The position numbers and the translations under genes are program-made. The notes beneath the pieces are model-generated. The model was not told the origin of the DNA, searched no databases, and worked only from the letters and a program-made list of their open reading frames with translations. From IMG/VR virus record IMGVR_UViG_3300036770_004723, positions 62,001-126,000 of that record: a stretch of DNA of 64,000 nt; one strand, written 5' to 3'. This document shows, one piece after another, positions 1-64,000 of this stretch. Position 1 is the stretch's first letter, and each line of letters starts with the position of its first letter.

Positions 1-10
1 GTTTGGCCTT

Positions 11-646
11 TTATTGAGAACAGTCTTTTAAATATCTAGGTATGAGAATATGATTACTTTGTGAAATTTCTTTAAAGAAGCTGTGTTCTTTATTTAAATA
101 CTGTGGAATAAAAACAGTTAGTTCGTGGTCAGCCATGTCCAAACATCTAAGTAAAACACTTTGAATATCAAGCCAAGGCGTAGAATAACTGCTTTCTGCA
201 CCAAAATAAGTTAGACCAAATTTAAAAGAATTTCCATGTATTTTTTCCAAATCTTTTATCAGATCTTTAAATCCACACTCAAATTTATCTAGATCAACAT
301 GTGTTTTCTTATTGTAAGGCAAACGTTTACCAAAAGATGTTTGTACATATAAATGGCTAACGTTCAGTATATGTTCTGAAATACTATTAGATGCCCCAAC
401 AATACTCCGTGTAAAATAATTAGTTTTTAATTCGGTACTTACATAAGTACCGAGTCTATTCGCGTCGGAAACTTTTGGTACTGAAGCCAAGACATTTATA
501 AAGTTTTCTTGTATTACTTTTACTGCACCACGGGCAACTTGTGCAGTATTATGAGGAAGAACTAGTGCGGTATGTTTATTCAGAGTTTGATATACAATTA
601 AATCTAGAACGTTATAGGTACTAGCATAAACTATTTTAGACATCAA
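11..646 (-). CDS. Divergent macro-domain-like protein (Poa1p/T4 Tk.4-like)
   Basis: Pattern LPHN..., SHLYVQTSFG...VDLDKF..., FGAESSYSTPWLDIQSVL resembles the macro-domain ANLYTQ/IGCGLAGGDW layout, but is degenerate. Confidence 0.45.
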   Translation of the reverse strand: MMSKIVYASTYNVLDLIVYQTLNKHTALVLPHNTAQVARGAVKVIQENFINVLASVPKVSDANRLGTYVSTELKTNYFTRSIVGASNSISEHILNVSHLYVQTSFGKRLPYNKKTHVDLDKFECGFKDLIKDLEKIHGNSFKFGLTYFGAESSYSTPWLDIQSVLLRCLDMADHELTVFIPQYLNKEHSFFKEISQSNHILIPRYLKDCSQ

Positions 647-656
647 TGTTAACCTA

Positions 657-1619
657 TTAAATAGTTAATGTTGGCTTGAACTCAAAAGATTTTTCTAGTT
701 TTCTTACTTTCTTTTCTACTTCTTTTAGGTCAGGCACGAGGTAAGAACTTATTTTTTTATCAACTTTTAAATCTGTTTTAATGGTTACAAGTTCTCTACA
801 CATAAGGGCAAGAGACTGATAGAAAGGATCTGATAACTTTTTACCTAAAGCGCCTTTATGTTGAGCAGACAAGATTTCTTCAAGTGTATCGTATTCTTGA
901 ATTAGTTTAATTGCTGTTTTTTCACCTAACCCCGGTATACCTGGAATGTTATCAGACGCATCGCCACAAAGAGCCAGAAAATCAACAAAAGTAGAAGGCA
1001 ATACACCATATTTCATCAAACAGTCTTGATAAGTAACCGTTAATTCTTCACAGTTAGCTTGTTTAGGTAAACGTAGTCTTGTATCAGGTTTTAATAATTG
1101 GGCAAAATCTCCATCACGACTATGTATAAGTTTTCTACATTTCAGTTGAAAGCATAAACTACCTATAACATCATCAGCTTCACCTAAAGGACTTCTAATA
1201 GTTTGAATGCCACGAGCTTTTAAGATTTCAATGGCCATATCAATTTGAGGTCTCAGGATTGAAGATTTTTCGTCGTTCTCTCTATTTCCTTTATAGCCTG
1301 TTAAGAACTTTTCGGCCAATTTATTTGCATTTTCACCAACAGCATAACTTAAAAATGTTTGCATTAAAAGCTTACGGTAGTCGCTTCCTTTTTTATGGTC
1401 AAAGACAACTACAAGATTAATACTATCGTTTGTACGTAATCTTCTTTCCATCAAATGATTTATCATTGCAAGGAAAGTCTTTAAAGCCCCTGTAGGTACT
1501 CCTTTGCTTGTATGCAACTTTTGAGATTCTGCATTAGCATAAAACGCACGATTCATAAAGTTGTGGCCGTCAACTATATCCAAAACTTTTGACGCTTTTC
1601 CTGATTTAGTTTTTTTCAT
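657..1619 (-). CDS. 5'-3' exonuclease / flap endonuclease (Pol I N-terminal type)
   Basis: VDGHN..RAFYA, YKGNR, EADDVIG, SRDGDFAQL, GDASDNIPGIPGLGEKTA motifs. Confidence 0.95.
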   Translation of the reverse strand: MKKTKSGKASKVLDIVDGHNFMNRAFYANAESQKLHTSKGVPTGALKTFLAMINHLMERRLRTNDSINLVVVFDHKKGSDYRKLLMQTFLSYAVGENANKLAEKFLTGYKGNRENDEKSSILRPQIDMAIEILKARGIQTIRSPLGEADDVIGSLCFQLKCRKLIHSRDGDFAQLLKPDTRLRLPKQANCEELTVTYQDCLMKYGVLPSTFVDFLALCGDASDNIPGIPGLGEKTAIKLIQEYDTLEEILSAQHKGALGKKLSDPFYQSLALMCRELVTIKTDLKVDKKISSYLVPDLKEVEKKVRKLEKSFEFKPTLTI

Positions 1620-1662
1620 CGCATCTTTTCCGCTTATATGTTTATACTAAGTATTTACAGTA

Positions 1663-1974
1663 TTAATGCTGCCAACTATTATTATTTTTAATTATTTCTT
1701 GATTTGGATGTTTTTCCAGATACTCACGTAGATTGCCATATAGCTTTCGTGTGTTCAATTTTCTGTCGGACATATAACAATAACAGGTTAGCTTATCATC
1801 AGAATCTAACATAGGTAAACACTGTTTTACTTTTTCCATGAAGTTAAACATAAAATTGTGTGCATCATTTACATCAGATGTTTCGCAGAGAATAACTGTT
1901 TTAACCCCACTTAAAGTATTTTTAGCAAAATGCGGTACGGTAAGAACGCTAGAATGTACAAGTTGAATTTCCAT
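1663..1974 (-). CDS. Hypothetical protein
   Basis: ORF in operon context. Confidence 0.6.
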   Translation of the reverse strand: MEIQLVHSSVLTVPHFAKNTLSGVKTVILCETSDVNDAHNFMFNFMEKVKQCLPMLDSDDKLTCYCYMSDRKLNTRKLYGNLREYLEKHPNQEIIKNNNSWQH

Positions 1975-1995
1975 AGCATAATCCTTGAGTTGTGT

Positions 1996-2023
1996 TTGGT
2001 GGGTATGGATCCATACCCACCAA
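1996..2023. terminator. 28-bp perfect palindrome, probable terminator
   Basis: TTGGTGGGTATGGA-TCCATACCCACCAA, intergenic. Confidence 0.55.
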
Positions 2024-2034
2024 TAGTTTAAAGA

Positions 2035-2436
2035 TTAAACTCCAAAATCATCTTCATCATCTTCAGCTTCAAAATCATCTTCACCATCTTCTGTTTCTTG
2101 TTCAGAAGTTTTAGTAAGCTCTATTAGTAAGGTTGCTTTTGAGCCTATTAAAATTTGAGTTACTGAAGTAATCATAGCAAGTACATTTACTTCATCGTCA
2201 TCATTAGATTCTACCATGCCATTTCTTTCTAAAAAGTCCTCAAAGGCAGGCATTAATTGTTCAGCAGTTTCATAGTTATGGATTTCCATAACATTGACGT
2301 ATTTATGAAAATCCTGCTCGAAGGCACGTAAAGCATTTTCTTCTTGTTCAGTAAATCCTTCCGAGAATACTAAAGAGATTGCAGGAACAGCACTTAGGTC
2401 AATACTATTGAATGTGAAAAGTCTCATATTATACAC
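2035..2436 (-). CDS. Hypothetical acidic protein
   Basis: ORF with acidic tail ending DDFGV. Confidence 0.7.
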   Translation of the reverse strand: MYNMRLFTFNSIDLSAVPAISLVFSEGFTEQEENALRAFEQDFHKYVNVMEIHNYETAEQLMPAFEDFLERNGMVESNDDDEVNVLAMITSVTQILIGSKATLLIELTKTSEQETEDGEDDFEAEDDEDDFGV

Positions 2437-2689
2437 CTTTTATTTTTAAAACAGCTTGCATTATCATTGAATTTTCTACAGTAAGTAACATAAAGTAGAA
2501 AATATAAGGATCTTGTTCGTTTTGAGGTTTCGCGTAAAAATCTTCTGACACAGAGCCTGCGATCTCAGAAGCTACAGCTGCACGGTCGGCATTACTTAGA
2601 AAATTTAAATCTAATTTAAAAGAATCAGATTCCCAGTCCTTGACGTTTTGATTTGTTAGTTGCGCCCATTTATTATTTAATTCGCTCAT
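2429..2689 (-). CDS. Hypothetical protein
   Basis: Overlaps neighbouring ORFs (translational coupling). Confidence 0.65.
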   Translation of the reverse strand: MSELNNKWAQLTNQNVKDWESDSFKLDLNFLSNADRAAVASEIAGSVSEDFYAKPQNEQDPYIFYFMLLTVENSMIMQAVLKIKGV

Positions 2690-3060
2690 TTATGATCCCT
2701 ATACACTAGTATTGTATTGTATTCAGTAGAATTAAGTGGCACAGAGCCTAAGTTTGTTTTGCCTTCTACCCAAGATCTTAATCTGCCGTGAATTAAACCT
2801 GCGGGTAAATAAAGTTCTGCTGGAATGACGTTTACACTGTTAAGTGGTAAAATATTCTCTAATGGTGTATTCTGGTCTAAAGCGGTTCCATCAGAAGTAC
2901 AGAAAAATCCAATACAAGGAATAATACGCTGTACAGTATATTCAAATCTTACTGCAACACAAAAATTCGGCAAATTGGCCAAAGTAACCAGAATTTTTAA
3001 ATTAGATCCAGATTTTTTATGTATGAAATGTTCTTCGAACGTATTCCAATCTAAATCCAT
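2686..3060 (-). CDS. Hypothetical protein
   Basis: GGAG Shine-Dalgarno (SD), coupled ORF. Confidence 0.65.
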   Translation of the reverse strand: MDLDWNTFEEHFIHKKSGSNLKILVTLANLPNFCVAVRFEYTVQRIIPCIGFFCTSDGTALDQNTPLENILPLNSVNVIPAELYLPAGLIHGRLRSWVEGKTNLGSVPLNSTEYNTILVYRDHK

Positions 3061-3855
3061 TTAATTCTCCTTTTTAAATAAATAGATGTCGGAGGGTTTT
3101 CTTTTTTGTTGGAAAAAATACCTGCCTTCCGATATCATTTTTTGCTTCATCTTAGTTGAGACCATTCTATTCGAATAATAGATCGGCAAGGAATTAAGAG
3201 TTTTCTCGTACAGATTAAAACTATATATTCCAACACTGTCATTTAAAACTTCAAACAAATACTCTTCTAAGGCAGTATGGGCTTTTATACTATCTTCCGT
3301 ATCAAGGGAAAGATAATTATGCCGTTCATACACTAGATGGGCTGAAATTGCATGAATATAACTATCTACGAAATTTCTGGCATCTGTTCCCGCGAAGAAT
3401 TTTAAAAGCAATATAGAGATAAGATCATCAAATATCTTTACGTATGTGCTTTCATTAAAGTCCGGTGAATAATCATTACTCTCAACATGAAAGTTTTTTC
3501 TTAATTCGATACAAACTTTTATTATTTCAGGTGAACTATTACTTTTTATTGATTGCTTTGATACCTTATTATACAGCTCACTATATTCATAGTCAGTTAT
3601 ATCAAACAGGTCTTTGGTAATCAAATCCCTTAAAAGGAAAGCTCCGTACTGATTAAACATACCATTAGCAAACAAGGCTGGCAATTTATCAGGTAACGAG
3701 TTTAATACTTTATAAATTCGATCTACTTCACACTGTATCTTTTCCTTTAACGTAGATTCAAAGAAAGACAAAGGCTTTGTTCTAAACCTGTGGTAAACTA
3801 AAAAGTCAGATAAACGGGCACAACTTTTATGGTAAAAATTACGCAACTTTATCAC
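3061..3855 (-). CDS. Hypothetical protein
   Basis: 264-aa ORF with GAGG SD. Confidence 0.7.
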   Translation of the reverse strand: MIKLRNFYHKSCARLSDFLVYHRFRTKPLSFFESTLKEKIQCEVDRIYKVLNSLPDKLPALFANGMFNQYGAFLLRDLITKDLFDITDYEYSELYNKVSKQSIKSNSSPEIIKVCIELRKNFHVESNDYSPDFNESTYVKIFDDLISILLLKFFAGTDARNFVDSYIHAISAHLVYERHNYLSLDTEDSIKAHTALEEYLFEVLNDSVGIYSFNLYEKTLNSLPIYYSNRMVSTKMKQKMISEGRYFFQQKRKPSDIYLFKKEN

Positions 3856-3859
3856 GGTA

Positions 3860-5716
3860 TTACCTCAAAAATCTTTTAGCTTTAGCTGCAATACTAGAAA
3901 GATCTGTGGTTGTGTTTGAAGTTAATAATGGAGCATTACCACTACGTTTCATCGCACGTACAGCCTTAAATATTTTATCATTGATTTTTCTGTTTTCAGC
4001 AGCTTGATTAAATACATGGTGCTTTTTACCACCACCACCTACAGTAAACAATTCAGAGTCTCCGCCAAAATTATGCCGTAGTAAACTTTGCTTACTACCT
4101 TGCAGTATAGTGCTAAAGCCGTGATCTTTATCAGAATTTATTTTTCGTAAAGAATTATCACTACTAAAAGAACCCATACCTCCACCTTCACCGCCTTCTG
4201 GATTTCCTGCTATTTCAGTAAGGCGCTTTTTATAATCAGTTAGCTGTCTTTGTATTGCAAGATCTTCATCTCGATCCATAAGCAACTTGTCTAAATTCAT
4301 ACCTCCAGCGGCGGCCATCATTCTGATAGGAACTGGAATACCTGCCGCTGTCATACGATCAAGAATATCCATAAATGCAGCATCCTGCTCAGGCTTTAAA
4401 CTTTTCGCCCAATGTACTGTAGGTATAAGAAGTTTAGATCCATCTTGCATTAAACGCAATCGTTCTTCGGTATTACCATCCATCAAGCCTTCTTTACGTA
4501 AGATTTTTCCTTTTCTCATTGTAAATCCATGCAACAATGAAACTAAAGGAAACACTTTATCGTAAAAAACATTTCTTGTTTGAGTATCACGATATGCGCG
4601 AAGTGTTTCAGTAAACACTGTCATAGCGCCTTCCATCGTTTGATAACTTGCATCACCACTCAAAAAAGCTTCGCTGATGCCCAATGCCCGCATTTTATGT
4701 GGGTTAGTTTGATCCCAAATATCTGTGACTTTCCAGAAATCACCACCTGGTCTCAATTCGCTGACACTAATGCCTAAACGTGTGGCAACCACAGCACCGA
4801 TTGGATCTGCATCTGCATCCAAAAACAAATCTGTTGCCTGATCGTAATCTTCCGGTGTAGGTTCCCAACCTTCTTCACCTAACATAATGTGCATGATTGC
4901 ACGTTGACGCCGACCACTTTCTATTAAAGTACCACGATATAAATTCTTTTCAATCAACCAAAGAGGCAATACACGTTTGTAGTAACTAACACCTTCACCA
5001 AATGAAAAAGTTTTACGTGGAACATAAATAGTTCCTACAGGATCTAATTCAACTTGGCCTGACATTAGTTTGCTTACAAACTCTTCACCTAAACTTTTCT
5101 TTATCTGGTCTATACGTGGAGAAGCCAAACTGAGTGTTTTTCTAAATTCAGGATCTATATCAAGATACATAATAGGATCTTGACTGTACAAAGGTAAAGT
5201 ATGAATGGTTATATTTTCGTATTTATGGCACATTAGGTCAATAAATGATTTCTTTTTACGATCATATAAAATGCTGGCACAAAAAGCGCCTGTAACTTGA
5301 TGGTCAACACTCATGCGAGGCATAGCAGTTCTTAAATTTAAGATTTCAACCGCTTGCCTGTAGTGATCTAGGTACTTATCTTCAGCACCACCTAAACTAA
5401 ATTCTGAAAAAGGTAAAGTACTATAAAGGTCAACACATGATCCACAAACAGGATCATGCCAGTACATATCTCGATAAACTCGAAATAATTTTTGATCTTT
5501 AAGATCACTATCCATACCTTCTAACAGTAGACTAGTATCCAGATTTACATCTAGTCCTCCTACTCTAGCTCCTGCACCGGAACCCGTACTACTTTCACTT
5601 TTAAATGAGTTTTGAGTTTTCTTGTGTTTCTTATCTTCTATATGTTTTTTTGAGCTAATACCTAAAACGCTAGATTTATCTTCTTTAGGTTTAAATGTTT
5701 TTTTAAAGTCAAACAT
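3860..5716 (-). CDS. Portal protein
   Basis: YRDMYWHDPVCGSCVD and GVSYYKRVLPLW portal-like motifs, size, near TerL; start moved to ATG 5716 (GGAG SD, promoter motif at 5748-5757). Confidence 0.75.
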   Translation of the reverse strand: MFDFKKTFKPKEDKSSVLGISSKKHIEDKKHKKTQNSFKSESSTGSGAGARVGGLDVNLDTSLLLEGMDSDLKDQKLFRVYRDMYWHDPVCGSCVDLYSTLPFSEFSLGGAEDKYLDHYRQAVEILNLRTAMPRMSVDHQVTGAFCASILYDRKKKSFIDLMCHKYENITIHTLPLYSQDPIMYLDIDPEFRKTLSLASPRIDQIKKSLGEEFVSKLMSGQVELDPVGTIYVPRKTFSFGEGVSYYKRVLPLWLIEKNLYRGTLIESGRRQRAIMHIMLGEEGWEPTPEDYDQATDLFLDADADPIGAVVATRLGISVSELRPGGDFWKVTDIWDQTNPHKMRALGISEAFLSGDASYQTMEGAMTVFTETLRAYRDTQTRNVFYDKVFPLVSLLHGFTMRKGKILRKEGLMDGNTEERLRLMQDGSKLLIPTVHWAKSLKPEQDAAFMDILDRMTAAGIPVPIRMMAAAGGMNLDKLLMDRDEDLAIQRQLTDYKKRLTEIAGNPEGGEGGGMGSFSSDNSLRKINSDKDHGFSTILQGSKQSLLRHNFGGDSELFTVGGGGKKHHVFNQAAENRKINDKIFKAVRAMKRSGNAPLLTSNTTTDLSSIAAKAKRFLR

Positions 5717-5760
5717 GCCATACTCCAAATATTTAGTATATACTACGTATTTACAGTATA

Positions 5761-5991
5761 TTATTCTTTTACTGGAGTAGCTACACAACAAGATTCACAA
5801 TAATAGGTATTTAATACTCCGCGTGTGTGAGTATTAGCTTCGACCATTTTCATACTCGATCCGCATTTAGGGCAGATACCTGCAATTTCATTATTAACTG
5901 AACTTTTACTTGTTAGTTCTGAAGACGTAGATTCAGTTTTTTTAACATTACGTACTCTATCGAACAAAGGTGACGCATGTAAAGGTTTCAT
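5761..5991 (-). CDS. Small zinc-ribbon protein
   Basis: CPKC...CESC. Confidence 0.65.
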   Translation of the reverse strand: MKPLHASPLFDRVRNVKKTESTSSELTSKSSVNNEIAGICPKCGSSMKMVEANTHTRGVLNTYYCESCCVATPVKE

Positions 5992-6058
5992 ATTGGTATC
6001 CTTAGGTTTCTTTGCTGAATTTAACTATAAATTATTGACTATAGTGCCTATATTTTTA

Positions 6059-6553
6059 TCATATTGAGAGACTTTTAAACGGACGTACACCACGAAGTTC
6101 TTTATCTTTGGATAATCTTATTAATTCTACCTTAGCAAAATCTATGAATACATGACTATTTTTTAACATAACATACTTATAATGATCCGTATTCTGTTTA
6201 ACAAGTTCAAGTACCTTACGTAAAAATTTGTTAACATACATATCTTCCATTAAAGATCTAAAAATTTGCTCTGAAGACTGCACTGTGAAAATAAATTTTT
6301 GCCTAACACCTAAAGTGGTTATTTGAGTATATAAATCGAATAGAAAAGTAAAACGATTTGTTCTCGAATAATCAATCATTAAACCGTCAGGCATTTTGAC
6401 TAATACACTATAGCCAGCATTGCTATTTTTGTCTATTACTGTGGTATAGGGTGTGTTTTCAAATCCAGCTACAAATTCAGGAAAAGTAACAGGTTGTATA
6501 TTAAACTGCTTTAAAACTTTTTCATGATCTCTTTCAGAATATACATAACTCAT
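6059..6553 (-). CDS. Hypothetical protein
   Basis: ORF directly after TerL, GAGG SD. Confidence 0.7.
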   Translation of the reverse strand: MSYVYSERDHEKVLKQFNIQPVTFPEFVAGFENTPYTTVIDKNSNAGYSVLVKMPDGLMIDYSRTNRFTFLFDLYTQITTLGVRQKFIFTVQSSEQIFRSLMEDMYVNKFLRKVLELVKQNTDHYKYVMLKNSHVFIDFAKVELIRLSKDKELRGVRPFKSLSI

Positions 6554-6556
6554 TAG

Positions 6557-9424
6557 CTACCTCGAAGATTTTTTAACGCCTATATATTTAGTACTACCAC
6601 TAAATACGCGGTTGCCGCTAGAACTAGTCAATTTATCGTAACTGCCAAGTTTACGTACAACAGCTAACGGCGGTTGTTTAATTTTAGATTGCTCTACTTT
6701 CTTAGCCAATATTTCTTGATACTCTGGATGCACTAGTCCCCAATGACATAAAGCGCCTGCCCTCCAAAGATCATCTGTAAAGCCATCACCTTTATCAATA
6801 GTCTTTTTACCTACATCCACAACCGTAGCCATTTGAACAAGTAAATGTTCTACAGGTTTTCCGTCAAAACAATTTGGATATGAATCTATATTTATGTTTT
6901 CCATTATGTCTTTTATAGATGGATTTTCAATGTAAGGTATTTTTATGGCACCCAACTCTACGGCGGTTTTGACATCACACATGTCGTTATATTTTAAACT
7001 GTACTGCGCAGATATTTCTAGCCCAGGATAGCTTGCCTTTGCATCTTGCAGTAGTTTTATACTGTTCCATCTATCAGCTAATAATATTTTTACATTCCTG
7101 TGTTCAATAAGTGGAAGTATAACATCAGAAAATATACGAGTATGGCTAATTGGAATACCAGGTAAAGATATTATTTCTATCAGAATATCTAAATGTGGTG
7201 TTCCGTCATGTATAGATCCACATACAACTGCAAAGCTATTATTTGAATAACCAGCATCAATAGCTAACACACTAACACTATCATTGCGTTTTATATTAAG
7301 TAGCTCTACTGTTCTGTATTTTTCATCTTTAGATACACGATCAATTTTAGATCTGTACTTGACCCAATTCTTTTGCCCTGTCCTAACAGTTTCCTGTATA
7401 AGTCTGTGATTGGACATGAATGGGTTACTGGATAAACTAGGTTGTGCGCCAAAGTCGCGTTCAGCACCTATAGGGTCTTTACGATATTCTTCTTGAATAA
7501 GAGGTCCATCAAATGTAATATGTGGATTCATTTTCCATGTTGGTTTATGTAGACCTAAACTTTTTTTACTGCCTATACTTTGTTTATAAAGTTCCATGAT
7601 TTTATCACGGATGTTATTTGGAGAACTAACGTTTAACATATAACCTGTTAATAAGAATTGATCGTACCCAAGTGCCACCAATCTTTTTTCACTTTGCCTT
7701 GCAGTAGCTAAACTATTAGACATTGCTTTATAAACTTCGTGTGCGTTATCCTTAACTTTTTTAGTATCTCTATTACTATCAAACCAGCCTAATTCATCTA
7801 AAACACCTAAGAACCTGGTACGTCCACGTAAGGTTCTTTTGTCGGGTGTAGCAGGATAAAGCTGAAGATTTCGGTGCCTGTATTCAATAAATGTATCTTT
7901 AAGCTTTAATATTGTTTCACCGTACTTGCGCTCATACTTACGTAACAAAGAATGGTACGATTTAAACCAAGGACTGTTATTAATGTAACCTAAGAATGGT
8001 TGCCATAAGTTTTGTGTTGCTTGACCTAAAGTAAGGGCAAGGAAAGTTCCGTGCAGCACTTCGTTACTACGAATACCGAATAACTCTGTTGGTTTACCGC
8101 ACTTTAAAAACAAGTGCAGAACATAAGCGCTGATCATTGTAGATAACGCAGATTTTCCACTATTATGTGATTGTACTCCGCTTGTTATAAATTCCTGTGT
8201 TTTAGGCATAGTGAAATCATACATACGCTCAATGCGTTCTGTTTTGCCGGAAGAGATAACAGGCAAATAGTATGTTTTTTTACCTATATAAATAAGATTT
8301 GTCAAATAGTCCAGTGCCTTGTTATTAACAAGTTTAAAACTGTCTGAGTCTATTTCTACTATGGAGGGAAGTATACCTATATTCAAACTCAAGGAATACA
8401 ATGCGTAGGCTGCTTGTTTTGATATTATGCGTTGTTCTTTATAGTAACCTAAAAGAAATTCTTTAACGAAAGATAGCTTTAAATCAAAGAATTTTTTTAC
8501 TGTATTTTGATCTGGAGATTTCCCTAATTCTTGTATTTGACTAGCCGAAAGATCAATTGATTTAGTTCCAAAACTATTTAATCCTGTCACAACTTTTACA
8601 TAATCTTTTTCAGTAAGTTGCGTTATTGCTTTATATCCAAAATCTTTGGTCAGTACAGGATGTTCGTGTGTTCCACACAACTCAAATCCGTTTTTAAGTT
8701 TTAAATAGTAAACTTTCTCAGGATCTGTAACATATAGCTCTTTTGATTTTTCTTTGGATTTACCATTATGTACAGATAGTTCAAGCTTGTTATATCCAGT
8801 ATTTAATTCGTTTCCTATGTCACCTATGTATTTTAAGCCTTTATCCGTAAAAACTATTGTATCACCTGTAACACAACGCTGTCCGGCTACTACAGCTAAT
8901 TCATTATAAAAATTTAGTTCTCCATTAGCTATTAACTCAGATTTACGTGCGCCACATTTAGGGCAAATACCGTTACGTAATAAAGAAACTTTTTTTGTTA
9001 GATTGGACATTGGTTCATTTGCTTCATGTCCATCATCGCTAAACCATTTCATGTCTGTACAGGTAGGTCTTGGGCAATATTCGGCCATTAGTTTGATACC
9101 GATTATTGCTTGTTCTAGATAAGGAGGGGAATTAAGAAAGGCTTCGTCCATACAGAAATGGTAAAAATTTTTAGCTGTAGGCATTGAACTATCATCAATA
9201 CGTAGATCTCTAGATACAGGATGAAAAGCATCTAATTCATCCTGTATCATTTTTTGAATATTTAATAATTGCTTGTCATCAAGATCTTGTAGATGTAATT
9301 CTGGAACAACATCATCAAAATCTTTAACTACTTTAACGTCAGTAAGATCAATAAGTTTTGCAAATTCACTTCTAATAGATCTATTGTTGCTTATTTTTAT
9401 TTTCGGTGCCGGTTTCTTTTTCAT
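6557..9424 (-). CDS. Terminase large subunit, intein-containing
   Basis: Walker A AGQR|SGKS interrupted by intein, Walker B GVLDELG, nuclease AIDAG and GFTDDL. Confidence 0.9.
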   Translation of the reverse strand: MKKKPAPKIKISNNRSIRSEFAKLIDLTDVKVVKDFDDVVPELHLQDLDDKQLLNIQKMIQDELDAFHPVSRDLRIDDSSMPTAKNFYHFCMDEAFLNSPPYLEQAIIGIKLMAEYCPRPTCTDMKWFSDDGHEANEPMSNLTKKVSLLRNGICPKCGARKSELIANGELNFYNELAVVAGQRCVTGDTIVFTDKGLKYIGDIGNELNTGYNKLELSVHNGKSKEKSKELYVTDPEKVYYLKLKNGFELCGTHEHPVLTKDFGYKAITQLTEKDYVKVVTGLNSFGTKSIDLSASQIQELGKSPDQNTVKKFFDLKLSFVKEFLLGYYKEQRIISKQAAYALYSLSLNIGILPSIVEIDSDSFKLVNNKALDYLTNLIYIGKKTYYLPVISSGKTERIERMYDFTMPKTQEFITSGVQSHNSGKSALSTMISAYVLHLFLKCGKPTELFGIRSNEVLHGTFLALTLGQATQNLWQPFLGYINNSPWFKSYHSLLRKYERKYGETILKLKDTFIEYRHRNLQLYPATPDKRTLRGRTRFLGVLDELGWFDSNRDTKKVKDNAHEVYKAMSNSLATARQSEKRLVALGYDQFLLTGYMLNVSSPNNIRDKIMELYKQSIGSKKSLGLHKPTWKMNPHITFDGPLIQEEYRKDPIGAERDFGAQPSLSSNPFMSNHRLIQETVRTGQKNWVKYRSKIDRVSKDEKYRTVELLNIKRNDSVSVLAIDAGYSNNSFAVVCGSIHDGTPHLDILIEIISLPGIPISHTRIFSDVILPLIEHRNVKILLADRWNSIKLLQDAKASYPGLEISAQYSLKYNDMCDVKTAVELGAIKIPYIENPSIKDIMENINIDSYPNCFDGKPVEHLLVQMATVVDVGKKTIDKGDGFTDDLWRAGALCHWGLVHPEYQEILAKKVEQSKIKQPPLAVVRKLGSYDKLTSSSGNRVFSGSTKYIGVKKSSR
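8162..8875 (-). mobile_element. Cis intein in TerL Walker A (238 aa, endonuclease degenerate)
   Basis: Starts CVTGDT, block B GTHEHPVLT, ends YDFTM...SHN|S. Confidence 0.92.
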
Positions 9425-10199
9425 TCTTTTTCCTAGATCTTAAGGTCCCTATTGAGGTCTGCTTAATCTGGCCTACAGGATTATCTAGATTTGGGCGGTA
9501 TCTATTCATGTTGTAATCTAGCATAGAGGCTTCTCTTACTTGATTTTTTGAAGTAGCTATCGCATCCTGTACTAATCCGCTTAAATAGGCTTCTTTAACA
9601 CTAACAGGTATGTTAGGTAAATCCATTATTACACTTGCAACGAAATCTACTTTAATGCCGTTTTTAATATAAGGTAATAAGTTGTTATCTATATTAAAGC
9701 CATCTATACCCAAGCCGTCACGGACAAAAGCTTCAGTTCTGGCAGAAGCATGTTCTATACCTAAAAGTTTAGGTATATACTTTGATACAAACATAGAGTC
9801 AAAAGCTTTGGTTTCTTGATCTAAAATTTTGTTAAATTTAGCCAAATCCCTTTTATCTATTTTTATTACGTTCTCAGGTTCTTCTCTTTCATACTTGAAT
9901 CTAGAAGGTTCGAGATAAGGTTTTTCCTCTACATCATCGCGTTTTCTTAGAACGTCAAGATCTACATAACTTGAGTTAAATACAGTATCCTCATTTTTTA
10001 CTTTTTGTTTTTTAATAGGTTTTACTATAAAAAGATTGCCACTGAATATAGGCAAACGTCCTTTGCAGTAAGATATTTCACCGACAACATAATCTGATAT
10101 TAAAGGTTTATCTATTTCATTAAATAAAATACTTACTGAATCTAATAAACCATAAGGGGATTCGTCATGTGACCTGAACATAATTTTTTCCAAAGACAA
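9381..10199 (-). CDS. Hypothetical protein upstream of TerL
   Basis: 272-aa ORF overlapping the TerL start; TerS identity not supported by any motif. Confidence 0.65.
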   Translation of the reverse strand: MSLEKIMFRSHDESPYGLLDSVSILFNEIDKPLISDYVVGEISYCKGRLPIFSGNLFIVKPIKKQKVKNEDTVFNSSYVDLDVLRKRDDVEEKPYLEPSRFKYEREEPENVIKIDKRDLAKFNKILDQETKAFDSMFVSKYIPKLLGIEHASARTEAFVRDGLGIDGFNIDNNLLPYIKNGIKVDFVASVIMDLPNIPVSVKEAYLSGLVQDAIATSKNQVREASMLDYNMNRYRPNLDNPVGQIKQTSIGTLRSRKKNEKETGTENKNKQQ

Positions 10200-10221
10200 A
10201 AGGCCGCAATTGCGGCCTTTT
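10198..10221. terminator. Intrinsic terminator
   Basis: AAAAGGCCGCAATTGCGGCCTTTT after the helicase gene. Confidence 0.75.
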
Positions 10222-10230
10222 TATCAAATT

Positions 10231-11607
10231 TTAAGAAAGTGCGTTTGGACTGTCATCTTCGTCATCTTCGTCGTCATGGGCTGGATTATTATTCCTTGTC
10301 CCGAACTGAGAGTTTTCAACTCCTGGGGGATTTTCAACCCGCATGATTTCGAATTTCTCTTGAAGATCCATTCTAAACAATTCACCGTCCCGTGCTTTAG
10401 CTACATCAACTGGTAATGTTTTAGTTTCACGAACTTCAGGTTTGCTGTAGTTCCATGTCCAAACAATATCAGCATGTTCTTTCATACCGCGAGAATAACG
10501 TAAGTTGTTGCTATCACTGTCTAACTGAGCAAGAACAATAAAAAGAACTTTAAACTCTGAAGCATAAACTTTAGCTTTACGACATATAGCACTTAACATA
10601 CGCCATTGATTATCATCATCAACACCTTCTAACAGACTAATGTAATCTAGAATGACCACTTTATAGTTGTAAGGTTTAACCATGTTAATAACATCATCAA
10701 TGGTCATAGATCCTGTTGGGCTACTATAACTAAATTTCGACTTAAGCTTTTTAAGCTTTTTGTCGTGTTTCATAGCTGCTTTTAGGATTTTTTGTTTTTC
10801 AATTCTTGTAAGCTTTTGTTGCTTTATCTTCCAGAAAGGAATTCCAGTTAACATAGAAAGAATACGGTTTGTTTCTTGTTCCGCAGTCATTTCAAGTGTT
10901 ATCTTGATAGCTGTTAATCCTGGATTTAATACAGACAAATTGTGTTCTAAGTTTGTTGCAAGTACAGACTTACCTCCACTTGTCGTACCTGCAAGTATCA
11001 TCACTCCTGTTGTAGGTAATCCACCGTTTTTGCGATCATACTCAGCAAAACCAGTTCTGTACATTTTCTCTTGGGGTTTAAACAATGTACGCTTTAATAC
11101 TGCTTTAATATTACCGCCAGCACCAAACGTATGTATTTCCTGTTCTTTACCGAACTCTTTACGGTTATTCGCCAACTTATCGGCAACGCTATTAGCTAGT
11201 TCCTCTGGATCTAAACTATCTTGCTGATCAAAGTAAGATACAATATCTTTACCTATGTCAAACAAAGATCTTAGTTTTCGATAACGATCTAGATTTTGAA
11301 TAAGACTAAGAGTTTTCTGTTTTGAAGATAGTGATTCAATTTCGTCACTATCTTCCAAAAATTCTCGGACTTTTGCATCAAAAGTAGGATCGTCTACCAA
11401 ATCATCCCACACAGGTACTCGTTGCTTTATCTCGACAATTTTTCTTAATCGAGTGTAAGCTTTTTTCACGGCCGGAGTGTGGAATAAGCTTGCATCTGTT
11501 TTACCTAACAACATGGATCTCTGTCTGTCGTTAAGTTTAGCGTTGGTCAATGTTTTTAATAAGCGAATTTCCGATTTAGGCGAAAATAGCTTTTTAGACA
11601 TTGACAC
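10231..11607 (-). CDS. dnaB: Replicative helicase, DnaB/SF4
   Basis: AGTTSGGKS, TLEM, VILDYISL, LAQL, KARDG. Confidence 0.93.
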   Translation of the reverse strand: MSMSKKLFSPKSEIRLLKTLTNAKLNDRQRSMLLGKTDASLFHTPAVKKAYTRLRKIVEIKQRVPVWDDLVDDPTFDAKVREFLEDSDEIESLSSKQKTLSLIQNLDRYRKLRSLFDIGKDIVSYFDQQDSLDPEELANSVADKLANNRKEFGKEQEIHTFGAGGNIKAVLKRTLFKPQEKMYRTGFAEYDRKNGGLPTTGVMILAGTTSGGKSVLATNLEHNLSVLNPGLTAIKITLEMTAEQETNRILSMLTGIPFWKIKQQKLTRIEKQKILKAAMKHDKKLKKLKSKFSYSSPTGSMTIDDVINMVKPYNYKVVILDYISLLEGVDDDNQWRMLSAICRKAKVYASEFKVLFIVLAQLDSDSNNLRYSRGMKEHADIVWTWNYSKPEVRETKTLPVDVAKARDGELFRMDLQEKFEIMRVENPPGVENSQFGTRNNNPAHDDEDDEDDSPNALS

Positions 11608-12040
11608 TACCTTTTCTAAATTCTAAATCATTTATCACAGTATTTATTAAGAGCAGAGTACAATTTTCATTTTCTAATTTAGTGGTCCATTCATCTAATA
11701 ACTCTTTATTGTTAATATCATAGAACACCTTACTAGGTTTTCTAGCTTGTGGTCTATTCTGTCTTTGTCTTAAGATTGGTGGATTCCCAGTTACATCTGT
11801 TTGTAGTGCCGAAAGCATTTGATTAATAGATTCCAGACTGTAAGGAAATCTCTTCCCTAAATGAAAAGTGATCATGTTATTTGAGATACCTGGATATCTC
11901 TTTACGGTCTTAAGAACAACATAAAGTAAATTATTTTTCTCAGCAAACATGCCCTGAGAAATCATGCCAAACAGAACAGACCTTTTCACCATTAAGTCGT
12001 GGTCTACTTTACCTGCCAGCAGCAACTCTGTGGTACTCAT
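11594..12040 (-). CDS. Hypothetical protein (possible winged helix)
   Basis: VKRYPGIS...helix pattern. Confidence 0.6.
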   Translation of the reverse strand: MSTTELLLAGKVDHDLMVKRSVLFGMISQGMFAEKNNLLYVVLKTVKRYPGISNNMITFHLGKRFPYSLESINQMLSALQTDVTGNPPILRQRQNRPQARKPSKVFYDINNKELLDEWTTKLENENCTLLLINTVINDLEFRKGSVNV

Positions 12041-12057
12041 TATAGTTTTCCCTTTAG

Positions 12058-13182
12058 CTACACAGATACGCCAAGTTCGATAGCTGCTTCACGTAAACAG
12101 CTCATTATATATTTTTCGTCACGGTCAATGTACTTACCTACTATTTGCATTGCCTCTGACCGCGACTTAGAACAAATGAAATCTTGAGAAGTCTTATCTG
12201 CGGATCTAAGCAATCTTTTTGCCTTTAACCATTCAGTAAACTTTTCTACTTCCCTTCCTATAAAAACAGACAATACAAATCCTTTACGTGTTTCTCCGAA
12301 TTTGTTTAGCCATCTGTCAACGCTGTAGTCGAAATCACTAATAAGTTTAGTTAAGGCAGATTCATCATAATAGTTCTCAACAGGAATTTCTTGCCCTTCA
12401 GAATCATAATTAATGAACATCTGAGATTCAGCTACAACATTTAGTTGATAGGTTCGTTTTTCACCTTCCCCTGAGCCAACTAAATTTTGACGTTTTTCAG
12501 TCGTATAATATTCTATTAAATTCACAACTTTGTTATTTACAGAAGATCTTAAATAGTTGCAAACGTATTCATCACTTTTAGTGCATGGATGTAATAAGTA
12601 GTAAGCACGTAAAGCACAGATTAACAGTTCAGCATGGAAATCTTTTTTATCCATGTTGTTGAACTGGTAGATAAATCTCAATTTTTTCTTTGTTTTAAAT
12701 CGGATAAATCTAGTAATGTTTTCATAATGCTTATCAAAACCCACACGTATCAAATTGAATTGCTTAGGATCAAAACTTTTAAAAGTGTGACCTAGGCTAA
12801 CGTATTTTTTCTTTATGTCTGTTCTAAGTTTTTTAACAGACTGATAAATGCGTACAGCGTCACAGCGACATAAATCGTATTTAGTGTAAGATTCTTCTGC
12901 CACGTTAGCATCAAGGCCACGGTAGCCTGATAAGTAGCAGGCATAAAATCTCATGTTAAAAATAGCTTGTCCCGATTCAGCCAAGCTAATTCTAAATTGG
13001 CTAGGTGAAATATCGAGTTTTTTGAAATCAACTAAGGTTTCCAATTTTTTGTGAAACTTAGATATGGAAGTCTGCATCGTAAAATGTTCAACTACAGCAT
13101 CGAACAGTTCTTTATTGTTTGAGTATTCTACATTTAAAACATTTTGAAAAACATAGGATAATGATCTTGAGTCGAGTATCAT
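12058..13182 (-). CDS. Sigma-factor-like protein (region 2-like)
   Basis: MDKKDFHAELLICALRAYYLLHP...NYLRSSVNNKVVNLIEYYTTEKR resembles sigma70 region 2. Confidence 0.5.
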   Translation of the reverse strand: MILDSRSLSYVFQNVLNVEYSNNKELFDAVVEHFTMQTSISKFHKKLETLVDFKKLDISPSQFRISLAESGQAIFNMRFYACYLSGYRGLDANVAEESYTKYDLCRCDAVRIYQSVKKLRTDIKKKYVSLGHTFKSFDPKQFNLIRVGFDKHYENITRFIRFKTKKKLRFIYQFNNMDKKDFHAELLICALRAYYLLHPCTKSDEYVCNYLRSSVNNKVVNLIEYYTTEKRQNLVGSGEGEKRTYQLNVVAESQMFINYDSEGQEIPVENYYDESALTKLISDFDYSVDRWLNKFGETRKGFVLSVFIGREVEKFTEWLKAKRLLRSADKTSQDFICSKSRSEAMQIVGKYIDRDEKYIMSCLREAAIELGVSV

Positions 13183-13195
13183 TTTAAATATTCCC

Positions 13196-14296
13196 TTACT
13201 TAATCAAACTACCCAATTCAACACGAGAAGACTTTTTAGTCTTTTTGGCTTTAGCTTTAGTTGTTTCCTCTTGTTCTTCCATACGCGCATCTAAAACTTT
13301 TTCCAAGTGCGCTAAATATGAAGTCGCTAGTATTTCACGTATTTCATCAAGATCTTCATTTTTTATCAAATCCTTAGGGATCCGAATTTTATACTTACGT
13401 GCGAAACGTTGCAGCTGACGCAGACCCATATCAACAAGATCTTCGGCGCAGGTAATTTCTTTACCATAATCAACGCCTTCATCTAAGGATACATGACCCT
13501 CTTCGTCTTCATAAGCAGCTTTAGCTATACCTTTATCAATATCACGGGCTATGTCACTAAGGCTGTAGATCTTAGTGCCTGCATCTTCAGCACGTTTTAG
13601 TTGATCACGGTTTCGTTTTGCAACAGAGCCAATGTCATCAATAAAGCCCATCACCCCGTTAGTGTTTAGTTTAAGATCAAAATCTGATTCAAGAGGTTTA
13701 ACTTTCTTATCAAACTTTTCAGGACTAGGATCTAAATAGAGACCTTTAAATTCTAACTTACGGCGCAACACTTCAAATTGAGGCAAAGTAAAAACATTTT
13801 TTTCATTACCCATATTCTGAAAAGACATAACAATCTTTCCATCATCACTACAGACTCTAATAAGGTTACTGTCCACACTCAAAATACGAGCAGTCATGAA
13901 ATTAGATAAATACGTGCGCGAAAGTGTACCACGATATCTAACATAAACTTTCTGCAAAAAAGTATAATTGTGTTTTCTAGTAATATTTTCATTTAATAAA
14001 ACCGCAGCAAAAGTACGTAATTGCTCTAAACTGAAGCCGCGAATTACGTCAGCTAATTCGAAAAGACTGCTGCCATTTTTTTCCACACTTTCAGCAAGCG
14101 CAACACTGTTAGGTGTAAAACTAGAACAAGATACATGGCTGGCTTTTTTGCCTTGTTTGCTACAAGTAACGTTTTCCCCGTTAATTAAACGTTCTCTGGT
14201 TAACCCTATACATTCACCACAGGTTAGTTTTTCTTCGGTTAATACTCTTACCCGAATTTTTTGTCCTGTCTTCTGAATAGTTGAGTTCTTTGCCAT
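13196..14296 (-). CDS. Hypothetical protein with Cys cluster and C-terminal HeH/Rho-N-like module
   Basis: CGEC..C..C; LVDMGLRQLQRFARKYKIRIP; ends SSRVELGSLIK. Confidence 0.7.
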   Translation of the reverse strand: MAKNSTIQKTGQKIRVRVLTEEKLTCGECIGLTRERLINGENVTCSKQGKKASHVSCSSFTPNSVALAESVEKNGSSLFELADVIRGFSLEQLRTFAAVLLNENITRKHNYTFLQKVYVRYRGTLSRTYLSNFMTARILSVDSNLIRVCSDDGKIVMSFQNMGNEKNVFTLPQFEVLRRKLEFKGLYLDPSPEKFDKKVKPLESDFDLKLNTNGVMGFIDDIGSVAKRNRDQLKRAEDAGTKIYSLSDIARDIDKGIAKAAYEDEEGHVSLDEGVDYGKEITCAEDLVDMGLRQLQRFARKYKIRIPKDLIKNEDLDEIREILATSYLAHLEKVLDARMEEQEETTKAKAKKTKKSSRVELGSLIK

Positions 14297-14792
14297 TTTT
14301 CTTATATCCTTTGGAACTTAATGTAAAGTTTATGCAAAACAGAAGAGTTTGTTCCATGTTTGTAATACCAGCCAAATCCTTTTTCAGCAATTCAAGACCT
14401 TGCCTTGTGGCAGGATCTGCATGTACCATAGGAAGCAACGTCATTTTTGCATTCGATGATACTGGAGGTCTTAATAGTGCATCTACTAATATCTTTAACC
14501 AAACTTCGGCACGTCTTTCCGCAGTTTCATCTGACCAGAATTTTTGAAGAGGACCAGACTTCTTTGCTCCTATACGCGCAACCACAGCATCTGCTTTTGC
14601 GTGAAGTGTTGTATGACAAGATCCATCAAGAGGTATTTGCAGACTTTCATGGCCACCGCACGATCTAGGTATAGTATGATGCCAATTAATATTTTTAAAA
14701 AAATTACCGCAAATACAACACTGTTCGAATCCATCTGATCTAGCAACTACAGGTAACTTATTTTCTATTTTTGTTTTTGACATTACGACCAC
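14214..14792 (-). CDS. HNH-family protein
   Basis: CCIC...WHHTIPRSCGG...SCHTTLH. Confidence 0.75.
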   Translation of the reverse strand: MVVMSKTKIENKLPVVARSDGFEQCCICGNFFKNINWHHTIPRSCGGHESLQIPLDGSCHTTLHAKADAVVARIGAKKSGPLQKFWSDETAERRAEVWLKILVDALLRPPVSSNAKMTLLPMVHADPATRQGLELLKKDLAGITNMEQTLLFCINFTLSSKGYKKNGKELNYSEDRTKNSGKSINRRKTNLW

Positions 14793-16071
14793 CTAAAGGC
14801 AGTCCCCAAGATAAAACTTTAACGTTGCCTTTAGTTTGGCTATAAAGGTTTCTATATACAGATGAAGGAACTACCCAAGCTAATGCAATGTCATTGTTTT
14901 TGGGGCTAGTTAAAAATTCAGAAGACATTAAACTATATTCATGCCCTCGCTCACGCAACTGTTCTAAAAATTCTGTTACTCTAGTGTAGTAAACATTAGA
15001 AGATTTTTTCTCAAGCGCTCTTACACGAGATTGATGTAAAGACTTTGATTCACTGACTCTTTTAATTGCTTTACCTATATTAGAATCTTGTCGATCTAAC
15101 TCTGATTGTTTTAAAGAAAGTTGTTCAGTAAGTTCCAGCTTTTTTACTTTAGTAAGTGTACCAATACGCTTATATGAAAGCAAAAGATTCTCAATCTTTT
15201 CTATTTCAGATTTAAGTTTACGCAGTTTAGATCGCTCAGACTTTAAATTAATTTTAGCCAATTTTAACTTGTTGGCAATCGGGTCATTGTCTACAATGTT
15301 ATGCGCGATTTCTTCGGCAGAAGTACGGCTAAATTGAAGAATTGTCTGCTTGGTCAATATCAAAGCTATATCACTGCTATCCGCAGCTGCCAGACCTAAA
15401 GGCTCTACAGTTTTAAAAACATTACGTAAAATTTTAGTGTTACGTAATGCAACGTTTTCGAATGAAACAGTAATAGGTAATTCAACTGGTAATACTGCGT
15501 CACGGGATATATCTAATTTCTCATTTTTAATTTTACTGACTAACGAATTTGATATCAACTTGGTGTAAGCAGAAAGCTTATTATTGACATATTCGTATTG
15601 AGCGTTAGAAAAATCACAATCGTTTTCTGTTACCTCAGAAGAAACTTTTTCTAAAGCTGCTTCAGGGTCTTCGTTGTATTTTTCAATTTGATTGTATGCT
15701 GCTGCTTGTAGATCTTGCAACCTATCGAATACATCTGTGCGAACTTCTTTGCAGAAAGTTGGTACATTTATTTCTCGATTGCTTACAGCATACTTTAAGG
15801 ATCTTATAGTATTAATTAGGTAGATTGTCGGCTTTTTCTGTTTTGAAAACTTACGATTTGATTTCGAAGCCGTCAAAAAATCTTCTAATTGATCTATAGT
15901 TGTTTGAAGGGTTTTTAAAGTTATATCTGCATTTTTAAAGTTTAAAGCATTATCTGCTTTTTTTATCAATTTTTGAGTTGAGCTAATGCTCGACATCAAT
16001 GATTGAAGTGCGTTGACTTCTGACATTGTTGTTATTCCTTTTTCCATTTTTTTAATAATATGGGTTTTCAC
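14758..16071 (-). CDS. Hypothetical coiled-coil protein
   Basis: Long ORF; start may be MSEVN (16025). Confidence 0.7.
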   Translation of the reverse strand: MKTHIIKKMEKGITTMSEVNALQSLMSSISSTQKLIKKADNALNFKNADITLKTLQTTIDQLEDFLTASKSNRKFSKQKKPTIYLINTIRSLKYAVSNREINVPTFCKEVRTDVFDRLQDLQAAAYNQIEKYNEDPEAALEKVSSEVTENDCDFSNAQYEYVNNKLSAYTKLISNSLVSKIKNEKLDISRDAVLPVELPITVSFENVALRNTKILRNVFKTVEPLGLAAADSSDIALILTKQTILQFSRTSAEEIAHNIVDNDPIANKLKLAKINLKSERSKLRKLKSEIEKIENLLLSYKRIGTLTKVKKLELTEQLSLKQSELDRQDSNIGKAIKRVSESKSLHQSRVRALEKKSSNVYYTRVTEFLEQLRERGHEYSLMSSEFLTSPKNNDIALAWVVPSSVYRNLYSQTKGNVKVLSWGLPLGGRNVKNKNRK

Positions 16072-16132
16072 CCGAAAGAGCTAGAGAATAAAAATTAGTG
16101 TTCTCTAGCTCTTTTCCTAAAGGTCTAAATTG

Positions 16133-19100
16133 TCAGTTTTTAGCCTTTTTCTTTTTGGCCGATTTTTTAGTTTCGGCAATAGAAGCGTTCATTAGCTTTA
16201 TATACTTATTTACAGATTCACTCAATGAAGAGGAAATACGCGGATTAGGATTTTTTAAATCTTTCTTCCAACCTTTAATATCAGCCTGCGCAGTCTTTAG
16301 CTTATCTTTAATAGTATTAAGCTCTAGCTTAGCCAAGCTACGCAACTTTCTTTCAATAATATAGGTTGCGCGTTCTCGATCAATCTTTAATGTTTTTGCT
16401 GCGTAGGTATCTGGATCATCTTTGTCCAAAGCCTTTTTCATTACCTCCAATACTTTATCTTTATTTATAACAGCAAACATTTGTGTTTCATATTCCCAAA
16501 TGTCACGCTCACGTTTGCTAATAACGTTTTCGAGATATTTTTGTTCTAAAACTATGCGGTATTTTACCCATTGGGTAATGTAATTACTAAAGTTTACATA
16601 AGCAAACTTTGTTTTCGTTTCATCGACATGGTTAACTACTAAACCTAAATTGTAGAATTGACTACCAGTTAAAATCTTTTTAACTTTTTCAGCTAAATCA
16701 TACAGGCCGTCGTCGTCAACACCGCGTTTAGGTACAACGTAGTAATATGCTCCGAATGCGCCAGCGTTCGGTCGCTTATCACCACAGTCGCTTACCCAAC
16801 GACTTACTCCAGGTAATTCACGAATTTTATCTCGCTTCTTTTCAACCATTTCTTCAGATTGAAAACCAGGTGCATAAGAAACAATTTCAATGATTTTATT
16901 TTTATAGTCAATATTTATCTTAGGGCGATATTTTATTGCCTTAGCTCGACCTGTTTTAATAAAATCTTCTAGTTCTTCTTTGGTAGAAACACATTCAGAT
17001 CCAAACGGCGCATTTATTCTTAAATGCTTGACACATTCTTCATCCGTAACTTTGCCTTTATTCAAAGCAATTTCAACCAACTTTGCAACACCTTCAATTT
17101 CAAAACTTGGATTACAGGCACGAACGCCATAGGCAATACCACCTTCGTTACCAATCAATAACATTGTTGGAAGCAATGAAGGCAAATATAATGGAATATC
17201 TTCACTGTCATCGAAGTTTTTAATTCTGGGAACAACTTCAAGATAACCACTATCAAGTAAAAACATTTTTGCGTAGTCGGCTAATCGCACTTCGGTATTA
17301 TGTACAATCATACCGTTCGCTGTATAAGAATTACTCACAGGAACAGTGAGATCGTAAGTAGGTTCATCTCCTATATACTCGATACGTTTGATAGGCACTA
17401 AGAAATAGTTCTTATCTAAAATATTAGTCAGTTTATCCACAAAAGTAGGGAAATATTTCCCTACAAATTTACCGACCTGTGTTAGCCAAAGTTTTAAAGA
17501 TTCTAAAGTCAATGGCATACTGCGTCCAGATAGTCCATATAGCATAGAGGCTATGTACTTAGGAATTGGATTGCCTTCTTCATCTTCTTGTTTACTCAGA
17601 ATGTCTTCATAATAAGATCGCACAACTTCAGGTAAGAAACTTAGTTTCTGATTATCATACGCCGAATTGAGTACATTACCGCTTTTACGTTCAGATAAAA
17701 ATCCGATTTCAGATTGAAATCTGTCGTGCATTAGTTTACTGCATAGATAAAGAGTGTCTTTAGTTTGTGCAAAAGGTAATCCAAATTTAGATACTAGAAT
17801 CGTCTGAAGTTGATCTAAAAGTTTGGAACTTTTGGATGTATACGTAACGCCGGACGCATGTGCAGATCCATCTCCTTCAAATAGTGAGGAAAGAAATGAA
17901 ACCATCTCGACTTTACTCGACATAAGTACGCATAGCGGAACTTCTTTCTCACGAGCAACACACGGAAAAATTCCATTAGCAGATAAAAAAGAAATTAAAT
18001 GCGTACTATTTATAGTACATTGGGCATACGGACGTTTAGCCCAATTTATACCATCAGGCTCACGCCATGTGACTGATACATGTACGTTTTCAAATAAAGA
18101 TTCAGTCAATTCTACAAATAAATCAACCATATCTTTATCAGAATTCATAAATTGGACTGTGTGTTTAGTAATGCTACCTTCTGAAATAACCAAACCTAAC
18201 CAAGTGGCGAATTCCGAAGACATTTTCTTGGGGAGACCTAATATCTTCATGGAAGAACTTCTACCTTCAATATCAGGCTGGTTTAAAAGTTTTGATCCTT
18301 TAGTCCATTTAATTTTAGGATCTCTTTTATAGCAAACTATGTCTCCTTCAGAAATATCTTCAATAGTTTTCCAACTAAAGTCTAGATTAGAATCTAAAGT
18401 AAGTAAAGGTTCATTACTTGTACCTTTAATTTTACCTAAGCGAGTTTCAACTTCAAAGATCTCACGAACACCACTGTCTAACCAGTGTGTAGCTAATTCA
18501 ACACCATCACGCGATTCAACTTTCAAAGAAATTTCTAGTTTGCGTTTAGGTGTCTTGCCTAAGACTTCAGGTATACGTCCAATAGGAAGTAAGCCTAATT
18601 CAGAACTAACTAAAGTATCAGCGGTAAAACAATAACGCTGGGCGGCAGCATTATCAATCGGTGAACCCCAGTTTCCACGACCTTGCGCAAGTTTTGGAAA
18701 AGTATTTGCAATAGTAACTAACGCGCCATAGCAGGCGCTATTATGCGCAAGCATTACTCTTAAACTGTTATCTTGTGAATTACGTCCAGTAGCAATCAAC
18801 ATGTTTTCATTACCTTTAACAGTAAAATCATACATTGGAATTGCTTTTTTACTTTTAACCAGTTTAATACTACGTACTGCTAAATATCCAGCAGTAGGTA
18901 ATCCTTCAATATAATCTCCATGATGTGAGGCATGTTCAGATCTATCAAGAACTACGATATTGTCCGGTCTATTATTTTCACGATCACCGTCACTATGATG
19001 ATAAATTTCGTCAGTGTCTTTATCATCATACAAGTAAGCTCCAGACAACTCATGAAGATTACAAGATACATGCGTATTCAGCGAAAGTTTATGGTAAGAT

Positions 19101-19747
19101 TCTCTTAAGATCTGCCCACCTACCAATTGCTGACCTACCTCCAAATTTTCTGTACTAATCCATTTACCTTCAACAGACATAAATGGATGGTTGCCAGTTG
19201 CTTTTACTACATCACCATTAGAAAGTTCAATATGATAAATGTCTTTAGTAACTTGCCCTACTCTAAATGAGTGCGCTAAAGCAGGCTCAATTATTTGTTT
19301 TTCTTCATTGTAAGACCAGACCCATATAGGATCTGATCCTAAAAGGTTTTTAATTTTGCGTACAGATCCATCACAACCTAACACACGAGTATTACCAGAT
19401 AGGCAATCGCCATGAGGGTGGTATTTACCTATGGTATCACCAATAACACGGGCAGATTTTTTAAAATCTGATCCATGTAAATTAAGTTTGTGCATTGCAT
19501 AAATCAAATGCCTGTGTACAGGTTTAAGTCCATCACGAAATTCTGGAACAGCTCTATCTTTTACAACATACTCACCATATTCAAATAAATTTTCTTTTGC
19601 AAAAACAGACATCATTGCAATAGAAATTTTGCTCTGTTTAATCGTGTTAGGTAAAACAAAATCGGTTTTAGTTGCCGGAAGTTTTTTAACTTTTTTTGTT
19701 TTAATTTCACCCAGCTCTACTCTGCCAGTCTTTTTTGTTTTTTTCAT
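16133..19747 (-). CDS. gyrA: Type IIA topoisomerase subunit A (GyrA/ParC-like, no beta-pinwheel CTD), two inteins
   Basis: DRAVPEFRDGLKPVHR, KSAR, GKYHPHGD|S, AAQRY|TE; start set at ATG 19747 because the -10 element lies at 19783-19788; about 537 aa after splicing. Confidence 0.93.
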   Translation of the reverse strand: MKKTKKTGRVELGEIKTKKVKKLPATKTDFVLPNTIKQSKISIAMMSVFAKENLFEYGEYVVKDRAVPEFRDGLKPVHRHLIYAMHKLNLHGSDFKKSARVIGDTIGKYHPHGDCLSGNTRVLGCDGSVRKIKNLLGSDPIWVWSYNEEKQIIEPALAHSFRVGQVTKDIYHIELSNGDVVKATGNHPFMSVEGKWISTENLEVGQQLVGGQILRESYHKLSLNTHVSCNLHELSGAYLYDDKDTDEIYHHSDGDRENNRPDNIVVLDRSEHASHHGDYIEGLPTAGYLAVRSIKLVKSKKAIPMYDFTVKGNENMLIATGRNSQDNSLRVMLAHNSACYGALVTIANTFPKLAQGRGNWGSPIDNAAAQRYCFTADTLVSSELGLLPIGRIPEVLGKTPKRKLEISLKVESRDGVELATHWLDSGVREIFEVETRLGKIKGTSNEPLLTLDSNLDFSWKTIEDISEGDIVCYKRDPKIKWTKGSKLLNQPDIEGRSSSMKILGLPKKMSSEFATWLGLVISEGSITKHTVQFMNSDKDMVDLFVELTESLFENVHVSVTWREPDGINWAKRPYAQCTINSTHLISFLSANGIFPCVAREKEVPLCVLMSSKVEMVSFLSSLFEGDGSAHASGVTYTSKSSKLLDQLQTILVSKFGLPFAQTKDTLYLCSKLMHDRFQSEIGFLSERKSGNVLNSAYDNQKLSFLPEVVRSYYEDILSKQEDEEGNPIPKYIASMLYGLSGRSMPLTLESLKLWLTQVGKFVGKYFPTFVDKLTNILDKNYFLVPIKRIEYIGDEPTYDLTVPVSNSYTANGMIVHNTEVRLADYAKMFLLDSGYLEVVPRIKNFDDSEDIPLYLPSLLPTMLLIGNEGGIAYGVRACNPSFEIEGVAKLVEIALNKGKVTDEECVKHLRINAPFGSECVSTKEELEDFIKTGRAKAIKYRPKINIDYKNKIIEIVSYAPGFQSEEMVEKKRDKIRELPGVSRWVSDCGDKRPNAGAFGAYYYVVPKRGVDDDGLYDLAEKVKKILTGSQFYNLGLVVNHVDETKTKFAYVNFSNYITQWVKYRIVLEQKYLENVISKRERDIWEYETQMFAVINKDKVLEVMKKALDKDDPDTYAAKTLKIDRERATYIIERKLRSLAKLELNTIKDKLKTAQADIKGWKKDLKNPNPRISSSLSESVNKYIKLMNASIAETKKSAKKKKAKN
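17297..18631 (-). mobile_element. GyrA intein 2 (445 aa, LAGLIDADG endonuclease) right after the catalytic Tyr
   Basis: RY|CFTADT...WLGLVISEG...FLSSLFEGDG...IVHN|T; same site as mycobacterial GyrA inteins. Confidence 0.95.
18740..19405 (-). mobile_element. GyrA intein 1 (222 aa, HNH motif)
   Basis: HPHGD|CLSGNT...ATGNHPF...HHSDGDRENNRPDN...LAHN|S. Confidence 0.93.
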
Positions 19748-19782
19748 AAACTTTTCCAGTTCCGTAGATAAATACGTCAAGC

Positions 19783-19841
19783 ATTATACGGGATTAAAAT
19801 TTGAAAATCAATACAAGGCTTTTGACACACCTCGATCAGTT
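19783..19841 (-). promoter_or_regulatory. Sigma70 promoter with conserved upstream box (gyrA)
   Basis: AACTGATCGAGGTGTGTC-N12-TTGATT-N17-TATAAT. Confidence 0.8.
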
Positions 19842-20275
19842 CACAGTAAACTTGGTAAACCTTTAGGCAATATTACTTTTAAAAAAGCTGTATACAGTGG
19901 ACGATCAAAAGGAGAATTTGAAGAAATATAAGAAATATACGATTTCATATCAGGTAGCTTCAAACAGCTCAAAGTTTTTTCATTTGAAACTTTTATAGCT
20001 TCTTCAGGAATTAAAACAGAATTAGTGTTCAACCAAGCAAGACCTTCTGTGAAGACACGCGGAACCGAACCAATCAATTCATTTGGAGGATATTTTATAA
20101 AAAATCCTTGACTATCTATAATTGTCAAGGCTGCTTGATGTAGTTTTGTATCAGCTAAACATTCAAGCTTTGAATTGTATTCTACTTTAGATTTTACCCA
20201 TGACACATCGTTCTGTAAAACGCCTTGCGAAAAAAACATGTATACGTATTTTTTACTCATTAAACACCTCAACAA
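19841..20275 (-). CDS. Hypothetical protein
   Basis: ORF between gyrB-C and gyrA. Confidence 0.6.
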   Translation of the reverse strand: MLRCLMSKKYVYMFFSQGVLQNDVSWVKSKVEYNSKLECLADTKLHQAALTIIDSQGFFIKYPPNELIGSVPRVFTEGLAWLNTNSVLIPEEAIKVSNEKTLSCLKLPDMKSYISYISSNSPFDRPLYTAFLKVILPKGLPSLL

Positions 20276-20655
20276 ATATTGTATAAACTATTTTGAGTGA
20301 ATGGAAGAAGTGCCATCTTTTTCTTAAAGATTTCTCTTGATCCGTAATTATTTTTTATGTTAGCTCTAATTGATTTAAGATCAAGCAGTGTTTTCGTATC
20401 CCAATCACTAGCTTCAATACTAATGCGATCAAGTACATTTATTATAATGCTGGATACTCTGTTTACTTTTTTAGGCCATACACATTTTATTATATAACCA
20501 CTGTCATCAAGAATAATAAAAGAAAGTTTTTTAACTCTGTGATCTAAATGATTTACCTTCAACCAAAAAACTGAAAGACTACTATTTTGCATGTAGTCTG
20601 GATTCATTTTAAACGGAGTAAAACTCAGATCCACAAGTAAATAGTAGTTTTTCAT
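20269..20655 (-). CDS. Hypothetical protein
   Basis: IILDDSGYIIK resembles IIDSQGFFIK of the neighbouring ORF; possible paralogs. Confidence 0.6.
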   Translation of the reverse strand: MKNYYLLVDLSFTPFKMNPDYMQNSSLSVFWLKVNHLDHRVKKLSFIILDDSGYIIKCVWPKKVNRVSSIIINVLDRISIEASDWDTKTLLDLKSIRANIKNNYGSREIFKKKMALLPFTQNSLYNIC

Positions 20656-20662
20656 AACTCTT

Positions 20663-21403
20663 TTAATCCGATTCAGTTAGACCTAATAGTTTTCTACGTG
20701 CTGAAGCATCTTCACCAACAACAGATTTAAAGAAATCTAGATCTTGTTTTACACTATCATATTCAATCTGAATAAGATTACGGTTAGTTGGATCGAACGC
20801 AATCGCCTCTAAAAGATCTGCGTTAGTTTCTCCCCAACCTTTAGCACGGAATACACTTCCCTTAGGTGCATTCTTAGGCAGCTGCTTTAAACATTCCTCA
20901 AATGAATCACCGCTGTAGTGTTTGCCATCAACCAAAGCATTGTACAAACTTGCTTGAACAACAAACAAACGTCCTTCCCGAATGAAATCTGGAAGCAACT
21001 TATAAAACAGTGCAATCAATAGTGTATTGATGTGTGAACCATCTGCGTCAGCATCTGCAAGTAACAAGCAAACTGCTGCACGTAGATTCTTGGTGCTGAA
21101 TGTTGGATTATCTGCTTTAACATCCAAACTTTTTATATCAACACCGAGACTTGCCAAAATATCTTGAATACGATCATTAGAAAGCAACTTAGGTAAACTA
21201 ACGTTTAAAGCATTCGGAATTTTACCACCGAGTTTCAATACTTCTTGATTGTAACCACGCGCATTCTTAGCGGAATTATGAACTACCGCTCCATTACCTA
21301 AACAGAAATTATGATTCTGCGTTACAGTTAGATCGTATACAGGTACAGGATTATCCAGCTTAATAGTCCGGATCGACCTTACCTTTATTGTTGATGGTGT
21401 CAC
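20663..21403 (-). CDS. gyrB: GyrB C-terminal gene: 43-aa C-intein plus 203-aa TOPRIM/tail extein
   Basis: AAAGGGGA SD then GTG at 21403; PVYDLTV..NHNF..NGAVVHN|SAKNAR...LGGKIPN...DADADGSHI...RAKGWGE. Confidence 0.92.
   Translation of the reverse strand: MTPSTIKVRSIRTIKLDNPVPVYDLTVTQNHNFCLGNGAVVHNSAKNARGYNQEVLKLGGKIPNALNVSLPKLLSNDRIQDILASLGVDIKSLDVKADNPTFSTKNLRAAVCLLLADADADGSHINTLLIALFYKLLPDFIREGRLFVVQASLYNALVDGKHYSGDSFEECLKQLPKNAPKGSVFRAKGWGETNADLLEAIAFDPTNRNLIQIEYDSVKQDLDFFKSVVGEDASARRKLLGLTESD
21275..21403 (-). mobile_element. Split intein, C-half (IntC)
   Basis: Blocks F and G, terminal HN followed by Ser+1; no N-terminal intein blocks. Confidence 0.92.
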
Positions 21404-21455
21404 ATGAATCCCCTTTAACAATGATAATTTAGACTTTTAATAAATAGGAGTTTAT

Positions 21456-22661
21456 ATGAACCTAATCAAGCTACATGCACAAGTATTAAAATTTCCAAAA
21501 GAGCTTAAAAAGATTCTGACTATGTTTATATCAAACAGAAACAGACGAGGTTGTAATGCTTTGCTTAATAAGCCTAATTCCAATATAGGTAAATTACTAC
21601 GTGATTCGTTTAAGTCCCCTATAAATAAGATTGCTATTTCAGATCTACATACAGCGTTAACAGGTGAAGCTTCTGCCGTATGTTTAAGAAAAGGATGTAC
21701 AAACAAAACAAATTACTGCTATGCCGACCGCAAATTTCGAGCGTGCTGTTCTAAGAAATGTGCAAACATATCAGGTTATACTCAAGCTAAACGTGAAGAA
21801 GTAATGCTTGATCGTCACGGTGTAAAAAACCCATACCAAATGCCTTCTACTAAGAAGAAAATTGAGGAAACTAATCTCAAAAAATATGGCGTAAAAAATC
21901 CTTCTTCGTCTGAAAAAGTAAAGCTTAAACGTAAGAAAACTTTTCAGGATCGTTATGGTATAAATTCACCAATGGAAAGTTCTGAATTTAAAGACAAACA
22001 AAGAGCCGTACTTTTAGAAAATCATGGTGTAGATAATCCAATGAAGTCTTCTAAAATTCGATCTGAAATGTCAGAAAGATTTAGAATGAAGCATGGTGTA
22101 ACTAATCCAATGCAAGTTCAAGAATTCGTAACTAAATCTCAGAAAAACTACGAATTGGCTTGCATTAAAAAGTATGGAGTACGTAATGCAATGCAGTCTC
22201 CAGAAATTCTTAAAATATGGTCCAGTGCGCAATCAAAAAGAACTGAAATTTCACTATGTGGTACAACACTAAATCTACAAGGCTATGAAGAACATGCGTT
22301 AAATTGTCTTTACCGATCAAAACCTTTCAAGTCAATAACTAATGATCCTACAAAGATGCCTCAGGTCAATTACACAATTAACGGTAAGTCGAGGGTGTAT
22401 CTGCCTGATGCTGCAATCAAAATGTTTGATGAATCTATAAGAGTGATCGAAGTAAAAAGCTGGTACACACTATCAAAAAAAGACAACTACTACAAATTTC
22501 GTGCAGCTACTAAATTTTATAACTCAATAGGTGTCGATTTTATTCTTGTAATCGTAGACGACAAAACAGGCGCATTAAAGATCTTATTTAATCCATATAA
22601 AGGGTTAAGATCTTTAATACGCGCAGCGAAAGTTCTTAGCTCAGGCCGTCGAACTTGGTAA
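21456..22661 (+). CDS. Free-standing putative homing endonuclease, antisense inside fractured gyrB
   Basis: GGAG SD; Cys motifs (CCSKKC), six [KR][YH]G[VI]x[NS][PA] repeats, C-terminal YLPD...VIEVK PD-(D/E)xK domain. Confidence 0.85.
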   Translation: MNLIKLHAQVLKFPKELKKILTMFISNRNRRGCNALLNKPNSNIGKLLRDSFKSPINKIAISDLHTALTGEASAVCLRKGCTNKTNYCYADRKFRACCSKKCANISGYTQAKREEVMLDRHGVKNPYQMPSTKKKIEETNLKKYGVKNPSSSEKVKLKRKKTFQDRYGINSPMESSEFKDKQRAVLLENHGVDNPMKSSKIRSEMSERFRMKHGVTNPMQVQEFVTKSQKNYELACIKKYGVRNAMQSPEILKIWSSAQSKRTEISLCGTTLNLQGYEEHALNCLYRSKPFKSITNDPTKMPQVNYTINGKSRVYLPDAAIKMFDESIRVIEVKSWYTLSKKDNYYKFRAATKFYNSIGVDFILVIVDDKTGALKILFNPYKGLRSLIRAAKVLSSGRRTW

Positions 22662-25600
22662 TGTGATCTTCTACTGTAAGATCTTTTGCTTTAGTATATT
22701 CACTTCCAGTCAACCACAGATGATCTGGTGTACACAGCCAAACACTGTTATCTTCCAAAGTAACCTCAATAAGTTCATCCACGTATTTAGTTATACGTGG
22801 ATGTTCTAGTAGTGATATCTCAAAAGCGTCTTTTTCAATCGAATAGCTAACTCCTTCACAAACAAAACCTCTTTCATACATATATACAAGTTCTTCGAAA
22901 GTAATTGTATTCCCGTTCGACAATTTTACAGGTGTACTTGCAATAAAACAACCTCCCGCAGAATCGCCCTCCACCAAGTATAATTCGCGTTCATGAGGTT
23001 TGCAGTTTGGTGCTTCATAGAGTTTGACAGGTAAACTGCCTTGACTCTTTTTGACCTCGCTCATTCCTTTCATGACTTTTGCAAGATCTTCACGCGAAGC
23101 AGCAACTTCAGATGCACGTTTAATAATTGCTTTTGCCAGACTTTTGTTTTTCTTAAAGAATTCCGTTAAAGGCTCTGTTAAAAGATCCGTAACTTCATTG
23201 TCAATTTTACTTACAAGTTTATCCTTTACCTGTCCGCTAAACTGAGCGCTGTTCATTTTCCAGTTTATTAAGGCAACGGCACCAACATACAAATCATCTG
23301 GTTTAAATGCGCCAGATTTTTTAGGCATATAATCTTTTAAGGCTTTCGACATAGCTGCACGGAAACCTGTTACGTGTGTACCATGATCAACTGTTGGGCT
23401 ACTGTTTACGTAGCTACGAAATAAATCTGTGTCGTGGTAATTGGACCACTGAATAGCTACCTTTAATCTGCCTGAATCGAATTCGAAAGGCTTACCTATA
23501 CCTTCAAGCTCACGATCTTGTAGAATGTTTCCAATTATACCTGATAAACCTTTATCATTGTAAAATTCTTTGATTTTATTTGTTTCAAGATCGTGTAAAG
23601 TCAAAAGAAGTTTAGGGTTCATGGTACTCATGAACTTTAAATAATCTTCAACTATAGTCGGCTGTAAAATAGCCTGAGTGTATGTTTTTAATTTTTTTGT
23701 TCGGTTAGCGTCAACGCTGATCACACTTTGGTCAGGAACAAAGCGAACAATAGATCCTAAACGTTTATACTTTTTCTTGATAGTAGCTAGATAACCAAAT
23801 TGTTTTTTCAGAAAAGAATCAGAAACTTTTTTAACTTCAGTTATTGCTTTACCACAACTAAAGCCTTGGTAATACCATTGATTTTCACGGCAAGTCCAAA
23901 CTTCAAATTCTTTACTTATAGCATTCAGCGCAGAAATCCCGACACCATGAGTATTACCAACAAACACACCACTAGCTAATAAGTAGGTATGATCATTTTC
24001 AACACTCAGCCCGTATACAGGAACCTTGTCAACTTTTTTGATTTCAACAGAAACAACTTTATGGTTACGTTCTTGAGCTAATGATGCAAGTTCTGAATTC
24101 GAAGAACACGAATCAAAATATTTAGCCAATTCAACACCAGTTTCCCAGTTCGGACTGCCAGCTGTACGATTGTTTTCATACCAATCTTTATCTATATGTC
24201 CTACTTCTGACAAGCAAGCATTCAATGTAATCAAAAAACGAGAATACGCAGTTTGTTTACGTCTGTCTGTGTAATCAGAAACTTTTTGTTTGGCTTCTAA
24301 TCTACGTTGTTTGGCTTCAAGCTTAATTCTTCTGTTTTCAGCCTCTACACCAGTATATAGAAACACATCTGGATTAAGTCCGTGAGCAACACAGTCAACA
24401 AAACGTCCAATCGTAATATATTTTAAAACGGAAGCAGCATTTAAAGTTTTAGCTGATTTTAAAATGGCATAAATTTTGTTGAAGTCTAAGTCCAATAATT
24501 CTTCCTGAGTTAATTTTTGATCAAAAACAAAATTCAAAGCTTTACCTACAATTCGTTTTGCAGTCATGAACTCTGAGTTATCAAAAATCATTGAATTGGC
24601 AGATAGACCAACTTCGTAATCTAACGAATCAAAAAATCTCTGGCCAATTTCTTGTTTCTTATCAAGTCGATCTTGGAAATAAGCAACAGTATCTTCTACG
24701 TACTTTCTGAAAGTAGCAGGCTTATCAAAATAATATTTTAAAGTTGACCAGCTAGGAGCGCCATGAAACCTGTTAGCTTCGTAAAGCTCTTTATTAATTC
24801 GTCCAAATTTTACGAGACAACGGCTACCAATTTTAATTGCTTTGCCTGTAACTTGCTTGAATATAAAATCTGGATCTGTATTTAGCTCTGTAAGCATTTC
24901 AGATTTTAAATGAGCAGTTTCTTTTACGAAATCCATCCAAGCAAACCATTTATCAGGATGTTCTTCATAATGTTCTTTCTGTGTAATCGCTTTTAAATTT
25001 TCATAACGATTATCAGTCTTATCTTCGTTTTCGTGGTGAACGTGAAGATTATCAATATCTTCACCGTTATACTCCATGACGAATCTGTGAACACGACCTA
25101 ATTCACGGCTAACTAAATAGCCATCTTTATCTTGTTTAAAATCCAATGATCTCAAGCTCATACCAGCTTTTAGTTTTTGAGCCTGAACTTTCTTTAAACC
25201 TGTTGTGTAGAATGGATGGTCAACTGTACATTCAATTGTTTCACCGTTATCAAGTTCAATAACTGCAAGTTGATCGACATACTTAGTTATTTGGACATTG
25301 TAACAGGCGTTGATTCCGACTTCACCTGTTTTAGGATCTAAACTAAACACATCGAAAGGTTTAGCGTCATCTTCAAAACGTGAATACAATTCTTCAAAAG
25401 TTGGAGTAGTTCCATCAAGCAACCTGACACGAGTTGATCCTACAAAACAGCCACCAGATGTTTCATAAGCACTACTGTCAAATTTGCCTCCAGCATGTAG
25501 CTCAGTCAGGATTAATGTCAATGCACTAATCTTTTTACCGTCGATCAACTTATCGCCTACAGGGATACCTTGCGCACAATCTGCAATAACGTATTCACCT

Positions 25601-25812
25601 ACTTTATTATTATAAGCAACGTAAATAGCATTGTTACGGCCAGCTTCGTATTCGTCACGGCTGTTTTCAACAGGCTCTTTGATAGCCCGAAACATCATGG
25701 CGTCACCTAATTCACCTAAATACATCGCGACATTGCCACGAACTTTATCTAGACCTAAAAGGGCTTTGATGTCATCTTCATTATATGTTTTAGTTTTTAA
25801 CTTTGCCATCAA
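22636..25812 (-). CDS. gyrB: GyrB N-terminal gene: GHKL ATPase and transducer, cis intein, C-terminal N-intein
   Basis: EPVENSRDE, GIPV, LHAGGKF, SGG|THGVG, GTHVTGF, FSGQVK, ELYLVEGDSAGG|C. Confidence 0.94.
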   Translation of the reverse strand: MMAKLKTKTYNEDDIKALLGLDKVRGNVAMYLGELGDAMMFRAIKEPVENSRDEYEAGRNNAIYVAYNNKVGEYVIADCAQGIPVGDKLIDGKKISALTLILTELHAGGKFDSSAYETSGGCFVGSTRVRLLDGTTPTFEELYSRFEDDAKPFDVFSLDPKTGEVGINACYNVQITKYVDQLAVIELDNGETIECTVDHPFYTTGLKKVQAQKLKAGMSLRSLDFKQDKDGYLVSRELGRVHRFVMEYNGEDIDNLHVHHENEDKTDNRYENLKAITQKEHYEEHPDKWFAWMDFVKETAHLKSEMLTELNTDPDFIFKQVTGKAIKIGSRCLVKFGRINKELYEANRFHGAPSWSTLKYYFDKPATFRKYVEDTVAYFQDRLDKKQEIGQRFFDSLDYEVGLSANSMIFDNSEFMTAKRIVGKALNFVFDQKLTQEELLDLDFNKIYAILKSAKTLNAASVLKYITIGRFVDCVAHGLNPDVFLYTGVEAENRRIKLEAKQRRLEAKQKVSDYTDRRKQTAYSRFLITLNACLSEVGHIDKDWYENNRTAGSPNWETGVELAKYFDSCSSNSELASLAQERNHKVVSVEIKKVDKVPVYGLSVENDHTYLLASGVFVGNTHGVGISALNAISKEFEVWTCRENQWYYQGFSCGKAITEVKKVSDSFLKKQFGYLATIKKKYKRLGSIVRFVPDQSVISVDANRTKKLKTYTQAILQPTIVEDYLKFMSTMNPKLLLTLHDLETNKIKEFYNDKGLSGIIGNILQDRELEGIGKPFEFDSGRLKVAIQWSNYHDTDLFRSYVNSSPTVDHGTHVTGFRAAMSKALKDYMPKKSGAFKPDDLYVGAVALINWKMNSAQFSGQVKDKLVSKIDNEVTDLLTEPLTEFFKKNKSLAKAIIKRASEVAASREDLAKVMKGMSEVKKSQGSLPVKLYEAPNCKPHERELYLVEGDSAGGCFIASTPVKLSNGNTITFEELVYMYERGFVCEGVSYSIEKDAFEISLLEHPRITKYVDELIEVTLEDNSVWLCTPDHLWLTGSEYTKAKDLTVEDHITKFDGLS
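22639..22950 (-). mobile_element. Split intein, N-half (IntN, 104 aa)
   Basis: DSAGG|CFIASTPV...CTPDHLWLT...AKDLTVEDHI then stop; blocks A and B only. Confidence 0.92.
23953..25449 (-). mobile_element. GyrB cis intein (499 aa, HNH) in the ATP lid
   Basis: SGG|CFVGST...CTVDHPF...HVHHENEDKTDNRYEN...VFVGN|T. Confidence 0.92.
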
Positions 25813-25814
25813 GG

Positions 25815-26174
25815 TTAACCTTCTATAAATCTTTCACTGAGAATTCTAATGCAAGTCTGTGTGACTATTTCATTTTTTTCTGGAAGAATATTTGAATTCA
25901 AATTCAAAACAAGTTCAGCATATTCTTTTAATATATCAGGATCAGTAATATCATTTATGGCTATTTCTGAAAAATTACTATCCATTGCTGTTACTTTAAA
26001 CAGCATTTTAGAATTAAGGCCATCACCATTTAAAGTAATAAGGAAAAAACAAGAATTTCTTTTTACTACACGAAAAATTTCCTTTTTTAATTCTTCGATA
26101 AGTTCTATGTGTTTACTTATAAAACTATGTGCTTCCAGTTCGGCAGCTTTGACCTTTCCTATTAACCAAGACAT
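25815..26174 (-). CDS. Hypothetical protein
   Basis: Coupled ORF. Confidence 0.6.
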   Translation of the reverse strand: MSWLIGKVKAAELEAHSFISKHIELIEELKKEIFRVVKRNSCFFLITLNGDGLNSKMLFKVTAMDSNFSEIAINDITDPDILKEYAELVLNLNSNILPEKNEIVTQTCIRILSERFIEG

Positions 26175-26584
26175 ATATTTTTGCCTATACGAGAAATAAG
26201 GTTTTTAGTTTTTTGTGTTACGTCGTTAATTATTTTTTCAGCGTTGTATCCACCGTCCTCAAGTCTTTTTACTAAAGGATTAAGAATATCTATAGCCGCT
26301 AAGAATCCGTTTTGTTTTTGTTCTAAAAGGGATAACTCAAGAGCGTAGGTAGATACAACAAATTCATGGTAGCATTTATCTTCTGGATCTAAATTAGATC
26401 CATTTATTAATCTAATAGATTTTAGATTATCTTGATTTAGACGAAAGATTGCTTTCTCTGTTTCTAGCAGATTAAGTTTATTTAAAAGTAAATGGTTTGA
26501 TAGAGTGGAGTAAATAGAGGAAATTTCCATAGAAGAGTTCAATATACAGTCTATATCATTAGAAAGCCCTAACAAATTTTCCAT
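26162..26584 (-). CDS. Hypothetical protein
   Basis: GGGAG SD. Confidence 0.65.
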   Translation of the reverse strand: MENLLGLSNDIDCILNSSMEISSIYSTLSNHLLLNKLNLLETEKAIFRLNQDNLKSIRLINGSNLDPEDKCYHEFVVSTYALELSLLEQKQNGFLAAIDILNPLVKRLEDGGYNAEKIINDVTQKTKNLISRIGKNICLG

Positions 26585-26616
26585 AATTTTTCTCCCGAAA
26601 AAAGATTAGTACAAGC

Positions 26617-26654
26617 ACAAATAGCCAGTAAATTCGAATTTACTGGCTATTTGT
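26617..26654. terminator. 38-bp perfect palindrome after the H1-like gene
   Basis: ACAAATAGCCAGTAAATTC-GAATTTACTGGCTATTTGT. Confidence 0.6.
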
Positions 26655-26662
26655 TTTATAGA

Positions 26663-27097
26663 TTAATTATCAAAAGCGAATTCGTTTGATTTCTTTTTTG
26701 ATTTTTTATCGGCCTTTGGATCGGCTTTTTTGTCGGCTTTTTTGTCGGCTTTTTTGTCAGCTTTAGCTGGAGCTTTCTTGTCAGCTACTTTTTTATCAGC
26801 AGCTTTCTTGTCAGCTTTAGCTGGAGCTTTTTTGTCAGCTTTAGCTGGAGCTTTTTTGTCAGCTTTAGCTGGAGCTTTTTTGTCGGCTACTTTTTTATCA
26901 GCAGCTTTTTTATCGCCTTTTGCTGGAGCAGCAACAACGCCAGCTAAAGAATCGGCTTGCAGTTTTGTAGCAGCAGCCAAAGCGTCAGCTTGATCAGCTT
27001 GTTTAGCCAATGCTTCGGCTTGTTTACGTAAAGCAGCTGCTTGTTTAGAAGAAGCGTTCGCAGATTTATTTAAGGCAGAAATGGCTTGTTTACTCAT
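26663..27097 (-). CDS. Histone H1-like Lys/Ala-rich protein
   Basis: N-terminal Ala-rich coiled coil, tandem KKAPAKAD repeats. Confidence 0.8.
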   Translation of the reverse strand: MSKQAISALNKSANASSKQAAALRKQAEALAKQADQADALAAATKLQADSLAGVVAAPAKGDKKAADKKVADKKAPAKADKKAPAKADKKAPAKADKKAADKKVADKKAPAKADKKADKKADKKADPKADKKSKKKSNEFAFDN

Positions 27098-27183
27098 GAT
27101 GTTTTTCTCAATTTTAATTTTAAATAAAAGGTAGGCTAACTTTAGCCTACCACAAAAAGATTAATTACGGATTGAATGGTAGA

Positions 27184-27930
27184 TTATTCTTCTTCTGACC
27201 ATTCTTCCTCTTCTTCATCTTCATCTTCATCTTCGTCAGATGAATAATTTTCTTCTAACCACCCACGAAGTTTATCTTCTGTCTTCAAGTATTTCGCCGG
27301 TACTTCAAGATCATTGTCTTTTACAAACTTTTTCAGTTCTTTTAAATCCATTTCGTCGAAGTCAGGAGCGTCATCTTCCTCTTCCTCTTCTTCGTCTTCA
27401 TCTTCGTCAGATGAATAATTTTCTTGCAAGAATTCACGAAGATCATCTTCGCTTTTTACTTTCTTAGGAACTTCAATATCATTATCTTTCGCAAACTTTT
27501 TCAGTTCCTTGAGGTTCATTTCGTCGAAGTCAGGAGCGTCATCTTCCTCTTCCTCTTCTTCGTCTTCGTCTTCATCCGAAGCAAATTCTTCTTGTAAGAA
27601 TTCACGTAAGGCGTCTTCGGTTTTTGCTTTCTTTGGAATTTCGATTTCGTTATCTTTACAGAATTTCTTCATTTCCTTGAGGTTCATTTCGTCGAAGTCA
27701 GGAACTTCCTCTTCCTCTTCTTCGTCTTCATCTGAATCTTCCTCTTCTTCCTCTTCCTCTTCTTCCTCTTCGTCTTTCTTTTTCTTTGACTTAGAAGGTG
27801 TACCTGAAGATCCAATTACAGCAGAAACTTCAGCAGAAGTAACAGCACCTTCTTCAATTGCTACGCCTAAAAGTTCCAATAAAGCCGATGCAACTGTTTT
27901 GCCTGAAGATGCTTTTGATTTTTTAGCCAT
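27184..27930 (-). CDS. Hyper-acidic protein with three HeH/Rho-N/SAP-like repeats
   Basis: 3x PDFDEM[ND]LKE[ML]KKFxKDNxxE[IV]P...EDxLR separated by poly-E/D. Confidence 0.85.
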   Translation of the reverse strand: MAKKSKASSGKTVASALLELLGVAIEEGAVTSAEVSAVIGSSGTPSKSKKKKDEEEEEEEEEEEDSDEDEEEEEEVPDFDEMNLKEMKKFCKDNEIEIPKKAKTEDALREFLQEEFASDEDEDEEEEEEDDAPDFDEMNLKELKKFAKDNDIEVPKKVKSEDDLREFLQENYSSDEDEDEEEEEEDDAPDFDEMDLKELKKFVKDNDLEVPAKYLKTEDKLRGWLEENYSSDEDEDEDEEEEEWSEEE

Positions 27931-28037
27931 TTTTAGTTTTCCCTTATTACTTTGAATTTGAGAGATTAATCGAGAGTTTTTAAAGAGTAGGTTTTGTTCC
28001 CTACTCTATTAGATTTACAGTTTTGAAATTGTAGAAC

Positions 28038-28535
28038 TTAATCTGCTAAAGACGTTTCTAAAACGAAACCTTGCTTGTTATTGTTGTTGAATACTGTGGT
28101 ATCGCCAGTAGCTGAATTTGTAATTACAACTGAATCGCCTTTGATTGTAATACGTGCGCGTTTACATTCAAACATAACATCACGTTGAATTACAGTCATT
28201 TTCACATTTTCACCTACAGCGCCAGTAAAGAACATAACATCATCTGCTTTAATTAAGCTGACGGTGTTTTTTGATGATCTAGGCTTTAAGTGGGCAACTT
28301 GGAAAATATTCCCATCAGCAGACAATAAACGACCTAATAATTCAACAGGTGCGTGTGCTACAATACGAACAGCAAATTCCGTTTTAGGATCTGCTTTTTT
28401 GGTTGTGATCTTAGAAAGCTTACCTTCGTACTTTTCAAGCATACCGCCTGAAACGTTTTTCTTTGCAACTACTTTTTTACCGGCCGCTTTAACAGCTACA
28501 TTAGGTTTAACACTTGGGCGTTTATTATTAGACAT
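28038..28535 (-). CDS. Hypothetical beta-rich protein with basic N-tail
   Basis: ORF with its own promoter motif and terminator. Confidence 0.75.
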   Translation of the reverse strand: MSNNKRPSVKPNVAVKAAGKKVVAKKNVSGGMLEKYEGKLSKITTKKADPKTEFAVRIVAHAPVELLGRLLSADGNIFQVAHLKPRSSKNTVSLIKADDVMFFTGAVGENVKMTVIQRDVMFECKRARITIKGDSVVITNSATGDTTVFNNNNKQGFVLETSLAD

Positions 28536-28657
28536 ACACTTACCTTCTTTGTTTGTTTATTAACAGTGTTATTAGATTATCAAGTTCAGGCCGGAAAATA
28601 AAAAATCGACCTGAACTTTAATCTTAACCATTATTTACAGTTTTGTACCACGCACGA

Positions 28658-30439
28658 TTAAGCTGAGATAAGATCAACTACAACGGCGTTGTCCCATAAA
28701 GTCAGACTATCGACGCCTTGGTGTGACTGGGCGAAGTCTACTAACAGAGGCTGATATGGTTGCTCTTCAGTCTCAGCTTCAGAATTTTCCAGATAACTTT
28801 CGTCAGTTTCGTCAGTTTCTTCAAAGTCTTCTTCAGATTCTTCTTCAGATTCTTGCTCTGCGATTGAAATCAATTCGGTTAGTTTATAGTTCGGCTGTGA
28901 CGAAACATAGTCACGAATAGCGTCATTATTCAAAATGCTCGACACGGAAGCCGCAAAAACAAATCCATGTTCAACATTTGAGTCTGTATCTTCTAAAACA
29001 GAATCAGTAATCTTTGACAAGATTTTAGTCAAAGACACTAACATCTGTTCAAACTTTTGTTCAGACCGGACAGAATTCAAAAAAGGCACATTTAAATGTA
29101 CTACTACGTCAAAGAACGATGTAGTATCAATTTTGTCTGAGTTTAAGCAAACTTTAATACCTAAGAAATTGTTGATACTGAAATCTTCAGGTAGATTAAG
29201 TCCGCAATTTTCAGACAACATTGTTACACTGTCCAGTGCTTCTGTTAAGTTATTTAACAGCGTGTGCATGGTGATCTGAATATAATTCAGAGGACCTACA
29301 TAAGTACGGTTTGCTGCATTAAATTCTGCAAGTAAACGCACTACGCCTTCAATGGCGGTAGTGGCAAACCCGACATTATGGTCGTTATTTCTGGCAGCGG
29401 AAAGAGATCTTAATGGATGCTGTAAATCGTAAACTTCACCATCAATACCAGAAACGTTCTCTAATTCTGAAATTTCTACAGAAGTCAGATCTTGATTACT
29501 TTCAGCATAAAGCTGAATGATTAAACGTGCTTGAGTTTGGATCTCAATATGAGGCACGTTAGTATCACGCAAGTAGTTTACTGATTCTACACGATTCATT
29601 ACATAATCTTGAGTCGTTTCGTTTTCTTCGTTTTCTTCGAATTCGGTTTCTTCGAATTCGGTTTCTTCGAATTCGTTTTCTTCGTTTTCTTCGAATTCGT
29701 TTTCTTCGTTTTCTTCGAATTCGTTTTCTTCGAATTCGTTTTCTTCTTCGGTTTCTTGATCAGGATCAAAATCAGAATTTAGACTATCAATATCCAGATC
29801 CAGTTCTTCATCTGTAGAGTCTGAAGATTCTGCTTGAATACCTTCAAATTCTGATTCGTCATCAACGGCGTTTAAGCCGGTTTGAATCTCATAGTAGTAT
29901 TCTAACAGCATACCGCGTAAATCTGTTGTTGAAAAATCACGCCAACCTTCATACGTATTTTGAGCCGGTAAATATTTTTCAACATGATCCACACAAGCTT
30001 GACGATCCATTTTGTCAACTGTAGAAGTTACAAGATCCATAGGATCTTCCACACCAGCGGATTCCAAATCATCTAAAAGAATACCGTTTAGCGGATCTTC
30101 TTCTGTAGTCCCATCTACAGAACCAATGTCATCAAGTGAATCTTCCTCAGATTCACTTGCATTAGATTCAGACGCAGATTCAGACGCAGATTCACTTACA
30201 TTGGTTTCAGATTCATCAAATGAAAAATCACGATCAGCTTTTAAAATCAGCTGCAATTCATCCAGAAGAATCTGACGAAGACCGCGCGTATTATTAGCGT
30301 ATTCTCTTTGAATTTCGTTATACTTATTCGAGCCTAAGCTAGAGAGTAAGTCACCTAAACCACGTACAGATAAGTTGTCCAGATTTTCTTGCACAGAATA
30401 ATCTGTTTTAGAATCATACGGAAGTTTGATTGTTTGCAT
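28658..30439 (-). CDS. Large acidic protein with FEENE repeats
   Basis: 593 aa, strongly D/E-rich. Confidence 0.8.
   Translation of the reverse strand: MQTIKLPYDSKTDYSVQENLDNLSVRGLGDLLSSLGSNKYNEIQREYANNTRGLRQILLDELQLILKADRDFSFDESETNVSESASESASESNASESEEDSLDDIGSVDGTTEEDPLNGILLDDLESAGVEDPMDLVTSTVDKMDRQACVDHVEKYLPAQNTYEGWRDFSTTDLRGMLLEYYYEIQTGLNAVDDESEFEGIQAESSDSTDEELDLDIDSLNSDFDPDQETEEENEFEENEFEENEENEFEENEENEFEETEFEETEFEENEENETTQDYVMNRVESVNYLRDTNVPHIEIQTQARLIIQLYAESNQDLTSVEISELENVSGIDGEVYDLQHPLRSLSAARNNDHNVGFATTAIEGVVRLLAEFNAANRTYVGPLNYIQITMHTLLNNLTEALDSVTMLSENCGLNLPEDFSINNFLGIKVCLNSDKIDTTSFFDVVVHLNVPFLNSVRSEQKFEQMLVSLTKILSKITDSVLEDTDSNVEHGFVFAASVSSILNNDAIRDYVSSQPNYKLTELISIAEQESEEESEEDFEETDETDESYLENSEAETEEQPYQPLLVDFAQSHQGVDSLTLWDNAVVVDLISA
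29613..29757. repeat. Coding tandem repeat (9/15-bp units encoding EEN/FEENE/FEETE)
   Basis: Repeated ttcgttttcttcgaa. Confidence 0.85.
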
Positions 30440-30476
30440 TTTAAATCCTTAGCGCTTTAGCGCAATTTGCCATTTA

Positions 30477-31574
30477 TTAAAAACCTAAACTTTTGAGTTT
30501 CTTCATTACTCGCGTTTTGTCTACATTAGGGTAAATTATTTCAGTACCATCTTTTGCAGCACAAAACATTTGATCAATTTTCACAAAAAACTTAGTTGAA
30601 GGATCGTTTGCTTTAGCTTCAGCTCTAGCATTACGACGCAACTCTCTATGAGCTAAACGCTTACGCTCAAAGGCTTCAACTAATTGACGCGCAGATTCTG
30701 CTTTTTCCAAAGCTTTTGCATTAGGTTTAGCTAGCTTACTAAATTCTGCCAAATAAAGCTGAGCAAGACCATTCTTTTCACGATATTTTTTCATCCAATG
30801 TAAATAAGGTGAATTTATATCAGTCTTTTCTCTAGCAATTTCATCCAATCGATCAAGGTCTAGATTAATCCATTGATCAATTAGATTTTTTTGATCACCT
30901 ACAGCATCCTTTAGTTTCAACTTACCTTTTAAAACATAAAGTTTATCGCTAGAACCAAAACAGTGCTGAGGTAAAACTTTAGGGAATAGACTATTTCCTT
31001 GAAACGTAAAATCCACGCACTTGGAAAATGTACGCTCTTTTCCCTTTTTTAAATAAGCCAAAAAAACTGAAACTAATTGAGTATCGTGCTGGCAGTTTTT
31101 ATAGACAGCATAAATATCATAAGATTTTTCGTTAATGTCTTTGGCTATGTTGACCATAAATCTAAGATAGTCAGTGCTAGGTATATACATACCGCTGACC
31201 TCACAAGATTTGTTTATATGTTCTTTCAAAGCACTAAGTAAAGTTTTTTTAGTTATTCGTTGATCTCTAAACTCTAAAGCGTCATAGCCTGCAATGTTAA
31301 ACCACAACATTGCATTAAGAGAATCTTTCGGCAAGCCAAGACCTACATAATAAAGTTTAGAAATATTTTCACAGGCAACAGAACTCCCACGCTTAGCCTG
31401 ATCGTAAAGACTACGCAAAAGATTTTTGGAAATTCTGTGCATAAAGTTGTTGCCTGTTTTTTGGTACTTATCTCCAGCAACAGGAACAGATTTAACTATC
31501 AAGGATTGTGTAGAAATAGTCGAAGGAGCTGTTTCAAACAAAATTCCTGAATACACTAAGTTCGAATAGTGCAT
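30477..31574 (-). CDS. Protein with a Sel1-like repeat
   Basis: AKRGSSVACENISKLYYVGLGLPKDSLNAMLWFNIA. Confidence 0.65.
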   Translation of the reverse strand: MHYSNLVYSGILFETAPSTISTQSLIVKSVPVAGDKYQKTGNNFMHRISKNLLRSLYDQAKRGSSVACENISKLYYVGLGLPKDSLNAMLWFNIAGYDALEFRDQRITKKTLLSALKEHINKSCEVSGMYIPSTDYLRFMVNIAKDINEKSYDIYAVYKNCQHDTQLVSVFLAYLKKGKERTFSKCVDFTFQGNSLFPKVLPQHCFGSSDKLYVLKGKLKLKDAVGDQKNLIDQWINLDLDRLDEIAREKTDINSPYLHWMKKYREKNGLAQLYLAEFSKLAKPNAKALEKAESARQLVEAFERKRLAHRELRRNARAEAKANDPSTKFFVKIDQMFCAAKDGTEIIYPNVDKTRVMKKLKSLGF

Positions 31575-31620
31575 AAGTACCTCTAAAGCTAGGGCAGAAT
31601 TTCTGCCCTAGCTTGATTTT

Positions 31621-33153
31621 TTAAGCGATAATACCGGCGTCTTTTAAACGATTGACTGCCCAAGCTTTCAATTTTTTGAAAGTAACTGGTTCACGGGTTA
31701 AAGTCTTAACTGTGTAGTTTGACTTGATTTTGATATCATTATCAGAACACAGTTGCAGAATCTGTGAAGGATCCATAGAAAGAACTGCGTCTTCAGTTAA
31801 AAGATCAGACTCTTCTTCCTCTTCTTCCTCTTCAGTGTAAGAAAATTCATCAGAGTCTACAGCAGACTCTTCTTCCTCTTCTTCCTCTTCCTCTTCTTCC
31901 TCTAAGGAATCTGATTCGTCAGGAAAGAAAGCATCCAGAATAAATTCAATTAACTGGTCGGAATCTGCTTCATCGACAAAACTTTCGTTCTGTTCCAGGT
32001 CTTCAGATTCTTCTTCACCTAAATTAATATAGGTGTAAATAAAGTTGCGTAGCTGTTTCTCTGTCTGTTCCTCTAAAACAGCCTGAGCTTCGTCACGATC
32101 TTCACAACCTGACAGAATGTGATCTTCATCTTCATCCATATCAGCTTCTTCGCGGTTATCATCCGCTTCTTCTTCAATGAAGTCTTCATCTTCTTCAATG
32201 AAGTCTTCATCTTCTTCGATGATATCTTCAGATTCAGTTAATGCCTGAAGATCCAACTTTTCAAAGTCTTTAGATCCAAGATCTAAAGTTTCACCGTCTT
32301 CAGTTTCAACAATTAAACGTGCAACAGGCTCACGTTGCAGGCCAGCAAAATACATTGCATTACCGTCTTCGTCAACCAAACGGGATCCGACAACAAAACT
32401 GTTCTGTTCTTCTTCTGTTTCCAAAGCTAAAGCCGCGAAAACTTTTTGGGCAATTCCTGCATTTTTTGCCACTTGTGTTTCCCACAAACCTGCAACAACT
32501 CGACTTAAGGTTGTTTCTGAGAAATTGAATTCGATATCATCTTCTTCAATTTCTTCAGGTAAATCAAAGCCGATGTCACAGATAATAACAACTCGATCCG
32601 TTAAAGCACCATCCAATTCAGGATCTTCAACTTGACCAGAACAAACAACACCAGAAACATTGGTAAAGCGTGATTCTAAATATTCACGCACTAAAGATTC
32701 AATACCTGGACGCACAACAGCAGCAACTTGCCGAACGTCAGTTACCAGTTCTTTTTCAATTTCAGGCTCTGATTTTTTCTCGGCTACTTTTGTCTTTGCC
32801 TTTGCCTTAGGTTGATCATCTTCAAAACTTTCAGCTACTTTAGCTTTTTGTTTTGTTTTTGTTTTTGTCTCAGGTTTCTTTTCGACCTCAGGAATGATCA
32901 GATAACCTTCACGCACTTTAATTTTGTCGGTGATATCAGCATAAGCTTCAGGATCTACTTCAAAAAAGTTTTGTCCTTTACGTGCCAAACAAGTTGCAGG
33001 CAACGCTTTGCGCCGATCTCGCATTTTGTACGATCTTGCACTAGCTTCAACAATCTTATCACGAGAACCGTCAAGCATCGTTACCATTTTACCCACTAAA
33101 GATTCGTTCGGTACTACATTAATTTTCTTAGCCATCTTATTCACCTTTTGCAA
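31621..33153 (-). CDS. Large protein with basic N-part, acidic C-part and HeH-like modules
   Basis: Probable start MAKKIN (33135); C-terminal VLSMDPSQILQLCSDNDIKI. Confidence 0.8.
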   Translation of the reverse strand: MQKVNKMAKKINVVPNESLVGKMVTMLDGSRDKIVEASARSYKMRDRRKALPATCLARKGQNFFEVDPEAYADITDKIKVREGYLIIPEVEKKPETKTKTKQKAKVAESFEDDQPKAKAKTKVAEKKSEPEIEKELVTDVRQVAAVVRPGIESLVREYLESRFTNVSGVVCSGQVEDPELDGALTDRVVIICDIGFDLPEEIEEDDIEFNFSETTLSRVVAGLWETQVAKNAGIAQKVFAALALETEEEQNSFVVGSRLVDEDGNAMYFAGLQREPVARLIVETEDGETLDLGSKDFEKLDLQALTESEDIIEEDEDFIEEDEDFIEEEADDNREEADMDEDEDHILSGCEDRDEAQAVLEEQTEKQLRNFIYTYINLGEEESEDLEQNESFVDEADSDQLIEFILDAFFPDESDSLEEEEEEEEEEEESAVDSDEFSYTEEEEEEEESDLLTEDAVLSMDPSQILQLCSDNDIKIKSNYTVKTLTREPVTFKKLKAWAVNRLKDAGIIA

Positions 33154-33224
33154 AAGATATTTTTGAATTTGATAATGAATTTACAGTATTGGCGCTGTTA
33201 AGTGCCAGCGCCAAGCACAAACTT

Positions 33225-33815
33225 TTAAAAGGAAATGAATTCGCTGGCGTCAACTGACACTTCACGGCCTTTTGAAGTAACACACTTAAACTTGCATACA
33301 CCAGCACGAATACTTACACCATAAATGGCCATATCGCCAAACTTTTCATTGGTAATTGTTTTGCCGAACATGGCTAAGGCTACACCATGTTCTTTAGCCT
33401 TAGCCAAAGAAACTTTAAAGTCGTCTTTGTATTCAGCGGCGTAATCGCCTTCACGCCAAACTTTTCCTAACGCACCAACAGTACGAACAAACTGTTCGGT
33501 TGTTTGTTCGTTTGGTGGTGTTTTAGTATTTACAGTTTTCGGTTTTGCAGATCCTGAATTTTGTTGAATCTGCGCTTTAGTAACCAGTAACAAACTTTCA
33601 ATTGATTTTAAAATGCGCTCAATTGATTTTGCATCAAGAGCATCCACTTTTAAACCGGCACCTGCTAAAACTTTTTTATCTTTAGCCGGTAATTCTTCAA
33701 AAGAAAAATTCTCTTCTTTTTGTTTGACAATACGTGGCTTGACCTGACCTTTTTGGTCACGATTTACAACTTTTTGATCACGTACTGGGAAACGATTGCT
33801 TTTGTTGATAGCCAT
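33225..33815 (-). CDS. Hypothetical early protein
   Basis: GAGGA SD, downstream of boxed promoter. Confidence 0.75.
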   Translation of the reverse strand: MAINKSNRFPVRDQKVVNRDQKGQVKPRIVKQKEENFSFEELPAKDKKVLAGAGLKVDALDAKSIERILKSIESLLLVTKAQIQQNSGSAKPKTVNTKTPPNEQTTEQFVRTVGALGKVWREGDYAAEYKDDFKVSLAKAKEHGVALAMFGKTITNEKFGDMAIYGVSIRAGVCKFKCVTSKGREVSVDASEFISF

Positions 33816-33880
33816 TTTAAGATCCTCACAATTAAAGTTTGATTTTGGAAAGTAGCACTATTGCCCTAACCAATGCCGCT

Positions 33881-33938
33881 ATTATACCAAGATCGATTAG
33901 TTTATGCAAAGTATTTTTTTGACACACTTCGATCAGTT
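33881..33938 (-). promoter_or_regulatory. Sigma70 promoter with upstream box
   Basis: AACTGATCGAAGTGTGTC-N11-TTGCAT-N17-TATAAT. Confidence 0.85.
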
Positions 33939-33947
33939 AACTTACTG

Positions 33948-34043
33948 TTGATTGCGCAAGTTCTAAAGTTTGTACTTAAGTAGACTTGCTTCAGATTATC
34001 CACTTAGATACAAACTTTTTTGTATCTAGTTCTCTGCAACCAA
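33948..34043 (-). ncRNA. Candidate ~96-nt three-way-junction small RNA
   Basis: Closing stem TTGGTTGC/GCAATCAA, two internal hairpins, begins just after a -10 element, no ORF. Confidence 0.5.
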
Positions 34044-34050
34044 TGACGAT

Positions 34051-34108
34051 ATTATAACAAAATACATAGTAAGGTACAACATGTATTTTTGACACACCAA
34101 GATCAGTT
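34051..34108 (-). promoter_or_regulatory. Sigma70 promoter with upstream box
   Basis: AACTGATCTTGGTGTGTC-N11-TTGTAC-N17-TATAAT. Confidence 0.85.
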
Positions 34109-34471
34109 GGCGTTATACCTATCCAACATCAGACGTAGTTGACTTTCTTTTGTAGGAAAACCAATAACAGTAAAATCCGTAAACAATTTCAGGGCATTAT
34201 GCAATGACAGTTTAAATAGATCTTCAGACTTATTTGTACGTACCGTAACATTGAAAATATCTTGCGTTGATTTTGATAAGGTAACTACACGGTAAGTCAT
34301 GCCAGACTGAGTGAATACCAACTTCGTATCCACATATTTAAATTGAGATAAAAAGATTGGACGTTCTTTACCGTATCCAATCAATAATTCCAGTTTCCTC
34401 CAGTGACTATAATTAATGTCAGTCACATGTTCAGCAATAAATTGCTGTATTGCTTGTTTACCTTCAAACAT
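34103..34471 (-). CDS. Hypothetical protein
   Basis: ORF with SD. Confidence 0.65.
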   Translation of the reverse strand: MFEGKQAIQQFIAEHVTDINYSHWRKLELLIGYGKERPIFLSQFKYVDTKLVFTQSGMTYRVVTLSKSTQDIFNVTVRTNKSEDLFKLSLHNALKLFTDFTVIGFPTKESQLRLMLDRYNAN

Positions 34472-34482
34472 AACTGGTTTCC

Positions 34483-34734
34483 TTAAGTAAGTTCAAGATT
34501 GGGTTTAACCAGTTTAATTATATTTAGCTGGTCACTACGGAAACAATTTCCGTCCTGTGTTATACCTGTAAAGTATCTCTGGCCTTTATGAGATTGAGCA
34601 ACTTTTTCAACAATCAAAACTAAGGCGTTTTGTTGTTTACCGTCTAAAAATACGGAAATGACGGTTAAAGGTTTTAAGTCTTCAGGCTTCATATTAGCCG
34701 GAAAACCTTTATTAACATTTAGTACGTTAATCAT
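34483..34734 (-). CDS. Hypothetical protein
   Basis: ORF downstream of boxed promoter. Confidence 0.65.
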   Translation of the reverse strand: MINVLNVNKGFPANMKPEDLKPLTVISVFLDGKQQNALVLIVEKVAQSHKGQRYFTGITQDGNCFRSDQLNIIKLVKPNLELT

Positions 34735-34763
34735 GCTGTTTCCTTTTGCTTTAACTTGAGTAC

Positions 34764-34821
34764 ATTATAACAAAAGGCGGCATTTATGTATACCGCCTTT
34801 TTTGACACACCAAGATTAGTT
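34764..34821 (-). promoter_or_regulatory. Sigma70 promoter with upstream box, overlapping a terminator-like hairpin
   Basis: AACTAATCTTGGTGTGTC-N11-TATACA-N17-TATAAT; AAAAGGCGG/CCGCCTTTT inverted repeat inside. Confidence 0.75.
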
Positions 34822-36822
34822 GGCGGTTGAGTTCAATTTTAAAATAGTTGTCAACTGCGAAAGTAATGAACCTACTTTATTTGGTGCCATATTAATGCGC
34901 TGTTTAGATAGTGTTTCGGTATATGAATCAAAGATTTGAAATACAGCATCAAACACTTTAATGGTAGAATCTCCAATTTCATTTTCTTGATCAGCGAACA
35001 GATTCAACGATACACCAAACTGTTTGATTATACTCATTAAAGGCTTTTCAGGCATTGTGGTCGATCCTAATGCCTGAACATTAAGGAGTTCCGAAGATAT
35101 TACACTAACACCTCGAATAATAGCTGCCATATCGACAAGCGAACTTAATTCATCAAGATTATTAATCAAGCGAATTAAGTTTTTTGCCCGCATTCCGGTA
35201 GTAATAGTAGTAGGTAATCCATAAGGAACATCCTGATAGATGTTTTTGATGTCACTGCTTTCTTTAACTCCCACAGTGTATTGGAAAATATCTTCTAAGC
35301 CTAAAGCAACGAATAAGGCTCTTAGAGTATTTCCGCCGTAAGTAAGTAATTCACCTGCAAGATTTTCGTCAAACTGTCCATCTCGGCTATACAAGCTTTT
35401 CATAGTAACTAAGGCCGTATATGCACTGTTACTATCATAATCTACTTTTTTATCCAAGAAACCTTGGAAGAAGTTCATAAGGAAAAAAGAAATAGGGGCT
35501 TTACTTCTCTTCAACCAGTTTCTGTAATTGGTTAATTCAGGATTATGTAAAGCACTTAAAATATTTATTACAGGCTCCAGAACCACATTACCTAAGTGGT
35601 GTGTCAGAGTTAAAAACTTTTCTATTGTAGTGTAATCAATAATCGGTTCTTTTTGAGTCAGACAACGCAAAAGACTCATTAAATCAATCAGAACACCTAG
35701 ATTAGTTGTACGACTATTTCTTGCAACTCGTACATGTGCCTGTGTATTTAAAAACATGGCGGTTACTTGAGTCAAAAGTAATCTTAAAGATGTATCAAGT
35801 ACCGCAATATTCTTTTCATTCGACCTAATAAGAGTATTTACATCGTAAGGTTCAAATAAAAGGCTAATGTAGATCTTGGCTAAGTTTACCGCTTGTTTTT
35901 CACTTACTTCAGTGAATTTACCTACGCAAGTTAAACTCAAAGGATTAGGTTGAAGATTAACATAATCAGGTAATACCGAAATTAATTTATCAGGATCCAT
36001 TAAAAGTTGTTCAGCTGGTTCCTTATTACCTAAAGCTTTCAATGTCTGTTTAAATTCAGAAAGCAATTGTTTTGAATGCTTTTCCGTAAACCAACTTAAA
36101 TCAGGCAAAGCTTCGATAGCATTTTCTGACAGATCCACTTCAGGTCCTAGAACATCAACTGATTTGTTACCTGCCTGACTTTCTTCTGTTTCTACTGGCT
36201 CGGGTTTAGTTTGAACTTTTACAAAACTACTTAATTCAACACGTCCCGATTTTGTAGATGATTGTGTTGATAAGTCCGTGTCTGTTTTTACGGGTGTAAT
36301 TTCATCAAGCATTTTATTTCGGATTTCCTTTGAATCCAAAAGTGCATATAATTGATGGAACATAAACGATGATACGAGGATCATCCAATTGTTTTCATTA
36401 CACTTTCTTAACCATTGTACGATCTCAGGGTACACGGAACCTAAACTTGTAGATTTTTCATTTAAGATAGCGTGTTTGTAATTAAGTGCAGCCCCAAGCG
36501 GAAGTAAATTGCACTTAGAGATATCCTCAAGTTTTATACCTTTAACTTTAGGTCGCTGAACATTTTCAATTTTCTCCATAATAGGTTCGGAGAATTCGAT
36601 TTGAAAAAACACAAAAGACTCTGGAACATTACATACATTACGCAAAGAAGAAAGCCTTTCTTCTGAAAGTAACTGGAAATGCTCACTAACGTTCAACATG
36701 TTGACACCATTCACAAGAATGAGTCCATTTCCACGAATAGATTTCATAACGAATAATTCGGAAATACCTACTATTACTGAATTAACGCTAACGAAACTTA
36801 ATGGTGTATTTGCAGCTATCAT
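34816..36822 (-). CDS. Hypothetical protein (668 aa)
   Basis: Long ORF, GAGGA SD; KSGRVELSSF in the linker. Confidence 0.8.
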   Translation of the reverse strand: MIAANTPLSFVSVNSVIVGISELFVMKSIRGNGLILVNGVNMLNVSEHFQLLSEERLSSLRNVCNVPESFVFFQIEFSEPIMEKIENVQRPKVKGIKLEDISKCNLLPLGAALNYKHAILNEKSTSLGSVYPEIVQWLRKCNENNWMILVSSFMFHQLYALLDSKEIRNKMLDEITPVKTDTDLSTQSSTKSGRVELSSFVKVQTKPEPVETEESQAGNKSVDVLGPEVDLSENAIEALPDLSWFTEKHSKQLLSEFKQTLKALGNKEPAEQLLMDPDKLISVLPDYVNLQPNPLSLTCVGKFTEVSEKQAVNLAKIYISLLFEPYDVNTLIRSNEKNIAVLDTSLRLLLTQVTAMFLNTQAHVRVARNSRTTNLGVLIDLMSLLRCLTQKEPIIDYTTIEKFLTLTHHLGNVVLEPVINILSALHNPELTNYRNWLKRSKAPISFFLMNFFQGFLDKKVDYDSNSAYTALVTMKSLYSRDGQFDENLAGELLTYGGNTLRALFVALGLEDIFQYTVGVKESSDIKNIYQDVPYGLPTTITTGMRAKNLIRLINNLDELSSLVDMAAIIRGVSVISSELLNVQALGSTTMPEKPLMSIIKQFGVSLNLFADQENEIGDSTIKVFDAVFQIFDSYTETLSKQRINMAPNKVGSLLSQLTTILKLNSTAN

Positions 36823-36831
36823 AAAATCCTC

Positions 36832-37095
36832 TCAATGATTTAAACTTAGTTCAATGGTAAATAAATAATCTTCGATCATGAATTCGTAGGATGTTTCCGA
36901 AATTTTCGTTACTTCGACTTCATTACAAAAATCTTTTAATTCGGCTTCATCAAGTTCTTCACAAAAGCCTTCTAGGCTAAGGTGAACGTAGGCATTTTGA
37001 ATGGCCTCTAAAATAAGATGTTCAATATTATTGTCAGTTGAGATAAATGAGCCTACTATCTCAACCTCGTCACTTTCAGTATTTAAATATTCCAT
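36832..37095 (-). CDS. Small acidic protein (DNA-mimic candidate)
   Basis: 87 aa, very E/D-rich. Confidence 0.6.
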   Translation of the reverse strand: MEYLNTESDEVEIVGSFISTDNNIEHLILEAIQNAYVHLSLEGFCEELDEAELKDFCNEVEVTKISETSYEFMIEDYLFTIELSLNH

Positions 37096-37138
37096 TTTAA
37101 GATTCTCACAAAAATTTGTTGTTATATTGGTTAGGGTT

Positions 37139-37906
37139 TTACTGTTTATCCTTTATGCTTTTCTTTTTCATTACTGATTTAAAGATTCTACTTTTTTGGT
37201 CATCATCAAGAATAACTTCTTCAGCTTTTTCTATAAGCTGAAAACAATTAGATACATCGACGACCTTATCAAACTTTTTATACTTTGATAAGTGATTTAG
37301 TTTTTTAGGTGAAACGAAAACTAAATCACGCCAATCAAGCCTGTCAATAGGTCGGAAACTTTGGCTTATACCTACCTTGCCCGACTGGTCAAGTACCACC
37401 GTAAATTCTGTTGCTTTCAACGATTGCTGACAGCGAATACATTTACCGTGCTTACTTGTAGATAATCGACTATGACCTATTGATTTACATACCATCGGAG
37501 CAATATCTTCCAATGGAAGATTTAATCTTTCCAAATTTTTGATATCTACGAAAGTGGTAGATCTATCTTTCAATTGAAAGATAAACTCTTCATCATTGTA
37601 GCCAATCGCGTCTTCAAAAGCTGAATGATTGTCACGAAACAGATAATAATGCTTTTTGGGTTTTTGTTCATCACTTGCTTTTTGTATAGTAGGCAAGCTA
37701 ATAAGGCTAATACCTACCAGCATCAGATTTTCCTGCAAACGAACAATTGCAGTAGTATCTTCTTTAAGTTCTTGACCAGAAATATCAAGAACAGATGCAA
37801 GCTGCTCAAAAGTAAGCTTTATGATGGTGTCCCCATTTAAAATTCTTGATACGAATTGCTGCACTGATAATACCATCTGATCCATTTTTGCATCAGTCAA
37901 TTTCAT
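37139..37906 (-). CDS. Hypothetical protein
   Basis: C..GH...CIRC possible zinc site. Confidence 0.7.
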   Translation of the reverse strand: MKLTDAKMDQMVLSVQQFVSRILNGDTIIKLTFEQLASVLDISGQELKEDTTAIVRLQENLMLVGISLISLPTIQKASDEQKPKKHYYLFRDNHSAFEDAIGYNDEEFIFQLKDRSTTFVDIKNLERLNLPLEDIAPMVCKSIGHSRLSTSKHGKCIRCQQSLKATEFTVVLDQSGKVGISQSFRPIDRLDWRDLVFVSPKKLNHLSKYKKFDKVVDVSNCFQLIEKAEEVILDDDQKSRIFKSVMKKKSIKDKQ

Positions 37907-38523
37907 AAGAACGCTCCAACGTAAATTTTAACAACTCTATTTTCTTCCATTTCACGCAACCACTCACGAACTTGCATGGTTAGTTTTCCAGACTTGTTTT
38001 CACCGTTACCACTATCATCGGTTCCCCAAAACAATTCTTTGTCCCAAGGCGACAGTTCGATCAATTCTGCTTTATCTGTAGCAATTAACCACTTGCGGAG
38101 ATAGTAGTTCTGCATGTACTTTGCTTTTAGTACAGCCAACATTACAGGCTCTCGAATATCAAACCAATCTTTACGCATTACACATCCGGCTTTTTCGCTG
38201 CCTTGATAACGGGCATCACTGGCTTTCACGCAGTTGTAGATTTTTTGTCTTTGTTCTGGACTGCGCGTTTTGAAATACTGAAAAGCGGCTTCAGCATTAG
38301 CAAACGTTAGTGTTTCGTCGCTGCCTTTTTCAAGGTAAAGGACGATCATACAATTTTGAAAATTACTTAACCAACTATGTTGGGTGATACTGGCATTATA
38401 CCGAATGTAGTTTGCTTCTGATTTTTTTGAAGAAACAGATTTTAACGGCTTTACTTTAACTACATTTTTCACTTTGTCACTTTTTTTCACAATCTTTTCA
38501 TTGCCTACTTTTAATTTTTTCAT
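37903..38523 (-). CDS. NADAR (YbiA-like) protein
   Basis: WLSNF, AEAAFQYFK, DWFDIREPVM..VLKAK, LIELSPWD.FWG, GENKSGKLTMQVR. Confidence 0.92.
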   Translation of the reverse strand: MKKLKVGNEKIVKKSDKVKNVVKVKPLKSVSSKKSEANYIRYNASITQHSWLSNFQNCMIVLYLEKGSDETLTFANAEAAFQYFKTRSPEQRQKIYNCVKASDARYQGSEKAGCVMRKDWFDIREPVMLAVLKAKYMQNYYLRKWLIATDKAELIELSPWDKELFWGTDDSGNGENKSGKLTMQVREWLREMEENRVVKIYVGAFL

Positions 38524-38637
38524 CAGATTCTCGCTTATTTAATAGTTTAACAACGTCAACACCCAAGGATTTGAGTGCATCAGATAGAATTTTCTTTTGT
38601 TGTCGTAAAAGCACAACTTTCTTCTTAAGTCTCCTAT

Positions 38638-39159
38638 TTAAACTTGCTGTTCCTTCCATAAGGATTTACACTCCAGTAAATGCTGGTCGGCCAATACAGG
38701 AAAGTGATTCTGCAAACGACGCACAGCGTTTTTATTGTAAGTCAAAAACACGAAACAATTATCAAACTCGGTTGCCCAAATAGTATTCCGTAAATCGTTA
38801 GTATCACGGTCATGGATAGATTTTAAGTCGTGGCAGCTATCTAAATCCATAAGGGAAATGCTTAGTTTTCTCTGTAGATCAAGAAAACTTAGATTATGAT
38901 CTACAGGCTTTACAATCAAAGCTCGCATATTCCAAGTGGACATAGATTCCTGTTTTATTTCAAAAACCTCTATGAATTGAGGTAAAGAATAGCTAGCTAC
39001 TTCATGAGATTTACTTATTACAGAATAAATATTTTTGTTTAAAAATTCCAAATCCGTAACAGAATTTGCTACAACCACGTCACGGAAACTAACTGGATTT
39101 TCAGGCCAACTTTTTAGGCGTGAAAATCGGTTGATGAATATTAAGGGTACTACTTTCAT
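38638..39159 (-). CDS. Hypothetical protein
   Basis: Coupled ORF. Confidence 0.6.
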   Translation of the reverse strand: MKVVPLIFINRFSRLKSWPENPVSFRDVVVANSVTDLEFLNKNIYSVISKSHEVASYSLPQFIEVFEIKQESMSTWNMRALIVKPVDHNLSFLDLQRKLSISLMDLDSCHDLKSIHDRDTNDLRNTIWATEFDNCFVFLTYNKNAVRRLQNHFPVLADQHLLECKSLWKEQQV

Positions 39160-39668
39160 TTTTTCACCTGTAGAAAAACACTGCTTTTACCTGTGTAATA
39201 ATAAAAAAGAACTAGATCTGTATAAGTGAGATTTTTTACTGCAAGATCATACCATTCATTGCTGTCGAGATACGATCTTTTACGTTCTTCGAAAATATTA
39301 TATGGAATTATGTATTTTGTCTTTCCGTAACCTTGCACAAAATTGTAATGAAGTAAACTATTAACAAAATCGTTAGATAATGTTCTAACTTCAGGCTTTT
39401 CAATTTCAAAAACTGTAGCAGGATCCGCAAGAGAAAAGGCGCTGTCCACGACATGATAGAAATTTACTTCAGCGTTTCTTATTCTTGTCAACATTGATCT
39501 AGATAAAAAGTCTTCACTTACATCAATCAAGTTTAAGTTGTTAGCATTAAGTGCCAAACTTTTTAGTAATCGCTTTTTATCTCGGCTTTTAAAATAAGCA
39601 AGCAGTGGAATAGATCGGCTAATTAACTCAAGTACAAAAAACAAAGGTATACCAAAAATTTTATACAT
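39156..39668 (-). CDS. Hypothetical protein
   Basis: AGGAG SD, hydrophobic N-terminus. Confidence 0.65.
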   Translation of the reverse strand: MYKIFGIPLFFVLELISRSIPLLAYFKSRDKKRLLKSLALNANNLNLIDVSEDFLSRSMLTRIRNAEVNFYHVVDSAFSLADPATVFEIEKPEVRTLSNDFVNSLLHYNFVQGYGKTKYIIPYNIFEERKRSYLDSNEWYDLAVKNLTYTDLVLFYYYTGKSSVFLQVKK

Positions 39669-39680
39669 CGTTATAATCTC

Positions 39681-39854
39681 CTAAAAATAGGGCGGACGCG
39701 GCCGCCAGAAAATAAAATAAATTAAGTAGATAACACAAATCAACATTAAAAGAGGGGACATATAAGAATATTCTATTTTATACGTAAACAAACAGCCGAA
39801 AAATAATAATACTGCTAGTAGTGCTAACACACGTAAAAAATATTCAAATACCAT
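39681..39854 (-). CDS. 57-aa two-helix membrane protein (absent from the ORF track)
   Basis: MVFEYFLRVLALLAVLLFFGCLF...LLMLICVIYLIYFIFWRPRPPYF; fills the gap after uvsE. Confidence 0.6.
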   Translation of the reverse strand: MVFEYFLRVLALLAVLLFFGCLFTYKIEYSYMSPLLMLICVIYLIYFIFWRPRPPYF

Positions 39855-39855
39855 T

Positions 39856-40863
39856 CTACAATCCTTTTAAATATTGATCCACTAATTGGTCTCGGGCGAG
39901 ATTTTTTAATTTGGCCTCGCACATGATATCAAAATCAGGTAAAAAACTTAAGGCCCAGCGATTAGAGTGTTCATTAGGATAATCATCACTATGCTGCCGC
40001 AACAAACTGTCGTTGACGTCCAAGGTAAAATAGTTTGGTTTTTTATCACCAGAATGTTTTATCAAAGCTTCGGGTTTAGAGTAAGAGTAATGTATAACCG
40101 GCCGCACACCTCTCCAACTGTCAATTACTTTTTTGGCTTTAGAGCTTTTAGGATTTATGTAACCGCCCGTATTTACCCAGTTATGGTGGATGTCTAAAAC
40201 TATAGGTACAATATCAGAAACCTGTAGTACGTAATCCAAACCTGCTTGAAATTCATCGTTTTCAATTGTAAGTATGTTTTTAGCTACATCACTTAATTTT
40301 GAAAAGGATTTTCTAAATACATTAATGCCGCCTTTGCCACTTAAATGCACATTACATTTAAAATCTTGAAACTCCTTACCTAAGCCCATACAACTTACAA
40401 GATACGCATGGTACTCTATTTCACGTATAGAGTTTTCTACTATTTGCGGATTCTCGCTGGATAGAACACAAAATTGATCTGGATGAAAACTCAAACGAAC
40501 GCCGTGTGTTTTTACCAAACGCCCTATGTTAGGCAAAGAGGTTTCGACTAGATTCTTTACATCTGTACGTTCATAAAATTTGCCGTATTTTGGGTGAGTA
40601 TACATAGGTAAAAAGTCTGAAGATAACCTGACCATTCTTTTTATAGGTTCTTTGTCGGTTGCAACTTTTAATACCAATTTATGGATAGCCAACAAATTAT
40701 GTTTTACAATCTGCCACAATTTGTCTTCGTAGTCTTTGTTTTGATCACAAAACTTGACAGTGGTGGTTGTACATCTAAAAGGTGCTTCTAGTTCTTTTAT
40801 TTCTTTATCTGTTTTACCTGAACGTTCAGATGTTAACCACTGACAAGCAAAGCCAATTTTCAT
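39856..40863 (-). CDS. uvsE: UV damage endonuclease
   Basis: KIGFAC, RLSSD, RLSFHPDQF, TIENDE, LDIHH, HYS, HSD, DIMCEAK. Confidence 0.95.
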   Translation of the reverse strand: MKIGFACQWLTSERSGKTDKEIKELEAPFRCTTTTVKFCDQNKDYEDKLWQIVKHNLLAIHKLVLKVATDKEPIKRMVRLSSDFLPMYTHPKYGKFYERTDVKNLVETSLPNIGRLVKTHGVRLSFHPDQFCVLSSENPQIVENSIREIEYHAYLVSCMGLGKEFQDFKCNVHLSGKGGINVFRKSFSKLSDVAKNILTIENDEFQAGLDYVLQVSDIVPIVLDIHHNWVNTGGYINPKSSKAKKVIDSWRGVRPVIHYSYSKPEALIKHSGDKKPNYFTLDVNDSLLRQHSDDYPNEHSNRWALSFLPDFDIMCEAKLKNLARDQLVDQYLKGL

Positions 40864-40871
40864 ATTTACTC

Positions 40872-41270
40872 CTAAGTAACCATAATCTTATTATGTTTGA
40901 GGCTGATAACTAAAATAATCCAGCCTTTTTTCCAGCAAAACAAATCAATTGGATATAGTGACTTATTTACAGTATAGCGATCTTTAATAGGTTGACTTAG
41001 GTTAAGACACAGTTTAAAAGACTTTAGTAGATAAGTATAATAAAATAAAACAGATTCTTCATCTTTTACGAAAAATGCAGTTGGATTGTAACCGCATTCA
41101 AGCCTAATTACATAACTGGCCTTGTTTGTATAGTAGGTTGTAAGTGTCGGACAGAATTTTTCCGGTATATTTGGAAATATTACTTTGTCCTTATATCCGT
41201 TAGATAATTGAGTGCTTTTAATCAAACAACCAAAATCCTTCAACTTTTTAAGAAGGGTAAGTCTATCCAT
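40872..41270 (-). CDS. Hypothetical protein
   Basis: GAGG SD. Confidence 0.6.
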   Translation of the reverse strand: MDRLTLLKKLKDFGCLIKSTQLSNGYKDKVIFPNIPEKFCPTLTTYYTNKASYVIRLECGYNPTAFFVKDEESVLFYYTYLLKSFKLCLNLSQPIKDRYTVNKSLYPIDLFCWKKGWIILVISLKHNKIMVT

Positions 41271-41311
41271 ATCAGCCTCAAAATAAATTGGGGAGCCATG
41301 CTCCCCAAAAG

Positions 41312-42664
41312 TTAAATGTACATAGCTACTTCAACAATTTGTTTTCTAAGTAAATTGTTGTCGCACAGAACACTCATTAAATTCCACATGTCTCCGCTGT
41401 CATGTGTTTTAATTTTTAAATGCAATAACTGGTCACGTACAACCCTAAGGAAAGCATGAAATAAATCTCTGCCTTCTAAATTTTTGATTGCACAAATTTT
41501 ATATCCTTCAATTTCAGGACGTTTTACCACAAGCCCCGCAGCTGAAATTTCAGTACTTAAGGACATGAAGTGTTCAACTTTACCTTCATGGATTCCAGCA
41601 AAAAGATTTAAATACACAGATTCACCATTTAAATTTAATGTGAATCTTAGTAGATGCAGTCCGTCACGAGTTTTAACAGGAATAAGAGAAATTAAACTGT
41701 TGCTTCCTAGTAAATTCGTCTTAAACAGTTTGCTAACTAATTCGGCGGTTTGTTCTGTCAGGCTTGACGTCAATTCAAAATCTGAAAGTTCATGACTGGT
41801 GCAATAATTGTCATATAAAATACCATGAACTTCTCTAGACAATTCTGACGCCGATTTAGATTTTTCCTTATCATTTAAATGATCATCATGTAGATCGATA
41901 GAAAGAGAAAGAAGTTGTTCCATCTTAGGATGATCTTCACCTAAAAGATCTACAGCTAAGGCGATAAGACCGTCGGCGCTAAGATCTTTGAAATTTTCAT
42001 CATCAAGATAATTGAGTGAACGATCAAACTTCAGACTGCCTTGAATATGCTTCAGTTTAGGGTTAGCAGGATTAGATTTTCTGCTATACTTTCTTTTTAC
42101 CGAAAGCTTTTTAGCTGCAATTTTAGGCTTAGCTACTTTAGGTTCGATTGTCGCCAGCGCCTTAGTGTCTTCAGAAGTTTGATCAGTGCTTGAAACGTTT
42201 TCCTCCAAAACTACTTCAAATTTCGCCAAAACTATTTCAAACATAAATTCAATCTTTGTATACGGATGATCAGGATTATAATCCTTGTGATCTTTTCCTA
42301 CAGGTAAAATGCCTTTTAGTTTTTGGTTAAGATTATACACACGCTGTCTTAGTAGTTTTCGTTCATACTTGATGTGCATATAAAATTGATTCAAGAACTT
42401 TAAAGTTTCAGTTTTGGACTGAATAATCAGCAATCCGGCGGCGTCGGCATTTTTGTCTGTGATAAAATAAATAATCTCGTTACAAACACTGATTATACTA
42501 CTGACTAATGTGTCAGACTTTTGTTCAGGCAAAGCTTTCTTGTCAACAAATGTTTTTAATTCGTCCCGAAATAATTGGCTTGCCCTAAAGTTTGTGTAAT
42601 AATCGTTTGACAAGAAAGCACATAAAGCGTAAAAGTTCAGATCGAATTTCTTAGTATTTTTCAT
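41312..42664 (-). CDS. Hypothetical protein
   Basis: 450-aa ORF. Confidence 0.75.
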   Translation of the reverse strand: MKNTKKFDLNFYALCAFLSNDYYTNFRASQLFRDELKTFVDKKALPEQKSDTLVSSIISVCNEIIYFITDKNADAAGLLIIQSKTETLKFLNQFYMHIKYERKLLRQRVYNLNQKLKGILPVGKDHKDYNPDHPYTKIEFMFEIVLAKFEVVLEENVSSTDQTSEDTKALATIEPKVAKPKIAAKKLSVKRKYSRKSNPANPKLKHIQGSLKFDRSLNYLDDENFKDLSADGLIALAVDLLGEDHPKMEQLLSLSIDLHDDHLNDKEKSKSASELSREVHGILYDNYCTSHELSDFELTSSLTEQTAELVSKLFKTNLLGSNSLISLIPVKTRDGLHLLRFTLNLNGESVYLNLFAGIHEGKVEHFMSLSTEISAAGLVVKRPEIEGYKICAIKNLEGRDLFHAFLRVVRDQLLHLKIKTHDSGDMWNLMSVLCDNNLLRKQIVEVAMYI

Positions 42665-42701
42665 GATGTTTTTCCTTAGATTCTCATTGATGGTAAATGT
42701 T

Positions 42702-43100
42702 TTAGATCATTGTGCGTAAAGCATGTTTTATAATAAGTGCATCTACGCTGTTTTCACAAATATTGTAATAAAGGCAAAGGCGCAAACATAAATAAGAAAT
42801 ATCTGCTTCTTTAGTTTCGTGCCGAATTTTTAAAGTTTTTGATTTAGTGCCTAGCTTTAGTTTAAAGCTGTTGTTTACGATTACCACGTTACGTAATCGG
42901 CCGTTAGGTTTGAATACTTTATTCAAAGAATAAGAATCCAAACTTTTTTGTTCCAACAGCTTTTCTTCTGCTCCTCGGATTCTATTTTTTAAGATTGAGG
43001 TGAATCCTTTAGCTAAATCACCTAAATAAACACAATAGGACTCAGACTTAGCGTATAGACGCACAGGAAAGTCTGAAGTTTCAATCAAGGTTATTTCCAT
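42702..43100 (-). CDS. Hypothetical protein
   Basis: ORF in operon context. Confidence 0.6.
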   Translation of the reverse strand: MEITLIETSDFPVRLYAKSESYCVYLGDLAKGFTSILKNRIRGAEEKLLEQKSLDSYSLNKVFKPNGRLRNVVIVNNSFKLKLGTKSKTLKIRHETKEADISYLCLRLCLYYNICENSVDALIIKHALRTMI

Positions 43101-43104
43101 GAGA

Positions 43105-43338
43105 TTAATCTCTTTTTAATAAACTTTTTCGTCCTAGCTTAAAATTTTTGGCAGCATACCAAAAGCCGGAAATAAAAAGACAAATTGAAGACAAGGCGAA
43201 AACAAAAACCAACGCACCATAAATAAAATACGAGGCCATTTTAGTATTATAGGTATCAAATAACATAATACTAAGTACTGTCAATGCCGTGGAAATAAAA
43301 GCGCCTAATAGACGTCTTTGCCAGCGATAAGTGTACAA
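43105..43338 (-). CDS. Small two-TM membrane protein
   Basis: Two hydrophobic segments, AGGAG SD. Confidence 0.65.
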   Translation of the reverse strand: MYTYRWQRRLLGAFISTALTVLSIMLFDTYNTKMASYFIYGALVFVFALSSICLFISGFWYAAKNFKLGRKSLLKRD

Positions 43339-43373
43339 ACTTTTTCTCCTATATTTGTTTAACTTATGGACTT

Positions 43374-43431
43374 ATTATACCAAAAATCAATAACTAGGTA
43401 AATCACTATTTTTGACACAGCTCGATCAGTT
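43374..43431 (-). promoter_or_regulatory. Sigma70 promoter with upstream box
   Basis: AACTGATCGAGCTGTGTC-N11-TTTACC-N17-TATAAT. Confidence 0.85.
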
Positions 43432-43824
43432 AGAAGAATCTATTTCTTTAATGTCTTCTAACTCTTCTCTTACGATCTCAGCAATGCGTTTATCAAGACG
43501 AGAACGTTTTTTCTTTTTCTCTGCCTTAAGTTTGTTGCGCATTAAACGATTATGAATGATCATACCGCTAACGTAACCAAGACCTATACCTAATCCACTA
43601 AAGCACCCCATAATTAGTGCTTTATCCAGTCCAGAATCTGAAACGGATTTAGCGATCAACGCAAATACAATAGCGTCACATAGTCCCATAAACAAGCCAG
43701 TTAACCCTGCTGCAAATTTCAGGTCAGCATTTACGTTTTTGTTTTGAGTACTACGTAAAAAAGCACTTAACCAACCAACTAGAAGAATGGACACATAAGG
43801 CAAATAGATAGCAAACTTTTCCAT
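43426..43824 (-). CDS. Three-TM membrane protein with basic tail
   Basis: Three hydrophobic segments. Confidence 0.7.
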   Translation of the reverse strand: MEKFAIYLPYVSILLVGWLSAFLRSTQNKNVNADLKFAAGLTGLFMGLCDAIVFALIAKSVSDSGLDKALIMGCFSGLGIGLGYVSGMIIHNRLMRNKLKAEKKKKRSRLDKRIAEIVREELEDIKEIDSSN

Positions 43825-43825
43825 A

Positions 43826-44116
43826 CTAACCTCTTTTTAACTCATAGACTATTAATATAGGGAGTGGATCTTCTGGATCGTAAGAACCGTAAACTCTAAT
43901 GTACTTACGTCCTTGTTTTTCCACGTATTCGTAATCGTGAATTAAATCAAGTAAAAAGATTGTATCGTGATGAAACATCAATCCTTTATACTTAAAAAAC
44001 TTTTCACGATCTAATAGAAGACAAACTTTTTCAGGTTTCTGTTTTACCTCAATAAGTGTTTTGTGTGGATCCGTCTTTAGATCGTAGCAATAGACTTTAC
44101 CGGACTTAGCTTCCAT
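43826..44116 (-). CDS. Hypothetical protein
   Basis: Coupled ORF. Confidence 0.6.
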   Translation of the reverse strand: MEAKSGKVYCYDLKTDPHKTLIEVKQKPEKVCLLLDREKFFKYKGLMFHHDTIFLLDLIHDYEYVEKQGRKYIRVYGSYDPEDPLPILIVYELKRG

Positions 44117-44288
44117 GTGAAATTCTCTTTTTCACAGGATCTAATTTCTTCAGTTCTTCGATTATATCCTGTAACATTGCCAACTTTTTAGCCCTAGTAG
44201 GTGAAGGCTTAACGCTTATCCGTCGCATTTCAGACTCTAAATAATTAATTTGGTCTGTGCGGGTGAAACACTCAACTTTATCTAACAT
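44106..44288 (-). CDS. Hypothetical protein
   Basis: Coupled ORF. Confidence 0.55.
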   Translation of the reverse strand: MLDKVECFTRTDQINYLESEMRRISVKPSPTRAKKLAMLQDIIEELKKLDPVKKRISHGS

Positions 44289-44746
44289 TGGTAATATACC
44301 CCTGAATAATCATCAACCATATTATATTCGACACCGTTACCATCTTCAGCTTTCTGCTCTGCCCATAGTTGATCCCAAGAAATAGATGCAACAGCTTTAT
44401 AATTAAAGATAGAAATCAAATAGTGTAAATCCACTAAAAATTCCTTTGAATCACTTATTCTGTTTTTACCTAAAACATAAAGTGTATGAGTAAACAAAGA
44501 ACTACGTGCTGGATTAGTGACCCCCAATCCCAATAAAGCATAAAGTAAGGCTTCAGTAGTTAGACGTATATTCAAACTTTTTGTTCTGGCTTGAATTATC
44601 TTTATCATAAAGTTTACAGTAGAATCTTCTTTCAGTGAGTTAAAAAATTCTTCTACTTTTGAAGCATCAGCCGTAGAAATACTAAGAACAAAATTTAATG
44701 TTTGAGTATCTAGATCAACCAAAAGACACTGATCTAATGTTTTCAT
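44282..44746 (-). CDS. Hypothetical protein
   Basis: AAGGA SD. Confidence 0.65.
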   Translation of the reverse strand: MKTLDQCLLVDLDTQTLNFVLSISTADASKVEEFFNSLKEDSTVNFMIKIIQARTKSLNIRLTTEALLYALLGLGVTNPARSSLFTHTLYVLGKNRISDSKEFLVDLHYLISIFNYKAVASISWDQLWAEQKAEDGNGVEYNMVDDYSGVYYQC

Positions 44747-44755
44747 TGTTTTTCC

Positions 44756-44953
44756 TTAAATTTTAAGAACATTTTTAAGTTTGAGATCTCTGACCTCTAG
44801 AATTTTGTCGTATCTTAATTTTTTGGTTTCACCTGTAGTAACGCACATACAGTTAAAAGTATATTTATCTACTGCGCCAACTACTGCAACACGATTCTGA
44901 TCTTTGATCCACCAGACATCTACTATATCAAAAGGTTTAACTTCCGTTTTCAT
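44756..44953 (-). CDS. Hypothetical small protein
   Basis: AAGGA SD. Confidence 0.6.
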   Translation of the reverse strand: MKTEVKPFDIVDVWWIKDQNRVAVVGAVDKYTFNCMCVTTGETKKLRYDKILEVRDLKLKNVLKI

Positions 44954-44991
44954 AAAGATCCTTACATGAGTTAAGTTAAAAAAGTTCTAAC

Positions 44992-45330
44992 TTAACTCAG
45001 CTGAATTAGTTTAGTTTCTGCGCAAGTTGTTCGACTGTTGGTAATACGTGCTTCACATACTAAAGCGTAAAGATCGTTATCTGCGTCAGCATCAATATCA
45101 GATAAATGTTCGACAAGAATATCAATAGGAATTTTAGGTTCTCGTATATCCATATCAACAATCTTTTCGATCAAAGCAATTTCAATTGCTTCAGATTTAT
45201 GTGAATCTTCATTTAGCACATACGCATGTAAAGGACTTGCAGTGTAATAAAGGAAAACAAAAGTTTCTTTACGTCCAGCGACAGTAACGCGCATCATAGC
45301 TTTAAGCTCTGTATTCAATTTAATTCTCAC
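44992..45330 (-). CDS. Hypothetical protein
   Basis: Downstream of boxed promoter. Confidence 0.6.
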   Translation of the reverse strand: MRIKLNTELKAMMRVTVAGRKETFVFLYYTASPLHAYVLNEDSHKSEAIEIALIEKIVDMDIREPKIPIDILVEHLSDIDADADNDLYALVCEARITNSRTTCAETKLIQLS

Positions 45331-45376
45331 TTATATTAGCAGATTTGAATAGGTTCTGCCTTTAACCTATTAACAC

Positions 45377-45434
45377 ATTATATCAAAAATCTGTAGGTCA
45401 GTAAATCACTGTTTTTGACACAGCTCGATCAGTT
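45377..45434 (-). promoter_or_regulatory. Sigma70 promoter with upstream box
   Basis: AACTGATCGAGCTGTGTC-N11-TTTACT-N17-TATAAT. Confidence 0.85.
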
Positions 45435-45474
45435 GACTAATTTAAGTAAGGTCAAACAGAAAGAGGTATGTTAC

Positions 45475-45705
45475 ATGAGTGAAGTAGGTAATAAAATTTT
45501 ATCCGTCATTGAAGGAAGCTCTAACTTAGCGGAACTGGAAAATGTTTTAAGTAATAACAGTAAAGACCAGTATAGCGATGATCGTGCTGTCCGAGGAATT
45601 TATCGTTTAGGTACTTTGCTTATGCAATCACCAGATAAAGTAAAAGACTATCAATTTACTAATAGATTAAATGAATTAATCAAAGAAGTAGATACGGAAC
45701 AATAA
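45475..45705 (+). CDS. Hypothetical protein (76 aa)
   Basis: GAGGT SD before ATG 45475; bidirectional terminator follows. Confidence 0.7.
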   Translation: MSEVGNKILSVIEGSSNLAELENVLSNNSKDQYSDDRAVRGIYRLGTLLMQSPDKVKDYQFTNRLNELIKEVDTEQ

Positions 45706-45707
45706 AC

Positions 45708-45739
45708 TAGAAAAGGCCGCAAAATTGCGGCCTTTTCTA
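45708..45739. terminator. Bidirectional terminator
   Basis: TAGAAAAGGCCGC-AAAATT-GCGGCCTTTTCTA between convergent genes. Confidence 0.85.
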
Positions 45740-46369
45740 TTAAATGACGTAACCTAAGGTCATAATACTATTAAAAATACTTTCAGAAGTTTCGGAGATC
45801 GTTTGCCCAGCAATATCAACAGTAACATGGTTTTTAGGCATAAGAGTGTGATCAAAACTACCGTTAATTATTCTTTCGTATGCCAAAGAGACTTGTTTTT
45901 TCTTAGTAGAATATTCTTCTTCTATCCTATCATCGAAGACTTCTAGATCTTTTCCACGACTGTTTGACATATAAAATAAAATGTCAGGACGCATACTACG
46001 CAAATCACACATATCAATACAGTTAGCAAAGTGTTTTTCTTCTACGCCTTTACCACCACATTGGTAAGCATAAGTTGAATAAAACCATCTATCACAAACA
46101 ACTATAGCTTCAGTTTTCAATAATTCACGTATTTGCGTTGAAAGTTGCTTACGAGAAGCAAACATCAAAAGCAATTCAGTAACAGGACTTACTGATTCTT
46201 CATAATTGTCTTTAACAGTATCTCGAATTTTTTCCGCCATAGGTGTACCACCGGGTTCACGAAAAATAAAGATTCTCTTATTTGGATACTTGGCCGAAAG
46301 ATTCTTAATTAATTGAAAAGATTGCACAGATTTACCGCAATTATCAAGACCTTCGAAAACAATGAACAT
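45740..46369 (-). CDS. tmk: Thymidylate kinase
   Basis: FIVFEGLDNCGKS, REPGGT, ELLLMFASR, CDRW..STYAYQ; start at ATG 46369 with GAGG SD. Confidence 0.95.
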   Translation of the reverse strand: MFIVFEGLDNCGKSVQSFQLIKNLSAKYPNKRIFIFREPGGTPMAEKIRDTVKDNYEESVSPVTELLLMFASRKQLSTQIRELLKTEAIVVCDRWFYSTYAYQCGGKGVEEKHFANCIDMCDLRSMRPDILFYMSNSRGKDLEVFDDRIEEEYSTKKKQVSLAYERIINGSFDHTLMPKNHVTVDIAGQTISETSESIFNSIMTLGYVI

Positions 46370-46380
46370 AATTACCTCGC

Positions 46381-46408
46381 AAAAAAGGCGGCTCAAGTGG
46401 CCGCCTTT
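46381..46408 (-). terminator. Terminator closing the tRNA/ncRNA transcript
   Basis: AAAGGCGGC-CACTTGA-GCCGCCTTTTTT. Confidence 0.75.
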
Positions 46409-46416
46409 ACGTTTAA

Positions 46417-47668
46417 CTAACTTGGATCTGAGTATCTGGCAGTTTTGTAATATGCACCAGAAACTTTTCTAACGTGGCCGAACCTTTTCTGATAGCCAGA
46501 TACTCAGATCAAAATTAGCTAGAGGCTGTTGTCTTATTTTCCATGCAACACAAACTTCGTTACTTTATAAGGCAACAGCTTTTTCTATTGGTTTATTTTA
46601 TAGACTAATGTTTAGCACATTAAAATAATCGCGATCATCAATTCAGTTAATGCTATTCGAGGCTAAACATTCAATAGATCTTTACCTCAGTGAGTTTTTA
46701 TAATGCGCAGGCTTGTGCGCAATTTGTACGGCCTTTTCCAGTTTACTATCATATAGTGATTGATAGTAAAAAAGTGGCCGGAGTTTTAATTGCCTACTAC
46801 ACATCAAAGACGTATATGATCGATAGTATTTAATGTGTACCAAAATTTTTAAAAGAAAAACAAATATCAAGTGCATAATAAACTTACTCTGTTGAGGTGA
46901 CTGTATAATGTGATAGGTACACGATCTTGGTAGTTACATAAAAATACCGAACGCAATAATTGAAAATGGCGTAACAATTAAAGGTTTAAGATTAGTATCA
47001 GCAATTTGCAGGTCGTACAAATTGAGAATTCGTGTCACATTTTCTTTGACTAGAGCTTTAATGGAGAAAAACCCTATTCAAGGTTTTAACAATGAACGGT
47101 CGAGAGGACGCAATCTGACACCCCAGTTTAATCAGATAAAACAATTCATTGTTTAATAAACTAATACAGTCGAAATCTTTAAGGGATGGCTTACCTTGCA
47201 AGCTGGAACCCCTTCCATTTTAAGGTAAGCCATTTAAAAAAATGTTTTGATCACACTGCTAGACAATCGCAGGCTGGCGACCCACGCAAGAGATCCTACT
47301 GCCTTTAGTCTTCGGCGATCATTGGAATCCTTATCTGTCAAAGCGAACAAATTTAAAATTCTACGCAAAATGTTTTCTTGCCATACAGCAGAGAATACAA
47401 AATGGTGAACCCGAAATTTTTCGTAGATAATACACGCTAGATAAGATGACTAGTCTTACCAACACAAGCACAGTAAGTAATATAAGATGCCATGTTGCTG
47501 CCGTGTTAGAGTCTAGCAGTGTGATCAAAACATTTTCATTAAATTGATTTTAAAGTAAACACTAATGGCTTAGTACGTGTCAGCAATGCGTTTGAACTGC
47601 CCGATGTCACCTAAAAGACTTCAACGCACCTACATCTTTTATTTTAGAAGTGCTTACATTAAAATTAA
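46417..47668 (-). ncRNA. Array of eight abutting stem-closed structured RNA domains
   Basis: Closing inverted repeats at 46417-46518, 46525-46579, 46584-46678, 46684-46898, 46899-47171, 47186-47233, 47239-47536, 47544-47668; no credible ORF. Confidence 0.65.
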
Positions 47669-47682
47669 CTTTTATAATAAAT

Positions 47683-47759
47683 TGGAGCGTGATATGGGAA
47701 TCGAACCCATGATGACGGAGTGGAAGTCCGACGGTTTACCTAGCTAACTCTAATCACGC
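47683..47759 (-). tRNA. tRNA-Gly(TCC)
   Basis: GCGTGAT/ATCACGC-T-CCA, loop CTTCCAC, GGTTCGATTCC; weak D-stem. Confidence 0.85.
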
Positions 47760-47770
47760 GCGTTATTAGA

Positions 47771-47899
47771 TTAGGTAACTGCAAAGTAAATTAAAGCTTA
47801 GTTTCGCACTTACAAATGTTGGCGATTTACCTCTAATCTATTCTTTACACAAAGCGTAAAGCCCGAAATTTAATTCTGCTACGATACACAATTACCTAA
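47771..47899 (-). ncRNA. Structured RNA between the two tRNAs
   Basis: TTAGGTAATTG/CAGTTACCTAA closing stem, internal CTTTACGC/GTGTAAAG; G-U pairs on the minus strand. Confidence 0.55.
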
Positions 47900-47914
47900 A
47901 AAACTTTTATAAAA

Positions 47915-47991
47915 TGGTGGCCCCAACTGGACTTGAACCAGTGACCCATCGCTTATGAGGCAATCGCTCTAACCAACTGAGCTATGGGGCC
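47915..47991 (-). tRNA. tRNA with CAT anticodon, Ile2 (lysidine) type
   Basis: GGCCCCATAGCTCAGTTGGTTAGAGC...CTCATAA...GGTTCAAGTCCAG..GGGGCCACCA, closely resembles ileX. Confidence 0.9.
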
Positions 47992-48001
47992 ATACGAAAA
48001 C

Positions 48002-48331
48002 TTAAATCATTGTGATACAGCTTAAATGACTAACAATATTGTCATCTACATCAAGCTCTAAAAGAGGAATTTTCTTACCATTTAGTCTATTTACAGCTGA
48101 GGCATTTATTATTGTTTTACGTGCAGTTTCTGAAAGTTCTTTAAAAGACATACCTTTTAAAATAACCGATCCTATGTTTCTACCACGTACAGGATATAAA
48201 ACAGAATTTTTATTACAATCAACTACAATTAATTCAGCTGAATTGAATTTAGAGTCAACTGAATCTTCTGAAGATTCAGAATGAATCAACATCAAAGTTG
48301 TAGTTTTCATACAAATCCTTATAATGCTCAA
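48002..48331 (-). CDS. Hypothetical protein
   Basis: Likely start MKTTT (48310) with AAGGA SD. Confidence 0.6.
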   Translation of the reverse strand: MSIIRICMKTTTLMLIHSESSEDSVDSKFNSAELIVVDCNKNSVLYPVRGRNIGSVILKGMSFKELSETARKTIINASAVNRLNGKKIPLLELDVDDNIVSHLSCITMI

Positions 48332-48468
48332 CCTATAGCACTATAATCTTATTTAAGACTTAGGTGCCAGCTAGGTGCCATGATTAAATAAGATCTTAAT
48401 ACGTTTCAGTTTCATATCTTTATATTTACAGTTTTCGAAAAACAGCATTTTCAGAATTTAAGGCAATT

Positions 48469-48834
48469 TTAACCTTGACCGTCTTTAATAAGCGCTGTGA
48501 ATTTAGCCCTACCTGTAGAGTAAATTACAACTGCTGTTAAGGCGTGTTCTATAAACTCAATTTTATTGTCGTCGATTTCACCGTGATCCCATTTAACTGT
48601 ATTAAATTTAATATCGACTTTATTATCTTTGACTTCCAATTTTTCAATTTTTTCAGCAGTATATTCAAGATGTGCCTTGCCTTCATAAGTAGAAAGCTGA
48701 AAGGTTATAAATGAAAAGTTTTTTGGTAGAATGAAAACAACAGGTGTTGTTTCTACAATACATTCTACACTAGTATTCTGAACATTAGAGTCAATTACAC
48801 CGTTAGTTAAGTTGCCTAATAATAAAGCTTGCAT
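48469..48834 (-). CDS. Hypothetical beta-rich protein
   Basis: AGGA SD. Confidence 0.65.
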   Translation of the reverse strand: MQALLLGNLTNGVIDSNVQNTSVECIVETTPVVFILPKNFSFITFQLSTYEGKAHLEYTAEKIEKLEVKDNKVDIKFNTVKWDHGEIDDNKIEFIEHALTAVVIYSTGRAKFTALIKDGQG

Positions 48835-48899
48835 AAAGTTTTCCTACAGTAGGCTGTGTGTTATTAAATTACAACACACAGCTTATTTACCGAAAGTTT

Positions 48900-49334
48900 T
48901 TAACTAGATTTTTTACGTTGCTTTGATACAGCAGTTTCTTCTTTAGTAGCAGTTGTTTCTTCTTTCTCAGTATTTACAGTTTCGCCTTTTGTAGAATCTA
49001 CCTCACGGCTACGGCTTACATGAATATAAGCGTTAACGCTCTTATTAATTTTTGCGAGTCTAGCATTAAGCTGTACCATGTAACTTTGGATACTTTGAGA
49101 AAGAGCATCACGCATATTAATCAAAGTATCCAAATGATCGATTAAACTATCAACGAACAAATCTGATAGTTCTGTACGTAGTAACGTTTCGGCTTCTACA
49201 TACAGACAGTCAGTTGGTGCCACAGAGAACTTAGACTTAGCGTATAAAATTAAGTCTTCAATTTGAACTTTAACACATTTAATTGAATCTAAAATTTCGT
49301 CGTCGGTAAAAGGTTGTTCTATTTTTTGTAACAT
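48900..49334 (-). CDS. Hypothetical protein
   Basis: GGAG SD before MLQKIEQ. Confidence 0.65.
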   Translation of the reverse strand: MLQKIEQPFTDDEILDSIKCVKVQIEDLILYAKSKFSVAPTDCLYVEAETLLRTELSDLFVDSLIDHLDTLINMRDALSQSIQSYMVQLNARLAKINKSVNAYIHVSRSREVDSTKGETVNTEKEETTATKEETAVSKQRKKSS

Positions 49335-49359
49335 GTGAGATTCTCCATTGTAAAGAAAA

Positions 49360-50172
49360 CTAGAATAAAGAAGGAATTTTCTGAATATCAGGCAATGCGA
49401 TAATTGCTTTAGACCACATTTCAAGATCTTCAAAATACTTGTCTTTGATCTCTTGCTGGGTAAACCAACCAATCAAATTTAACTGATCTTCAATAACAAG
49501 TTCTTCTACGTTTTTTACTTCTACACGGTAGACTAATGCCAGATGTCGCTTATCAACTTCATTGGCATTACTTACAATAATTGCGTGGTCACGCAAACCA
49601 TATTGTCTGACTACTTCTTGATCATAGTCGAGATCTTCAAATGAAGTTTCAGTAACAATATTGCTGTCTCTTAATTTAAATTCTTCAGCTAATTCACGAA
49701 GCGCACTTGAAATTAAAGTAGAAACTAAATCAATAGAGTCTTTTTCATAAAGACTTCCTTGAACACTTAGTTCCTCACCAAAATAAGCACATTCACTTAA
49801 TTCAATATGACCACCAAAACCAATACTTAGTTTTCCATGCAGCTCAGCCTCAGTTCCTTTCGGTGTTCTTGAATATAAAGCAATTTTACCCTTTGACGTA
49901 ACTGGCATGTATGGAATGAAATGCCGATGTTGAATCTTTTGAAAACGATTTTTAGAGTCATCCAACAACTCTCTACTTGCACCAAACATATAAATTGGAT
50001 TAAATAGGTCTCTAAAGCTTTCATTAGAAAAAAAGATATTTGTAGGAATAAAGGCACCGTCTTTATCACTAAGTAAAGGTGAAACTTTACATTTGGTAAC
50101 AGATTCAATATAATAATTAAGTCCACGATCAAAAGATTGATCCAAAGTACCTAAGATTAATTCGGTTCTCAT
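49360..50172 (-). CDS. NUDIX-family hydrolase/phosphoesterase
   Basis: LHGKLSIGFGGHI, SALRELAEE, HLALVY, LEMWS. Confidence 0.85.
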   Translation of the reverse strand: MRTELILGTLDQSFDRGLNYYIESVTKCKVSPLLSDKDGAFIPTNIFFSNESFRDLFNPIYMFGASRELLDDSKNRFQKIQHRHFIPYMPVTSKGKIALYSRTPKGTEAELHGKLSIGFGGHIELSECAYFGEELSVQGSLYEKDSIDLVSTLISSALRELAEEFKLRDSNIVTETSFEDLDYDQEVVRQYGLRDHAIIVSNANEVDKRHLALVYRVEVKNVEELVIEDQLNLIGWFTQQEIKDKYFEDLEMWSKAIIALPDIQKIPSLF

Positions 50173-50174
50173 GG

Positions 50175-50516
50175 CTATGCCTTAATTGCGTATGTTTCAT
50201 CTGAAGCAGATTCTTCATCTACATCTGAATTTACAGTTTGATCAGCAGCAGAAAGATCTGTTGTAGGAATATCTGCATTGTTATTTACAGCACCGTAAGC
50301 ATAAACAGGATCTTGTGGTGACATAGAATCTAACGAAGCTTTAATAGCATGAACAGTTGAAATAACTGCGAGTGCAGAGTTTTCCCAAGCTTGAATAACT
50401 TCAGGTCTTTGTTGATCATACTGAGGTAAGGCAGCACCCGTATAAACTGATTTCCACTCTGTAGATTCACAATATGCGTTATATGCAATGTTACCTAAAG
50501 ATAAAGTTGTGTTCAT
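50175..50516 (-). CDS. Hypothetical protein
   Basis: Coupled ORF. Confidence 0.65.
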   Translation of the reverse strand: MNTTLSLGNIAYNAYCESTEWKSVYTGAALPQYDQQRPEVIQAWENSALAVISTVHAIKASLDSMSPQDPVYAYGAVNNNADIPTTDLSAADQTVNSDVDEESASDETYAIKA

Positions 50517-50812
50517 TATTTTTCCTTAACAGATTTAAGTTGCTGACTGTAAAGTTCGTCGGATTTAATATCAAAAGCTTTTATGATTGATTTTACGACC
50601 AAAATCCATAACGAACGTCTATTAAGAAATTGCTCGTTAGGATATTCTAGTTGTGCCTGCATTACAATTTTATTTGATTGCTGGGATTCACAATTACTAA
50701 ATGTGACTGTGTTTATAAATTTAGGTGAATTTTTTATTGTTGGGTCTACATGTACAGAAAATTTAATCTCAAACTTAGATCCACAAAAAGAATCAGACAT
50801 AAATTTCTCCAA
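50516..50812 (-). CDS. Hypothetical protein
   Basis: Coupled ORF; likely start MSDSF. Confidence 0.6.
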   Translation of the reverse strand: MEKFMSDSFCGSKFEIKFSVHVDPTIKNSPKFINTVTFSNCESQQSNKIVMQAQLEYPNEQFLNRRSLWILVVKSIIKAFDIKSDELYSQQLKSVKEK

Positions 50813-50841
50813 ACTAAAACATCCATGTTCAGTATAATTAT

Positions 50842-52335
50842 TTAATCATCGTCGCCTACGATCTTGTCTTTACTGCGTTTAACAATTTGATCTTTGAATC
50901 GTTGGGTGCCTTTACCACTTTCACAATGTTTAGCGCACCATGCACGAATATTACCAGCCTTCTTAAGACCTGCACGTTCACAAACTTCAGTGATCTGTTT
51001 TTTGTTACCTAAAACCAAGACCTTAAAGTCATCGTAGCTTAGTTTTTTAGCTCCATGTAAAGGTACATCAGGATGAAACTTAAGATTGTTTCTAGTGCCG
51101 TCAATGTAACCTAGCTGTTTAAGATATTCGAACGTATCAAAAACAGGATCAAAACCACGGGCTTGGCCATTACCATCACTTACCCAAACACGCGCCCATA
51201 CTTCTCTGTTAGGAATACCACCTAGTTTATTTTTGGTAGTACGTAAACAAATAAAACGATAAATATCTTTGCCGTCAGGCACTGTAACAGAACTTTCTTC
51301 CATTATGCCTTTATCAAGAACGAATCCGTAAGGCGCAGATCCACGAGAAGTAGATTTTATCCTCACGTCGCTGAAAAATTTTAAACTTTCTCCGCAACTT
51401 TCATACTCAGGATTTCCGTGCATAACAGCAGGACGTAAACGTAATTGGTTTACACCAAAAACAGTCATACGTTTTTTACGCATACCCGATCTGATTTTCT
51501 TAATACCTGTACTAAACATACGTGCTTGTTCGGCCATAGCATCATTGCGATCATCGTCATCTAGACCTTCAGGAAGCATTGCAGGATAACTATCAACGAT
51601 TGATACTGCTTGCATAAAACCGTCAGGGGCAGGAATGCGAATTTTATTTGTTTTAGTCAAATATTTAGTATCGTATAAGCCTGCAAGTTTTTTCTTATTT
51701 TCTTGTGTATGTTCGTAGATATACCAATACTGATCGCCAATTTTTTGTACATCAGGAAGGGCACGACGAAGTTTTGCTTGATATCTAAAAAAGTCTTCTC
51801 CGACATCAGGCATGTAATACCTGATTTTAGGTTTTACCAGCCAAGATCCTGTATCATCGTCTTTGATACCAAAGATTGTACTAGCATCAGATTTTAATCC
51901 AAGTGCTTCCATCATATTACTGATATACTCAATATCAGTAGATCCTTCGTAGTCGAAAATACTTGCTGCCATTTTTCTGTTTAATTCATCAATTGCGTTC
52001 TGAATCATACAAAGCAACGTCATAGTCAAAGTCGATTTACAACTTTGTTCACCACCATAAATGGTATACCAACCACCACCAACAATGCCGCCGTTAAGAA
52101 GTAAATCAAGAGCCAAAAGCCCTGTGGATAATCTTTTTTCATCTCGATCTACCAAACTACTGGATAAGCCATATTTCTTTTCAATTGAATCCAAAAGATC
52201 ATCAATATCTTCCGAAGGTGAATAAGTTTTGGCTCTTACAATAGCTTCATCTACGATTTCTTTAGATGATTTTTTTGTTTTCTTTTCAACTACAACAATT
52301 TCATCATCAACATTAAGTTTTTTCTTTTTGGCCAT
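50842..52335 (-). CDS. recA: RecA/UvsX-like recombinase
   Basis: STGLLALDLLL.GG, GGEQSCKST, IVDS, QARMFS, VNQLR, GESLKFFSDVRI, KNKL. Confidence 0.92.
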   Translation of the reverse strand: MAKKKKLNVDDEIVVVEKKTKKSSKEIVDEAIVRAKTYSPSEDIDDLLDSIEKKYGLSSSLVDRDEKRLSTGLLALDLLLNGGIVGGGWYTIYGGEQSCKSTLTMTLLCMIQNAIDELNRKMAASIFDYEGSTDIEYISNMMEALGLKSDASTIFGIKDDDTGSWLVKPKIRYYMPDVGEDFFRYQAKLRRALPDVQKIGDQYWYIYEHTQENKKKLAGLYDTKYLTKTNKIRIPAPDGFMQAVSIVDSYPAMLPEGLDDDDRNDAMAEQARMFSTGIKKIRSGMRKKRMTVFGVNQLRLRPAVMHGNPEYESCGESLKFFSDVRIKSTSRGSAPYGFVLDKGIMEESSVTVPDGKDIYRFICLRTTKNKLGGIPNREVWARVWVSDGNGQARGFDPVFDTFEYLKQLGYIDGTRNNLKFHPDVPLHGAKKLSYDDFKVLVLGNKKQITEVCERAGLKKAGNIRAWCAKHCESGKGTQRFKDQIVKRSKDKIVGDDD

Positions 52336-52454
52336 GAATCAAATGCTCAAAGTTATTGTGGCCTATCGAATAGGCCACATTTAAAACAAACTATCATTAC
52401 CTAAATAGGTATCATAGTCGTAATCTTGATACGTAGTTATTACACCACTACATT

Positions 52455-53519
52455 TTACTTCTTTGCTTTTTTCTTTAATGGCTTTTTCAGATCAGATTTC
52501 TTCTTAAGAGGTTTTTTAGGTTTTTTCTTACCTAAAGAGTCGTCGTCATCGTTGTCGATTTTAGATTTCTTCTTAAGAGGTTTTTTAGATTTTTTCTTAC
52601 CTAAAGAGTCGTCATCGTCGTCATCGTCATCGTCGTCATCGTCGTCGTCATCGTCGTTGTCGATTTTAGATTTCTTCTTAAGAGGTTTTTTAGATTTTTT
52701 CTTACCTAAAGAATCATCATCGTCTTCATCGTCTTCAATATCGGTCCCACCAATAATGTCCATCTTTTTAAAATCTTCATCGGCTTCTTTTTGAGATTTA
52801 ACTCCCAATTTCTCTATTAAGCTAGAGCTTAGATCCCATACCAGATATTGTTTTTCTTCTTCTGTCAGTGGACTATGTTCTCCACGATCTATACTATACT
52901 TGTCGCCGCCACTTTTGGAATTATCAAAAGAGATAGCAATATCAATACCGAACTTATCGTGAGTGACAGGGAAAGGTTTCTTTTCACCTGATTTTTTATC
53001 TTTATGTACGTTACGTTTTTCTAATTTCTGGATTTTCTCAGCTAAACTTCCAGGAAGTGAAACTACTTTAACAGGCGACCATGTTTTGCTTCCCATCTGA
53101 ATAAAGCCAGTTTTCTTTTCTTCAGAACTGAGTTTTTGCTTTAAAGCAGCTCGTGGCATGTCAGCTTGTAGATCACGTACAATGGCATTTGCATAATATT
53201 TTACACTGGTCTGGCAGGCACCATCTTCACCTTGAGATAATTCACAGTAAGGGCATTTTACACCTTTTAAAGGAACTTTTTCATTAGTTGGATCAAAGGC
53301 CACACACCAACGACTTACCTTGATCTCACGCTTGTCTTTTCCTCCACGGATTTTAATCCAATGTTGCTTTAGAGGTAAGATAGGTAGATTTAAAAAACGA
53401 AAATCACTGAAATCCCCGTTATCAGGAAACTTATGGATACCTAAAATTTCATCTAGGCGTCCTTCATCTTTGTATTTATTGTTACCTGATTTTGGATCGA
53501 TAGAGCCGAATCCCGACAT
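52455..53519 (-). CDS. Single-stranded DNA-binding protein (gp32-like) with block-charged tail
   Basis: FRFL, HW, CPYC, YYANAIVR, GIDIAI; located next to recA. Confidence 0.75.
   Translation of the reverse strand: MSGFGSIDPKSGNNKYKDEGRLDEILGIHKFPDNGDFSDFRFLNLPILPLKQHWIKIRGGKDKREIKVSRWCVAFDPTNEKVPLKGVKCPYCELSQGEDGACQTSVKYYANAIVRDLQADMPRAALKQKLSSEEKKTGFIQMGSKTWSPVKVVSLPGSLAEKIQKLEKRNVHKDKKSGEKKPFPVTHDKFGIDIAISFDNSKSGGDKYSIDRGEHSPLTEEEKQYLVWDLSSSLIEKLGVKSQKEADEDFKKMDIIGGTDIEDDEDDDDSLGKKKSKKPLKKKSKIDNDDDDDDDDDDDDDDDDSLGKKKSKKPLKKKSKIDNDDDDSLGKKKPKKPLKKKSDLKKPLKKKAKK
52490..52737. repeat. Coding repeat (Dn-SLGKKKSKKPLKKKSKID) x3
   Basis: Repeated gatttcttcttaagaggttttttag. Confidence 0.85.
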
Positions 53520-53550
53520 TGTTATTCTCCGAAAGGTTTATGAAGCTTCA

Positions 53551-54579
53551 TTATTTATTTACAGATTTCGTAGATTTAAGATTTTCCATTATCTTAAGTT
53601 CTTCGTTTGTAAATACTTCTGGTAAGTCTAAATACAATCGTGCCAATCCATGAGGATCTGCACGTTTTGCAAATAGATACAACATTCTTAGTTCGCTGTT
53701 CACAGCATATTCTTCATCTAGATCTTCAGTTTCAGCACTTAAAATTTCATGTAGTGTGCTATCACCATCTTCTTCACCTGAAGCTAAAAGATAATCCATT
53801 GATGTAGAAAAATTAACAGACGTTTTATTGTCTGACATTATCTTTTTCTGATTTTGTGGAATAGTATAAGCTATTCCGTACTCATGTTCGCTGCTGTTAC
53901 AAGTTAAACTATTTAACATCCAATATTTTATATAACTTGTTAGTGCGCCTTTACTGCTATCATATTTATTCAAGGCCACTACAACATTACGCATAAAATT
54001 TTGAACTACATCCCGATAATCGTATGTATTACCTGTGTTAGTATCACGTAAATGTTTTGCTTGCGTATGGGAAAGTTTTATGTATTGGTCTACAATACTT
54101 GAGAAGTAGTCATAAAATTGCTTTAATGGAACACTAGGTAAAGTAACTGAAACAAACATGTCTTGTATGGAATTAGATCCTACTTCTTTAACATAGGGAT
54201 CCATCCTTTCTTTGTAGGAAATTCTTTTGCTTGAATCCGACAAATAACAATAATAAAGATCTAAAAAAGGTTTTCTATACTCTTCTAAAAATTTTTTAAC
54301 AAAAACATGTATAAAGCTTCTTTCGATCTTTAATTTTTTTATTAACTCAAGTTTTTTAACTCTATCTGTTGTTATGATGGCTTGACTTAAGTGATCGATG
54401 GTTTCATTTCTATCTAGTGCGCAGAATCTTCGTTTTTTATTCTTTATTACAGCGGTTAAAAGGTAACAAAGCTGACTATCAAATACATCTGTGTGTAGCA
54501 CTATAGGTTCCAATGCTTTGTATAAGAAACTATCCATGATTTCTTGTATTTGACCGCCGGTAAGATTTTCTTTGGTCAT
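53551..54579 (-). CDS. Phage RNA polymerase sigma factor
   Basis: YRDVVQNFMRNVVVALNKYDSSKGALTSYIKYWM matches region 2; STSMD...STLHEIL matches region 3; region 4 not evident. Confidence 0.8.
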   Translation of the reverse strand: MTKENLTGGQIQEIMDSFLYKALEPIVLHTDVFDSQLCYLLTAVIKNKKRRFCALDRNETIDHLSQAIITTDRVKKLELIKKLKIERSFIHVFVKKFLEEYRKPFLDLYYCYLSDSSKRISYKERMDPYVKEVGSNSIQDMFVSVTLPSVPLKQFYDYFSSIVDQYIKLSHTQAKHLRDTNTGNTYDYRDVVQNFMRNVVVALNKYDSSKGALTSYIKYWMLNSLTCNSSEHEYGIAYTIPQNQKKIMSDNKTSVNFSTSMDYLLASGEEDGDSTLHEILSAETEDLDEEYAVNSELRMLYLFAKRADPHGLARLYLDLPEVFTNEELKIMENLKSTKSVNK

Positions 54580-54673
54580 AAGAAATTCCTTATAGCAAGT
54601 ATTAACCTATATTTACAGTTTTGTCATTTATACGAAAAAAGGCAGCCATAATAGGCCGCCTATTTAAACAATA

Positions 54674-55435
54674 CTAAATTTGTTTAAGGTGCGATATAAC
54701 TTTAGAAAGTAGCCATAAGGACTGATACATATTTGTCACACGGTCTGCATCTACTGAATTTGAGTCCAGTTTATCAAACTTTTCTACATGATTACGTAAA
54801 GCTTGGCATTCAGCATCCTCGTACTTTAAGTCTAAACCTGTATTCAAAATGAATAATTCAACAAGATCCTTTAAGGTAAAGGTCCCGCCAACAAATTCTT
54901 TAATCTTCTTAGATGTCTTGTTTTCACTCAACATAGAGAACATAACGTTAAATATGTTACGTGCTAAAGTTTCAGTATATGCAATAGTCTGCGTCTTTTT
55001 AAGAATTTGACCTACGTTTATAACTGCCTGTTCTTTAAGCTTATTTATTTCTTTAGATTGTACAGAAATTTGGTCGTTCAAACAATTACGTTCAGATTCC
55101 GAAGATTTATTTAAGATACTAATAACGTCTTCTAAATTAAAAACTCGTACTTGCTCTTGCAAGTACTGTTCTTTAAGCTGTTCCATTAGATTCCGTAAAG
55201 ACCTAGATATATTTTCTAGATTTTTATTTTCACCTAATAAGGTTCCTTTTTCGGCTTCTAATTTTTGTATAGTTTGTTTGGCTAATTGAAGTTCTTGAAC
55301 TAATCGATCGTTTTCAAGAGAAAGTTTTGTTATCAGATCATCTTCAGTCATATTTTTCTCAACAATTACATTTAGGTTTTTCTTTGTGAGGTACAGGTTT
55401 AGCAACGCTTTCAGCTTGACATATACTGCAAACAT
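54674..55435 (-). CDS. Coiled-coil protein
   Basis: Heptad pattern; likely start MTEDD (55351). Confidence 0.7.
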   Translation of the reverse strand: MFAVYVKLKALLNLYLTKKNLNVIVEKNMTEDDLITKLSLENDRLVQELQLAKQTIQKLEAEKGTLLGENKNLENISRSLRNLMEQLKEQYLQEQVRVFNLEDVISILNKSSESERNCLNDQISVQSKEINKLKEQAVINVGQILKKTQTIAYTETLARNIFNVMFSMLSENKTSKKIKEFVGGTFTLKDLVELFILNTGLDLKYEDAECQALRNHVEKFDKLDSNSVDADRVTNMYQSLWLLSKVISHLKQI

Positions 55436-55607
55436 TTACCCAACCATTTACCGTAACTTTAGTGGTACAATTTCTACAGGCGGTTTGAACATTATTAGTT
55501 TCTTGTACTTTACTATTCACATGTGATGCAGGTACAATAGATTTTAATATATTTACCGCAAATCGCTTAGCGCTTTCTCTTCGTTTTTCACAAGCAGAAC
55601 AAGACAT
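55359..55607 (-). CDS. Small Cys-rich zinc protein
   Basis: CSAC, CRNC, CSIC, CNC. Confidence 0.65.
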   Translation of the reverse strand: MSCSACEKRRESAKRFAVNILKSIVPASHVNSKVQETNNVQTACRNCTTKVTVNGWVNVCSICQAESVAKPVPHKEKPKCNC

Positions 55608-55608
55608 A

Positions 55609-56292
55609 TTACCATCCTTTGTCTGTTATTTCTTTGGTTATGGCGACCAAATGTTTGCACATGCCAGGTAAGTTATCAGGGTTAGTAAATGTTGCAGGAT
55701 CTCCATTACCATAAACTAGTTTACTTGCTCCATGAAGTGCGTTAGCATACTCCCAAGTAAATATGTAATTTTCACACGAACATGAAATCATTACTCTACG
55801 CTGTTTTGTTATAGGTTGATCTTGGCTATCAATACCTATAATATAAGCTTTATGGTCTCTTCTAGATTTATTAGGTCTGTAAGGATCTGCTGTGTATGTA
55901 ACTGCTTCTACGGCAGGTAATCCGCTTTTAGTTTTTTTACGGACAAGTTTTGAAACCACTACATCCATTGAATTATTTTTCATGAGTTTAGGTGTGGTTC
56001 TAAGCAATTGCTTTAAACTTAACCCTTTACGCATTAAAGAAGTTTCAGGTAACTGCTTTACCACGCTAGCTTGCCTGATTGGAACAACACGCATAACCCG
56101 TTGAGATGAATCCAGTTTATTCTGACGGGCTTTATCCTGTGAAGTTTTAACTGCACTGACTGAAGTTTTATTTTTACTGTAGGAAGCAAAAACTCTAATC
56201 TTTTTTTGGCGTTCCTCAAACATTTTTTTCGCCATAGATTTTAAATGACGCACACTAGATTTAATAGGTTTGTACATACTATACATCCTCAA
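55609..56292 (-). CDS. SWIM zinc-finger protein
   Basis: ISCSCENY...NP...GMCKHL. Confidence 0.8.
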   Translation of the reverse strand: MRMYSMYKPIKSSVRHLKSMAKKMFEERQKKIRVFASYSKNKTSVSAVKTSQDKARQNKLDSSQRVMRVVPIRQASVVKQLPETSLMRKGLSLKQLLRTTPKLMKNNSMDVVVSKLVRKKTKSGLPAVEAVTYTADPYRPNKSRRDHKAYIIGIDSQDQPITKQRRVMISCSCENYIFTWEYANALHGASKLVYGNGDPATFTNPDNLPGMCKHLVAITKEITDKGW

Positions 56293-56746
56293 ATTCAGTA
56301 GAGTCAGATTTCTCTTCAGAAGATTCTTCAGTAGATAATAAAGAATCTAAATCGTCACTTTCAGATTCTTCACCTGATTCTTCTGGTTTTTCAGAAATTT
56401 CTTCAGAAACTGCTTCATCTACTTCATTCTTATTTTTCTTTTTAACTAGGGGCTTGTCAATATCATCAAACGCCCACTCAGCAATAGTTGCTTTTTCTTT
56501 ATCTAGTTTCTTCTTTGTTTTAGTGTTTTCTTTTATATCTGAAATCAGCTTAAGTTCTAAATCTAGATTTTGTTTTTGGAGCCTTTGCTTTGTTCTCTTA
56601 CGTTCTAAACTAATTAGATCCTTTCTACCTTCAGGTACTTGCTGTGCAAAAGATTCATCACTTAATCTATGTGAATATTGAGAACTTTTGTTTGCTGATT
56701 CTGATACTATACTTTTTCTGCTCAAACATAAAAGCTTCTTTATCAT
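56279..56746 (-). CDS. Hypothetical protein, acidic tail
   Basis: Coupled ORF, GGAG SD. Confidence 0.65.
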   Translation of the reverse strand: MIKKLLCLSRKSIVSESANKSSQYSHRLSDESFAQQVPEGRKDLISLERKRTKQRLQKQNLDLELKLISDIKENTKTKKKLDKEKATIAEWAFDDIDKPLVKKKNKNEVDEAVSEEISEKPEESGEESESDDLDSLLSTEESSEEKSDSTEFEDV

Positions 56747-57087
56747 GTTAGTAGCTCCGTTAAAATTTTAAGCAATCGAGATACAACAATTTGTTTATTG
56801 TTTATATCTATACGTAGTTGATTTATCTGTTCACGACAGTTTGCCAACACTGGATGATCTATGTCATGCACTTTTTTTAATTTAGTGTAATGCTTTCTTA
56901 AAGAAGTTAGGTTAATTTTAAATTCGGACAAATACTCAAGGTTTACACGTAACAGATACGTATGTACGGCTAAACCTTGAGTATCGTATCTAGCTGTACG
57001 CAGTTTAATTAAAAATTCTGTAGGTATGTCATGCTTAGCCAATAATCTAAGATTGTCTTCATGTTTCTCTATTTTACTTTTATTCAT
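56743..57087 (-). CDS. Hypothetical protein
   Basis: Coupled ORF. Confidence 0.6.
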   Translation of the reverse strand: MNKSKIEKHEDNLRLLAKHDIPTEFLIKLRTARYDTQGLAVHTYLLRVNLEYLSEFKINLTSLRKHYTKLKKVHDIDHPVLANCREQINQLRIDINNKQIVVSRLLKILTELLT

Positions 57088-57096
57088 TTTTAAGTC

Positions 57097-58221
57097 TCAA
57101 AGCTTAATCTTTGTTTCTGTTTCCATTTTAAGTTTTTGAAAATCAGAATTACTAACGATGGATATTGCTTGATTAAAAGTTATCAATCGTTTAGGTGAGT
57201 CATCGTGGTAATCAGTCCATGATTGTAAAAAATTTCTGAGCTTCTTACGGGCAAAGCAAATATTTAATAAAGGACATTCTTCAAAAACGTGCATTAAAGA
57301 TCTATAATCAGATTCGCACTTACATGGCTTTGTCCTAACAACTTCATCAAAGGTTTCGTTTTCAACGTCGTGATTGATTGCTTCCCATTTTTCGTATTCC
57401 TCTTCAAAACGATTTCTACATTTGATACGCCAAGCTTGTGTCCATTTTTCTTTATATTCAACAAAAGCTCTAGGGTTATCTCTTGGTATGTAGATAAGAG
57501 AGAAACCTGTTATTTTCATGCCATATTTTTTAGCGTATTTTTTCTCTAGTGCATATACATAAAAGGGTAATTGATGTAAGTGTTTCTTTTCTGGAAAAAC
57601 AGCATTATTAACTTTTTTCATGCTAGTGGTTTTATAGTCCATTACAATCCACGAACCGTTATCAAGTTTTATAATCGCATCTATGTGGCCATCAATACCA
57701 CGATACTTAATAGCGAACTCAATGTAATCCATCGGTTCACCGCAGCAAGGACATTTGTTATTTGTACTATGTTTGCGCGTAGGTTTACCTTCACGTACCA
57801 TATTACCTAAATGATCGTAAAGATTACGTGCTTTTTTACTTTCCTTGCATACTGGATTAATACATTTCCAGTTTCCCCAAAATTTACCAGTGAAACCTGC
57901 GAAGTATTGTATTTTAGCATGTACCGTAGTTCCTACACTAGTATAGTACTCCATACCGAAATATTTATGTTCTTCATTGTTTCCAAGTTTTTTAAAACGA
58001 TACAATTTCATCCAATTTAAAATAGAGCAGCAAGGAAAACTACTAGGGCGAAATTGAGGTGAGCGGCCACGAGGTAATACTACTTCGGCCTCCATAGCTT
58101 CAGCCACTAACTTACTAACAGGACTCAAACGATTCGGATTCATTTTTTGAAAGTCAAATGAAAAAGGTTCGCTGTTAGAAAATTTTCTGTGTGAAGAAGG
58201 AGCGAGATTAGAAAAACTCAT
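57097..58221 (-). CDS. Cas4-like PD-(D/E)xK exonuclease
   Basis: RPSSFPCC, GTTVH, GHIDA, MDYKT, QLPFY, C-terminal cysteines. Confidence 0.85.
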   Translation of the reverse strand: MSFSNLAPSSHRKFSNSEPFSFDFQKMNPNRLSPVSKLVAEAMEAEVVLPRGRSPQFRPSSFPCCSILNWMKLYRFKKLGNNEEHKYFGMEYYTSVGTTVHAKIQYFAGFTGKFWGNWKCINPVCKESKKARNLYDHLGNMVREGKPTRKHSTNNKCPCCGEPMDYIEFAIKYRGIDGHIDAIIKLDNGSWIVMDYKTTSMKKVNNAVFPEKKHLHQLPFYVYALEKKYAKKYGMKITGFSLIYIPRDNPRAFVEYKEKWTQAWRIKCRNRFEEEYEKWEAINHDVENETFDEVVRTKPCKCESDYRSLMHVFEECPLLNICFARKKLRNFLQSWTDYHDDSPKRLITFNQAISIVSNSDFQKLKMETETKIKL

Positions 58222-58520
58222 AAATTCCCTATCAAAATAAACTTATCTGACAATGTTATTAAATAACTATCGCCAGATTTTAAATAAAGATGTGATATGC
58301 CATCCAAATCTGTTTTTACTACTCTGTGCCCTTGTAAACTGATTTTCTTGGCAAACAATTCAAATTTAGATGGATCAATATTAATATAATAGGAATTTAC
58401 ACTATTGCCATTCATAACAGGTTTAACTCGATCCTGATCAAAAAAAGCGTAAAGCATTTGACGCAATTCATACATTTTAGGTGAATGACAAATGGCTTGA
58501 TGGTTAGTTACTTGAATCAT
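58218..58520 (-). CDS. Hypothetical protein
   Basis: AAGGA SD. Confidence 0.6.
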   Translation of the reverse strand: MIQVTNHQAICHSPKMYELRQMLYAFFDQDRVKPVMNGNSVNSYYINIDPSKFELFAKKISLQGHRVVKTDLDGISHLYLKSGDSYLITLSDKFILIGNL

Positions 58521-58592
58521 GGCTATTTTCCTTCTAACAGGTTAAACTGTAAATACTGTAGTATAAATTATGATTAAACCTGAGTATGTAAC

Positions 58593-59663
58593 GTGACAAA
58601 CCAAAAGAAGAAAAGTTTGAACATATCGGATATGCAATCTATAATAGTGTCAGAACTTGAACATGTAGATGGAGATAAAAAAAGTACACAAGATCGTATA
58701 ATGGTATGTTGCCCATTTCACAGTGATAATACGCCTAGCTGCGGTGTTGTTGTAAGTGAAGGCAGTAGATATCCATTAGGTACATTTAATTGCTTAGGTT
58801 GTGGTGCAAGTGGTGATTGGAATAAATTTGCAAAGCAATTGGGCTTACGTCAGATAAGTGATCTTATCCCAAAAGTAGGTTCGGTTGATACCCACGGTCT
58901 TAATAAGAAATTACGTGAAATGTCAGGTTCTCTGCTAACTGACAAAAATGATGATATGGAAGCTATGTTGGAATCTTTAGGTAATCCGAGTTATATCTCA
59001 TGGCCTAAATATAGTGAATGGCGTGGGTATCCAGGTTGGTTGATCAAAAATTTGAATGGCTTGGCATCTGTTAATAGACGTAATGAATTTAAGTGTATAT
59101 TACCTGTAAAAGTAGGTAAAGAAATTAAAGGTGTTATTGAAGCACTTGAAGAAAAGCAAGAAGGTAAATTAAGTTACTTAAGTAGTCCAGGAGATTGGGT
59201 AAAAGAGAGCGGTTTGTTTCCTTTTAATTTTGTCAAGAAAATGCTTTCGAAATTAAAATTCAAATATGTGATTTTAGTTGAAGGTCCTCGTGATGCACTA
59301 CGTTTAATAATGGAAGGTATACCGGCTTTGGCTGTTTTAGGCTCACAGAATATAAGTGGTAAAAAATTAAAGTTGCTTGAAAGATTAGATATTGATTTAG
59401 TTTGCTGGCTTCCAGATAATGACAACGCAGGAAGAGAGATGGGTAAGAAACTAACTTGGTTTTTTACTGAAAGCAATATGAAGTTCGAAATAGAGCAACA
59501 TAGAGGATTTAAATTACCTAGAGATAAAGATAAGAAAGGGGATTTAATAAAGTTGGATCCAGATTCAATGAGTAAAAAATTAATGAAGGCATTGAAGTCT
59601 GAATTAAAGGAATATGGGGCAAGGTTTATAAAAGAAGAAAACTTAAAAGAAATAGTACAATGA
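58593..59663 (+). CDS. DNA primase (CHC2 zinc finger plus TOPRIM)
   Basis: CCPFHSDNTPS...FNCLGCG; LVEGPRDAL; PDNDNAG. Confidence 0.92.
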   Translation: MTNQKKKSLNISDMQSIIVSELEHVDGDKKSTQDRIMVCCPFHSDNTPSCGVVVSEGSRYPLGTFNCLGCGASGDWNKFAKQLGLRQISDLIPKVGSVDTHGLNKKLREMSGSLLTDKNDDMEAMLESLGNPSYISWPKYSEWRGYPGWLIKNLNGLASVNRRNEFKCILPVKVGKEIKGVIEALEEKQEGKLSYLSSPGDWVKESGLFPFNFVKKMLSKLKFKYVILVEGPRDALRLIMEGIPALAVLGSQNISGKKLKLLERLDIDLVCWLPDNDNAGREMGKKLTWFFTESNMKFEIEQHRGFKLPRDKDKKGDLIKLDPDSMSKKLMKALKSELKEYGARFIKEENLKEIVQ

Positions 59664-59665
59664 AT

Positions 59666-59693
59666 AAAGGGGAGGCCATTGGCCTCCCCTTTT
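59666..59693. terminator. Bidirectional terminator
   Basis: AAAGGGGAGGCC-ATT-GGCCTCCCCTTTT between convergent genes. Confidence 0.85.
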
Positions 59694-59696
59694 CTT

Positions 59697-60317
59697 TTAC
59701 ATGATCTCAGCTAATAAATTTAATAAGATGTCATTTTTAGTTTTACTTAAAAGTTCATCCTTATCTTCTTCTGTAAGTTCATCCCTTACAGATAAAAATA
59801 AACTTTCTAGTTTATCTGCACTCACTGAATCATCTTTAGCTAACTCCAAAAGTTTTTCTACGTTAGTAGGTTCACCATCTTCATCTTCAACCGATTCACC
59901 TACTTCTTTTTTTGTAAGATCAACAGCTGTTTTAATATCAACTGATGTACCTACGCTGTTGGTAGCAATTTCAGATCCATTAGATGACACAGCTGCCATC
60001 TGACGGGCTAAAATAGGGTCTTTAGCTTTAAGCTGCTCGACTTCTTCATTATCAACAATTAAAAGGATTTGATTGTTGATCAAACGTCTGAAATCAGGAG
60101 TATCCATCAAATTGTTGATTGTAGCGTAAACAGTCAGATCAACTGGAACAGCAGAGTAAGGAACCATAACAGCACTAGCAGCACCGTTAACGTCTTTAAT
60201 ATTAAAAACAATATCCATAGGGTTTTTTGAGTTGTTTACAACGTAAAGACCATTAGCGCGGTCTTTACCATAAGTTGTGTTCCATGCTGATAGTGTAAGT
60301 GTGGTTAGTTTGGCCAT
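59697..60317 (-). CDS. Hypothetical protein
   Basis: GGAG SD. Confidence 0.7.
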   Translation of the reverse strand: MAKLTTLTLSAWNTTYGKDRANGLYVVNNSKNPMDIVFNIKDVNGAASAVMVPYSAVPVDLTVYATINNLMDTPDFRRLINNQILLIVDNEEVEQLKAKDPILARQMAAVSSNGSEIATNSVGTSVDIKTAVDLTKKEVGESVEDEDGEPTNVEKLLELAKDDSVSADKLESLFLSVRDELTEEDKDELLSKTKNDILLNLLAEIM

Positions 60318-60318
60318 T

Positions 60319-60924
60319 CTATTTTCTCCGTTTTGCCTTGCGGCGGTTTTTGTTTTTTGTCATGTTAATAATAGATTCTATAACTTGTTTATGTTTACCA
60401 GGCGTTAAGCCAAGAACATTCACAAGTGGTGTAGAGTCATCTTTTCTATTCTGCTGTTCAATAAAAGCTTTATAAGCTTTTGGGTTAGCGGCGTAATAAA
60501 TCATCCAAGGTTCGAATTTTAATTCTTCTTGGTTAAGTGGAAAACTATTTAACATGTTATCTATTAGACTGTTGGATTGATAAACAAAGTCTAAACTAGG
60601 TTCAAGAGTTTGTTTTATCCAAGAACAGTATAGATAAAGCGTCATGTTTGCTTTTGCAGCTGTAACAGCTTTTTTTCTAGCGTACTCTGCAAACTTTTCG
60701 TTGTATTTCTTGGCTTCAAAATTTTGTTGATTCGGTAATATTTTAAAATTCAATAAAAACAAATCTGTTACAGCACCATCTGCTTTGGACCCTGTGTTGG
60801 GTAATAAGTCAAGGGCTAAGCAAGCCCTTTTAGTTTTGTTGTTATTGAATTGACAAGTTTTTATACAACACTTACCACTAAATTCAAATGTTTTTAGGTT
60901 TGGGCAAACTGAAATCTCTGACAT
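60319..60924 (-). CDS. Hypothetical Cys-containing protein with basic tail
   Basis: CP...CC..C...C; tail KNRRKAKRRK. Confidence 0.7.
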   Translation of the reverse strand: MSEISVCPNLKTFEFSGKCCIKTCQFNNNKTKRACLALDLLPNTGSKADGAVTDLFLLNFKILPNQQNFEAKKYNEKFAEYARKKAVTAAKANMTLYLYCSWIKQTLEPSLDFVYQSNSLIDNMLNSFPLNQEELKFEPWMIYYAANPKAYKAFIEQQNRKDDSTPLVNVLGLTPGKHKQVIESIINMTKNKNRRKAKRRK

Positions 60925-60955
60925 AGGTATATCCGTTAGTGATATTAACTAGTAT

Positions 60956-61513
60956 TTACAGTTTGGCCGTACTCAAAAAGTATTTTATAAATTTTTCCCA
61001 ATTTGTTTCACTAAAGTTTGCGAAGTCTGACATACCAAAATATCTGGTAGCAACATAAAATCCTATAAGTGTTGCATCAAGTTCGTGAGGTGTTTTTGGA
61101 CTAGCTTTTAATTGCAGTCCGTATTTAGTATAAGAAGACTTCAAATCTATTTTTTTATTGATTCTGTTTTTCCATGTAGAAGCCAAGAAAATATAAGGCT
61201 TTTGTTTTCTAAAAATATCTAACATGAATCCTATCATAATACAGATACATTCAATTGTAGTGCCTCTAAGGCCACGACTTTGAAAACGCTCTATGCTTAC
61301 TAAATCTGGCTTATATGTATCTCGCAGTTTTATCATAGCACTTTTAAATCTTTTAATCTGATGGTGCATGTGCCTGCCGTGCAACTGAGTAATGCACCTA
61401 TTAAACATGCCGGTGCCTACTATATTGGTTCTAAGTTTAGTGTTTTCATAAAAATGATCTTGCACACTAAATGCAAAATTTGAAGTACCTGGGTCAAAAG
61501 ACAGTACGCGCAT
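60956..61513 (-). CDS. RuvC-like Holliday junction resolvase
   Basis: MRVLSFDPGTSNFA, PDLVSIER, STWK, HELDA; start at ATG 61513. Confidence 0.85.
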   Translation of the reverse strand: MRVLSFDPGTSNFAFSVQDHFYENTKLRTNIVGTGMFNRCITQLHGRHMHHQIKRFKSAMIKLRDTYKPDLVSIERFQSRGLRGTTIECICIMIGFMLDIFRKQKPYIFLASTWKNRINKKIDLKSSYTKYGLQLKASPKTPHELDATLIGFYVATRYFGMSDFANFSETNWEKFIKYFLSTAKL

Positions 61514-61595
61514 AAACTTATTCCTTAAGTCAAGTGTATCTAAATTAATATCCGATAATTTATATCCGAATATCCTGAAAAGAAGGTACAATGTA

Positions 61596-62750
61596 ATGAG
61601 TTGGTTAGATACCGCTAAAAAACGTGGTAGACGTAATGCCAAGAATTTCACGTATGAACGTGCGCAAAAACGTCTTAACGAAGCACTGCCTATATTCCAA
61701 CAGCAAATTGAAAATGCGTTACAGGTAGATAAAGTACATGCAGTTATTGCAAAACGTTTAAGAACAGGACGTTATTGTACATGCTGTAAAAGACTAGAAT
61801 CAATTAATAACATAGATACAACTTTGATCGACCTAGATCCAGAAAACGAACAAACAGTTTCAACGTCTGTTAGTGTCACACCTGACGCACCAAGAAAAAC
61901 AATCAACGTTGATCTAGGGCCAAGTTCTTTGTTTGGTTCAGATCTAACTCAAAGAGATAATACTGAACCTCTTAAATCTAATAGAGTTGAATTAGGGGAT
62001 TTCGAAACAGAAGAAAGAAATAAGGTAAAGGAAACAGCAACCACAATACCTCTAGATTTTGAGGACTTGGTAACAGAAGGTACTGGAGTAGATTGTGGAA
62101 TTTGTTTTCGTGAAGGACGTGAACCACCTTTTGAATTCACTAACTACCGCCAAAGTTTAATGACAAGTTTGGATATAGGTGAATGTTATGGATATTATTT
62201 AGATGATGGCGCACCTTGCAATATAGTACAGCAAGACAAAGAAGGCTACGTGTGTTTTGATATTCTTGTACCAAAGTATTTTATCAGCGTAGAATACAGT
62301 ATAAGAAATAACACTTCGGTACTACCTTCTTCTGCACGTTTTTATCTTGATAACACTAACGAGTTGCTTACAAAACAACATTTGGAAAATAGTAGAGGTA
62401 AAGCTATTCGTATATGTGTCCGTAACGTAGCTACGTTCACTCATTGTATAGTCATGTTTAAGCTAAGTAACGATAGTATTCAGGCCAATATCAGTCAAGA
62501 AAACGAAATGATCAACTACGAAAACGAAGTTACTATAGGTGACATTACTGTAGTTCTTCCGGCTAGAGTAGGTCTATTTCGGTCAGAAGATTTTATCATT
62601 ATACCAGAACGTAATTTGGTACTAAAGGTAAATGACAACCCACGTAAAAGCACCGCTGATAGGCAAGTATGGGAATGGATGGCAACAACACGCGCTGTTC
62701 AAAGATCAGAAGCAACCAACAGCATTTTTAAACACTATAAACTATATTGA
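61596..62750 (+). CDS. Probable virion neck/head-closure protein
   Basis: YCTC...CGICF..G pattern seen in myovirus neck proteins (inference). Confidence 0.5.
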   Translation: MSWLDTAKKRGRRNAKNFTYERAQKRLNEALPIFQQQIENALQVDKVHAVIAKRLRTGRYCTCCKRLESINNIDTTLIDLDPENEQTVSTSVSVTPDAPRKTINVDLGPSSLFGSDLTQRDNTEPLKSNRVELGDFETEERNKVKETATTIPLDFEDLVTEGTGVDCGICFREGREPPFEFTNYRQSLMTSLDIGECYGYYLDDGAPCNIVQQDKEGYVCFDILVPKYFISVEYSIRNNTSVLPSSARFYLDNTNELLTKQHLENSRGKAIRICVRNVATFTHCIVMFKLSNDSIQANISQENEMINYENEVTIGDITVVLPARVGLFRSEDFIIIPERNLVLKVNDNPRKSTADRQVWEWMATTRAVQRSEATNSIFKHYKLY

Positions 62751-62757
62751 GGTAATT

Positions 62758-62979
62758 ATGAAAGTACTAGTATCTTTAAGTAAAGGTAAGAAAGGCGGCG
62801 GTAAAAAGAAAACAGGTCGAAGTCTGATGTTAAGTACGGTAATGCCACACTTAAGCGGCGAGAATGGAGATCAGCTTGTTGCTGCCGTTGAAAAACTAGA
62901 AGGTGATAAAGTTGAGGCCATAATGGTACGAATTGGCAAGAAGTTACGTGAAGAACTTGAGTTAAAGCGTAAGAAGTAA
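62758..62979 (+). CDS. Small basic protein
   Basis: GAGGT SD before MKVLVSLSKGKKGG. Confidence 0.7.
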   Translation: MKVLVSLSKGKKGGGKKKTGRSLMLSTVMPHLSGENGDQLVAAVEKLEGDKVEAIMVRIGKKLREELELKRKK

Positions 62980-62995
62980 TTTTAAATTCAAGTGT

Positions 62996-63023
62996 AAAAG
63001 GTGGCAAATTTGCCACCTTTTTT
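62996..63023 (+). terminator. Intrinsic terminator
   Basis: AAAAGGTGGCAAATTTGCCACCTTTTTT. Confidence 0.85.
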
Positions 63024-63614
63024 ACGTCTAAATTTTGCCAATTTCAGCCTAAAATAAAAAACTTTTTAGCTTAAAAGCTCTTGACTGTGTTCCTATTATA
63101 GGTCAAAAAAGTCATTTTGAGCATTGAAGCGTGCAAAATGACTGGTTAAAAAATGAACAGCAATCGGCACATTAGTTTGACATAGCACAGAGCTGTCTCG
63201 TTGTATCAAAACGAAGTCCCGTTTTGTACCTTAAAAAGGGTCATAAATAATGGGTACTGTAAATCACTCACTATAGGACCTAATGTATCAATGGCTAAAT
63301 GTCTCCGACTATAAAAACCGTAGGTTTTAGGATGGACGTAACGAAGTGAAGTCCAGCCTGAATCAATGATTCTTACTTTTAAAAATTTCTCCAGACCCCG
63401 GCAGACAACAGACAAATAGTAAAAATTAAGGATCATTTATAATAAATTTAAACGGATACGGGTCTTAGTAAATTTATTTAATGCCATAGATCTGCCTGCG
63501 TTTTCTCTTGCAGGATCTTTTGATAGAAGTCTTTTCTCTGCGCTAGATAGCTCTAAAGAGCAAACAAGCAAAACCGATGATCTGTATAAAGATCTTTAGT
63601 AAAATAGATTTTAC

Positions 63615-63897
63615 TAGTTGTTTGCCGGGTGTTGGGGTTCCGGGGAAATATTCTATAATGTATTAAAGCTATTCGCTTCGCTCATAGCTACTAATGTGTT
63701 GCAAGCTAACGCTTGCACTTTTTCTTTTCTTTTCTTTTCTTTTCTTTTCTTTTCTTTTCTTTTCTTTTCTTTTCTTTTCTTTTGATCTTTAGTTGTTTGC
63801 CGGGTGTTGGGTCCTGGAGTAATTGTTTATTAATGTGTTTTAGGTTGTTTCGCTTCGCTACACAACCAAAACGGATTGCAAGCGTTAGCTTGCATCC
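63615..63897. repeat. Two ~105-bp imperfect direct repeats with conserved hairpins flanking the microsatellite (origin-like)
   Basis: TAGTTGTTTGCCGGGTGTTGGG x2, TTCGCTTCGCT loops x2, TGCAAGC-N4-GCTTGCA x2. Confidence 0.75.
63718..63783. repeat. (CTTTT) x ~13 microsatellite
   Basis: Directly visible. Confidence 0.95.
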
Positions 63898-64000
63898 TTT
63901 ATTATCTAATAGATCCCTTTACAAATATTTGGGTTAATAGATCTTGATCAGATCCGGGGGCTGTGGCTCGACCCGCGCCCACAAAACCCGCGCCCGCGAC

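What the first reader, a model, noticed from the sequence alone, without database searches (positions are those of the whole stretch)
46417..47991. 1.6-kb tiled array of about nine self-closed structured RNAs attached to two tRNAs
Seen: a region with no credible ORF in an otherwise gene-dense genome, covered almost end to end (gaps of about 0-15 nt) by domains each closed by its own inverted repeat: 46417-46518 (16-bp perfect core), 46525-46579, 46584-46678, 46684-46898, 46899-47171, 47186-47233 (12 bp), 47239-47536 (26 bp perfect), 47544-47668, tRNA-Gly, 47771-47899, tRNA-Ile2. A minus-strand terminator closes it at 46381-46408. G-U pairs mostly favour the minus (tRNA) strand; 46525-46579 is an exception. 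The units are not sequence repeats of each other. Established: phage tRNA clusters host ncRNAs of unknown function (T4 species I/II, GOLLD, ROOL). Inference: a polycistronic cassette processed into several distinct stable RNAs, perhaps decoys or anti-defence RNAs.
Basis: partly seen in the sequence, partly recalled or inferred. Interest (0 to 1): 0.82.

Follow-up and report, generated by a model that had tools for sequence, protein, structure and literature searches.

The report
Conserved structured-RNA cassette behind phage tRNAs
Behind two tRNA genes, a jumbo phage carries about 1.3 kb of independently folding RNA domains plus one overlooked 64-codon protein gene; evolution has preserved this cassette in distant relatives, it matches no known RNA family, and its function is unknown.

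Summary
Relatives recovered through the adjacent thymidylate kinase gene (seven distinct sequences plus two deep lineages) show that most domains are conserved structured RNAs. Helices keep pairing through double changes. G-U pairs favour the tRNA-sense (minus) strand. Identity to the window is 51-92%, although synonymous sites of the neighbouring tmk gene are saturated.

Two corrections are needed. The "domain" 46684-46898 is a conserved 64-aa protein gene (46682-46876, minus strand): it shows codon periodicity, dN/dS of 0.2-0.45, and a C-terminal motif kept in a lineage whose Tmk is only 43% identical. The domain 47544-47668 is not conserved; relatives have a 41-aa gene there.

No module matches any Rfam family, and each occurs once in the window.

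Best reading: this is the tail of a tRNA operon, made of insulated RNA modules (S0, M1, M2, M3, M5, M6, M7) and a small basic protein gene, ending at an intrinsic terminator just before tmk. It is probably cut into discrete stable RNAs by tRNA-processing enzymes and by RNase III at the 24-27 bp helices. Processing and any trans or anti-defence role are untested. A cis-regulatory role for the small gene and tmk is the main rival.

The parts
47915..47991 (-). tRNA with anticodon CAT, probably tRNA-Ile2 (lysidine type), with encoded CCA
   Evidence: ARAGORN and Rfam tRNA model, 69.6 bits. Best E. coli matches are annotated tRNA-Ile.
47771..47899 (-). S0: 129-nt inter-tRNA RNA closed by a 9-bp helix, very highly conserved
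   Evidence: 91% mean column identity in the three-way alignment with L011 and L018, and 92% to L011, against 72% for the tmk coding sequence. One compensatory A-U to G-C change in the closing helix. Too little variation for a covariation test.
47683..47759 (-). tRNA-Gly (UCC)
   Evidence: 100% identical in L011.
47544..47668 (-). Non-conserved spacer. Relatives carry a 41-aa protein gene here, so this may be its decayed remnant.
   Evidence: Alignments. The relatives' ORF shows a coding pattern (variable columns 6/5/27 by codon position; dN/dS 0.06-0.22). The fold z-score is only about -2.1.
47239..47536 (-). M1: 298-nt multi-branched RNA domain closed by a perfect 26-bp helix; invariant hairpin loop CUAGUCA and motif UAGACU
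   Evidence: Inverted repeat. The closing helix is kept in four long-form sequences, with every departure a G-U pair on this strand. A short form (about 228 nt) in L009, L024 and L012 has a different closing-helix sequence but the same architecture. Analogous long-stem domains lie at L004:16388-16574 and L026:2805-3180.
47186..47233 (-). M2: 12-13 bp hairpin with a conserved 22-24 nt loop that includes GGGGUUCCAGCUUGC
   Evidence: 98.7% of cells paired; 6 pairs with changes on both sides against 0 in every slid control; 0 of 500 shuffles reach this. In L004 (16573-16636) the loop motif GGGGUUCCA is kept on a completely different stem.
46899..47171 (-). M3: 273-nt domain closed by the 8-bp helix GACUGUAU/AUACAGUC, with an inner helix CUUGUGA..CACG/CGUG..UCACAAG and a variable interior
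   Evidence: RNAalifold pair counts: U-A changes to C-G in L009 and L024 in the closing helix, and the inner helix has compensatory changes in the window. In L004 the equivalent closure is GCGGCAU/AUGCCGC, about 296 nt apart and just before the small ORF. No codon periodicity (66/61/67).
46682..46876 (-). Small protein gene: 64 aa, basic, with a hydrophobic N-terminal helix and a conserved C-terminal VQ[IV][AE]HKPAHYK[NH]SL. It also contains a covarying RNA hairpin.
   Evidence: Open in all relatives, truncated in L024. Variable columns 27/16/42 by codon position. dN/dS 0.20-0.45. Homologue in remote L004:16964-17161. The same ORF was called as a gene on public contigs of both the window's lineage and the L004 lineage (P0020, P0021, P0022). 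No Pfam or PHROG family.
46607..46671 (-). It is missing from relative L024, so it is dispensable and modular.
   Evidence: The window-only fold is kept in 76% of changed cells against 20-56% in slid controls, with 23 double changes. It folds only on the tRNA-sense strand (20 pairs against 6). Deletion in L024 seen.
46525..46579 (-). M6: hairpin with an inner stem
   Evidence: 67% of changed cells kept against 23-49% in slid controls, with 21 double changes. Structure and compensations.
46415..46520 (-). M7: about 24-27 bp irregular helix capped by an invariant apical region (CAGAAAAGGUUCGGCCACGUUAGAA...UUCUGGUAC.UAUUAC)
   Evidence: 98.3% of cells paired; 14 of 36 pairs with changes on both sides against 0-2 in slid controls; 0 of 500 shuffles. 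24 G-U and 9 mismatches on this strand against 3 and 20 on the other. Model R1 finds the syntenic L004:17309-17413 at 31 bits, E about 9e-7, with filters off.
46381..46408 (-). Intrinsic terminator (GC-rich hairpin plus U6), ending about 8 nt before the tmk ribosome-binding site
   Evidence: Fold. Conserved in all relatives, with a fully compensated variant in L012. Equivalent terminators precede tmk in L004 and L026.
45740..46372 (-). tmk (thymidylate kinase), the invariant downstream neighbour of the cassette
   Evidence: Pfam PF02223, 3e-25. The adjacency is kept in all three deep lineages.
48343..48400 (-). Conserved upstream element, about 94% identical in relatives; a candidate promoter or processing signal for the tRNA-RNA operon
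   Evidence: Unique in the window.

Best explanation
The region is the conserved tail of a phage tRNA operon, read on the minus strand. In order it contains: tRNA-Ile2(CAU), S0 RNA, tRNA-Gly, a lineage-specific spacer, M1, M2, M3, a 64-aa basic protein gene, M5, M6, M7, an intrinsic terminator, and then tmk.

Shown: each M module is an RNA structure selected on the tRNA-sense strand and insulated by its own closing helix, so the modules fold independently. Modules can be lost or swapped without disturbing their neighbours (M5 is absent in L024; M1 has long and short forms). One unit is a real small protein gene.

Inferred: the primary transcript is cut by RNase P and the 3' tRNA-processing enzymes at the tRNAs, which would release S0. 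Host RNase III is inferred to cut the 24-27 bp helices that close M1 and M7. The products would be several discrete, exonuclease-resistant RNAs and a short mRNA for the small protein, bracketed by M2/M3 and M5/M6. Loops are more conserved than stems (M2, M7, the M1 CUAGUCA loop), which suggests the RNAs are recognised by specific partners and act in trans, possibly together with the co-encoded basic protein.

The cellular target and purpose are unknown.
For: Homologous cassettes were found upstream of tmk in seven distinct relatives and two deep lineages.

Covariation: 64 of 206 RNAalifold pairs carry compensatory double changes. M7 and M2 exceed all shuffled and slid controls. Folds predicted from the window alone for M2, M5, M6 and M7 are kept in 64-76% of changed cells, against 19-56% in slid controls.

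Strand: G-U pairs are enriched and mismatches depleted on the tRNA-sense strand. All departures in the M1 closing helix are G-U on that strand.

Constraint: tmk synonymous sites are saturated (pS 0.63-0.72), whereas the modules keep 51-92% identity.

The RNA modules show no codon periodicity (M3 and M5-M7 tested), unlike the two small ORFs.

The long closing helices keep their length, though not their sequence, in L004 (36- and 32-nt arms) and L026 (26- and 30-nt arms).

A terminator ends the unit in every lineage.
Against: There are no expression data: transcription, processing sites and product stability are all inferred. No promoter was identified.

The cassette is always glued to tmk, with no room for a promoter between the terminator and the tmk ribosome-binding site. 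This fits a cis-regulatory role at least as well for M7.

The interiors of M1 and M3 are poorly conserved, and their whole-domain folds fail the comparative test.

Only about seven independent sequences are available, so there is no R-scape-grade statistic. The alignments used for searches were fitted to the model.

The remote homology to L004 rests on one significant model hit (M7), synteny, the shared ORF and short motifs. For L026 it rests on architecture only.
Confidence: 0.5

Rival explanations
1. The modules are cis-acting parts of messenger RNA. They would be processing sites, 5' and 3' stabilising hairpins and translational control elements for the small genes (41 aa in relatives, 64 aa here). 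M7 plus the terminator would form an attenuator, or a put-like antitermination element, that sets how much transcription reads through into tmk.
For: The cassette-terminator-tmk adjacency is invariant across three deep lineages, while the upstream tRNAs, HNH genes and ORFs vary. There is no space for a promoter between the U-tract and the tmk ribosome-binding site. The M1 5' arm starts at the stop codon of the upstream ORF in relatives and in L004. M3 ends 15-26 nt before the small ORF start. Reduced dS inside the small ORF shows that RNA structure overlaps coding sequence.
Against: About 1 kb of structure serves about 100 codons. Loops and unpaired motifs are more conserved than stems, which simple RNase III sites or stabiliser hairpins do not need. 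No alternative pairing between M7 and the terminator covaries: the L012 terminator sequence changed while M7 did not. The M7 UAUUAC motif does not covary with the variable tmk initiation region. S0 lies between two tRNAs, far from any ORF.
Confidence: 0.3
2. The whole stretch from M1 to M7 is one large ornate RNA of about 1.1 kb, comparable to GOLLD or ROOL. It would fold as a multi-domain particle, possibly self-assembling through palindromic loops, rather than being a set of separate RNAs.
For: It lies next to tRNAs in a phage, as many GOLLD and ROOL genes do (PMC12286853, PMC5737381). The module order is conserved in three lineages. The invariant M1 loop CUAGUCA contains the palindrome CUAG. 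A single terminator ends the unit.
Against: A translated gene under purifying selection sits in the middle. M5 can be deleted and M1 swapped between long and short forms. No conserved long-range pairing between modules was predicted, apart from a 4-bp ACCU/AGGU contact. There is no match to the GOLLD or ROOL models, even at E below 10.
Confidence: 0.1
3. The unit is a type I toxin-antitoxin-like or otherwise tightly silenced small membrane-protein gene. The surrounding structures would keep its mRNA untranslatable until it is processed, as in hok/sok.
For: The 64-aa product has a hydrophobic N-terminal helix and a basic tail (AlphaFold helix 2-27). L026 has a 66-aa ORF (start at 3312; the gene call 3315-3512 gives 65 aa) at the same place with a longer hydrophobic N-terminus. 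The ORF sits between large structured domains.
Against: The hydrophobic stretch is only about 12 residues in the window family. No antisense promoter or terminator was found on the plus strand. The plus strand folds worse and carries the mismatches. The gene is truncated in L024 without loss of the RNAs. No similarity to any known toxin family.
Confidence: 0.06
4. The repeats act at the DNA level, as a replication origin, packaging site, recombination or homing hot spot, or miniature transposon with terminal inverted repeats.
For: M1 is bounded by perfect 26-bp inverted repeats. HNH homing endonuclease genes and variable tRNA content lie next door in relatives. The region sits among replication and recombination genes.
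Against: Pairing is maintained through G-U on one strand only, which has no meaning for duplex DNA or cruciforms. Each module is single-copy in the window, and no copies were found in GenBank phages. Position and order are fixed across lineages, which does not fit a mobile element.
Confidence: 0.03

Closest known systems
Phage T4 tRNA-cluster stable RNAs (species I/II, RNAC and RNAD)
   Same: Small non-tRNA RNAs encoded inside or beside a phage tRNA cluster on the same strand. They are presumably released by the tRNA-processing machinery, and their function is still unknown (PMC9697503). A homing endonuclease sits in the same cluster (T4 SegB, PMC2330249; HNH genes in L015, L024 and L026 here).
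   Different: No sequence similarity: a distant BLAST against 50,697 phage records hit only the tRNA. The array here is far larger (about 1.1 kb, seven modules), includes a protein gene, and ends at a terminator abutting tmk. Only S0 is truly flanked by tRNAs.
GOLLD and ROOL large ornate RNAs
   Same: Large, intricately structured RNAs of unknown function, frequently found in phages or prophages next to tRNA genes (PMC5737381, PMC12286853).
   Different: No match to either Rfam model, even at E below 10. This region is modular, interrupted by a translated ORF, and its modules can be lost individually.
RNase III processing hairpins of phage T7 early and lambda transcripts (established knowledge, not tested here)
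   Same: Long irregular helices of 20 bp or more placed between cistrons of a polycistronic phage transcript. After cleavage they leave protective terminal hairpins.
   Different: The loops and apical regions here are invariant, and the domains enclosed by the helices are 100-300 nt of conserved structure, not simple hairpins. Cleavage is untested.
Cis-acting antitermination RNAs such as HK022 put (recalled, not tested)
   Same: A conserved structured RNA immediately upstream of an intrinsic terminator that must be read through to express the next gene (M7, terminator, tmk).
   Different: M7 is a single long helix with one apical three-way region, not the two-hairpin put fold.
Catalogue of about 8,500 candidate structured RNAs from IMG/VR (PMC10690425)
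   Same: Short covarying phage intergenic motifs (mean 67 nt), many of them terminators, tRNA-like structures or elements upstream of genes. Individual modules such as M2, M6 or M7 could be in that list.
   Different: This could not be checked, because no supplementary files are held. That work describes isolated motifs of 29-151 nt, not a tiled cassette.

Membership tests
Any Rfam 15 family (including GOLLD, ROOL, riboswitches, ribozymes, T-box, known sRNAs) | Score at or above the family's gathering threshold against its covariance model | tested here: not met
   Only the two tRNAs pass the threshold in the window, and only tRNAs in seven related loci. In E-value mode up to 5-10, nothing credible appears, and no hit recurs at the same module in the window and in relatives.
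GOLLD/ROOL-like large ornate RNA | A single continuous non-coding RNA of more than 500 nt with conserved multi-domain structure | tested here: inconclusive
   The multi-domain conserved structure is present, but a translated ORF interrupts it and modules are individually dispensable. Transcript length is unknown.
GOLLD/ROOL-like large ornate RNA | Genomic association with tRNA genes in phages or prophages | tested here: met
   The cassette lies directly downstream of tRNA genes in the window, L011, L012, L016, L018, L020, L021, L024 and L004. L009 and L010 begin inside a truncated tRNA.
T4-type tRNA-cluster stable RNA (RNAC/RNAD) | Non-tRNA RNA gene embedded among tRNA genes on the same strand | tested here: met
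   S0 (47771-47899) lies between tRNA-CAT and tRNA-Gly or tRNA-Arg in the window, L011 and L018, at 91-92% identity.
T4-type tRNA-cluster stable RNA (RNAC/RNAD) | Sequence or structure homology to T4 RNAC/RNAD | tested here: not met
   Megablast and distant blastn against GenBank phages (T4-type phages appear among the hits) matched only the tRNA.
T4-type tRNA-cluster stable RNA (RNAC/RNAD) | Accumulates as a discrete stable RNA during infection | not testable with these tools
   The phage is uncultured and no transcriptome is available.
Structured RNA under selection (generic) | Base pairs maintained by compensatory changes beyond controls, on one strand | tested here: met
   Strong for M2, M5, M6, M7 and for the closing and inner helices of M1 and M3. 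Weak for S0 (too conserved) and for the interiors of M1 and M3.
Protein-coding gene (46682-46876) | Open frame kept across divergent relatives, codon-position bias of substitutions, and dN/dS below 1 | tested here: met
   27/16/42; 0.20-0.45; L004 homologue.
Intrinsic (Rho-independent) terminator | GC-rich hairpin followed by a U-tract on the transcribed strand | tested here: met
   46381-46408 forms a 9-bp stem followed by U6. It is conserved and compensated in relatives. The simple scanner missed it.
RNase III substrate | About two helical turns (20 bp or more) of near-continuous double-stranded RNA | tested here: met
   M1 closing helix is 26 bp perfect. M7 is 24 paired positions over 27 nt. 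Comparable lengths occur in L004 and L026.
RNase III substrate | Cleavage by RNase III | not testable with these tools
   Needs an in vitro cleavage assay or a comparison of rnc mutant and wild-type hosts.
Riboswitch or attenuator leader of tmk | Mutually exclusive pairing between the sensor and the terminator (an expression platform) | tested here: not met
   No covarying alternative pairing was found. The M7 apical AAAGG..CGGCCAC resembles the terminator 5' arm in the window, but the L012 terminator changed without any change in M7.
Type I toxin-antitoxin | Small hydrophobic toxin plus an overlapping or adjacent antisense RNA | tested here: inconclusive
   A small protein with a short hydrophobic N-terminus is present. 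No antisense promoter or terminator was found, and the opposite strand folds worse. Toxicity is untested.

The most novel reading that the evidence does not exclude
The cassette encodes a previously undescribed family of phage ribonucleoprotein or RNA-only particles. On this reading, several ornate RNAs (M1, M3, M7, S0) are made from a tRNA operon, recognised through their invariant loops, and perhaps bound by the co-encoded 64-aa basic protein. They would act in trans on a host system linked to tRNA or nucleotide metabolism or to immunity, for example as decoys for RNA- or tRNA-targeting defence nucleases.
Probability: 0.18. Interest if true: 0.85.

Novelty: new variant of a known kind. Interest (0 to 1): 0.62.

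Why it matters
Phage tRNA clusters have been known for fifty years to carry extra stable RNAs whose function is still unknown, and the large ornate RNAs GOLLD and ROOL share that neighbourhood. This cassette gives a compact, deeply conserved and modular example. It has seven distinct folds, clear covariation and an associated small protein, all in jumbo phages known only from metagenomes.

If the modules are trans-acting, they are new RNA families and candidates for RNA-based host takeover or counter-defence. If they are cis-acting, they show an unusually elaborate RNA control region for a nucleotide-kinase gene.

The work also corrects the annotation. A 64-codon gene, and in relatives a 41-codon gene, lie hidden in what looks like non-coding sequence.

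Tried and rejected
- BLAST of the region against GenBank phages, near and distant modes: only the tRNA matched.
- IMG/VR scans with Tmk, a Tmk alignment and UvsX: only the source contig and one deep lineage, L004/L005, were found.
- A 17-mer scan of IMG/VR gave one chance match inside a coding region (L014).
- Rfam in gathering and E-value modes on the window and on relatives: nothing but tRNAs.
- Models R1 and R2 with default filters did not reach L004, L005 or L026, and found no second copy in the window. With filters off, only M7 reached significance in L004.
- Phage NCTB, the closest named relative by UvsX (59%), has no synteny downstream of recA, no tRNA and no tmk there.
- Tmk-homologue loci L025 and L027 are bacterial and irrelevant. 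L029 is about 99.5% identical to L004 and added nothing.
- Pfam, PHROGs, a 5.8-billion-protein word search and a full HMMER profile search for the 64-aa protein: only its own lineage was found.
- The AlphaFold model of the 64-aa protein had mean pLDDT 61, so no fold search was run.
- A riboswitch-like interplay between M7 and the terminator, and pairing between M7 and the tmk initiation region, were both rejected for lack of covariation.
- A transposon or DNA-level reading was rejected on the G-U strand asymmetry.
- The supplements of the IMG/VR structured-RNA catalogue are not held, so overlap could not be checked.
Full report
**Where the window comes from**

The window is part of IMG/VR contig IMGVR_UViG_3300036770_004723, a 286.6-kb jumbo-phage genome. 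Almost all genes are on the minus strand. The finding lies in a block of replication and nucleotide-metabolism genes: a UvsX-like recombinase, primase, PD-(D/E)XK nuclease, UvdE, NADAR and thymidylate kinase. The closest named phage, by UvsX only (59%), is phage NCTB, followed by Erwinia jumbo phages.

**Checking the observation**

- ARAGORN and Rfam find exactly two tRNAs, both on the minus strand: Gly-UCC at 47683-47759 and a CAT tRNA at 47915-47991.
The 26/26 perfect pair that closes 47239-47536 is the longest perfect inverted repeat in the 64 kb.
- Three of the window's 23 perfect repeats of 12 nt or more lie in these 1.3 kb.
- Fold energies beat dinucleotide shuffles strongly for 46417-46518 (z = -8.1), 47239-47536 (-5.5) and 47186-47233 (-4.1), and modestly (about -2 to -3) for most others. 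These values are biased, because the boundaries were drawn at repeats. The real test is comparative.

**Finding relatives**

DNA searches of GenBank phages returned only the tRNA, and the JGI metagenome scans returned nothing. The route that worked was the adjacent thymidylate kinase. A protein search gave five clusters at 68-74% identity. Their members and contigs yielded seven distinct versions of the upstream region: window, L011, L018, L010, L009, L024 and L012, at 69-80% identity to the window.

Two deep lineages were also found. L004/L005/L029 has a Tmk 43% identical to the window's. L026 has a Tmk 34% identical.

Synonymous sites of tmk are saturated between the window and these relatives (pS 0.63-0.72). 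Unconstrained sequence should therefore be unalignable. Instead, identity to the closest relative L011 is 92% (S0), 92% (M7), 88% (M2), 80% (M1), 77% (M5), 69% (M6) and 66% (M3), against 72% for the tmk coding sequence. Against L010 and L012 the modules fall as low as 51% (M1, whose short form replaces the long one in L012) and 57% (M5).

**RNA structure is what is conserved**

- RNAalifold on the eight-row alignment A4 predicts 206 pairs, 64 of them with compensatory double changes.
- Folds predicted from the window sequence alone, then scored in the relatives, are kept in 64-76% of changed cells for M2, M5, M6 and M7. Slid controls give 19-56%.
- On model-fitted alignments, M7 has 98.3% of cells paired and 14 of 36 pairs changed on both sides (slid controls 0-2; 0 of 500 shuffles). 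M2 has 98.7% paired and 6 such pairs (controls 0).
- The strand is the tRNA strand. There, helices contain many G-U pairs and few mismatches; on the other strand the reverse holds. For M7 the counts are 24 G-U and 9 mismatches against 3 and 20. M5 forms 20 pairs against 6.
- In the M1 closing helix, every departure from Watson-Crick pairing in the relatives is a G-U on this strand. This excludes a DNA-level explanation.

For the two large domains, the window's whole minimum-energy fold is not conserved (35% kept, no better than slid controls). Their closing helices and several internal helices are conserved:

- M3 is closed by GACUGUAU/AUACAGUC, with a U-A to C-G switch in L009 and L024. It has an inner helix that is compensated in the window itself.
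- M1 exists as a long form (window, L011, L018, L010) and a short form (L009, L024, L012). The closing-helix sequences differ, but the branch layout is the same, and both forms keep the invariant motifs AAGACUAGUCAUC and UAGACU.

First, the unit 46684-46898 is a protein gene. The frame 46682-46876 (-) is open in every relative; in L024 an 11-nt deletion truncates it. Variable alignment columns fall 27/16/42 on codon positions 1/2/3, whereas M3 gives 66/61/67 and M5-M7 give 42/46/46. dN/dS is 0.20-0.45.

The deep lineage L004 has a 65-aa homologue at the same place. It shares the N-terminal IFIFFL segment and the C-terminal VQ.(A/E)HKPAHYK(N/H)SL. The same ORF was called as a gene on public contigs of both the window's lineage and the L004 lineage.

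The protein is basic, has no Pfam or PHROG family, and gives only a low-confidence two-helix model. Its dS is lower than that of tmk, and it contains a covarying hairpin, so RNA structure overlaps the coding sequence.

Second, 47544-47668 is not conserved. All relatives with sequence there carry a 41-aa gene with a clean coding signature (6/5/27; dN/dS 0.06-0.22). The window's stretch has no ORF and only a marginal fold.

**Architecture across deep lineages**

L004 repeats the module order with almost no sequence identity:

- a long-stem domain (36-nt arms, 16388-16574);
- an M2-like hairpin that keeps the loop motif GGGGUUCCA on an unrelated stem;
- an M3-like domain closed by GCGGCAU/AUGCCGC, about 296 nt apart;
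- the small ORF;
- two hairpins;
- an M7-like helix with 32-nt arms, found by model R1 at 31 bits (E about 9e-7, filters off);
- a terminator, and then tmk.

L026 shows the same layout: 26-nt arms around 324 nt, a 15-bp perfect hairpin domain, a 66-aa ORF (start at 3312; the gene call 3315-3512 gives 65 aa) with a hydrophobic N-terminus and a strong Shine-Dalgarno sequence, further hairpins, a helix with 30-nt arms, a terminator and tmk. No sequence homology could be shown for L026.

The part upstream of the cassette is fluid. tRNA sets differ (Ile2/Met, Gly, Arg, Pro), and HNH endonuclease genes come and go.

**What it is not**

No module reaches any Rfam 15 family, in the window or in relatives, even in permissive mode. 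Each module is single-copy in the window. No expression platform linking M7 to the terminator covaries.

**Mechanism**

Shown: this is a minus-strand unit of insulated, independently evolving RNA folds plus a small gene. It is bounded upstream by tRNAs and downstream by a conserved intrinsic terminator that abuts the tmk ribosome-binding site.

Inferred, in three steps:

- The unit is co-transcribed with the tRNAs. There is no room for a promoter after the upstream 109-aa ORF. A 56-nt element at 48343-48400, 94% conserved, is a candidate start signal.
- tRNA-processing enzymes release S0.
- RNase III cuts the conserved-length helices of M1 and M7, leaving discrete stable RNAs and a short structured mRNA.

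Because loops are more conserved than stems, I favour specific trans partners, possibly including the co-encoded basic protein. I put this at about 0.5.

The main rival (about 0.3) is a purely cis-acting control region for the small gene and tmk. The invariant cassette-terminator-tmk adjacency supports it.

Three other readings are less likely, for the reasons listed with each rival:

- a single GOLLD-like RNA of about 1.1 kb;
- a hok-like silenced small-protein locus;
- a DNA-level element.

**Comparison with known systems and novelty**

Functionally and positionally, the nearest precedents are the T4 tRNA-cluster RNAs RNAC and RNAD, whose function is still unknown (PMC9697503), and the tRNA-associated ornate RNAs GOLLD and ROOL (PMC5737381, PMC12286853). 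Membership in either was tested by sequence and model searches and was not met.

Individual short modules could already be listed among the roughly 8,500 IMG/VR candidate structured RNAs (PMC10690425), but that could not be checked.

I therefore rate the cassette as a new variant of a known kind: new RNA folds and a new small protein in the familiar "extra RNAs next to phage tRNAs" setting. It is notable for its size, its modularity and its depth of conservation. All statements about processing and biological role remain to be tested.

Noticed in passing
window 48343-48400 (-); L011:3868-3923; L012:224-281: A 56-nt intergenic element about 94% identical across relatives. It has two direct GGCACCTA copies inside an 11-nt inverted repeat and is unique in the window. 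In L012 and L018 it lies about 25 nt upstream of tRNA-CAT; in the window and L011 a 107-109 aa ORF lies in between. It may be the promoter or a processing signal of the tRNA-RNA operon, or a scar derived from a tRNA 5' half.
   Followed up: partly
window 63700-63894: An 18-bp perfect inverted repeat encloses a pentanucleotide microsatellite (about 14 copies of CTTTT on the plus strand), in a stretch without long ORFs. Fold z-score is -6.9.
   Followed up: partly
L004:9911-12793 and L005:9911-12142, versus window 50842-52335: The UvsX-like recombinase is 497 aa in the window but 960 and 743 aa in the relatives, with the homology split into two blocks. This suggests an intein or other insertion. 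Erwinia jumbo phages also match in two pieces.
   Followed up: no
L015:1898-2650, L024:2410-2931, L026:1580-2143: HNH_3 endonuclease genes are inserted within the tRNA block of some relatives, and the tRNA repertoire differs between otherwise similar phages (Ile2/Met-CAT, Gly, Arg, Pro). The L009 and L010 assemblies break inside tRNA-Arg. This resembles T4 segB in its tRNA cluster.
   Followed up: partly
L011:about 4320-4365: A truncated tRNA 5' half (acceptor, D-arm and anticodon arm of a CAT tRNA) lies just upstream of the intact tRNA-CAT of L011. That intact tRNA is only 69% identical to the window's CAT tRNA, so the two phages probably carry different CAT tRNAs (Met versus Ile2).
   Followed up: no
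L011:4689-4814 and equivalents in L009, L010, L012, L015, L016, L018-L021: A conserved 41-aa acidic helical peptide gene (MEVDHELVDKLLKQM...) lies between the last tRNA and M1. It is absent from the window and from L024. It has only weak PHROG hits.
   Followed up: partly
window 53551-54579 (-): A 342-aa protein gives a sub-threshold match to sigma-70 region 2 (E = 2e-4). It may be a phage-encoded sigma-like factor, which would bear on which promoters drive this region.
   Followed up: no
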